Positions 1-64,000 of a DNA stretch of 64,000 nt are shown here, one piece after another. Numbering within the stretch: the stretch's first letter is position 1; every line of letters begins with the position of its first letter. Both the position numbers and the translations under genes were made by a program. Origin of the DNA: Yuukianura sp. NJ FZ-2021 (taxonomy: Eukaryota); the NCBI GenBank assembly GCA_046563655.1, contig CM102286.1, forward strand, positions 12,648,001-12,712,000, given 5' to 3'. The notes beneath the pieces are model-generated. The model saw nothing but the letters and a program-made list of their open reading frames with translations, made no database searches and was not told the DNA's origin.

Positions 1-3000
1 AAAAAGCCATTGCAAAAGTCTTCCCGCCCGACTTTCTCTTTAAAAAAGAAAAACCGTAACAGTGCCTCTTTTGTGGCTCTTTTGAGAGAAAAAAGCACAA
101 GTGAAGTGCGTCAGTTGGTTCCGTATTAGTCTCCAACAGGGTTCAAGTTGTATAAAACATTTTATCGGAGATCAATTACGGACCGCAGCAGTTTTCTAGA
201 GGAAAAAGTAGAAAAGCAGAAGCCACACACCAGAGGATCTAGTCAAGTCGGAAGTTACATCCCAATCCATATGGATACATGGACACTCTAGGGATTTGAC
301 CTCAAGCAGATTGCTTCCTCTTCCTTTTCTCTCTAGTCTCTAATCCGGGTAACACCGAAAACTGGAAAACAAAAGACTCCGAAGCAGCCTCCACTGGATT
401 TTAACGAGGCTTTGCTAGTTCTCTCATCGTTTTCCCTGAGAATTCTATCAGAGAATTCCAGAGAGAAAACAGCTATAATTTCACTCTTTAGTTTAGGTTA
501 GCCTAACCTAAAACTATAGTCGCTGGTGAACCAGATGGAAATTCTAATCGCTCTGAAGTGTTTATGCCCATCCATTTACGAACTGCTGATTTACTCTGGC
601 AATTTAACCAACTCTCCACTTTCGGTGCTTATCTCCCAATGCCAGGGAAAATTAATTTCTAGGGGGATTAGGGAAAACTAAGCACAAGTAATTAGCACAT
701 TGCGTGAGGGGGTGCTTGGGGTCCTGTCCTGGAGGGCCCTTATGTACAAAGTAAGTGCTCTCCAAGTGCCCACCACCTGGAATACACCACTTCGTCCTTA
801 TTTAGCACCACCGCTGCCACCTCATAAATTTAGCACGATTTGCAACACTTCCAAGCTGACACCGCACATACTCAGAGTGTGAAAAATTCGCACAATGTGC
901 AAAAAAGTTTTTATAGTAACACCTTTGCCTACCCCGATTCCTCCCAAACCCAAACCCTATGTACTCTAGCAAAAAAAAAACAACTTAGATCCACCTTTTC
1001 ATTCTAAAAATGCGAAGAAATATAGAACAGAAATTCCGCATTACTACAAATAGAATCCAGCACATTTTCGCAGTATTTCGCAAATTCCATCCTCGTAGTT
1101 AAAAGGTTCTTGGCCTTTGGATTTTAGTGACACGTTCCTTTGTGTCGGAAGATGAATGAGGGAAGTGGAAATGAAGAAATATCGGGACACTTGATGAAAA
1201 ATATGAGGACTTCGGATGATATAGGGAGACATTCCCGTTGTTTAGAACGCTGGAAGCGGCAAAAGCCTTGTTGCCTCTCAAATCTCTAAGAAAACCAATA
1301 AGAAAGGGCTTCAGGAGCAACGGAGTTTAGAACATAATATTGAAATATTGCCACCAGTGTCAGTTCTGCATATTTCTGCCGCCTTTAACACTTCTAAAGA
1401 AAATGTCGAGGGCACGAAAAGTTTCAAAAATTCTAAATATATTCCTGATCAACTTAAATTCAGCAACAGAAAAACACAAAAGGCACGGCTGCTTTCTCCA
1501 AGAAAAAAAATATAGCGCTCAAAATGCTTATGTTTTTTCGACTGAAAAATATCACTTGGAACTTTTGATTTTCAAATGCTCAAGAGAGCAAAGGTGAAAG
1601 CAAGAGAAGAAGGCCAACTTTTTTCGTTCAAAATTTCAAAGAAAGCGGGGGAATATTTGAAAAGTAAAATTAGATGAACCAAATAAGAAAAGAGATGGAT
1701 TTCGTTTCATCAAGAGCAGAAGAAAAATCAATTTGAGTGGCACAGATGATGTCGTTTTCAAAATTTCTCTACTTTCCCCCTCAAAATGAAAAGTTCTTTG
1801 ATTAACTCCCTGTCACCAGAAGGTGTTGGAAGATTTTCGTATTTCTAAAAGTGAAAAGTTTTGGTAATAAAAGAATTTCAGTGAAAAAAAGTGTGTACAT
1901 AAGGGTTCAAAGCAATTATAAGCTCTGAATATTTATGATTTCGAAACAGACAAGAAGAGCTCTATCTCAGCTCTTTCCCGCTTTTCAATTTAGCAAGTAA
2001 AAAAAAATCTTTTCAAGAAATATTTGCACAACTAGAACTTCCTCGTTTCTTTAGTTTAAAAAAAACTTTCCACTCGCACAGGCTTTTACCAAAAAGTTGG
2101 TTATTTTTCTACACGAAAGTAACTGTTGACCTAATTAAACACAGTTTTTAAGTGCTTTTCATTCGAACTGCCACCTCTTTCTTTTTATTCTTGTCACAGC
2201 GGCACTCTCAAATGTTCTTTCCAGTAAATCCTCCGGAATTCCACTTCCGCCTCCTTTGATGGCATTTCATGCCCTCCGGAGGAAATCCCCAAATTGAATT
2301 TTCCGCTAATTTCGTCAGTTTATACAAAACTTTACAATTTCCGCTTCTGTCCTCTTACAAGTGAATTAATACGACAATCTAATTTCCCGCTAATTTATAA
2401 ACTCAACAACTTTATAAAATAACAAACCACCAGCGGCATAGTTTCTAAAATTCGGAAAAACAAAAGAGACAAAATTGCACCAAAATTGAAAGGAACTATT
2501 TATTTTTAGAATTCGCTGGAAATGTTTGTTCAAAACAGAAAGTTACAAAGCGCGTAGAAACGAGAATTTTCCTCACCCATTTTCCTTTTCTCCTCACAAC
2601 TAACAGTAGCAAGTGAAAGTTGAACGCAAACAAAAATCCATTTTATGTCTCCTAAAGTGCATCTCAGTTCCACAAAGTGCTGAAATGAAGACGCCGATGT
2701 TTAAGATGAACGACTCAGTGGCAGTTAGATGCATTGTTGAGACAATAAATAAAGTCAAGTCACTGGACTTTTTCTTTGAAACAAGTTAGCAGCGAAAGCT
2801 CACCATTTTAACTCACCACACGAGGACAACAACAAACTAACAAAAAAAGAAGAGAAAAAAGAGAAAGTAAAAAAGCTCCATTGTCTTTTCCAAGTGAAAT
2901 AGGTTCCATTATTCTTTTTCTCCATTAAAACGGGTAGGTTGGCCTACCCTAACTTTTTTGCCCAAACAAACTCAACCGAATCACAATTTCACCGTTTAGG

Positions 3001-6000
3001 TTTGTATGGTCTGCCTTACGTGACCTACTACTGGAGTCGTTAAAAATAAAATAAGATTCCAAAAAAGTAAAAAGAAAGAAAACCAAATTGCACAAAAAGT
3101 TCTAAACCACTCTCCCCGCAAAATACTTTTGTGAACTGCCTTTGTTTCGCACATATTGCTTTCACCAAGTCTTAAACGCTGAGCCTCTCCCGCCATTTCT
3201 GCCTCCCCCAAAATGACACTTTCTTCAAAGTACTTTCCAAAGTGTGAAAACTACTCGACACAAAGTGATCTCATCCAAATCCAGTCTTTTCACTTCAGTC
3301 ATTTAAAATCCAGGCAATGTCGAATTGGAACACTAAAAAACTTTTGCATATTCGATTTTTTTTTCAAAGTAGAGACACTTTTTGCTGAGTTGGGATTTTC
3401 CAAAATTTGAGGTTCTAAAACTCCTAAAATCCCCTCTGTCTAACTTTGGTGCAAAACCTCAGAATGAGTTAATAAAAGTTAGTTGCAGTCTTTACCAAAA
3501 AGACTTTTCAAGAGCCAATTCATTTGCTAATTTCAGCCTTTCTCTTTTCGCCCACACTCACTTTCTAAATAGGTTTTCCCTGACTACAAGTTCGCATATA
3601 GCTTCCAATTTCCCGCCATTTAGAGGCTTTTCTCCATTGTCTCACCCTTAACCCACTCCCCACCGCCAACTACTTTCCAAAATGTAACTTCAGGAGGAAT
3701 CCATAGCCTAAAACCGTGCTAAGAACAGGACCGTGGCTTTGGATAGTTACTTTTTACGAGCCCATCCATTCCATCCAGGAAAGATCCTGTGTACTCCAAT
3801 TGAATAACCTCCTTCAAATTTCCACACATTACGATCTCATATTGAACACTCCCGTCGAACACTAGGTCGATCTCGTCCACTTTCCTAACCGAATCCTAGC
3901 TTTTACTGATATTTCCAATTTCCAGTTTCTCATAAAGGAACTTTTGGACGTTTGTTATTTGCGTCTCTCGACCTACATTGTACAACCGTCTCCTTGTCTG
4001 CTCAAAAAGCTAACGTCCTTTAATATACAATGTTCAACTCCTTGCCAAGAATTGAGCATCAGAGATAAAAGATTATTAGGAAGAGTTGGCAAGATCTTGC
4101 AAAGAAGTACAAAAAGAGACGCTCTTACACACGTAAAGCAACGCGAATTAAGAAAATTACAAGAACTATGTTGATACTTCCTCCTCTGCCAACGCCCTAG
4201 CTTGTCATCTCAGATTAGTTGAACCAAAGTTTTTGAACTTGCGTTTTTATTTATCTTTTCTTTTCAACACCCAACTTTCACACATTTCTAAAGAAAGATA
4301 CACATTAAACACGAGGAGAGACTCAAACAAATGGAGAGGACACCCTCATCAAGGCGTGTTCCTTCGTTCCGACAACCAGAGTCAGTTATGTCAACAACAG
4401 AAACAAATTGAAGCGCACGACTTGAAGGGATTTATGATGGAGGCTGGAGGAAATGACAAGTCGAAAACAGGCATAATTGGAAACAACTTCTTGGCAACGC
4501 CTTTCTTCCTATTCAAAATTTCTACTCAATCCAATTTCATTTTCCATTTTGATTCAAATTTCGATTTTGGCCACACGAATCACACTTTGGCGTATGGCCG
4601 CCATTCATTGAAAATTTACCGCTTTGAAAAAAGAGAAACCCACCGCGCCCTATGCCACTTTTGCCCTCGTCGGTTTCATGCCCTCCATTTTTTATGCTAT
4701 TCTCATGACACAAAGGAAAAAAGCTACAAAAGATTAAAAACTTATTTTTACTGGCCCATAAATTTTTCTTATACGTTTTTATGAGAATTTTTAAACTTTT
4801 GAACCTTACTACCCTACCCAATCGCTTGAACAAAGACTAAATCCATGGGGTTTGAAATTGGCAAGGGTTCGCAAGTCGTTCCGTTGTATAAAAAATTATT
4901 TACCAAAGGTTTTAACTTGCAAAATTTTAAATATTAATATTGAGTAAACTTCTTTTTCTTACACAGAGAACAGAAACTTGTGCAAATTTGCACAACATTT
5001 TTAGTACGAAGTACAAGACGTTCAAATGTGCCATGGGAGTGGGACTTGAACTCTAGCGGCAGGTCATAATTTTGCAGCCCGTGAGTCTTCATGTTACACG
5101 AGCTTTTACATCGCAAATTCTATTGTAATCTCTGTTCCAACTCTCCCAAAAACTCTGTTGTAAGTTTCTTAACGATTCTTTTTTTGCCGAGAAAGTAAAA
5201 ATCCTATGCTCTAGGGTAGTGTTTCTTTAATGATGAGGAGAGTCATAAATTACTTGCTGAGTAGAACACAATTAGTGTGGACAAGGGCTTGAGTGAGTGC
5301 CAGAGAGAGAGCGTTTGGATAAAAAGAACAATGGAATCATCTTCCTCTCTGCGGAAAACTAAAGGAGTGTTTCAGTATCCCCTCATGCATTGTCTACTTC
5401 TGTTCAAAACCTAAAACTTCCTCAGCATCCGTGGGCAGGATCAAGAACAATAGACTTCAAATCTCAGCTGGAAATGAACTTAAATCTCTCCTGAATAATC
5501 CGGATGAGATCCTAAAACCAAAACAACCTCAGTCTCCGTCAAATATTTACAATCTAGCATTTTGGCACGCAGAGTAAAAGTTTCTAAGAACAAGTGCCCT
5601 ACCTAAATATGCGTATAGTTTTACAAATGCATTCCGACAACGCCTCTTGTTCCATGTCATTGCGAAAAGTTGAACTCAAAATCTTTCAACGCAGAGAACC
5701 GGTTAGTGGAATTTCTTAACGAAATGAAAAATATTGGATACATTAAATTGAATGTGAGGTCAACTACAAAGTCACCTCAAATCAACAGAAAATTGAAATC
5801 CATTGACAGAAAAAACAAGTGACATTTTCAATTAACCGATTAATTGTGAAACACATTCTCACATGTCCAACCAGTAACCGCAGTTCAACCCTCAACCATG
5901 GGAACAATTATAACAAAAAAAAAAGTTCTTTAACCAAAAAAACAGGAACGAAAAAAATCCAAAAAGCCACACGGAAATTTTGAATTTCTTTTACTTTTCT

Positions 6001-6049
6001 ACCCGAGAAACTCAAAGATGCAAATCCTTCACCATTTTTTCAAAAATAT

Positions 6050-6123
6050 TTTCAGGGTTTTTTCTAAATATAAAAAAATTAGATTCCACAACTGGTGTAG
6101 TATATCCGAAAAATGCAAACTAA
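6050..6123. mobile_element. Short (~70 bp) dispersed element, copy 1, flanked by the 13-bp direct repeat TTTTCAAAAATAT
   Basis: Core AAAAAATTAGATTCCACAnCTGG(TGT)AGTATATCCGAAAAATGCAAACTAAT is shared with 34398-34446. Direct repeats at 6037-6049 and 6124-6136. Confidence 0.55.
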
Positions 6124-9100
6124 TTTTCAAAAATATGTTTAGCCATCAGGATCTGATTCATGACATGGATCCGCGTGTAACAACATGATGAATGTTGTTA
6201 GACCTACCAGAATCAATTTCCAACTAAAGATTACTCCTCCTCTGACAAGCTCAAAAGAAAGCTTTCACTCCTGCTCACTTTCCCTTTGTAGTTTCTGTAG
6301 AGTTACTGATCTTGTTCACGGAAGTAAAGCATGAGGCTTTGGGCATGTGGAAATCAAAGGTGATACCCCACAGATCCATCTTTCATCAGTCTGCTTTTGA
6401 GGAATTAGCAGAGTGTGTGGGATCCTATTCATGAAGAGCCACTTCCCCTCAGATCAAGTGCATTCTACTTCTACGCAGAAGCCTACTCCTAATCTCCACA
6501 AATTGAATCCCTTTCACTGCAACACTGCCAGTATTTCCAGCATCCCCTCCTGAATGAACCGATTTCTTGTTCTGTCAAAGTTCAAGACTTCCGCCAATGC
6601 ATCTTCCCTCCTTTTGCGGAAGTTTATAAAAATATTAAGTGGAATCCAAATCCCTTTGCCAAAACTGGCTATTCCTTCCACTTCTAAAGGCGGATATGTA
6701 TTTCATGGAACGACGGAGACCAAAACCCCGTGTGCAATTGCTTCCGAAATAAATTCCAGTGATATAAATCAAGCAGAGATTTATGAGTTCTAAGGCTCTC
6801 GAGCTTCACCGATTTCCGAATGCTCAGCACTTAAACCATTTCCCACATTCAAAGAGTAATTTACGAAACGGGAAAAGAAAAGATGAATAATAACGTAACA
6901 ACTTAGGGCACTCTTACTTAAGAAAATAGTTGCCAAATGACTTGAGTTTTTGGATTCCAAGATTCCCGTCAAAGATTTACTTGTCAAAGAAGTTAGAAGT
7001 TATTCAATAAGTGAGATCTTTCACGCAGATTATTTAACCCTATTCACATCCAAATGTGGTCCTTGGCTTTTCAAGCCCATCAAGATAAGTTTCTCGTCCC
7101 TGCAAAACTTCAAGAAATGGAAAGTAAAATTCAGTTTCTAAAAATCAAAAAAAAAAAGATCCGTCCAACCTACTCAAATTTTGCAAAAAAGTAAAAGTAC
7201 ATTTCCGTTTCAACTTCCTTTTCAGTTTCCCTGCGCAAAAAATTGAAACCTAAACTAGCCCAATCTTCGAAAAATTTTCCCGAATAGAAAAAGGGAGTTG
7301 TACGAGACAAGAAGCTTCCAAAAAACGCAATCACACAACCCAGCAGCTCAGAGAGAACTTTCCCTTCCGCCACGCCGTCTGCCATTCAATCTTCATTTTC
7401 GTGGAATATGAGCTTTTGATGGGGAAGGCTGACAAGGTAGGGACTTCGGGAAGTCCCTCCAGCCAAGAAGCACCAAAAGTGTTTCCCGAAAACCGATTTT
7501 TCTAATCTCCCAAAAGCAAAAAAAAAATTCTACTCTTGGTGACAGTTTCATTCCAGAAAAGGAAGCTCTCTTATGGTCAAATCTCGTGGCCATTTCACTT
7601 CTCAAAAACTTTCATCACATCCCACTTAACTATTTCTTTTTTTCATTTGGCACTAACTCGGAATGGCCAAAAGCCGAAAAGTCGACATCCCTAAGGTCCC
7701 CCTCCCCCAAATATGGAAGTTACCACGGAAATCCATTTCCAGCTCTGCTTTTCACCCCACCAACCATCGGACCAAAAGAACAGAAAAACCAAACCAAGTC
7801 GACATATGGTTCTGGGACTCCCATCATGACTTTCTCTTATTCTTTCACTGCCAGCATCCAACATCCACCAGTCTCCCAGATACGAAAATCCTCTCAAATA
7901 GGATTCTTCAATCATAATCCCCCAAAGACCTCTCCCCCAATAATGGATAAAGAAAGCAGCTCCTGATGAAGAATTCCTTGGCTTCCACTCCAGAAACAGC
8001 AGTCCTCAACAGGCAACAGCGGTCAACTGTCTCCTCCGGAAAATGGCAACGGTCAAGTCATGACCATCAATTTCCTCAACGCTCCCCTCTTCCTACAACT
8101 CCCGCTCAATTTCAACCCTTAACTCAAACGCAAATAGTTCCAAAAAGTGGCAAAATGAAATCTCCAGGCTCAGTTTCACTTTCTTTGGCTCTCAAGAATG
8201 TCAATTCCACGTCTTCCGTTACAATATCAAGAGCATGTCAAAGTGAAATGCCAAAGTCGTAACTTTTTGTACTATTCTGACATTGTCAACGAGTTTTTCC
8301 AAAAAAAAACTTTTGACACCAACAATGGAAAACTTGGAAAGAAGAAGTCTGTTTTCCAAGTCAAAAAATTGACAAGGAACTCAACTTGCAAAAGACATTC
8401 ATTCCTCAAGACACGTCAAAATGGAGATGTTTCCCGCAAAATATCTTCTTTTAAAAAAACTCAGTGGACAGACACTATTGATTTCCAATATTTTATGACC
8501 CATCCTAAATCTACGTCTCCTAGCAACAAATCCCAGCATAATCATTTCAAAACAATAAAAAAAGTTCTTAGGAGAAAGTTAAATTTCGGACAGCAGGAGG
8601 GAAGTAGGAGGGGACTGAAACAACTTTCAAACTAAACTTTTCATCCTACCAAAAAACCCACTGCCATATCCCTCAAAATCCTCAAAAATAGAAAATTCGT
8701 CTTTCCAAACGTTTTGCTTTCTCGTCCAAGTCCAAAATTGCCTCTCTCAGCTCAATGAATTTTTGATTTATAACAAGGAAATCAGGGAGAGATTAAGACG
8801 GGCTTTAGGAGTGAACTGAGTCGTGCCAAATGGGAATTCGTAAGTTCCGGGCAAACGGCGGCCCTCCTCCTCCACTTCACCGCATTCCCTCCCTAAACTT
8901 ATCATTTTATTTTCAGTTTCAATCCAGCTCGTTCCAGCCCCTCCACTGCTGCCCAGCTCAGAGAAAGTTCTTAAAAGAGAGAAAGTGCGAGAACGGAAAA
9001 GGAAAGTGTAGAGGCGCAAGTAAGCTGATATCGGATAAAAGCATTCCAAAACCCAAAGCCGAATGAAACAGGAATCAATGGTTGAAAACCACAGAAACTG

Positions 9101-12021
9101 CGTGAAACAGTGAAACAGAAGCCGTATTATAGCAAACCCTACCACCTCCACTTCCAGAGTATTCTCCGATTCCAGAAAATCCACCACAATGGGTGCATTA
9201 AGTTGTAAATATTTAACTCCGAATTTCTCTCCAGCCAAATCCGAATTCAGCGATCAATGAATCCTGGGCTTCCAAAGATTTACCAAAAACCCACAGCCTC
9301 ATGTCCTAAACACATAGACATCCTACCATTTTCATCAGCTTATCTTCATGAAAACAACGAAATTCTAAATTTTGAAAACTTAGAACCTTGCAATTATCAA
9401 CAAACAGCACAGGCCATGAAAAACCTTTGTTTCAAAGATGTTGTCTGAAAATTTCCAGTAGAAAGCTTTAACTCATTCGTTCACTGGCGACAGTAAGGAA
9501 CATTGAACAAACAGAACAGAAACTTTTCGACTGAGATTTCTTCATCTTCCATTCCAGTTGCAGCCAACGGCTCACGGCGACGCCATAACTCAAATCCCAT
9601 ACAAATATGAATCCTGAATTCACAAAAGAACTTTTGTTGGTTAGAGGTTTTTGAGCTGTCATCAAAAGTTGAAATGTTCTCTCACTCCACACTTTGTTCG
9701 CTCGTTCTAAAACATTAGAAACTATGGGTACAGGATGTTACGCTGTTCGCTACACTTCAATTCTATCAAATCCCAGGATCTTGCAATTGAATTACAAATG
9801 GAGATTAGATCTCTACCTCCTGATTCACTCAAAGCCTAATTAATAATACAATTAATACGGAACCAGAAGACTACTGAAAAATCAGATCCAATTTCATACC
9901 TGCTCCAAGGCACAAAAAAAAAACCCAACCCGCCTCTTCTGCGTATTTTGTAAAACATAAAGCGAGTTTTACATTACAAAATTTGGAAATTTTATATCAC
10001 AGAAAACCTGACTATACCGCTCTCCACGTAACATTTCCATCTCAAATTTCACTTTCTGAGCACGCATCTCTAATAATTGTTTCCGTCAAAATCGTGTCAT
10101 TTGTCATTTAGCATTTGCCAAGGTTTCTAAGCAGCTTCAAGTGAAGTCTAGCATTTAAACACATCTTCTCTCCTTTCTAACTTCTCTCCACAAAAGTGGT
10201 TTGTTGTAATCCTAATCACCATAAAAATTTCCAAGTACCTTGAGTCGTTTCGCAGTGGCTTTTGTGGAAATTGTATAAAACAGGATTCTTATTTCAATTG
10301 CTTCTGCAAAAGGTAAAGATGAGCTCCAAAACCTCCCATTCTTGTTTTAATATTGTTAAACAAAAGACCTTCATCTTCCTCCCTGTTTTCTCTCTTGTAG
10401 CATAAATTATTAAAATTCAAAGGATTATGTTTTAAAGCAGCGGTGGAAAACTAAGGAAATACCTTTGGCATAGCTTAAAGCTGTTATCCGCAGACCTGCA
10501 AATTCTTACTCTCACTCTCGCCATTTTGGGTACGAAAATTCAAAGTGTTTGAGCAGAAGTGAGCAGAGTCCAGGGAGCCATTGATTTCCTAACGCCATCC
10601 TTACACTTTCTTATCGAAAAACGACTCCCCTGCGTAACCCAATCTAAACTTCTGCCAAAAAAACTAGTTTAAACATGAAAAGTCACTTAAATAACAGTTT
10701 GCAAACTTAAAAATTTAGTTCGATCAAACTACCAGGAACTCCCTTGTAGGTAATCTCATTTTGTTGTCGTTGTTTAAATAAAAAAATCCGCCAATGTGCA
10801 AACTACAACATCGTTAAAAAATCTTCGCGACTTTATAAATTTTGCACAGTTTTCTTTTTAAAAAAAAAAGAGAAAGGGGACAGACGCAAAAGTTACGACA
10901 CCAGCGACTTTTCACCGTGTACGTGGTGCTAAAAAATATAGTTCGCAAAAAACCTTTCTTTACAGTTTGAAGTCCAGAGAGAGCACAAAGTCCATGCATT
11001 ATTCATGCTTCTGTTCATAGTTTACAAAAGTGTCTCTACGGCTTCCTCATCTCCAAGCCTTTCCATGTACTACATTAGAGTTCATAATCAAATTTCATTC
11101 AACTTATACAAAGTTTAGCGAGAAAGTTGTTCTTTAGAAAAAAAAACACAACCAAAAGGAAAAAACAACATTTTTTGATTTTTCGCAAAACATGCCACCA
11201 AAAGTAGCAAAATCAAGAATCAAATGTTGGTTCTCCATTTGAGATTTAAAGAAGTTGTTTGAAAAGAAAAACGAGAAAAAAAGATGAACGTTGTCTGAAT
11301 ATATACAAGGGAATATCCTACGCAATTTTGTCGTAAAATGACAATAACTTGGAAGTCGAGACTTTTTGAATGTGGGATAATGATGATAGTAGAAATCGTT
11401 ACTTTTTTTGAAACATCAAACGAACGCTGGGAATTTTTCCCTCTCTTTTTTGCAAAAAGCAAATAAGAATAAAAATATAAAATAGTGCTTTTGCTCCAGT
11501 GTCACAGTGAGGGCTGGAGCCAAAATTGGACTATTTCTGGGGAACAGGAAAAGAACCGGAAAGAAGTTCCTGGAGTGAAACCTCTTTCCCGCTTTCTTCT
11601 GCTGGAATTTAAGATCTTCCTTTCCAGTTTGGAAAGAAAGGCAGTAAAAATCCCTTCTCTAATGTCAACGGTGGTGGTGGGTTCAGTGAAGAAAAGCAAC
11701 GTAACAAACGGAGGCGGATTCCGCGACATCCTTCCAGAAAAAAAAAGAAAACGAAACCAACAAAGCGACACTGAACCTGTAACAAGGTTCATTCCATGAC
11801 AAAACTCACGCTCCAAAAAAAAACTTTAGACATGCTGGGCTCAGACAGCGTTTATAAAATTTTAAAAACCTTTAGAGTTCCTCAAACTCAAATTCAAGTT
11901 CTCCACATTCGACTTCTACAAATAATGACAAAACTCACTCATAACTTTCTATAAACAATAAAAATCTAAAAACTATTCATTCAGAAAACCAAAAAATCAA
12001 AAAATGTAAAATTCAGCTTAC

Positions 12022-12113
12022 CTTATGCTGATGCAAACCTGTCACCGGTCGTAACTTTGCAAATTTTTGAGACTTCTTCCACAGCAATAGGGCCAATTTA
12101 GATACAAAAAACG
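12022..12113 (-). other. Candidate internal exon of the unidentified minus-strand gene (92 nt; one open frame FFVSKLALLLWKKSQKFAKLRPVTGLHQHK)
   Basis: tttttgaatttttgcag acceptor and AAG|GTAAGC donor. The only open frame is phase 1, matching both upstream candidate donors. Confidence 0.55.
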
Positions 12114-15100
12114 CTGCAAAAATTCAAAAATTCGTCATCAATTCCGTTACATCATGAATTTCAAAATCACATCTTACAAAAGCGTGTCCTGCGAAGCATT
12201 CTTAATTAATGAAGGCGTACACATTTTTGCCTTCTGGTTTAATGCCTTCTGGCCAACTAGCCAGATAATTATTACATCATTAAATTCGGCAGCCCCGCTT
12301 CCACTATTCTGCTCACGGCTTCTTCCTGCCAAATTTTAAACTGTCTTCAAAGACTATTCTTTTCATTTCACAATTTAGCCAACCTTAAGATCTTAGTCTG
12401 CCAGAACACAAGAAAAAGAAGACGCGAAAGAGAAGAAATCTAATTACAAAGTTGTTCCTCAAGAAATCAAAATACCCGCATTTTACTCATCGCACTCCGC
12501 CTATTCTACTGAACAACTTCGGTTCTTAATGAAGCTCTCTCTTCAGAAACATTATGAAGGGGGAAATATTTGGGTGCAAAGGTTCTGACGCTGACATGGA
12601 CTATAGGGGCTTATTGCTTTGTCAGACTGGAGGCTGGGAGGCAGACGTCAGAGATCGTCGACGTTCTAAAAATTTTCGTGGCAATCTCACACAGCTTATG
12701 GGGAGCCCACGCTTACGGGGAAGAAGGGAGTCAGTCGTCGCAACGTCCGTAATTTATGACCAAAGGAGAGAAGCGAATTAAATAACACATTCTGATTTGA
12801 CATAATGCACTTCATCAACATCCGCCGGTTGCGTAGGGGTGGGAAAAACTAGGAAATAAACTAGGAGCGACATTAGGCAACCGTCCAGTACTCAGGACAA
12901 GACTGCTACTGGCAGTATTGGAAACATCATCAGCTTTTAGTCCCTTATTTGTTAATAACACGACGAAAACCCAATACGAAACAATAAATTTGATCAACGT
13001 TTAATTACGATGAGGATGACATGACATATTGGATATTTGTAATTAAAATCTATTCAAATCCAGTTGCAGAAAGCAAGATTCTACACCACACTTCTACTTT
13101 TCGTTTTCACTTTTCAAAGTTCCCTCCCCTTCTCTCTCCATCCTTGATTAAGTTCTTGACACTGAAAGTTATTAGTATTAGTCAAGGGACCTAACCAGCC
13201 CTGTTTGTTTCCAAAACAAGACAAATATGTTTTTCCTGCTCTACGCACATGAAAAAAAAATCTAAGAAAACTAGGAAAACAGTTGCTTCTAACTTGGAAA
13301 AATTTCTTCAAAGTCCCTAGACCCCCATGAATAAAAGTCCAAAAGACAGCCAGCTAGTTTACGCAAAGGAAAAACGTCGCCAAAGCCCTCCAGTAAAACG
13401 AGTCTCTCACTTTTCCGTGGTTCTCTTTCTCGTAAGTGTGAAGTTAAAAAATTGAAAAGAAAAATCTGAGCAGCTCGTTTAGAATTTCCGTGCTGGAAGT
13501 TTAACTTTAAAAAAAGCGGGTAAGAGAAAAAAAGCGCGGAGAAAAACAGGGTATAGTAAATTGGCATTTTCTTTGTGGTTGCTTGATTGTACAAAAAAGG
13601 ATTTTAGAAAAGTAAAAGTTAGGGTTAGGGCTCCGTCGCTTTAAAAAAAGGCTTTTCCTTTTTCTAAAAAAAAAATCTGTGGCAGAGTGCTAGCAGTTTT
13701 TCTTTTCTACAAAAGATTTCTGCTCTCCCTCTCTCTTTCTACACTAAAAAAGTTCCAACTTAATTTCCACTTTGTTCTTTTGGCCGAAGGGCACCGACTC
13801 GATATTTTCTCAGAATTTTCCTTGTTCTACCAAAGCTTCAAGCCTCCTCCATTAGGTTCAAATCCAATTTTACTTCAGCCGAAACGAACCTTCTATTCCT
13901 TTGTGACTGACGAACTACTAAAAGTTTCTACTCGCGGCGGCTACTTCCCTGCCAATTTTCAACAACAATGTCCAAGAGGCAAAGCCAATTTTCAACTGGA
14001 ACAGCTTACCACTTTCTTATTTTCAATGATGATGGAGAGGGGAGACTTTTGACTTAACGCGCCAAACTGAAAGAAAAAGATTTCAATCTCCGTACTTTGT
14101 TGCCCATTGAAAACGAGTTTTGACGTCTTAATTTAATATCTCCTTCTTCGCTGCCACCATCAACTAAATTAGATTTCAACTTAATGGTTTCTTTTCTTTT
14201 CTCGAAGCGAAAAAAGTCCATTTATTGGAAATTGCAAAGTGATCCTGTTAGAAACAGGAAAAACGTGGAAAACTAAGCACCAGTTTTCAGCAACAAGAAC
14301 AGTTAAACCTTACAGAGTTCAAAAGCGAGAAATTCCGTACTTTTTTGATTTGTATCCCACGAACAAATAAATCCGTCACCTCAGACACAATAGTCATAAA
14401 AACGCGTTTGGTAAGAGAACAATAAAATCATAAAATCCTGCTCTTTTACAGATCCTAAAGGGTAGGGTAATGGGACAAATAATTTAAACACGTCGTTACA
14501 AAGATCATAAATTAAATTGTCGCTTTTTAGTATTTTAAGGTTGTGTGCTTAGTAAATGCATAAAAACTTAACACATTAGCAAAAGAGAATCATCGCTATA
14601 GTGTAAATTAGCCTTTAAACGCCGCTGATTTTATGGCTCAAAATTTTATAAATACGGATCCGGACAAATTCAGTTCGCATTTCTCCCATCATAGTCTTTT
14701 TCTAAGCACAACCACTGAAAACACTCGGGGATCTAAAATCTCCAAATCTAAAATATTCAATTTCGAAATTGATGTGATGATAGATTTGAAAAAGTTTGGT
14801 GCAGTTTCTTATACCCTACAGAGTCATAAGCGGATTACTTTTTTCAAAAAAATGATGAGAATCTCGAGACTACTAGAGATGCAATGATTACCGGGTAACA
14901 ATCCTTTTCCAAACACAGCATAGCAACTACCTACTACACGATATTTTCAAAACATCGTCGTCGTTTTTATAATGCTGGAGAAAGCACTGATGTGAGAAAT
15001 GCAAAGATGAGATAAGGCATAATTCGCGTTTCAAAAATCTCGTCCAAGTTCTTTTCTCAATGTGCCAAGGGACGAGGGGAATAAAAATTCATTTTAATTT

Positions 15101-18100
15101 CAAAATTCGCCCTGCTAAAAGAAATTAAACCTACGCGTCAAAAAAATTTGAAAACTTTCATCTCAAATTTGTTTTTCCCAAACATCCAAAGAAAAACGTA
15201 ACAAATTGTACAAGTGCATGAAAGTTCAATAACAACACCACAAAGTGCTATCTGAAATATAATTTCAAAAAATGTTAGTTTAACCTGAAAAATCGTTTTT
15301 TGTTGTATACTCAAATTTCCATCTTTCCTACAACTCATTCTACACATTCTACATAGTAAATCATTGTTTTTACGAGGAGAAAGCGAGTCCGGAAAAGCCC
15401 AAAAACTGAAAACGGAGACTTTCTCTCTGCTTTTCCTTCATTTACTATTCTTTCTCATCACAAGTCTCAAAAAACTTCGCTTGCTCGTCAGATTCTCATA
15501 ATGATCAAGAACCACATAGGATGATTCCCATTACTTTACATTACGACGCCTCTTGCTTTCCCCAGAACATAACCTAACCTAAACTTTTACTTTCTCCGTC
15601 GAAATTAAACCCTCGTTTTGACGGGATCGTCGTACATAAGTAACAGTTCTCGTTTTCAGATGCTGAGCCAAGCAAGAAACATTGTAAAGTAGAACAAATG
15701 CGTTTCACTGTTTTAGCGTCGTAAGCACTTCTTATACTTCCAGTTCGTCTCCCATTTTCCATCACGCCTATCTCGCTCCTTGAGATTTTCAAAGAAAAAT
15801 CTTCCGTCACCATTCTTTCATGAGCACAAAAAAGCAAACCAATTGCACTTGTGACAATTACGGAATCCCATAAGTCAATACTTTGTTCTCAACCCGCCAA
15901 AATTCTCACGACCTTAAATTGAAATGGTAATGGCGTAACATAAACAAACATTTGCCAACTTGACAAAGTGCTTCCCGCCTCCACATCCTTGTGTTTATGT
16001 AAATTCCATAAAGTAATTTCCATGAGTCAGGGATCAAGTTAGGGGCACAAACTGCATAAAAGCTGGGCTGACTCGGCGTTAAATATTCTTCAGAAATGGA
16101 AAATAGTAGCAAACACACGAAATATTGCTAGGGTTGGCTCCGAATATTAGTTGGAAAAATGAATGAATAATTTCCTGTCAAAAGTCAGACGGAATATAGG
16201 ATCAGAAGCAGATGCCATTTCAAATAAGACTTTCTTTCAGGCGGAGATCAGAGCAGAGAGCATCAATCCCTAGCACTCACATATGTACACCAATTATTAA
16301 CAAAAGTCAATTTTACGTTATCCTTCCTTCCTGTCCCTCGGCACATATTTTTTTTAGCACAAACGCTAAAAATGCATCCATGAATATCCTATTTCAGCGT
16401 GACGCTTGCGCGTCACTTGGCGATTCTCAAGTTACGTTAATTAGGCTTTCGCCTCAAACTTTTACCCTACTCAGCTCAATGCAAAGGCCATAACGACTGA
16501 TCCCGGATTCTGATTTGTCGTCAACACAAAACCAACATTTTCCGCCACAGCAGATCCTATATCCTAAGTTTTTCCAAATGTTAGACACATCTATGCACCA
16601 AAAACCAAAAATCCTCCAAAAACTCTATTCCACAAAGATCAAAACAAGTGATGGAGAAAGGAAACCAGAAACTTTGCCCCCAAAATATTACTTTAGCATC
16701 GATCACCCTTCAGAACTAAGACCTCGTCCTCGTCCTGCTCCCGCCTTAAATCTCTAATAAAAGTAATGGAAAAAGTGATGGAAAGCCTTCAATGATTAAA
16801 GCCCTTAATGGAACCTTAAAACTTTTTCTGATTTGTGACTTCCAGCCTCCCTTCCAGCGAAAGGCCAAAGTACTAAAGCCATAGCAACTTACGTTTTCAT
16901 CACTTTTCGTCAGAAAAATCCTTCGACACTTTTCGTATAAGAAAAACTGTGCGAAAAAAGTATTTAAGAAGTGATCAGCGCAAAAGAGAAAGTACAGCTT
17001 TTAGCAAGCTTCCAAGAGAAAGTTCTGCGCTCTTTTCAGCTCTATAATTGCACTTAATTCATTAAGATTTGTTGCAAAACTTTTCCAAATGCCAACCCTC
17101 TTGACCTCTCCTAATGGCCAAAAGTGGGAAACCATAACTCACTTGGCACACGGTTACCTTCCTACATTGTTTTCCGCTCACTGGCAAAGCCCCAGAAATA
17201 AGGTACGCGAAATCCTTTGAGCACTACGCAGGACCACATAACTTCTTTTCGCTTCAACTTAGGGTGCCTAAACTAACGTTCCAGGTTTCTCAATTTCGCA
17301 TTAATTCATTAAGGGAGACTTAAGGGATTTATATGACTTACGAAGATACTGCAACTTTTACGTCGTTGAAAACTGCTCAGAATTGGACCTGTTGGCATTC
17401 CAAATTAACGCTTCTTTTCGAACACACTAACTTGGCACAATCACACTGACTGTCTGTCACTACACAATGTTCAGAATTTTTAAGGAAATCCGTTTTAGAA
17501 TTTCACTTCTTAGAAGATGAGGGAGCACTGAAGTAGGGAAAATGGCAAGAGACGATGACTTTTGATTTCTTGAACAGTTTCCAAACCTCATTCAAAATTG
17601 AATTGTATAGAAGTCAAATCCAAGTATCGGCTCCCGGGCATCAAATCAACCAAATGGTCCACGTAGAAATGAATTCCGCTCCCTTTCATCCGAATTCCAA
17701 ATGAAATGAAACCAACTCTGGTTATTCCAGGACACACAGAATTGTACCTTCCAGGAACTCTACCCTGGGTGACATGCTTTCTTTACTAATCAGGCTCCAT
17801 ATACTACAACTTGAACCTTCCAGAAATAGTGGTCACCTACACAAACACAAAGAAAACACACGTCGTCGTCCTATTCCTGGACAAACTAAGAATCGTAGTT
17901 CCCTACTATGTCCAAAGTCACTGAATTCCAGTTACAAGTCCGCAAGGCACAGTCAAAGACGACATCGTCCACACTTTATGTTACTGAATTTAAGGGGATC
18001 AAGTGACTCTGAGACCGACAAAGTACCCGTAATCCCAACAACAATCACTGAATTGGAATCTATTGCTTCATTGCCTCTCTCTTTTCTCTTGACCGTCGTC

Positions 18101-18875
18101 GTCCTCCAGGAATGAACAAAACAAGTCGTCCACTGTCCCTCCAGCAATCCCTTAAGCCTTCACAATAGAAAAACCAAGTCAAAGGTTCGGCGTTACTCAC
18201 AATTTCGTTTGTAGTGGAAATACTGCCTATCCCTTCAAGGAACAAAATTTGAACCCCATACATTCCCAATGCCCAAAAACCTTCTAAATTCAGTCACCCA
18301 TCAGTAACAGACTCTCGCTTGATTGGCACTTCTGTTTAGTTTCCCTACTTCCTGTAAACACCACTGCAAAACCCAAAAGGAAGTTTACACACAAAACCAG
18401 AAATCGAACTTACACTTTCCAATTGTCAGAGTTGCATCTAAACAGTACCATGAAAGTCATGCATTTTGGATCATGAGTTGAACAAACGTCCATTGAAGGG
18501 TCTTCCTGTCAATCAAAACAGGCTTGGCGTAATCCACTGTCGTCCTTCTTACTTTCTACCCTCTTCAGTACTTCCACTACAAAACTTGTACAGCTCAAAA
18601 CTGGAGTTTAACTTAACAAATAGTACAAAAGTTTCTTTAATCCCCTCAACTCAAGTACTCATTCTAATGATTCATTGACTCATTCAAGTTGAATTTTTGT
18701 TTTTTGAATTGAACTTTATTTCAAGTTCCATCGAGGATTAAGTATTAAACTTTGCTTTATAAAAAACGTTTTAATTCAAAAACATAGAAATATTTGGAAA
18801 AATGTTTGGAAACTTGAAACTCACTCCGGTTTTTCACGAAACCGTCTCCATTCAAGAAAAAATCCACAAAAGAAT

Positions 18876-18926
18876 GTCACCATAGAAACCGCCATTCATT
18901 TACTTTTAAGCTTTTTGTTTGTTTGC
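18876..18926 (+). promoter_or_regulatory. RFX X-box (GTCACC AT AGAAAC, 18876-18889) plus overlapping forkhead sites (TGTTTGT/TGTTTGC, 18916-18926)
   Basis: Good match to the X-box consensus about 170 nt upstream of the ATG of a motile-cilium gene, with adjacent RYMAAYA-type forkhead motifs. Confidence 0.7.
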
Positions 18927-19059
18927 TTATATTCATGATTTTGATTTCCAGCTTCTGAACTTTTTCAGAGAAGCTCATTATTTCCGCGATCATTTTTTTT
19001 TGAAAAAGTAAGCGATTTGTGGCAGCTTAGCGCCGTAAAAGCAAGTACTAAAAGTTAAC

Positions 19060-22000
19060 ATGGCAGAAAATCCTGGACAATTGGAATGTCCTCAAGAAGG
19101 AAAAGATGTTTTGAAACTGCTTCGAGCGAATGGATGGGGCACTGGATTTCATAATCCATTTGCAGATGAAGAAAACAAGGCTTTGGAACAACGGGTAAAA
19201 CACGGAGGTCACAAAGTACCAAAAGTGAAAATGTTATCAACTTTTTCGATATTATTTTAGCTTGAGCAACTGCAAAGGAAGAATTTGCAACTCCGAAATG
19301 CTACAGAGTCAATAAGAGAAAACGTCTCTCACCTCAGAAGTCATGAACAGAATATCTACACTGACATTCGACTGAACCATGTATGACTTGTTCCCAGACT
19401 TTTCACATTGTCATTGTCATGAAGTTGAACTTTATGCCTTTCGAATAGGAAATGAGCAAAGCCAAACAGACACACTTGGACGATGAGCGGACAATCTTTA
19501 TCAAGTGTCAGAAAGATCATGCATTTACTATTCGCGAACACAGTCGACTGACCCATCAAGTCAAAGACTTCAGCGAAAGGAATCGTCATCGATTGGTAAA
19601 AAACACAATGCAATTCTTCAAAAAATTTGCACAAATCTTGGTCAATTTGTCATTTTTGCAACATTTTAGGTTGGTTTCGAGAAACGGCAGAAAGAACTGA
19701 AACACTCCATGCAGCAGATTGAGCAAGATCATAAACTCATTGAGTTTCTGCGTCAAAAAGAATTTGATATGGAAGATGAAATGGCTCAGATTTCAAAGTT
19801 CAAATCTTTGGATAAAGGGGAAATTCAGGTAACTGCAAAAATCTAAGCCATAATTTTCTTTACCACACAATTTCTGTCTTTACACGACTTTCAAAATTTC
19901 AAAATTTAGCAAATCCACAAAGATTTGCTGGTCCTCGAAAGAGACAATCGTGAGTTCACTCAACAACTGGAAATTGAGCTACAAAATACAAACAAAGCTT
20001 CAGATCAGTACCGCCGGCTCAGCATCGAATTTCGACAAGCACATCGAAAGAGGAAAGAAATGCTGCTTATGTGGAATGCCACATTGACTGCTGTCCGAGC
20101 CCGAGACAATGATTTACAGGAAATGGCAAATGTATGACATTACGTTAACGTTTAAACTTTCTTTTTAGTAAAAAGTTCTTTGACCTATGTATACTTTACG
20201 CATGCGCAGGAATACTTTGAACTGCATGAACGCGTCAAGGGTGAAGCCTCTACTCAAGAATGCCTGCTCGCCTTTCTCCAAAGTCGTGCCGAGGAAATGG
20301 AAGAAATTGAGTATCGTTCCAAGTTCTACGAAGGGGAAATTCGCACTTCGAATGAACAGCTAGAGAAATTGAGGCGGTTAATTTTGAATTTGAAAACTGA
20401 CCACTTACACACGGTTTCCGCAACTCAGAAACTCACTGCTCAAAATCACGAAACCAGACAGAAGATTAAAGTCATCCGAGACGAGTTTGACTCTAGATTT
20501 GACAAAGAAGGTGCCATCAAGGCAGAAGTAGAAAAGTTGTATGAAGAGCGTGACTACATACGCACCATTGCAAATGACCAAGAAAGACTACTCAGAGAAT
20601 TGGAGTCGATGTACGACGGCGAAGAAACTCGTTCAGCCAAATTAGAAAAACGTGGAGTCCTCATTCGAAAATTTCATTTTGAAAAGACAAATGAAAGACT
20701 GGAATTGGAAGAAAAAATTCGGACCGTCAGTACCAGAATGAACCTGATTAATCGCATCTTTGCGAGACTCAGTGCGAATGAATACGAAAACACATCCGAA
20801 GTAAGTTTCACAATCGCAACTTCACTGCGCATGCTCACATAATTTCAAATTTGCGTTTCTCAGATGGCAAAACGACAGAGTCGTCTGTACCGAGCGGATG
20901 TGGAAGTGAGCACACTGGAGGTTAAAATTTCCAGACTACTAAACACTGCCATCGAACCACGATTTTTCAAATTACAAGTACGCGAAGATCGTCTGCGCAG
21001 CAAAAATCAGCAAATCCTTACCACAAATACTTTTGTTGCAAAAGAAGCAGACCGTGTTTCAGGAATACTCGAAGCTTTAGTGAATGACATCGACGCACAG
21101 AAAGATCGGGCAAGACACCTTGACATCGCGCTTGTTGAAACACGACTGAGCGTTTCCGAGTAACATTTTTTGGCTACGAAGATCAATGTCCATTTGAGGT
21201 CAAAGGTCATGCATTGATGCGTTTCATTTGTTTATTGTTTCAAATTTTTTCAGAGTAACTCGTTTATCCCAAGGACTTTCAGAGGATGTGAAAGAACGAA
21301 CTTTTAAATACAATCTAATGAAAATCAGCGTCTCAAGATTGAAAAATTCAGTTGTCTCATTCAGTGGAAAAATCTTCAGCCTCGCTCAAATTCGAAGTCT
21401 CTTCCATACAGTAATTACTTTCCCTTGATACAAAAACTTTCTTCCTCTTATGAACTTTAGTTTAATAACAACTTTTTTTAGGCTGGTCTCGAGCGTAAAT
21501 CGGAAATTGAGTTTCACGTTGCGCTGATTAAAAAGAAAACGTCGATGCTGAAAAAAGAAGTTACCTTCCTGGAGTGTTCCAGCTATCGCACAAACACATG
21601 CATTTCAAAACTCAGAGTCAAGTAAGCAGAAACAACTTTTTCACAAACAATCAAATCAAATTATTTTCCAAATCGCATTTCATTTTCATTTTTTTAGGTT
21701 CGAATTGCTAAGTGGTGCAAAATCTGGCAAGGATCCTGGCGACGCTTTATTCAACGAAATGAAAGCAATCTTTCGAGACAGAGCAACTCTAAAACAGTTC
21801 GAAATTTTGAAACTCCTAAATTCAAAACCTCCACTCTAAAAACACTAACTCTGATTTTCGTTTTAGGCAACGTCTTCAATGGGAAAATCAAGTCGAGCAA
21901 GATTTGAAAGAAATCGAAGGTCTGAAAAACGTTTTAGAAGTCCTGAGAGGCAACAACGAGGCATACAAAATTAGCCTAGCGCCGGCTGACCAAAGTACTA

Positions 22001-22966
22001 AAAACCTGTTCCAAAGTTTAAAAACAATCCAATTTTAGAGAAAAAAAATTCTTACTAGAAATTGAAAAATTTCAGGCTGTGGCGGAGATGCAAAACTCCG
22101 TGAACTTCGAAGTTTGGAAAAACGGGTATTCGTCTACCGTAATCGCTGCAAACGGCACATTGAGAATCTGAATACAACTGTGCGAAATCTCAAAAAAGAA
22201 GTTGGTATAGCCAAGACCAATATTCAACGGGCCACTGCCGAAGCCGATGAAAAACTACTTGAAATGTCGAGTAACAAGGACGAAGCACTGTACTTGCGCG
22301 ATCGAATCGGTCGTTGGGACCAGCTCATTTCTCGTATTTCTACGGATGAAGCCACTTGGAGAAAACAAGGGCTCCTGTACTTCATTGAATTGGACTTGAA
22401 TCGAAAACTTGTTGAGGAAAAATATGAAGTGAGATCTTAAATTGAACCAGTAGCTGCACGTTACTCTAACTGTACCTCGTCAAATTCCACTTTCTTGGTT
22501 TCAGCACGCAATGCGAAAGATGCTGGCACTCATGAGACGAGATCTTCGTATTCGAAAAACAATTTATTTGTTTCTGCGAAAACATGGAATGATTGCCCAA
22601 TTCATGGAGAGATTCCAACTTACCGAACAGTATTTCCCTAACAAGTATTTTCTTGTGCTCTAAAAGTTTAACTCTATTTTGATTCTCAATGTTAGGAAAC
22701 TGTTTGAGCAATACTGCGAAGTACTTAGAGGAGAAAATGAAGACATCGAGGTTTGCAAAGCTCATGGTCAAGATGAAGGTCACGAAGAAGAATTTGACGG
22801 AGAAGAGGAAGAAGACATTGCCTCGTCCATTGTCCCGACACTGGATTCAATTTTCTCTTCCAGAGATGTGCTTCGAGGGGAAGATGAAGAGGATTTCCCG
22901 TCATCAGAACCGAGCGAACCGGTAATACCCCGGATTCCTTACTGCGACGAGTTGCCACAACTCTAA
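19060..22966 (+). CDS. CCDC39: CCDC39-like coiled-coil axonemal 96-nm ruler protein, complete 14-exon gene (~980 aa)
   Basis: GT-AG exons 19060-19194, 19261-19380, 19449-19595, 19670-19828, 19910-20131, 20210-20800, 20864-21159, 21254-21410, 21482-21621, 21698-21796, 21867-21994, 22076-22428, 22505-22629, 22696-22966 join in one frame (2943 nt). N-terminus GWGTGFHNPFADEENKALEQ resembles the CCDC39 motif W-x-DGF-x-IP-x-ANEENK-x-LE. KEIEGLKNVLEVLRGNNEAYK resembles [21 protein letters not shown] (both recalled from the vertebrate protein). Long coiled coil and acidic tail. Confidence 0.85.
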
Positions 22967-23071
22967 AACTTCACCCATCCAACATTACGCAACACATTCG
23001 AAGCTAGGAACGAAACGAAACGAAATGCGTAGAAACGAAATAATGCAACAATTTCAACAATTTTCTAGCAT

Positions 23072-23106
23072 AATAAAACATTAACAACCATAAACGAAAA
23101 AATAAA
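23072..23106 (+). terminator. Polyadenylation signals of CCDC39 (AATAAA at 23072 and 23101)
   Basis: Two AATAAA hexamers 105-140 nt after the TAA at 22966. Confidence 0.55.
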
Positions 23107-24239
23107 ACAATGCAAATGGATGATCCCTTATGACTCATCCTTGAAAAAAAAATCAAAATCAAGGGCCCCCTGTCATTACATGGAGTGGAAGAGTTAAGGG
23201 CTCACAAAGGCCAACAATATTGGTCAACCGACGAAGCTGAAACCAGCTTAAACCTAGTTCCATTTGGTTTCCAAAGTGGAGAGGGTGGCTTTTTAGCTTT
23301 TTTCGTCGTTGATGAAGTGCTATTCTCTGCTTCAATGTTAATTTACTGAACAGAGAAGAGCTACAGAGGGAAGTAGATTGGACAGAATCCTATTAAAAGT
23401 ATCATAAGGTTCCTGCTCTCTGCTCCTGCCCTTCTGCGTAAAAACAGCGTAATCCAACGCTTTTTCAGCGTCTATAACCAAGAGACTTAATTTCCAGCAT
23501 CCAGCATCCTCCCGTTTCTGTTATTTTGCAGATCCCAGAGGCCCATCGGCACCCGAACCAAGTCTCCCGTGACATGTGCTGCCTTTTGTTTATAATTCAC
23601 CCCATTCTCTTAAGGCCAGATCTTGAACCAGGGCCCTTTGTAGCCTTTTCCAAGGGGTCAAATCCATTGAGACTTGTATCAGGCCAACCAGCCAGACACT
23701 TCCGACACTCTTCACTGCATCTCCCTCCAAATTCTGGAAGGGGTTACACTTCTATTGGATTTCATATCAAAATATCATTTTTCCACTCCCGGCTTTTAAT
23801 ATACAGAACCGAAAGGAAAGCCAAAACAGGAGGGAAGGCGGATGAGGGAGATAGCATACAGAAAGTCTCCTTCTGGTTTGAGCCGGATGGATAGCTTACG
23901 TGCTTCTTCCTAATCCCTTCCTATTGACGTGAATAATACGGAAGGCAGGAGATGCTGGAAGTTGATACTTGGGAGCCTACGCAGAGGGTTGTTTAGAAAA
24001 CTGAATAGAAAACCTCGATCCTGGAGCTGATGCTGCCACTGATGCTGAGGCTGTTAGAAACTGGAAAAGTCTAGTATGAACTACCAAAGTCTAGTTTTCG
24101 CTCTCCTTTAGGTACTCAAGGGCTTTGCTTGGAGTACTTCGACTATTTCAGCTTAAGAAAAACTCCAAATTCCCAGTTCCCTTCAAAGTACAGAGTTGCG
24201 TGCAATGAACATGCAATTTGAAAAAAAAATCTAACTTAC

Positions 24240-24300
24240 CAAAGTAACGGGAAAAGAAAATCTGGTTAACTGGACCAACATTTTTGCAAAATTCAGCCAT
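24240..24300 (-). other. Candidate alternative first exon, ATG-to-donor part (MAEFCKNVGPVNQIFFSRYF)
   Basis: ATG in ATTATGG context, 20 codons plus 1 nt, then TG|GTAAGT donor (phase 1). Confidence 0.4.
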
Positions 24301-27300
24301 AATTTTCTTAATCACTTTCGAGCAAAATCCATTTTTCCTTTTTCAAAAAAGTAGAATATCAAGCTGAGTCGACCTGCTAACCTTGACACCGCAATTTTAT
24401 GAAATTCGTGATCAAATCGAAAAATTTCAAAAAGACGTACTTCGTCAGGAAAGAAAAGCATAGAAATTTTCGAAACGCAGAGAACAATAGACTATGAAAG
24501 TTGTAAGGACCGTGGATATATAGGTGGTATTTGTTGCCATGTCATTGAACAAAGTCACGTAGGTTCCCGTCTCTCTGACCATGTCACAGTCACTTCGTCT
24601 CCTTTTTATTAGAGCGAGAGCACAGTGCTGAAGCCAAAATCCAAAGGAACCAGCAGTAGTTGTAGCCAAGTTACCCATGAAATAAGTCCGTCACGAAGTT
24701 GAATGTTGTTGGAGTGGATCAACTACGTGGGAGATGAAGATGATAAAATGAAAACTAATGAAATAAAGCCAAGACGCTGCTTAATTCAGCTCACCTAATT
24801 TATCACACTCCTTACCACCAACCACCACAAAGAGAAGGAAGAAGAGCAGGGATTAGGAGGGACTTGAGTCTCCTAGGCACAAGAATCAACCGAATTCTGA
24901 TGAGCTCTTCGTCTAACACAACTTCTTACGAAGTTGGTACTTAAGAATAGGTCCAAGGGGCAACAAACTTAAGACATTCTGTCGTCAAGCTTCCATAATT
25001 CCCTTATTCCCTCCTCAAGTGCACACGAATCAGCCACCGGAATCTTTCTACCCATTTCAAACTTTTGGGATTTGGACTCTTAAGCACAGAAACACTTTCC
25101 ATTCTCAACGGAAATACATTTCCATGCACTTTACAGGCAAAAAAGGAAATGCACTTTTCCAGACACACAGGACTGCATAAGAATTATCTACTCTTCACGT
25201 GCTAAACTCCTTAAGTGCTTGCATTCTGCGGAGAGCCTCTCACAAAGTTTCCGGAAGCAAATTCCTTCCGAAGTTTCAGAAACTTGTCAATTTTGTGACT
25301 CGTTCCAGAGCTGCCTCGGAAGCTCTTTCCAGCCACTTTAAAAATATTTTCCAAAACTAAAACATCCAAACCAGTAAAAATTAGATGCAAAATACTTCTT
25401 AAACAACACAGTTCGTGAGCCCTAGTTTCCAATAACTAAGGTTTAAGCTTCCATAGAGAAAATGCTTTCAAATATTTTGGTTTTTGAAAGCCCCCTGCCA
25501 ATGTCTGCTCCATATTGAAGAACCGACCATGTAAAAACCATAACTGAACCCAACGTTAGACATGGTTACACATAACACGTTACAATGCTCTCTGGCTGCC
25601 AATCCACTTTTTAAAAAACCCACCGTCCGGAAAGGATTTCCAAAAAGAAAATGTGACAGGGAGACTCTGCCAAAGCCCTTTATTGACAACTGAAAATTTT
25701 GGAAAGAAAACGACTTCAAAAAAAAAATTTTTTTTTCAAAATCGAAAATCTCTGACGTTCTGCAGATCAATTTATAAGCCTATCAAAATAATCCTCTCCA
25801 TTTGTCAATTTTCCCACTACTGAAACTTCCTGCTCCCTTCATTTCATGTGCTCATCTTTGCGATTTCACACGCTTGGAAACAGATCAGAACGCAAACTCT
25901 GTTCATTCCGGAAAGAAAGAGCAGAGCAACAGTTCATTTCAGAGGCGCTGAAGCACATCAACAGAACACAATGATTGTTTACAAAGGAAAGACTACTTGG
26001 TTCCTTCAACGTCCTGTGCCCTAGCTTGTAATCACAAACAGCAACGTTACCAGCAGCGATGATAAATTTTGTATGAAAGGAAAACGGGACGTGGAGGCAC
26101 TTGAGTTTCCTCCATTTGTAACTCTCGTTGAATTGGAATTAGAATGTGCTTTTTTATTTAAACATTTTCGTTTCCAGTCTACCAGTCTAATGTACACAAC
26201 GCACAGAATTTACTCAAAAACTCTCCAAGGATTTCAACTGAAACGGGTTTTGTTTGAGAAAAAGTGGTTAACAAAGGGGGAATTCGAAAGAAGCCTTGTT
26301 CAAGAACTCTGATTTTTTAACTTTTCAAGATGCATTTGACTTTTTTCTCCTACAAGAAACACTACCAACCAAGTCCATCAATAGAACCAGAACCCAAAAA
26401 GTTTACTTTTCACCCTCAAAAAGTACAAAGTAAAGGAAAGATTTCGAACGGAAATTACTATAGATCACGCTCACTACAAGAATTTTCCAGTTTTCAAGCC
26501 TAAAGTCTCTTGTCTCTGAGAAGGCGCTAAGCCGAACAAGCGTTCCCCCACTCATCATCATCCCCTAGTGACTTCCACTAACTTGCAGAAAGCACTTAAA
26601 CATTTTGCATTTTCTAGAGGAAACTAAACTTCCAAATCCTTGCCCTGACATTGAATCCAATCCCATTCCGAATGCAGCAGGGCTGTCCCAGAAGATGAAG
26701 AGCAGCGATTAAGCCGCGTAGCGCTGAATAAGGGCCATCCTAACACTGCCTACAATGATAACCCCTTCTACAACTAACTTCCTTCCGTATTCTTTTTTCT
26801 CGCTTCTCAGAGTTTCATAATCGAGAACCATTCGGGAACTTGAATGGTTTGAAAGTTCATGTTTGTACTTTTCTCAAGAAAAAAAAGGCGAGGGCCCTTG
26901 AAGATGTGAGCATACATGCATAAAAATCCAACTGAAAATTCCTCCTTACGTCTCTTCAAGATGCAATAACTTTGATCTCCATTGAAAGCAAGGCTTCATC
27001 AATCATTCTCCTTCTTTCCAGACAACTTGAATCCACTTTAAAGTGTAGCGAGACCCTCAATGCAACTTTCGTACCGTAAGGAAAGCGAAAAGCATGAAAG
27101 TAGCTTTCTAGAATCTACAATTCCAACAACAACTTCTGAGGCACAAACGTAGCTGTATTATTTCATGTCAGTGCAAAAGATAATGATTTCCAAGAAGCCA
27201 TCAACATTTTTACATTTCTTTTTCTTTGATCTCCAACTCCCGAGTTTATTTTGACAAAAAGAACTCGGAGACTTTTCTACTAAAAAATATAAAAGAAAAG

Positions 27301-30300
27301 ACTGAAATGTTTTGGTAGCAGCAGAACCCCCTTCAAAGTCTTTTTTCGAGTCAAATCTACGATGATTTACATTTGATTGTTTTGCAAAAAGGAAAACGCA
27401 GAAAGAGAAAATGGTAAAAGTCTTTCTTCGAAAAAATAGATTTGACATTTCAGTTTGAATGAAAAATCTAAGGAGCAACATGTGGAACTAATCCGCGTGA
27501 GAATTGGATCCAGGCAACCGAATATATTATTCCCTCTAGGAACCAAGAAAATCCTATTTGTTTCCTCTTTATATTTTTGGCATTTTGGCGAAAAAAGAAA
27601 AAGAAAAATTGAGAAAACTGGAATCGAAGTAGGTCGCCTTTCGCGTGATCCAGTCGATTGAAGTTATATTCCCTGACTCAATGTTGGTAAAAGATAAAGT
27701 TCAAAGGGGATTTCACAAAGAAAGAAAAAAGAAAGAATAAGATTGAGTAATAAAGGCAGATTTTCAGATTCGTTTTTATTTTGGTCTCCAGCAGCAAGAG
27801 ACGAAACAATAGAATCCTGCGGAGCCTATCCTTAATCTTGCTCCTTGATAAAAATGATAAAAAGAGACTCTGAAGTCTGAAAAGACACCAAATTCAGATT
27901 GGATTGAAGGATTGGAGTGAAAGTCAAAGACGACAGACAAGGCGATCGGATGAAGAAGTTGAAGCTGACATAAAAACCTTGACTACTGTCTGTAGGCAAC
28001 AAATCCAAAGCTTAGGCTGACTGCGTAGCAACTTACATAATCTTTAAACCCGATGTGAAAAAAGATGCGAAGAAGATGCGATTCTCATTTTCTTTTCCAT
28101 TCTTTTCTTAATAGAAAAACGGGGTGTAAGGTGTTGGACTTTGCACAAAATGACTTTAGATTCAACCTAACCTCTTGTCAGTTCCTTAACCCTATGCGTT
28201 TAAAGGGAAAAGTGAAAGTAACAAAAGTCTGATTCCTGACTTGACTTGCCCATCTTCCTTGACAGAAGAGAGAATAGAAAAAACATAGTTTTTGGAGTCG
28301 TTGATGAAGTTGAAACTTTTTCTGTTCCCTCGTGACTTTCACTCAACTAGAAAGTAGCGGCATCTCACTTCTGCTTTCTTTCTTCTAACCCTAGTCCACC
28401 TATGCTTACGCATTACGTAGAAAAGAATAAGGTTTTTTCTTCCCTACAAGAAAGACTTGAAAGACAGCAAATTCGCGCCTCTTTTCATATGGACGAACAA
28501 GAAGGTTCAACAACGGAGAAAGTCTGGTCGTATAACAAAAAAAAACTCCCTAAAAAGTCTTGTGTCTCCCGCCGAACTGCTGATTTCGTTTTCACTTTCA
28601 CTCTGACTTTTACCACCACCGTGCCTCTAAAATAACACTTTCTTCCCACGCCGTGAGCAGATTTGGAAGTCAGAGATTGATTTAAGCCTGTCGGCACTTC
28701 GCACCATGCGAATTGCTCTCACACCCGTACTTTCATTCAATATTCAGTTTGTCCAACACCACACCCCTCCCTGCCTGTCTTGTCCTCATGTCTCTTCCAG
28801 AAATCAGCGATTCCCTAACTTCCTGTTCCCATCATCCAATACACAATGCATTGCCTCTCTTTCTCCGAAATGCCTAACTCACATGCATGTTGGTGGATTA
28901 GATAAGGGAAATGTATACCCATTCTTTTGTAAGCATCCCAGACTGCCAATTGTCACATTAGAGTCCGATTTCATGCTTCACGAAACCAGAAAAAAAGATT
29001 TCTGGTTGTGCCCGAGATCTGGGGTAAAGAAGCACTCCACCCTGAATAAGCGTAACGCCCTGAGAGCCCAACCTACACTTTGGGAATGACATGTTTTCCT
29101 TCCAAACACGCAGGGAAGTGAGAGAAAGCATGCAATGGATCTCTTATGTCCTCCAGGAAAAGAATTTCAATGAGTCTACTTCTCCAGTCCTTATCCCAAT
29201 GGACTCGCATAGAATCTGGAGAAGGACAGAAGCTGATGTCCAAGACTCGTAATGGAATCTATCATTTTCAGAACACTTCTGTCACTCAAAGGCAAAAGAC
29301 GAGAGGTCAGTGGACTCACTCGGAGTTCGCAATGGCGGACAATATAGACCAAAAATCGGATTCAGACAAGTGGAAGTAAATTGACATACTTGGCTCTTCC
29401 CTACCCCCTCCTGCCTCTCTCCGCAAAAAAAAAGAAGCTTTCTCCCACTTGACTAATCTTTGATTTAAAACAAGCGTACAATGACATCTAAGGATAAGCT
29501 TTTTGTCAGTTAAGCTAGTAAACAAGGGAAATAAGTCACTTACCGGTAAGTAGCTGAGGTTTTCCTTCGAGATGAAAAATGAAACTTCACTTAGTACTTT
29601 TTGTCGTCGGTAAAGTTCAAGGAGATGATGATAAGTGGCAATTTCCAATGTTTTTTGCCAATGAAACCAAGATGAGATGGATGAGATTGCAGTCAAAAGG
29701 TCCTTGTACAACTGCCGCCACCACCGTTTACCACAAGAGAAACTGTTCACTTAACTCGTTACGTTGTTCCTTGTTTTTGCTTGACAAATGATGAATTCTG
29801 TTTGGAAAAGTTTTGTATTCCAGGATCGACGACAAAGTTGCATGTCACTCGGTGGGAAGATAATTAAAGACGTGAGATTGAAGCCTATTTGTTTTCCTTG
29901 TCAGCAAATTGTTGGCGTAAGGGATTACGTGTGTGGTGTGTGTAGAGTTTTAGTTTCAACACGAGAGGATATTGTTCTGCAGGCTGTCGCCGTCTGTGGA
30001 GACACAACGCGTGTACGTTCTTATAACAACAACGAGACGACGACGACGCTTCACTTTCACTTTGTGACAAAGTTTCGAATCCTTTGGACGCACCTTCCTG
30101 TCACAGGATCTGAAAGCAAAGAAAGTGACATAAGTCAGTTAGCTTTTTAAGTTCAGGTGAAAATTGTGATCAGCGTCAAGGTTACCTTTACGTTGTCAAT
30201 AAACCGTCGTCTCCACACCTTACGGCAAGTGTCAGCTAGAACTAGATATTGTAAGCTGGTTGATCCAACTGGTTTTCGGCAATGACATTAACGCACTGAA

Positions 30301-30979
30301 ACCACGTCCGGCGGGATGATCCTGTTCTAAATGCTGTGAACGAACACCTTCAGACGAGGGTTTTGGAATTGAAGTTGGAGAAAGAGTTATTTGACACTTG
30401 ATTTGATTACAATAGCTCCGTTAACTCCAAGGATGTTTCTCACGATGATGGTGGAGCAATCGTAAAGTTAATGGTCAAAGGAACCCAAGAGTCCAAACTG
30501 CTCAAGACACCTTGATTTTCCTCAGAGTGGTTAAACAACACTATTAAGGAAGAAGTAAATGGGATATTGTTGAGCATAAGTTTTGCGTTGCCGGGAGCAA
30601 GAGAAAGAGCACTTCGTGACTCCTTCCCACCGTAGTCCTACTCCACGCACAAAATAAAATCCCGGAGCTTCAAGTTGAAGGAAGATGATGAAGATTTTTT
30701 CCCCAAGTTCAAGTTCGTTGTTTTGGACTTATTAGGCAAGGAGTGCCTTCACAATGGTCTTTCGGTCTTGAAGATCTTGTTGAGCCGTTCTGTGGTAGAG
30801 ATGAAGATGATGTTGAAGAATCGTAGCCAGTCCTTTTGTTTTCCAAGTGGAGGAAGAAGAGAATGAAGTAGTAGTAGATCCGAGGGTGTTGGATGCTGAA
30901 AAGTTGGCGATGAACAAAGTTGTGATCTGCTGGCAGTAGTTTGAAGCCGACTGAGACTCGCCGTTTCCCAACTACTTAC

Positions 30980-31222
30980 TTTTCCCTCTGCGTTCTCCCA
31001 CCACCAGAATCCTAAAATGATTCTGCTGCCTCCTTTTCCATTCTGTTCCCGAATTCCCTGCTTTCACTTTTCTTCCGCTCCGGTTTCGGCTTGGCTCCAT
31101 TCCCTCCCGGCTCCCAGAGTAAACATTCAACTTGTCTTCACTGACTTCCAAACTATTATTCTTCATTAATTAGCCCGAATTTTTAGTGTCTCAGACCAAT
31201 TAAGACTCTCTTCAATTTCATT
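30980..31222 (-). other. Candidate second exon of the unidentified minus-strand gene (contains ATG 31166 ORF open to the donor)
   Basis: ttttctgtttccttccag acceptor, AA|GTAAGT donor, phase 1 relative to ATG 31166. Confidence 0.5.
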
Positions 31223-31352
31223 CTGGAAGGAAACAGAAAACTTTAATCAGTCTAAAACCAATTTCCTTAAAACTTCATCACACAATGTCATCACGAATCA
31301 CCAACCTTTTCCAAAACTGAAAATACGTAAACAAAAGAGAACAAATCCTTAC

Positions 31353-31750
31353 CGTTACGTTTTACCATCTTCATTCCATTGTTCAATGACTGAGTACAGC
31401 CGATTACAGATGATGATGACTGGCACTGGTGAGTGACGATTGATTAACGAATAGTTCAGTAGGTCATCCCAGGTAAAGGTCGCGTCTCCTTGAATCGCCA
31501 CCCCCGCAGTACAAACCGATGGATCCATGGAATAAGTCACTGTACCTCGTAGTATCCGGAGTAAATGCACTTTGGATGAGGTCACTGAGGTCACCAAATG
31601 AGAATCCTATAACAGGAGATGATTTGTTGTGACTAATTGGAATAGTTAAAACAGAGACTCTGGAGAATCAAAAATGGCGACGGGGTGAGAGAGGACAAGA
31701 GAAGCGAGTCTCTTGTTGTCTTGTGATTGTTGTGTGTGTGGGGTGGGGAG
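31353..31750 (-). other. Candidate first (5'-UTR) exon of a large unidentified minus-strand gene
   Basis: CG|GTAAGG donor at 31352. CT-rich, CpG-containing promoter-like region at 31680-31880 with a GCCATTTT (YY1/Pho-like) motif. A 130-nt intron leads to a good acceptor at 31223. Confidence 0.5.
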
Positions 31751-31884
31751 GAAGGAGGGGAAAAAAGGAAGGAAGGACGCTTCGCTCGCAGGTGCGTCGA
31801 AGGGTAAAAGCGATAACGTTTTTCATACGTTTGGCAAACGGCGAAGCACAACCCACTGCCACCCGCAGCGGAGATGGGCATTAG

Positions 31885-32045
31885 TAAATACTTTTATATT
31901 TGTTTTTATATTCTATTAATTATATTTATATTAAAATAGTTATAAAATATAAGTATAATAATGTACTTATATTTTATAACTATTTTAATATAAATACGTA
32001 TTTAAAGTTATAATTATTTTTTTGAAAAGTATTTAATTTAAAATT
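31885..32045. repeat. Extremely AT-rich low-complexity tract
   Basis: About 160 bp almost devoid of G and C, with a sharp boundary against the GC-richer promoter-like region. Confidence 0.8.
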
Positions 32046-34375
32046 ACCCCACTTTGCTGCTACAAAATTGAGGCAAATTCAAACGCTCAAAAAACGTTTT
32101 CAAGAAAAAAGGAAGCGAAAAAAAGCTATAAATGTTAACGTAACGTTTTTATGTTCCTTTTGATGAAAGTTATGAACTGGAGCGAGGATAAGGAAAACGA
32201 ATTTAAATTGGGTTCATTTTGAGTAAGATGGGGGATTTTTGGTCCATGTCTTTTTTGAAATTTGAGTACTCGATTTTCAAAATAAAAGCGTTCTCTCGGG
32301 CATCATTTTCTGCGTGCTCTTGCCTACTACTTTCTCCACTTGACTTCCGCTGCCGCTAGCTCACTCCATCAAAGCCTGAACCGCCCAAATGAAGATTTTA
32401 AATTCATTAGTTTGGCGCTGGAAGTCATAAAGCGAAGAGGATGTGATGAATCAATTCCCCTTCCGAAAGACCCAATTTCCAAAAAATGCTAATCTAGGTC
32501 GTTCGTTAGTCACTTTCAAGTTTTTCTAAAACTTGGATAGAACTGAAAACGAACTTTTTGGAGGGTGATGAAGATGAGTATCTTATTGGGAAGTGCAGAT
32601 ACCAGCAAAAATAGTATAAAGATCAGAAAATCGCAGAAAAAAGTATTCGCGCTATTTCATAAAAATTTTATTTCCCAATAAATTCCCAAACGATTCTATT
32701 TCTTGGAAATCATCTTCGGTTTTCAAAAACTTCCGGAAAAAATAATCGTTGATACGAAGCAAAAAAAAAACTCATAGCATCACCATTTCGCGTAAAAAAC
32801 AAAGTTGCAATTGAAGCGTAATTTATGATTTTGGCTAATCAGATTTCATGTACCAGCTTTGATATTGATTTGAAAACTGGCGAAGAAAAGGGCATAAGCG
32901 AAAGCGAACACAACCGTCTGCGGTTGGCAAAATTTCAAAACTTGCCAAAAATCTTTTGTTCCGTGCGTCATTTCGGGTTCAGAAATTTTACGCACCACGC
33001 AGGTTTTGGCACAAAGAGAAAGTGAGGAATTTTGGTCTTATCAAAGTGAAAGTTTTGGAAGCAAAACCTCGTAGAAGTACCACGTGATTTGTGAGTTAAG
33101 ACCAAACTTCAAAATCTAATTCGATTTTCCACTTCTCTCTTTTGAAATGACTGAAAACTAATAATTCAAAATTGGATTTTTCTCTTTTCCAGCCCTTGTA
33201 AATATGAAAACTTTTTTCTCCTTTTTCAGAATTATAATTTCCTTCCATAAATCCTAGCAATTTCCACTTCAACATTTACCACCGCCAACCATAAGCTATA
33301 CGCTGAAGCTGAACCTTTCCAACCTAAAACGAAAACCTTAGCACCCATCAAAGCCTTTTTTACAACAACGGAAGTATTTTTTTTTTACTCAGTAAGAGTC
33401 AAAGGCTCTTCCAAAAACTCAATTAGTTCCTTTGAAAAGTTTAGACTTGAAAAAAAAAGTTTTCAAAGTCAGCCGCCAACATTTTTCGTTTTCTTTTTAG
33501 TGGCATGTGGGAACTTTCAACGCCATTTTGAACTTTTTTCTCTTTAAAGTTTGAACATTGCTGTTCTGTTTGATGGTTAGACAGAAAAATGACGCATTTC
33601 GAAATTACCCCAAAAATTCATGACCATTCATGTTTATGCCTTTGCATTTTTAAGAGTTCAAAATTTTGAACTTCAACGATTTTGAGGTTCCCTTTTGCAC
33701 TTTAAAAAAAACTTAAATTAAGTCATCAAAGAAGATCTCTTCATCTTCCGCTTGCTGTAGTTACACTTTCGAGATGTGGACTGATAAGCCTGGGGCCACC
33801 ACCTCTCAATTCCATAACAATAGGTGCAAGGAAGAACATTCCCTAAAGTAAAAATTGCACTGGTCACGCTTGGTGCTTATTAGAGACCCGTAAATTATAG
33901 ACTTTAGGCATGCATGATATGCATAGCAGCTTCAATTTCAACTTTTCACTTGTCTTGGAAAAACTTGAAGGAAGAAGAGAGAAAAAAATTAACAATTTTT
34001 GTTGGTGGTGAGAAGTTACATGAAAGAGGAAGAAATTGTTTAATTATCCGGCAGAAATTGCATTTGACTCTTGAAAGAGAAAATCTACCTTTTGCTGTTG
34101 GTGTTAAGAAATTATCCGACAACATTCTCATCTTTCCTAGAAAAACTTGCATTTTTTGACGTTCAATGTCAGACCGAATGAAAGTGAGAATTGAGTGAAG
34201 TGTTTGGCGTTAAAACGTGAATTCGAAATTGAAGCGTCATGAACGATCACACGGTTCCATGCAGTGGACTGGAGGCGATTTTATTTAAAGTTACAAACTT
34301 TAAAAACCTTCATGCTATTGTCTGTACTACTACTAAAAAATAATTTTTACACAATACTACAAACAATACATGAAT

Positions 34376-34443
34376 AAAAATAGTTTTTTTTTTAAATAAA
34401 AAATTAGATTCCACAGCTGGAGTATATCCGAAAAATGCAAACT
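34376..34443. mobile_element. Short (~70 bp) dispersed element, copy 2, flanked by the 11-bp direct repeat AATACATGAAT
   Basis: Same core as 6073-6124. Direct repeats at 34365-34375 and 34444-34454. Confidence 0.55.
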
Positions 34444-34539
34444 AATACATGAATTCTTTTTATTACTCGCAGTTAGAAAGTTATTCCTTTTGTTTACAAT
34501 TTCGCGCGTGATTAGTTTGTGATTTTTGGAACGAGAAAA

Positions 34540-35058
34540 TTAGCGAGTTAGAAATATGAAGCCGACTCCAGTATTTGTGTAGGTTGGCCTTTTTCCAGTA
34601 GACACGAAACGCACGTCGATTCCCGTTGCTTTACAGTGCGCGTAGTCTCCGGAAGCCGTAAATCGAATATTGATACCCGCTGCTTCGCAATACGTTCTTT
34701 CTCCAGTTGATAACACGTCAATGTCTATGCCAAATGCAAGGATAGCTACATCGTCTGCGTATGTTATGACTGTCCAGCCGACTCCCACTGCCGTCACTTT
34801 GATATTGCCCCCAAAAGCGTAGAAAATGCAGTTGGAGGTTCTGCAGCGTCCCTTCAACACGTATGTGTGTCCGTAACCGGAAGCAATGAACATACGCCAG
34901 TCTACATAAGCAGTAAAATTTCCTCCGCTAGGTGAGGTAACTTCGGGATCATCAGCGTTGTAGTGGTACGTAGCAATCCAGCGATTCCAAGCAAGAACAG
35001 TTAAAACGACCAAAACTCCAGCCCATTTAATGATGAGCTGCACGTTCGAAGGAAGCAT
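34540..35058 (-). CDS. Intronless small protein (172 aa): N-terminal signal/anchor plus 9-aa Gly-periodic repeats (predicted beta-solenoid), paralog B
   Basis: First in-frame ATG at 35058 (MLPSNVQLIIKWAGVLVVLTVLAW). Repeats IDIDVLSTG/ERTYCEAAG/INIRFTASG/DYAHCKATG/IDVRFVSTG. Frame preserved against paralog A. AATAAA at 34459-34464. Confidence 0.8.
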   Translation of the reverse strand: MLPSNVQLIIKWAGVLVVLTVLAWNRWIATYHYNADDPEVTSPSGGNFTAYVDWRMFIASGYGHTYVLKGRCRTSNCIFYAFGGNIKVTAVGVGWTVITYADDVAILAFGIDIDVLSTGERTYCEAAGINIRFTASGDYAHCKATGIDVRFVSTGKRPTYTNTGVGFIFLTR

Positions 35059-35360
35059 TTCGTTCAAAACGGAATTGAATGAATACAAGCTGCAGCACTA
35101 GATATGGAAGGACAAAGCACGACCACAGTAGCGTCGATACGACAAGAAGTCTTCACGGTTGACCCTACAAGCGACGCTGCGTTCGGACTCAGCGTTAAAA
35201 AAGACGAAACGGAAGATGAAGAGTTTTTTGTTCATAACTTCAAACTCTTGGTTTCCGTCGTCATGAAGACAAAAATTCAAAAATTCTTGGGCAAGAATAC
35301 ACCGCGATAATTCAAGTTCGAAAGAAAGCACAAAAGTGAGCGGTTTTATTAATGCTAATT

Positions 35361-35924
35361 TTAAACTAATTGCCAATCTCCGACGTGGTTAATTTGATGT
35401 TTTGGTAGAGGATCCGATTCGCCGTTTTCAAATGTGAATCCGAGCCCGTCATCGATGTAGGTTGCGTGGTTTCCTTTGGCCATAAAAGTCACATCATATC
35501 CTTTGGAAACACAGCGAGCATAGTCCCCGAACGCTGAAAACCGAATTGCGATACCCGTAGCTATGCAAGTGGTCCATTTTCCAGTCGAAACTACGTTGAT
35601 GACGATGCCACTTGCAGTAATGTTGACTTCATCGCCATAAGTGTTGACAATCCATCCGATTCCAGCCGCAATCACGTTGACGTTGTGTCCGGTAACGCTG
35701 AAGACGCAATTTGGAATTCCGCAGCGTCCATTCAACTCGTAGGTATGTCCGTTACCGGATGCGGTGAATACACGACCGTCTTCGGATGTCCAAATTTCGC
35801 CTCCGCTTGGCGACGTTACTTGAGGAGGTGGTTCGGGCTTGACATACTTCGTAAAAATCCAACCGGTGATAATCATAGAGCAGAGTAAAATAAAAAGCTC
35901 GCGCAGCAAGTGAAGGACGTCCAT
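35361..35924 (-). CDS. Intronless small protein (187 aa): N-terminal signal/anchor plus 9-aa Gly-periodic repeats (predicted beta-solenoid), paralog A
   Basis: First in-frame ATG at 35924 (MDVLHLLRELFILLCSMIITGWIF is hydrophobic). About 54% identical (70/130, counted by hand) in an ungapped alignment with 34540-35058. AATAAA about 10 nt after the stop (35345-35350). Confidence 0.8.
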   Translation of the reverse strand: MDVLHLLRELFILLCSMIITGWIFTKYVKPEPPPQVTSPSGGEIWTSEDGRVFTASGNGHTYELNGRCGIPNCVFSVTGHNVNVIAAGIGWIVNTYGDEVNITASGIVINVVSTGKWTTCIATGIAIRFSAFGDYARCVSKGYDVTFMAKGNHATYIDDGLGFTFENGESDPLPKHQINHVGDWQLV

Positions 35925-38900
35925 GACGCAAACAGCGCTCTCTGGTACCAAAACTAAACCAACTGCCGCTGCAGAATTTAGGAATACAACAGCACCGACC
36001 GCCGATGACCGACCGCAGAAGCGCAAACTCAGCGCTGAACAAACAACTTAACGCTTCAACAACGCTAGGATCGAATACAGCGTCGTTGTTATGAAAACGG
36101 AAGATGAAGAGTATGAATATTTTTAGGTTTTCTCATAATTCAAACTGTTCCCGTCGTCAAAAAGAAACAAGTTCAAAAAATTGACAACATGACTAGAAAC
36201 CAATCCGTATGAAATTACAAATTGAGCAAGGTCATTCAGACAAAAATTGTACACCGGAGGGGTGTCCTGGTCGGCTTTTAATTTTGAAAACCAGAAAAAA
36301 GATTCCCGGTTTTAAGAATTTATAAAGTTTTTAAATTCAAAGAATTCGAATAACAAAAACTGGTTTTCGAGAGTCAATCATATCATTTGCGACTTTAGTG
36401 AGTTGATGAAGCAAATGGAATCTTTAAAAACTTGGAAGATCAAAGTTTGAACAGCAGTTTACAATCAAATGATCTCACGAAAAAGTATTTAAAATAAAAA
36501 ACAAATTATAAAATTTAAAACTAATTTAAATTCACTGAAAGCCAAAACGTCGACCAACAAAAAAAACGACGTAAAAAGCAATTAAATTCTTGAACTCTTG
36601 ATAAATTCATTGTTCTACGAATAATTAATTTAGCAAATGAATGATTTCAGTCTTTAAAAAATCAACCATCGACGGCAACATGTAACACTGTCGTCTATTA
36701 CTTCATTCATAATTTTGCCATCAATTGGCTTGTCTTGTCACATTAAAAGAATTTTATGTTCTGCAATAATTCAGGAAAATAAAATTTTACGTTTTAGCAA
36801 AAAATTGAATAATTTCTTGTATTTAGATGTCACATATCTTTGAAGCAATTTTTTTCAGGTTATAAATCTTCGCCAATGGGCCAATGATGCAAACCAGAAA
36901 AGTACTCAAAGTTTTAAATTGCTTTACAAAAGCCTCTTTCGAATCATCGTTTGTACCTACATTTCATATTATTCTCACAAGAGATTCTCGAAAACACGCA
37001 AACAATACCTAAGGGGGTGCGTCCCTCTTCTCTCTCTTATAAAGACATTTTAAAAAATTTGAATTCACCCGCCTCGAGTCCATCACGTTCCTGGCATATC
37101 ATTAGCTCATTCCCCTAACTACCCTCCAATCTAACTCACCTTCAATTTCTAATTTATTACCATCAATTTGAAGTCTTAGTGTTTGAAAAGTTTGCAAGTC
37201 TCAAGCATCTTAGAGGTCAAAGGTCACAGGCGGTCCGTTTTCAAAGACAAGACTTGGGTATTGGGCTGAGCCCAGTCAAAAGCAAGAGTTAGGCTAACAT
37301 CTCTTGTTCTTTGTCAAGATGACATTCTTGTGGGGTTGTGAGGCTGAGCTTGGACAGGTAACAACAAACGGAATCAAGGTGTGGTGGCAGTGAGTAATTC
37401 CCTGGTGTTCCCTGACTACTAAATGGACGTTAATTGAAAAGGCGTGTCTGATGAGAGAGGCTAAAAATAGAAACAATGATGATCTGGAGACTTGATTTGA
37501 AGCCAGAGAAACTCAGAATAAACTAAACACGACCTGCGCAGAAAGAAGCACACGAACATGCGGGGTTAATAATGAAGACCGAGGTTTTTCAAATCTCATT
37601 GTTCTGCCTATCAGAGACTCGTCAAAACAGATAGCAACAGGAATTCCGTGTTGACGTTCTCTTTCCATGTACTTACAGCCTAACCTTCATCTTTGATTCA
37701 TTGCTTTCAAAACAAGGAGCAACAAAAAGAGAAAGTTACTATTTTGAATCCTCGCGCGGAGAAAACATATTCATCTTCTGCTGTAAGTTCTAAAGTCTCC
37801 TGCTTTCCTTTCACTATGACTCTTGGGAGAATTTGAAAACTTCCTTTCTGACTCAAAAAATGAAATATCGCCTAGGATCTTTTTGAACTACTAAAAACTG
37901 AAATTTTGATTGCGTGCTACGGAAAGTACAGACTACGAAGGGCTTCCTGTCGTAAGATCTTCAAAAGCAAATGGTTCGTGCTGGTTGAGCAGCAACAGAA
38001 CGCTTTTGAAAAATCTGGTTCAGAGAGAAATGAAATGACAGCATGGGAGACATAAAAAGACGAAAGACAAAAGTCCGTTTTATCATTTCCTTTGTCAGTT
38101 TTCTAAAAAGTTATGAATATCGCCTTTGTCCAAAAATCTGGCCAAGCATAACATTTACATAATTTTCATAATTATAATTCATTTGATCTAAACATCCAAG
38201 TCATTTCACGGTTCTGTGATCTCACTTCAGTCTTATGTCAATGTTGAAAATATTCAAAGCCAAAGACTTGTGGGACAAACTCAACCAATTTCGCATCAGA
38301 AACCTACAGAGTAATTTTTTAAATTCATTAATTTGAAGACAAAAAATTATTTTGTACGACGTGAGCAGTTTAAGTTGAATAAATTTTTTTTCTGGTTTAA
38401 AATTGAGAAATGAAAAAGTTGACCTCTTGCTCTCCAGGAACGGAGGTTTGAAATTACTCAAATTTAACGGAATGGAGCAAGTTTTGTTGCATGATAAATA
38501 ATTGGAGACAGCCTCAAGACAATTACATTTACAATTACTATAAATCAAAACAGAAAGTAATCATAGCTTATTTCCTTGTTCCATCTGGTTTTTAAGAGAC
38601 CTAGCACGATAACAATCGTTTTATAAAAGAATTTCTCCTTCTCGCCTTCACAACCTTACACATATATTTTTTATGACATTTGGTCCAATTGTTCTGGACT
38701 CAAGGGGTTTAGAATTCAGTTCCAGCAGGTGAACTGGACTTTGAAGTTTTAGTAAAATTATGACCAGAGTAAAGTTAAATTTGAAGTGCTGGAGCTCTTA
38801 AGTTGATGACTTTCTTACCCCTTTCGTCTCAAAAGTGTTTGGAAACATCCAGTCATAAAATCATAAACTCACTCTCTAGCACACAGATGAAGGTTGATAG

Positions 38901-41697
38901 GTCTAAAGCCCTAAACTTTTTGAAAATGATTTGGAACAGATGCCGGTTGTTGCTCTCTGTGTTCCTGAGTTGATCTAGTGCGCCGTTTACCTGATGTGCA
39001 ATGGTTTCAAATAATAGCGGCAACATTCCCTACGCCCAACCTTATACTTTTTTTCGTGCTTTCTATTCAGGGTTTGGAGGATACGACTCTAAAAATGGTG
39101 GTGGAGCAGGGCGGGTTACTTTAAACTTGATTTTCATTTTATTATTGAACAAATTTGCTACCTTGCACCCGCTGGTGTCTTAATTGAGCCTAATAAATGT
39201 ATACAACCTCCATGGATTACCGGGTTACTCGGAGGCGGACGACGTAACCTCAGCCTTAAAAGGAAACCTATACGTTGGAACTGCTCAACTATCATTTCAG
39301 AATTTAACAATGAGTTCGACCAAAAAAAAATCAACTAAAAAACTAACTTTTGAAAATTGGAGCGAAGGCTTAATTCGAAGGGCCCATTTCCCCTGATCCT
39401 CCTTAAACCCAAATTTGTTCCTTGGCCATGATTCTGACAGGGGCCCTTGGACAAGAAATAATTATGTTGTAAGTTTGGGAAGGATTTTGTAATCATAATG
39501 ATAACAGACAAGAAGAGCAGGGACTAAGGGGAGATTTCGTTGTTGAAAAGTGTTCTTTCCAGCCTTTTTAACATGCTTTTTCCTCATCTTGCTCGAGCCG
39601 CTCGACAGCAGGGAGAGAGTCAAGTCAATTGAGTTGTCCTGAAGTTGAATAGCCTCATGCTGGGCCGTAGATGACTTCAACCCATTGTAATTTTAAGCAA
39701 TTCCCTTCCTTTCCTTCTAGTCGAAATGGAAGCTTTTGAAGCTTTTTGAGTTTTCCATTTTGTTCAAAAGAGACAACACGGCCTGCATTTGCCAAAAGAA
39801 CCCCATTGTCAATCAAAACTCCAAATTAGAAATCATTCTTTCAACTTAACACTCCACTCCCCCTTAAGAATGAGATGACACTACCAGCCCTTAAAGTCAT
39901 ATTGCCTACAACAAAAACACAAACACCGAAAAGTTCAAAAATCATCACAACTCTATTTATAAAATCTAATGATGCATCTCCGTTTTGAATACAAATGTTG
40001 CTCTAAAATGTGTTGATCGTTTATGTGTTTGTCTTATTTCCCCTGTTTCAAATGCAGGTTGTTATCAAACTAGCGCACCCTGATCCTGTGTAAGGCGGAG
40101 CTGGATTCGAGGTAAAACCCTCCCTTTGAAACAAACAAACAAAAGGAACAACAAAAACAATTTTTAATTTTGCTTTTCAGCTAACCAAAAGTTGGAATTC
40201 TAGTTTAGGACGAGTAATGTTTCATCTGCCTCCAAAATTTGAATTTCACAAAATGGCGCTCTTCCTCTACTGGGATCTAATGAAAACACCCAAAAAGAAA
40301 GAAGAGAAAGCCCCAAACAGAGAATTGATGACGACGGATATTAATTTCCTGTGCAGAGTGATTCCTAGCGAGGATTGAATTTCAATTCGCTCTGATTCGC
40401 CTCCAACTTCTGTTTATTTTTCACCACCAACCGGAAATATGGTTCCACAAAATGAATCCACACCTCTTTTTGTAAATATGAAGAGAAAAAGCCAGTTTGT
40501 TAAAAAAAAAGGAGAAAAACCCGTCAAAATACAAATTGACTATGCGATGCCACTTTACGTTTTTTTCCTACTCAAAATCCAATTTCCATTATTTCCTAAT
40601 TCATATTTTCCAAACTACGCTTGCAGGGTTGAGACTCAGAGTGATGAAGTCATGAAGAATGGCCTCGAGTTTACCCCTTCCAATTTTCATGAAGAAGATG
40701 TTAGTCGTACCACGGAAAAAAGTCATCTTCTGAACAATGGTTTTTTTCTTTTACTTTTTTTTTTCAAAAACTCCGCCTTTGCCTTCTGCTGTTATTGCTC
40801 GACGCCGCTGCTGCGCCTTTTGTAATGTATAAGTACTTGTGAAGTTTATAAAACCTTGGAGCAAAAGTTGAAATGAAGGAAATAAATCATGGGCTGCTTT
40901 CCCTCCTGCGTCTAACTTGATCAGCCTAACCTTTTCCTTTGCCTGTGTTGGAAGATGCAACTTTGAAACTATAAGGATTTCTCATCTACCTGAACTTGAC
41001 ACATGTTAATGAAGACTTCAACACGTTTTCTACCTCAGTGGAACCACCAATTCCCAAAACCACAAAGAACACTCTCAAAACCTATTTACAAAAAGTCCGA
41101 CAAGAGAAAACCCTCTTGATTCATTTTCAACTCTGATAAAAAGTTAACAAAACTTTCAGTGTCAGTACAGATTGGAAACGTTTTTCAGCAAAAACAAAAA
41201 GCTTTCTGTAATTTGGAAATTCAAACGCCTTTGGCTTTGCAACGTCAAAGTCAGTTTTGTTTTGGAAAATCAAAGAGAATGAGGAAGTAATTGCATTTGG
41301 CAATGTACTAAATACGTGTCAGACACTTTTGAGAGTCTGTCAGACATCTCTGACAAACCAAACGTCTAAAAGTCCCATGGGAAAGGTTTAAAGAGGATTT
41401 TAAAATGTCCTGCTCCTGTCATTCTGCCCTATTAACATGTCATTCCGAGAGGATGATTCTTACTTTAAGCAACAAAGCAGACATTGCGTACCGAAAGGTG
41501 TGAGAATTGAAGCCTCTCTGGGCTCTTCTTTGTCCTTCATCACAAGAATTCCTGCCAAGAGGCAACGGGAACCGAGGAGAGGTGCTGGGCTTTAAGAGCT
41601 TGAAATTTGGAAGGTGTCTTGTCAGTTTATTGTACGTAAGTAATACGTGTTAGTTAACAACTTGTACCTCAAGTCTCATCGTTCAGTGATGTCTGAA

Positions 41698-41715
41698 TGA
41701 TGATGATGATGATGA
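41698..41715. repeat. (TGA)n microsatellite
   Basis: tgatgatgatgatgatga. Confidence 0.6.
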
Positions 41716-41947
41716 AGGTGCGAAGGGAAGAAATTCATTCCTTTGGCCGCCTTGTTATTATTCTACAAAAGATCTTCTCAGCTGGCAGCATCCCTGTTTT
41801 CTAAGAAAGTCTAGAGCTGAAGGCTAAGCATCCTTTACACCTCATGCAGAACAGAACTTGAAAAAATAACCTCAAAAATCCTAGCACGCTGCGCTGGACA
41901 TGTTCATGCTTTCCAGAAAACTCGGTTTAGAAAAAATTCAACAATAG

Positions 41948-42050
41948 AAAAAAAAACTCAGGATTTGAAATTGTTCAAGTCCAGGAAAAAAAATCTCCGG
42001 ATTTGAAATGGTTTAAGTCGGAGGAAAAAATTCATGGTTCGAAATTGTTG
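41948..42050. repeat. Degenerate ~38-bp tandem repeat (about 2.7 units)
   Basis: Units aaaaaactcaggatttgaaattgttcaagtccagg / aaaaaatctccggatttgaaatggtttaagtcggagg / aaaaaattcatggttcgaaattgtt. Confidence 0.6.
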
Positions 42051-43559
42051 CTCGAAAAGTTGCTGAGCTTTAAAATTAAAACAAGATTCAGATCCTTTAG
42101 GTGGTAGTGTAAAGCATCTTAAAAATCTCTGCTGAGCCCTTGCTAGCTTAAGCTTTCGGCTTTTTGCTGCAGCAGAATAAGATTTTTAGGCATTTCTCAA
42201 AAAATTTCAAAAAACCAAAAAAGAAATACAGCACTCACGTCGTGCTACAACTTAAATTAATTCAATTCACAAAAATAATTAAGAGCATTCCCAAGAAAAC
42301 GAAAAATGGTGCGTGGCGTGATGAAAACTCAATTAACCAATGTTTAAGAAAAAATTCCAAAGCAGAGCACAGCAAGAGGCAATTTGAGACTTCATGTCAT
42401 GCTCGGATTGAAAATTTTCAATTCGAATTCCACTTTTAGCAGAATAAAATCGACAAAAGAAAGAAAAATCGCGTAATCAGCCTTATTCATTTTTCGGCGT
42501 TTTGTTGTAAAAAAAAAGAGAGTCAAATCCAAAAAGGCTATAGAGATTGAGATATCCAATGAAAATGAGGAAGGAATCAAAGACTGAATGGAATCTCCGA
42601 TTTTTGAAAAATTTGCAATCACCCGCTCCCAGTTCTTAGTATTGAATTAAATTCGGATTTTCACTTTCACCAAAGTGAAAATTCATTTCACTCGAAAACA
42701 CATAGGGAAAAGCGGGAAAAGACCAAAGGAATTTTGCCTCTTTATCTCCCGAATGCCAAAAGTATATAAAGTTCAAACGAAATCATGAACTTTAAATCAA
42801 CTTGAAATGAAATTCGAATCAAGCACGAAAACAGTAAGCAGAGAAAGGCACGCTATGAGAAAAAGCAAAGAAAAAACAACACAAAAACAAAATCGTGCTA
42901 ACCTTTCATAGAAATTCCACAAAATATCAACTTCCATGCGTCCAAAAACTGTGTTTTCCCCTGGACTCCCAGACTGTCCGTGAGCAATTAAAATCCACCT
43001 AGAGGGAGAAAAACACAGTAAAAAAAAAGAATTAATTATATAAAATTTACCATAAAATGTCCAAAGCATCTAATACATTCTAAACTACTACACAAAGCCC
43101 TTAAAGTGCTTGGGAATTACTTAATGTCAGTAATTTTTTTTGCCATGTCAAGACGAATACAAAAGAACAGGATGATGAGATTCTCATCACCAACCACACA
43201 ACACATTTACTAAGCAGCACAACACATAAAGTTTAAGCTTACCTGCTTAAAGCTTCTTTCCTCCACGTCAATTAAACTGCTCTTTAATCATTTCAAATGA
43301 ATCCTCATACTCTGTAATTATTTAATTCCTTCTGCCCAATTGTCATGTCCATTTTGCCCAATGTTAAACTTTAGTAAACTCATCGCAAAGTCAAGCAGCG
43401 TTATTTTTTTTCAACAGAATTTTTTTTCTTTTGAATTGAAACCCGCCCCTGTCCATGTTGTGGAAATTGCATGTCAAACTTAAGAAGAGGCAACATCCGC
43501 CTGTCACCACTTCACCACCTTCCTAAAAAAAACATTGTGCTGGTTGCAAATGTTCTTTT

Positions 43560-45864
43560 TTTATTTCAGAACACACAGTTAGTTGAGTAACTAACAAAAG
43601 TTGAAACTAAATTTACGAATTGTAATGAGGAGTTTTATACACAAAAGTTTTAACAATTTCCCAGAGTTAGTGATTGATACGTATGATTAGTTATGAACAT
43701 ATACCTTTTGTACGCATTTTTCTAATACGCACAATACTTTAACCAATTATTTCATGTATAGTGTAAACACACAGGTCACATTAAGATTAAATAACAAAAC
43801 ATATAGAAAGAGATTTTGTTTTTATAACTTTGATTATTATAAGATCTTAGTTGTAGAGTTTCACCGATCAAAATTTCCACTATAACTTATTAGTGTTTTA
43901 GTACTAATTATTTTAGACATTTCAAAGTCATGACTAATCGTAAGTCGCAACACGAACAGTTTTAACCTCTTTTTATGGAATATTTTCTTCATAAACAATA
44001 AAAAGTAGTACCATTTAGATATGTCAAAGGTTTTCAATATTAGTTTTAAAGTAGAAACCATTTTTGGGCTCTTATTAATATTATTTTTATCTCAGAAATT
44101 TCTTTCAAAAAACGAAAGAAACTTTCAGCTGAAGCAAACGTTTTGCATTTGAAATTTGAATTTTCCAAATTATCAAGCGTGTTATTCACACTACCGAGTG
44201 GTAAATTCACAGAAATGCTTTCACCGATTCATAATCTTCCTTCTACAATTAAATAACACGATTAGGTTGCTAACTACAACAGTTTATGAGCAATCTTAAA
44301 TTATGAACAAACTACAATCTTAACCTGGTTTTCTAAAACACTAATCTTTCACCTTACAGTTCAAATTAGCACCACTTAGCGCCTTTTTTTTGAAAAAAAA
44401 AATGTAGAAAACTTTCTAGGAGGTTTAAAATGTTGAAAAGATTAAAAAGCGGTATAGGACACAGCGAAGTATTAAATTGGCAAAAGTTGACTAATCTTTC
44501 TTTAACTTTGACATTGGACAATCTGCTGACGGCGTGTTTTAGTTTCGATTGTACATTTATAGGTTAGGTTATTAAGTTCCGTGAATTGTTTTTGTTCCCA
44601 TTAATCGAAAGGAGTGTGCAAGATCAACAGCCAAAAGCTTTCACTTTCAATTTTTGGCCCTAAGCATTATTATTGGACATGACAAGAATTGGCTTGCAAG
44701 CATTATTATTTCCATTTTTGACTCCAAAAGCAAACAATTAACACTTTCAAACACAGGTAAAGACAAGTACAATAGGAATGCTTCATAGGAATATCAGGTT
44801 TCAACACTGCAGTACGCATGCTCTACACACAATCTCAAAATCAATGGAAACTGAGTTTCCACCACAATAATTCACCGAAATATAAGCAAAAATTGTGCGA
44901 AATGAAACAACAACCCCAACACAAGCGACAAAGAAACAGAGAAACAACATTCAAAACATAAAAAACTTTCAAACTGACGCAAAAGCAACAAAGAGTGAAA
45001 AATATTTCAAATATTGTTTCTGATTGGACAAAGGTTATTGTTGAACATCGCGAAAAAGATATGTGTAAAAGTACGATGATGATAAGTAAAAGATTTTTTT
45101 GAAAAGTCTTAGTGCTCAAAATTCAAACACAAAAAACTAAGACTCACTTTTTAACAATATTAGGACTTAACAGTAACGTCATAGGCCAGAAGTAACTTTT
45201 TGGAAATGTATGTCAATAATTTCTGGAAGTTACACGCATAAACTTTCTCCGAAGGAAAACCTTACAAATTAGAACCAAAATTTTTGATCTTTTCGCTCTC
45301 AAGCTTAGAGGTTGGAAACTCCGCACTTGGCTCCATCGTGGAAATGCGTATTTTTATAGACATTGTTATTGTTTCCTTGTTTCAAATGTCCCGTATTTGA
45401 ATTTAAATTCAAATCATGCGTTTTACAATAATAGTCCAGTTTGGAACCAATTTGAAACGGAAACTGTACGTTTTTAGGAACATATTCCACCTGGGAACAA
45501 TTGGTAAGTTCCTTTCCCACCTCCTAAGTCTTATTTTAAGAGCCCAAAACTTTGTGCCTATTCCCTTTTGGCTTCTACTTCATAAATAATTCACAGAGTC
45601 ACCTTTTAAACTTCTTCAGTTTAGAGAACTCTTCAAGTGTCGGATTGAATTTTCAGTAAGTCGTGGTGCGATGGACTTTGAAATGAAATGAAAAAACGTT
45701 GAAGATAGAATAAACTGCATTCCGCCGAAGCTCAATCAAAAGGTGTGAAGGAAACTTTTTGTCTTCATCTTCTTTGCTCAGAAAAGCTCTTGAAAAACCT
45801 CTTCTATTCTTATGTTGCTCATCAAAGATTTTAAAGTTTCGCTGCCTCATCCACTTCTCGCATT
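43560..45864 (-). other. unc-13: Probable terminal 3'-UTR exon of unc-13
   Basis: Consensus donor AG|GTAAGT at 46839, candidate acceptor ttctttcttttttgaatcttag at 45865, AT-rich UTR-like composition, AATAAA at 43560-43565 followed by T/GT-rich sequence. Boundaries are inferred. Confidence 0.45.
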
Positions 45865-46881
45865 CTAAGATTCAAAAAAGAAAGAATTTAGACAGTCTTT
45901 GACGCATGACTGATCATCACTTGGACACTTGAACCATTCCAGAATTTCATCACCATAGCTTAACTTTAAAAGTACAAAGTAAAAAACCTAACTTTAGAAA
46001 TACGAACTAAAATACCTCGCAAGTTAATCTCGGAGCTTAAAAGTTGAACATTTTCAATGAAAACGATTAACACTCCAAAAAACCTGAACAAACGCTTAGG
46101 ATTTTGCTGCAACCAACGAACTCGTTCAATTTATAGCCAACTCTGACTCAGGTTGAAAAGTACAAAAGGCCACCAACGGTTTTTTTTAAATACGCGCGGT
46201 AGCTGGTTTTGGAACAAAGGAAAGTACAAACAAGGATCCCTAGCAATTCATTATGCTTCAGAAGAATACGGAGACTTGGACACAAGGAATTGATTAATGA
46301 AGGATGAATTCCATGGAGACTGAAGGGATCATTAGGGTCCTACGGAGAAAATCCCTGCATCACACCTTTTGCTTTTCGAGTTTTGAAAGTTACCACCCAA
46401 CCCATCATCATTCCAATTCGACGCTTCAATTTCCTTGATGAGAGGGCAGAACTTTAACAAGGGAGCAGCGCAATAGAGACATTCAGCATCACACTACCTG
46501 TCGCTCTTAACTTCCAGAACCAAAAAACTACACAACTCTGCTGGAGACTATGTTATTAACGTAACCTGAGATTCAACCAAACCCTTACTTTGACTCATCA
46601 TCAACAAACAAAAGGGAATTTAATCATACAAAAAATCCACATACAGATTCATTCGACTCACAAACCAAAGTCCTATTCAATTTCAAGTTCCACGAAAACC
46701 TATTAGTCACAGAATCAACTAAGCAACTCAACACTTTTGCTCAATCTTTGAATCTGATGCTTAACGATTGGATCTTTTGAGCAAAAGTTTCAACTTTAGC
46801 ACCTCCTAACGACGCCATTAAAAAGTGAAGCCCACTTACCTCTTTTCGTAGTTTTTTTTTTGCGTTTGAAGTGAAGACTTT

Positions 46882-63288
<16,407 letters not shown>

Positions 63289-64000
63289 CTGCGAAAAAAA
63301 CCAAGAAAAAGACAACATGATTAATTTTCTGGAGACAGGCACTTTGTCCCGTCACAATTTTCTATGTCCTCAAAAACAGAAAAATAACTTCCAGGTTTTC
63401 ATTTTGATCAACACCGACGTGCTCAATTTTGTTAAAACAAAAAAGAGCGTCAACTCTACGCAGTTATAAATTTTCATTTTAAAATGTCAAGATAAGGAAA
63501 AAGAATTCGGTGATTCCTTGATTGCACCTAAGGGGTTCAGGAGACACTTGAAGGGCTCTACTGAAATAAACTTAGAAAATGAAGTTAAATAAAGAAAAAC
63601 CAGAAAAGAGACTTCAACACCGTACCAAATGTACCACAAATCAACAATCTCATCATCAAATTCCCAAGGGAAGGAAATTCTTCATTTCCTTTTAACAATA
63701 GGATCTACTCAGAAATCCATCACAAGAACCGAGAGGGAAACGGAAAACGCCTAAAAATAGTGCCTTTCCCTCAATTTAATTTCAGTTGTTTACGTTGTTC
63801 CTTTCAATTTTGTCTTTTTCCGAGAAAAAGAAAGGCAAAAGGTCATGAATTTTAAAGCAGCAGCTTTCTTTCAATGATTTAGTCAATTCCAATACACTCT
63901 CTCCCTCTCTTGTGCTGGATTTCCAATTCCAAAATGATTGATAAAGCGAAATTGATTGAAAAGCTCTTCTTTTGCTCATCCTTACGTCATGGCTTGATAA

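Follow-up and report, generated by a model that had tools for sequence, protein, structure and literature searches.

The CARP domain of the CAP, TBCC and RP2 proteins forms a short beta-helix with about 17 residues per coil and unbonded interior Cys stacks, as described in the available part of PMC4539340. Arthropod solenoid antifreezes carry ordered, TxT-type Thr arrays and have coils of 10, 12, 15 or 24 residues (available part of PMC13080227). For nonapeptide-repeat beta-solenoids, the accessible parts of the retrieved literature deal with RTX rolls and include a prion/amyloid-core review, while no protein like the two studied here appears in them. Bacterial and phage proteins of the YdhT/DUF7666 type contain a core of 9-residue units. 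Here, our literature search found no paper on DUF7666 and, judged by title and abstract opening, none on the structure or function of YdhT among the matches listed. Several YdhT-named papers concern Bacillus, where a mannanase goes by the same name.

In the following, we analyse a tandem gene pair (A and B) within a window of 64 kb, i.e., the whole stretch of DNA that was considered. In our reading, which draws on predicted models, the domain shared by both proteins would be a real, lineage-restricted and calcium-independent beta-helix module from a family that is almost unknown in animals.

The gene pair and its nonamer repeat

Both genes consist of one uninterrupted ATG-to-stop frame apiece. 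The respective features at the DNA level are as follows.

35361..35924, minus strand: gene A, complete intronless coding sequence including the stop codon; 187 aa (P0002), paralog of gene B
34540..35058, minus strand: gene B, complete intronless coding sequence including the stop codon; 172 aa (P0001)
35345..35350, minus strand: candidate polyadenylation signal AATAAA of gene A, 11-16 nt past the stop; read from the sequence, putative in function
34459..34464, minus strand: candidate polyadenylation signal AATAAA of gene B, about 76-81 nt past the stop; likewise read from the sequence and putative in function
36095..36159, minus strand: upstream blocks of gene A common with gene B, TGACGACGGGAAC at 36147-36159 and ACTCTTCATCTTCCGTTT at 36095-36112
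35207..35263, minus strand: counterparts of these blocks upstream of gene B, TGACGACGGAAAC at 35251-35263 and ACTCTTCATCTTCCGTTT at 35207-35224

A direct check of sequence and frames reproduced the coordinates, strand and translations given in a preliminary description of the locus, as well as its tandem intronless pair, i.e., two neighbouring, complete and paralogous minus-strand ORFs. Of the 19 open frames with at least 120 aa within the window, their stop-to-stop frames rank in the top four by length, at 185 and 228 aa. Since the upstream blocks are common to both genes, the duplication unit takes in about 250 bp of 5' flank. The upstream block of gene B is polymorphic in other DNA datasets, such that constraint on it is doubtful. 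Between the genes, there is also a plus-strand ORF of 68 aa (35104-35310), which we rejected as a gene since no equivalent exists ahead of gene A. Scanning the window for Rfam families and tRNAs gave no hits. At 55-59 kb, the window contains unc-13 MUN exons on the same strand, for which the best named matches are hexapods (83-92% identity). Judged by this neighbouring gene, the window is from an arthropod, probably a hexapod.

At the protein level, we distinguish the following parts, where hydrophobicity is given as the Kyte-Doolittle mean over 19 residues (KD19).

35841..35918, minus strand: N-terminal hydrophobic helix of A, residues 3-28 (helix in the AF2 model; KD19 maximum 1.91)
34972..35043, minus strand: N-terminal hydrophobic segment of B, about residues 6-29 (KD19 maximum 2.03 from residue 6; aligns with the helix of A)
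35424..35819, minus strand: predicted beta-helix body of A, residues 36-167 (from alignment, periodicity, AF2 and structure alignment)
34552..34941, minus strand: predicted beta-helix body of B, residues 40-169 (gapless alignment to A, 53.8% identity)
35364..35423, minus strand: C-terminal tail of A, residues 168-187 (missing in gene B; low-confidence model)

The hydrophobic N-termini reported before are thus present in both proteins, and so are the Pro/acidic linker (KPEPPPQ in A, NADDPE in B) and the VTSPSGG cap, a 7-mer that is identical in the pair. In A, the helix is directly followed by KYVK and a PEPPP hinge. Its body starts with the cap (35799-35819) and continues with a D-x-R/ASG first coil, followed by a C-x4-C insert of 13 residues and the 10 regular nonamers. 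R51 of A, which is the one Arg that is invariant, is part of this first coil.

The nonamers of both proteins have the form x-phi-x-phi-x-(A/S)-x-G-x, and those quoted before for B match its translation exactly. Consecutive nonamers carry the fixed-position Gly in 10/10 (A) and 9/10 (B) cases. From this count, we arrive at 10 nonamers of strict regularity that are flanked by irregular turns, i.e., the regular Gly register stands while the number is slightly below the proposed 11-12. When assessing periodicity by BLOSUM62 autocorrelation against 300 shuffles, we observe z=5.6 for lag 9 and z=6.9 for lag 18 in A, and z=5.2 and z=8.5, respectively, in B. Neighbouring lags range from -3.1 to +3.8, and near 9/18 only lag 16 exceeds 2 (A 2.4, B 3.8). 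The lag-18 signal agrees with the 18-residue super-period of the preliminary description, which results from two alternating nonamer types. Also its gapless alignment of the 130-aa cores at about 54% identity was recovered (70/130, i.e., 53.8%), while BLASTP of the full-length proteins reports 48% identity (E 4e-47).

Four Cys are common to both paralogs in geometries that could pair, namely C-x4-C and an i/i+18 pair (Cys120/Cys138). Each protein has a single N-glycosylation sequon, N101 in A and N47 in B, at positions that are not conserved. The outward positions of the nonamers are a mix of charged, aromatic and aliphatic residues. On the DNA level, we found no tandem repeats of period 27 or 54 in either gene, which argues for old coils.

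Predicted fold, J-domain relative and membrane orientation

The AF2 model of A is all-beta at residues 35-167 (pLDDT 78.4, pTM 0.70, with pLDDT <50 for tail residues 169-187) and was derived from a 2-sequence alignment, while the solenoid of the homolog P0004 (see below) was modelled from three sequences with pLDDT 92.3 and pTM 0.87; for alignments 2-3 sequences deep, it has to be considered that regular repeats readily come out as solenoids. We compared both models with 48,161 chains using VIA-align. The CARP rows 1k8f, 1k4z and 2b0r head the list in both cases (Z 12.0-13.4), while TBCC/RP2 rows reach Z 8.0-9.7. For A, the CAP1 CARP structure 1k8f is aligned with Z 13.4 and an rmsd of 2.6 Å over 127 residues, where a Z near 13 between repeat proteins may mean merely a common arrangement. 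Other rows for A are 1k4z (Z 12.7), 2b0r (12.3), RTX 7usl (11.0) and MpAFP 3p4g (10.3). The P0004 model shows Z 13.4 for 1k8f, 13.0 for 1k4z, 12.6 for 7usl and 12.4 for 3p4g. The rmsd of 7usl_C to the two predicted models is 1.9-3.0 Å. Since CARP leads the RTX and antifreeze rolls by only about 1-3 Z units, the match is to be read as one of geometry class. Foldseek reported no match at E <= 1e-3, neither for both models in the PDB nor in BFVD.

On these predicted models, the parallel beta-roll with 18 residues per coil that had been proposed for the pair holds up (AF2 as well as the top rows CARP, RTX and Marinomonas roll), i.e., the suggested AlphaFold check yields an all-beta solenoid and not another fold. 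The preliminary description recognised no animal family with this architecture, which has to be corrected, since the CARP domain of CAP/TBCC/RP2 is a known animal domain with this coil geometry. On the sequence level, a Pfam hmmscan of whole proteins and isolated bodies at E <= 10, a listing for which HMMER filters discard most matches above about E 0.1, reported neither CAP_C (PF08603) nor TBCC (PF07986). HemolysinCabind was not reported at E <= 10 either. The RTX calcium motif GGxGxD is absent from A, B and P0004, as described before for the pair, and both the GG.G.D and the relaxed G.G.[DN] regex give 0 matches in the three proteins. An RTX-like geometry without the calcium motif is supported by the models. 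Given the single Gly per unit and the missing Asp ladder, folding of A and B cannot rely on calcium in the manner of RTX proteins.

A profile search among 1.84 billion representative proteins revealed only one full-domain relative, P0004 (profile E 7e-7), and no match to any other animal protein. BLASTP relates P0004 to B (8e-17) and A (3e-12) from its SSPTGGEF cap to the C-terminal end, with the cap and glycine register conserved at 30% identity. It is encoded on a metagenomic contig (locus L001) with an IRK/IRK_C inward-rectifier potassium-channel exon alongside. P0004 comprises a J domain starting at residue 23 (DnaJ PF00226, 82.2 bits vs. a gathering score of 27.8; nearest to DNAJB1-type domains), a G/F region and the solenoid, and lacks any strongly hydrophobic segment (KD19 maximum 1.22). 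Pfam finds no J domain in A and B. Judged from these sequences, cap and solenoid form an autonomous module that is fused behind a J domain and G/F region in another animal.

The family was rightly called unrecognised, given that it has this one full-domain homolog and that no sequence family in Pfam, PHROGs or the PDB matches it. Namely, PHROGs has no match for A or B, and a PDB profile search gave nothing below E 0.15. A DUF3060-like relation, which had been suggested for checking, was not found, i.e., at E <= 10 PF11259 matches neither of the paralogs nor the body of P0004, while it is reported for the phage-type match P0003 (32.3 bits). A word-indexed protein search with P0002 confirmed 0/41 candidates at E <= 0.01, and the P0004 solenoid found itself alone. 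Within the ESM Atlas, the best feature score of 0.82 is under the useful range, such that the YdhT cluster at rank 8 (0.79) serves as a lead only; the named-cluster search with the P0004 body returned nothing. Two candidates were rejected. Pfam Binary_toxB_2 (E 0.08-0.13) is a chance match with 12-13 bits vs. a cut-off of 25, and the designed 'Cake' propellers (PDB sequence, E 8e-6) match via a single 20-residue stretch (47-66) that recurs in the target, and no stretch passes by itself. A predicted complex of the A and B bodies scored 0.01 vs. a mark of 0.34, with alignments unused and without controls.

To our assessment, the chances are slightly in favour of A and B being constrained arthropod paralogs that encode a membrane-anchored, calcium-independent beta-helix, used as a rigid binding or display scaffold with an exoplasmic body. 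The N-terminal helix would serve as signal-anchor of a single-pass protein, and the Pro/acidic hinge would carry the body of about 130 residues. The latter would form a right-handed, calcium-independent beta-helix with two alternating nonamers per 18-residue coil, i.e., five regular coils between the N-cap VTSPSGG...D-x-R...ASG...HTY and a closing G-phi-x-F strand, possibly stabilised by the conserved Cys pairs (C-x4-C and the i/i+18 stack). Such a helix may act as a rigid, non-enzymatic scaffold that is held in type II orientation at a secretory-pathway membrane or the cell surface, with its flat faces and N-cap presented to a partner or repetitive ligand. We lean towards the secretory/exoplasmic placement given the hydrophobic N-termini, the charges flanking the helix of B (+2 before it, -2 after it) and the four conserved Cys.

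Several observations run counter to an exoplasmic body. K26, K29 and PEPPP follow the helix of A, as in anchors with cytosolic bodies. The CARP analogs are cytosolic with unbonded interior Cys stacks (available part of PMC4539340), P0004 is without a strongly hydrophobic segment, and the sequons N101/N47 are not conserved. A rival reading is a reverse signal-anchor with a short lumenal N-terminus and a cytosolic body, i.e., a CARP-like or co-chaperone client-binding dock at an organelle membrane, for which a cytoskeletal monomer, a small GTPase or an Hsp70 client are suggested as partners. CARP is the top structural match of both models (Z 13.4), and its interior Cys stacks at about 17 residues per coil resemble the Cys120/Cys138 i/i+18 pair (PMC4539340, available part). 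KYVK and PEPPP immediately past the helix of A as well as the order of DNAJB1-type J domain, G/F region and solenoid in P0004 point in the same direction. Still, we consider a cytosolic body unlikely. The CARP chains are just 2-9% identical to the models, Pfam listed neither CAP_C nor TBCC at E <= 10, and RTX and antifreeze rolls follow at only about 1-3 Z units. Furthermore, the flank charges of B point to the opposite orientation, and the J domain of P0004, starting at residue 23, leaves space for a short signal peptide. ER-lumenal J proteins have such a short signal peptide ahead of the J domain.

Bacterial and phage resemblance, ice binding and selection

The NCBIfam model YdhT (NF007410) weakly matches A, B and P0004 (E 4e-6 to 6.5e-5), with scores of 23.1, 26.6 and 22.6 bits that are under the curated cut-off of 300. 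BLASTP aligns A without gaps over 84 aa to E. coli YdhT (b1669; 1e-7) and P0004 over 100 aa to a protein of Paracoccus phage Shpa (32% identity, E 5e-5). When superposed on the P0004 model, the BFVD models of the Shpa protein and a DUF7666 protein deviate by an rmsd of 1.0 Å over 103 columns (TM 0.79), at 24-31% identity. A profile of the animal proteins scores 35-68 bits on 8/8 bacterial/phage proteins and at most 6.1 bits on 48/48 reversed or shuffled controls, where seven of the eight are not independent since they were chosen by a similar profile. Beside P0004, only 7 bacterial/phage nonamer proteins are significant among the 1.84e9 representatives. The N-terminal YdhT_N/DUF7666 domain is found in 4/7 of them at or above the Pfam cut-off and in a fifth below it; for A, B and P0004, no Pfam match to this domain is reported. 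The DUF7666-type P0009 occurs in 70/50,697 phage records, and among 15 listed, 13 are hypothetical and 2 annotated as 'putative ADP-ribosyltransferase'. YdhT has no solved relative in the PDB. Based on sequences and models, the animal repeat core resembles the YdhT/DUF7666 core specifically but weakly. That is, the solenoid remains unrecognised with respect to its family, while the view of an animal-only core cannot be kept.

This resemblance raises the question of origin, which is compatible with both the exoplasmic and the cytosolic reading. The nonamer core could stem from a bacterial/phage YdhT/DUF7666-type gene that entered arthropods, lost its end domains and gained the cap together with an anchor or J domain. 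Intronless genes in the window as well as on L001, the small number of significant bacterial/phage matches with no other animal protein among them, the motif-specific profile scores and the predicted backbones at 1.0 Å distance are in line with such an acquisition, as is P0004, which bridges the animal and phage groups. We nevertheless regard it as rather improbable. The similarity is limited to the repeat, with caps and ends unaligned and no YdhT_N or DUF7666 reported in the animal proteins. Cap-pattern scans confirmed 0/241 candidates in prokaryote genomes and 0/41 in viral contigs, P0002 alone finds nothing in the 50,697 phage records, and hhalign probabilities of 9%, 67% and 90% are inconsistent. 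Short repeats are prone to convergence and yield no rootable tree. More doubtful still is an extension, namely that a captured YdhT/DUF7666-type helix was domesticated as a portable, calcium-independent beta-roll for a repetitive target (polysaccharide, crystal or ice surface, amyloid-like beta edge), via anchor fusion and tandem duplication on the one side and J-domain fusion on the other, where it would recognise the client or ligand within a novel type of Hsp70 co-chaperone.

An ice-binding (antifreeze) or other crystal-binding protein, i.e., a secreted or surface beta-solenoid with a flat face on ice, would suit an arthropod beta-solenoid with tandem intronless copies and hydrophobic N-termini. 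In the structure comparison, the antifreeze roll of Marinomonas (3p4g) ranks high for both models (Z 10.3 and 12.4), and antifreeze solenoids of arthropods arose repeatedly by convergence according to the available part of PMC13080227. We consider this very unlikely. TxT is found 0 times in A and 2 times in B, both in the last coil, and the outward positions are mixed. A membrane anchor is also atypical of haemolymph antifreezes. It is the lack of Thr arrays in A and B for which ice binding is not favoured.

For the gene pair, selection was assessed via NG86. The 130 aligned body codons show dN 0.34 and dS 1.26, i.e., a ratio of 0.27 and not near 1 (the check that had been called for), with pS exceeding pN (z=5.95) and an identity by codon position of 0.71/0.75/0.48. 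The N-terminal 34 codons are almost neutral (dN/dS 0.83). The body ratio at near-saturated dS implies that both copies were kept open over a long divergence. DNA contigs from the same sample hold a gene B copy with about 13% divergence, in which insertions of 2+1 nt within 5 bases keep the frame. In contigs of a second organism, the coding part of gene A differs at 10 of 357 bases. Of its flanks, one stretch of 259 bases has 17 differences along with 18 gap letters, and another of 228 bases has 13 or more differences. All five sequencing datasets listed as containing the stretch are DNA. Genes A and B are, on these codon statistics, real and selectively constrained tandem paralogs. That they are unexpressed or decaying duplicated ORFs without present function is the least probable reading, given that the tiny family and the near-neutral N-terminus are countered by the conserved body of two open copies, the frame-keeping indels of the third, diverged copy, the cap and glycine register kept at 30% identity in another animal, and AATAAA past both stops.

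Significance and comparison with known systems

If true, the anchored scaffold would enlarge the set of animal beta-solenoid domains by one that is uncharacterised. Its nonamer code would be strict and calcium-free (a Gly in every 9 residues, two units to the coil), and it would have a defined N-cap and two natural fusion contexts, i.e., a membrane anchor as well as a J domain with G/F region. For the widespread, unstudied YdhT/DUF7666 repeat proteins of bacteria and phages, it would be a first point of access to structure and evolution, and it would possibly represent a cross-domain module transfer into arthropods. The compact predicted scaffold (pLDDT 92, three sequences) is of a type used in antifreeze, adhesion and biomaterial design, and with the J-domain fusion, co-chaperones would gain a class of substrate-binding domain that is new to them.

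With the antifreezes (Tenebrio, spruce budworm, Clubiona spider, MpAFP), A and B have in common that they are small beta-solenoids, predicted in the case of A and B, from lineage-restricted and often tandem genes. In contrast, the antifreezes have regular Thr arrays, which A and B lack, and those of arthropods have coils of 10/12/15/24 residues (PMC13080227, available part) vs. 18 in A and B.

The CARP domain, an animal domain as well, is the top solved-structure match of both models (Z 13.4, rmsd 2.5-2.6 Å over 115-127 residues). Both are right-handed helices, predicted in the case of A and B, in which five to six short coils are each about 17-18 residues long and Cys are stacked in the interior (PMC4539340, available part). 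On the other hand, identity in the structural alignments is 2-9%, i.e., sequence similarity to A and B is undetectable, and the CARP proteins are cytosolic without a membrane anchor or strict Gly nonamer.

With RTX proteins, the pair shares the nonapeptide unit, the lag-18 periodicity and, as predicted, two units per right-handed 18-residue coil. For the predicted models, Z is 9.2-12.6 to the RTX blocks of adenylate cyclase toxin. Unlike these, A and B lack an Asp ladder and have a single Gly in each unit, and they are animal proteins that are not type I-secreted.

The YdhT/DUF7666 proteins (b1669, Shpa protein, phrog_4433) share with A and B a unit of nine residues that contains one Gly and an (A/S)(S/T)G turn, and likewise have no calcium motif. 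The prokaryotic proteins add an N-terminal YdhT_N/DUF7666 and a conserved C-terminal domain, neither of which is reported in the animal proteins. The latter have instead their own VTSPSGG/D-x-R cap together with a membrane anchor or J domain. Furthermore, the units of YdhT are nearly uniform, whereas A and B alternate between two types.

Gene pair, coding constraint and genomic setting

Genes A and B are tandem, intronless paralogs with the following features (window positions).

34540-35058, minus strand: gene B (P0001), complete ATG-to-stop frame of 172 aa
35361-35924, minus strand: gene A (P0002), complete ATG-to-stop frame of 187 aa
34459-34464: AATAAA 3' of gene B, read from the sequence
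35345-35350: AATAAA 3' of gene A, read from the sequence
36095-36159 (A) and 35207-35263 (B), minus strand: upstream blocks common to both genes, TGACGACGG(G/A)AAC and ACTCTTCATCTTCCGTTT
34702-35099 and 34764-34962: diverged gene B version, in contigs of two DNA datasets

From stop to stop, the frames span 185 (B) and 228 aa (A), i.e., they are within the top four by length among the 19 frames of at least 120 aa in the 64 kb window. A tblastn search of the window with both proteins found no further copies. About 250 bp of 5' flank are common to the two genes. The 18-mer ACTCTTCATCTTCCGTTT is identical between both flanks (18/18); its gene B copy is polymorphic in other DNA datasets, so we do not claim it as a regulatory element. 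Both genes also carry CTGCAGC, a possible splice-acceptor-like site, about 35-55 nt 5' of the ATG. At 34364-34491, which overlaps the candidate poly(A) region of gene B, the summed contig depth rises about 10-15-fold (3294 vs. about 234) and many contigs terminate (34385-34446), which suggests that a short dispersed repeat or a transposon fragment lies directly 3' of gene B.

With regard to coding constraint, Nei-Gojobori counts over the 130 body codons of A versus B give dN 0.34 and dS 1.26, i.e., a ratio of 0.27 and not the value near 1 considered in the preliminary description. Within these codons pS exceeds pN (z = 5.95), and the identities at codon positions 1/2/3 are 0.71/0.75/0.48. The first 34 codons are nearly free to vary (dN/dS 0.83). 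We also aligned contigs from public DNA runs to the region. For a second organism, we count 10 differences over 357 coding bases of gene A; the upstream flank differs at 17 positions and has 18 gap letters over 259 bases, and at least 13 differences fall within 228 bases of the intergenic stretch. The three gene A coding differences listed are two synonymous changes and I44V. Both DNA datasets contain, beside a near-identical gene B, a version diverged by about 13-14%, which may represent either a third paralog or a haplotype of deep divergence. In one dataset its frame is restored by insertions of 2 and 1 nt that fall within 5 bases. A and B are a genuine, constrained and lineage-restricted gene pair.

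The last exon recognisable as unc-13 lies about 12.5 kb upstream of the pair.

48495-59000, extending towards 64000, minus strand: 3' part of the unc-13 (Munc13) gene, with MUN and C2C-like exons
55086-55346, 56429-56767, 57430-57711 and 58724-58999, minus strand: MUN-domain exons, four open frames (domain scan covering 119 of 180 frames)
about 48.5-48.7 kb, minus strand: C2C-like exon, matching the C2C region of Munc13-1

For one MUN exon, the top named matches come from hexapods (identity 92% in Orchesella and 83-90% in bees, beetles and flies), followed by crustaceans and chelicerates (73-80%). The window is therefore arthropod and probably hexapod. Elsewhere, two long open frames of 228 and 124 aa at 20156-22440 (plus strand), rich in heptad-like charged residues and both without a Pfam match, are probably exons of a coiled-coil protein gene.

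Repeat architecture and predicted fold

Overall, A and B share 48% identity (BLASTP E 4e-47). Their architecture was confirmed as initially described: a hydrophobic N-terminal segment in both (Kyte-Doolittle 19-residue maxima 1.91 in A and 2.03 in B), a Pro/acidic linker followed by an identical VTSPSGG heptad, and bodies that align gaplessly at 70/130 residues (53.8%, stated as about 54%). Autocorrelation scored against 300 shuffles recovers the 9-residue repeat (lag 9, z 5.2-5.6) and its 18-residue super-period (lag 18, z 6.9-8.5); at lags 8, 10, 17 and 19, z is below 0.5 or negative, the exception among neighbouring lags being lag 16 (2.4 in A, 3.8 in B). Consecutive nonamers hold Gly at a fixed position (10/10 in A, 9/10 in B) and alternate between two types, i.e., x-phi-x-phi-x-S/A-T-G followed by a polar residue and x-a-x-C/Y-x-A-x-G followed by a hydrophobic one. 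The RTX calcium motif GGxGxD is found in neither protein, as had been noted.

In the AF2 model of gene A, based on a two-sequence alignment (pLDDT 78.4, pTM 0.70), residues 3-28 form a helix and residues 35-167 continuous beta structure, and the tail (169-187) is disordered. Aligned exhaustively against 48,161 chains, the model ranks three CARP domains first, i.e., the C-terminal beta-helices of cyclase-associated proteins: human CAP1 (1k8f, Z 13.4, rmsd 2.6 A over 127 residues), yeast (1k4z, Z 12.7) and Cryptosporidium (2b0r, Z 12.3). Next are 7usl (an RTX block, Z 11.0) and 3p4g (the Marinomonas antifreeze roll, Z 10.3); TBCC and RP2 reach Z 8.0-9.7. A Foldseek search with the model gave no match at E <= 1e-3. 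At the level of predicted structure, the top ranks of CARP- and RTX-type helices support the proposed parallel roll with 18 residues per coil. CARP helices are described as right-handed; their five coils take up about 85 residues and have cysteines stacked in the interior (PMC4539340). Although the modelled geometry is alike, sequence identity to CARP is only 2-9% and Pfam reports neither CAP_C nor TBCC for A/B; thus, there is no sequence evidence of CARP membership. The claim of an unrecognised family stands insofar as no Pfam, PHROGs or PDB sequence family matches A/B, but an animal domain of such geometry exists in CARP.

Homologs of the repeat

A HMMER profile search of 1.84 billion representatives yielded eight matches at E <= 1e-3, among which P0004 (282 aa) is the only full-domain homolog (BLASTP 8e-17 to B, 3e-12 to A). 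It consists of a DnaJ domain (82 bits), a G/F-rich stretch, SSPTGGEF, a first coil of D-x-R plus ASG type and nine very regular nonamers that reach the C-terminus. Compared to A/B, it is without the 13-residue C-x4-C insert and has Phe in place of the stacked Cys pair. Its solenoid alone is modelled with pLDDT 92.3 and pTM 0.87 and best matches CARP (Z 13.4 and 13.0), RTX (12.6) and MpAFP (12.4). A single ORF encodes P0004 on a metagenomic contig of 5.4 kb (L001), on which an interrupted exon of an inward-rectifier K+ channel (IRK and IRK_C, 4016-4429) is also present, consistent with an animal source. A 27-bp tandem repeat within the solenoid gene (1886-1950, 2.4 copies, 92% matches) arose recently by duplication of exactly one nonamer (GDGIVFNSV), which shows that the nonamer is the duplication unit. 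Scans for the cap pattern confirmed 1 of 179 metagenomic candidates, which is L001 itself, and no relatives among 41 candidates in viral contigs or 241 in prokaryote genomes.

The other seven matches are bacterial or phage proteins with nonamers resembling xQLxASGxx; DUF7666 reaches the Pfam cut-off in four of them and stays below it in a fifth. NCBIfam 'protein YdhT' is weakly matched by A, B and P0004 (E 4e-6 to 6.5e-5; 23-27 bits vs. a family cut-off of 300). E. coli YdhT (K-12 record) has about 13 such nonamers flanked by unrelated end domains, and gene A aligns to it over 84 gapless residues (BLASTP 1e-7). hhalign probabilities are 67% for YdhT and 90% and 9% for two of the bacterial/phage proteins (P0005 and P0009). 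With tblastn, P0004 finds a Paracoccus phage Shpa protein (32% identity over 100 residues, E 5e-5), while gene A has no phage match. BFVD models of the Shpa protein and one DUF7666 protein superpose on the P0004 model with rmsd 1.0 A over 103 columns (TM 0.79, 24-31% identity, Foldseek E only 0.03). A three-sequence animal profile scores 35-68 bits on all eight bacterial/phage proteins, seven of which had been chosen with a similar profile, while 8 reversed and 40 shuffled controls do not exceed 6.1 bits, i.e., the match is motif-specific.

The likeness ends at the repeat, as caps and end domains do not correspond. Thus, the animal core is of the same type as the YdhT/DUF7666 core, and either common descent, which would imply transfer into arthropods, or convergence of a short repeat may account for it. 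We found no publication on YdhT/DUF7666 proteins in the literature searched, and almost all phage annotations among the matches listed read 'hypothetical'. One prokaryotic protein (P0003) combines a Macro domain, DUF7666 and the repeat, and, among the matches listed, two phage homologs of P0009 carry the annotation putative ADP-ribosyltransferase, which hints that the prokaryotic family may be tied to ADP-ribose biology.

Putative workings and relation to known folds

In the predicted layout, a hydrophobic helix at the N-terminus is followed by a hinge and a rigid beta-helix, in which five regular coils are joined by a cap coil and a dedicated cap. The body would serve as a non-enzymatic binding or display scaffold. 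That P0004 carries the solenoid behind a J domain and a G/F region argues for an autonomous recognition module. One outward position per nonamer is mostly aliphatic in A and B, not in P0004, which hints at a protein-protein or self-association stripe.

An exoplasmic body is slightly ahead of a cytosolic one. It is favoured by the flank charges of the gene B helix (+2 on the N side, -2 on the C side) and by four conserved Cys in pairable geometry (C-x4-C; i/i+18). A cytosolic body would fit KYVK-PEPPP directly beyond the gene A helix, the cytosolic CARP domains with unbonded Cys stacks as nearest structural analogs, and P0004, which is without a strongly hydrophobic segment (19-residue maximum 1.22) but whose J domain begins only at residue 23. 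In its ORF, TTTTACAG (L001 1301-1320), which resembles a splice acceptor, directly follows the first ATG and a second in-frame ATG lies 15 codons beyond, such that its N-terminus and hence its compartment are uncertain. Ice binding is not favoured because A/B are missing the ordered Thr rows typical of arthropod solenoid antifreezes (PMC13080227).

Taken together, A/B are predicted to form a calcium-free beta-helix of nonapeptides for which there is no curated family. In the models, it shares the geometry of CARP and RTX helices; its repeat core is of the YdhT/DUF7666 type. The pair represents a variant of an already known fold type and not a new kind of system.
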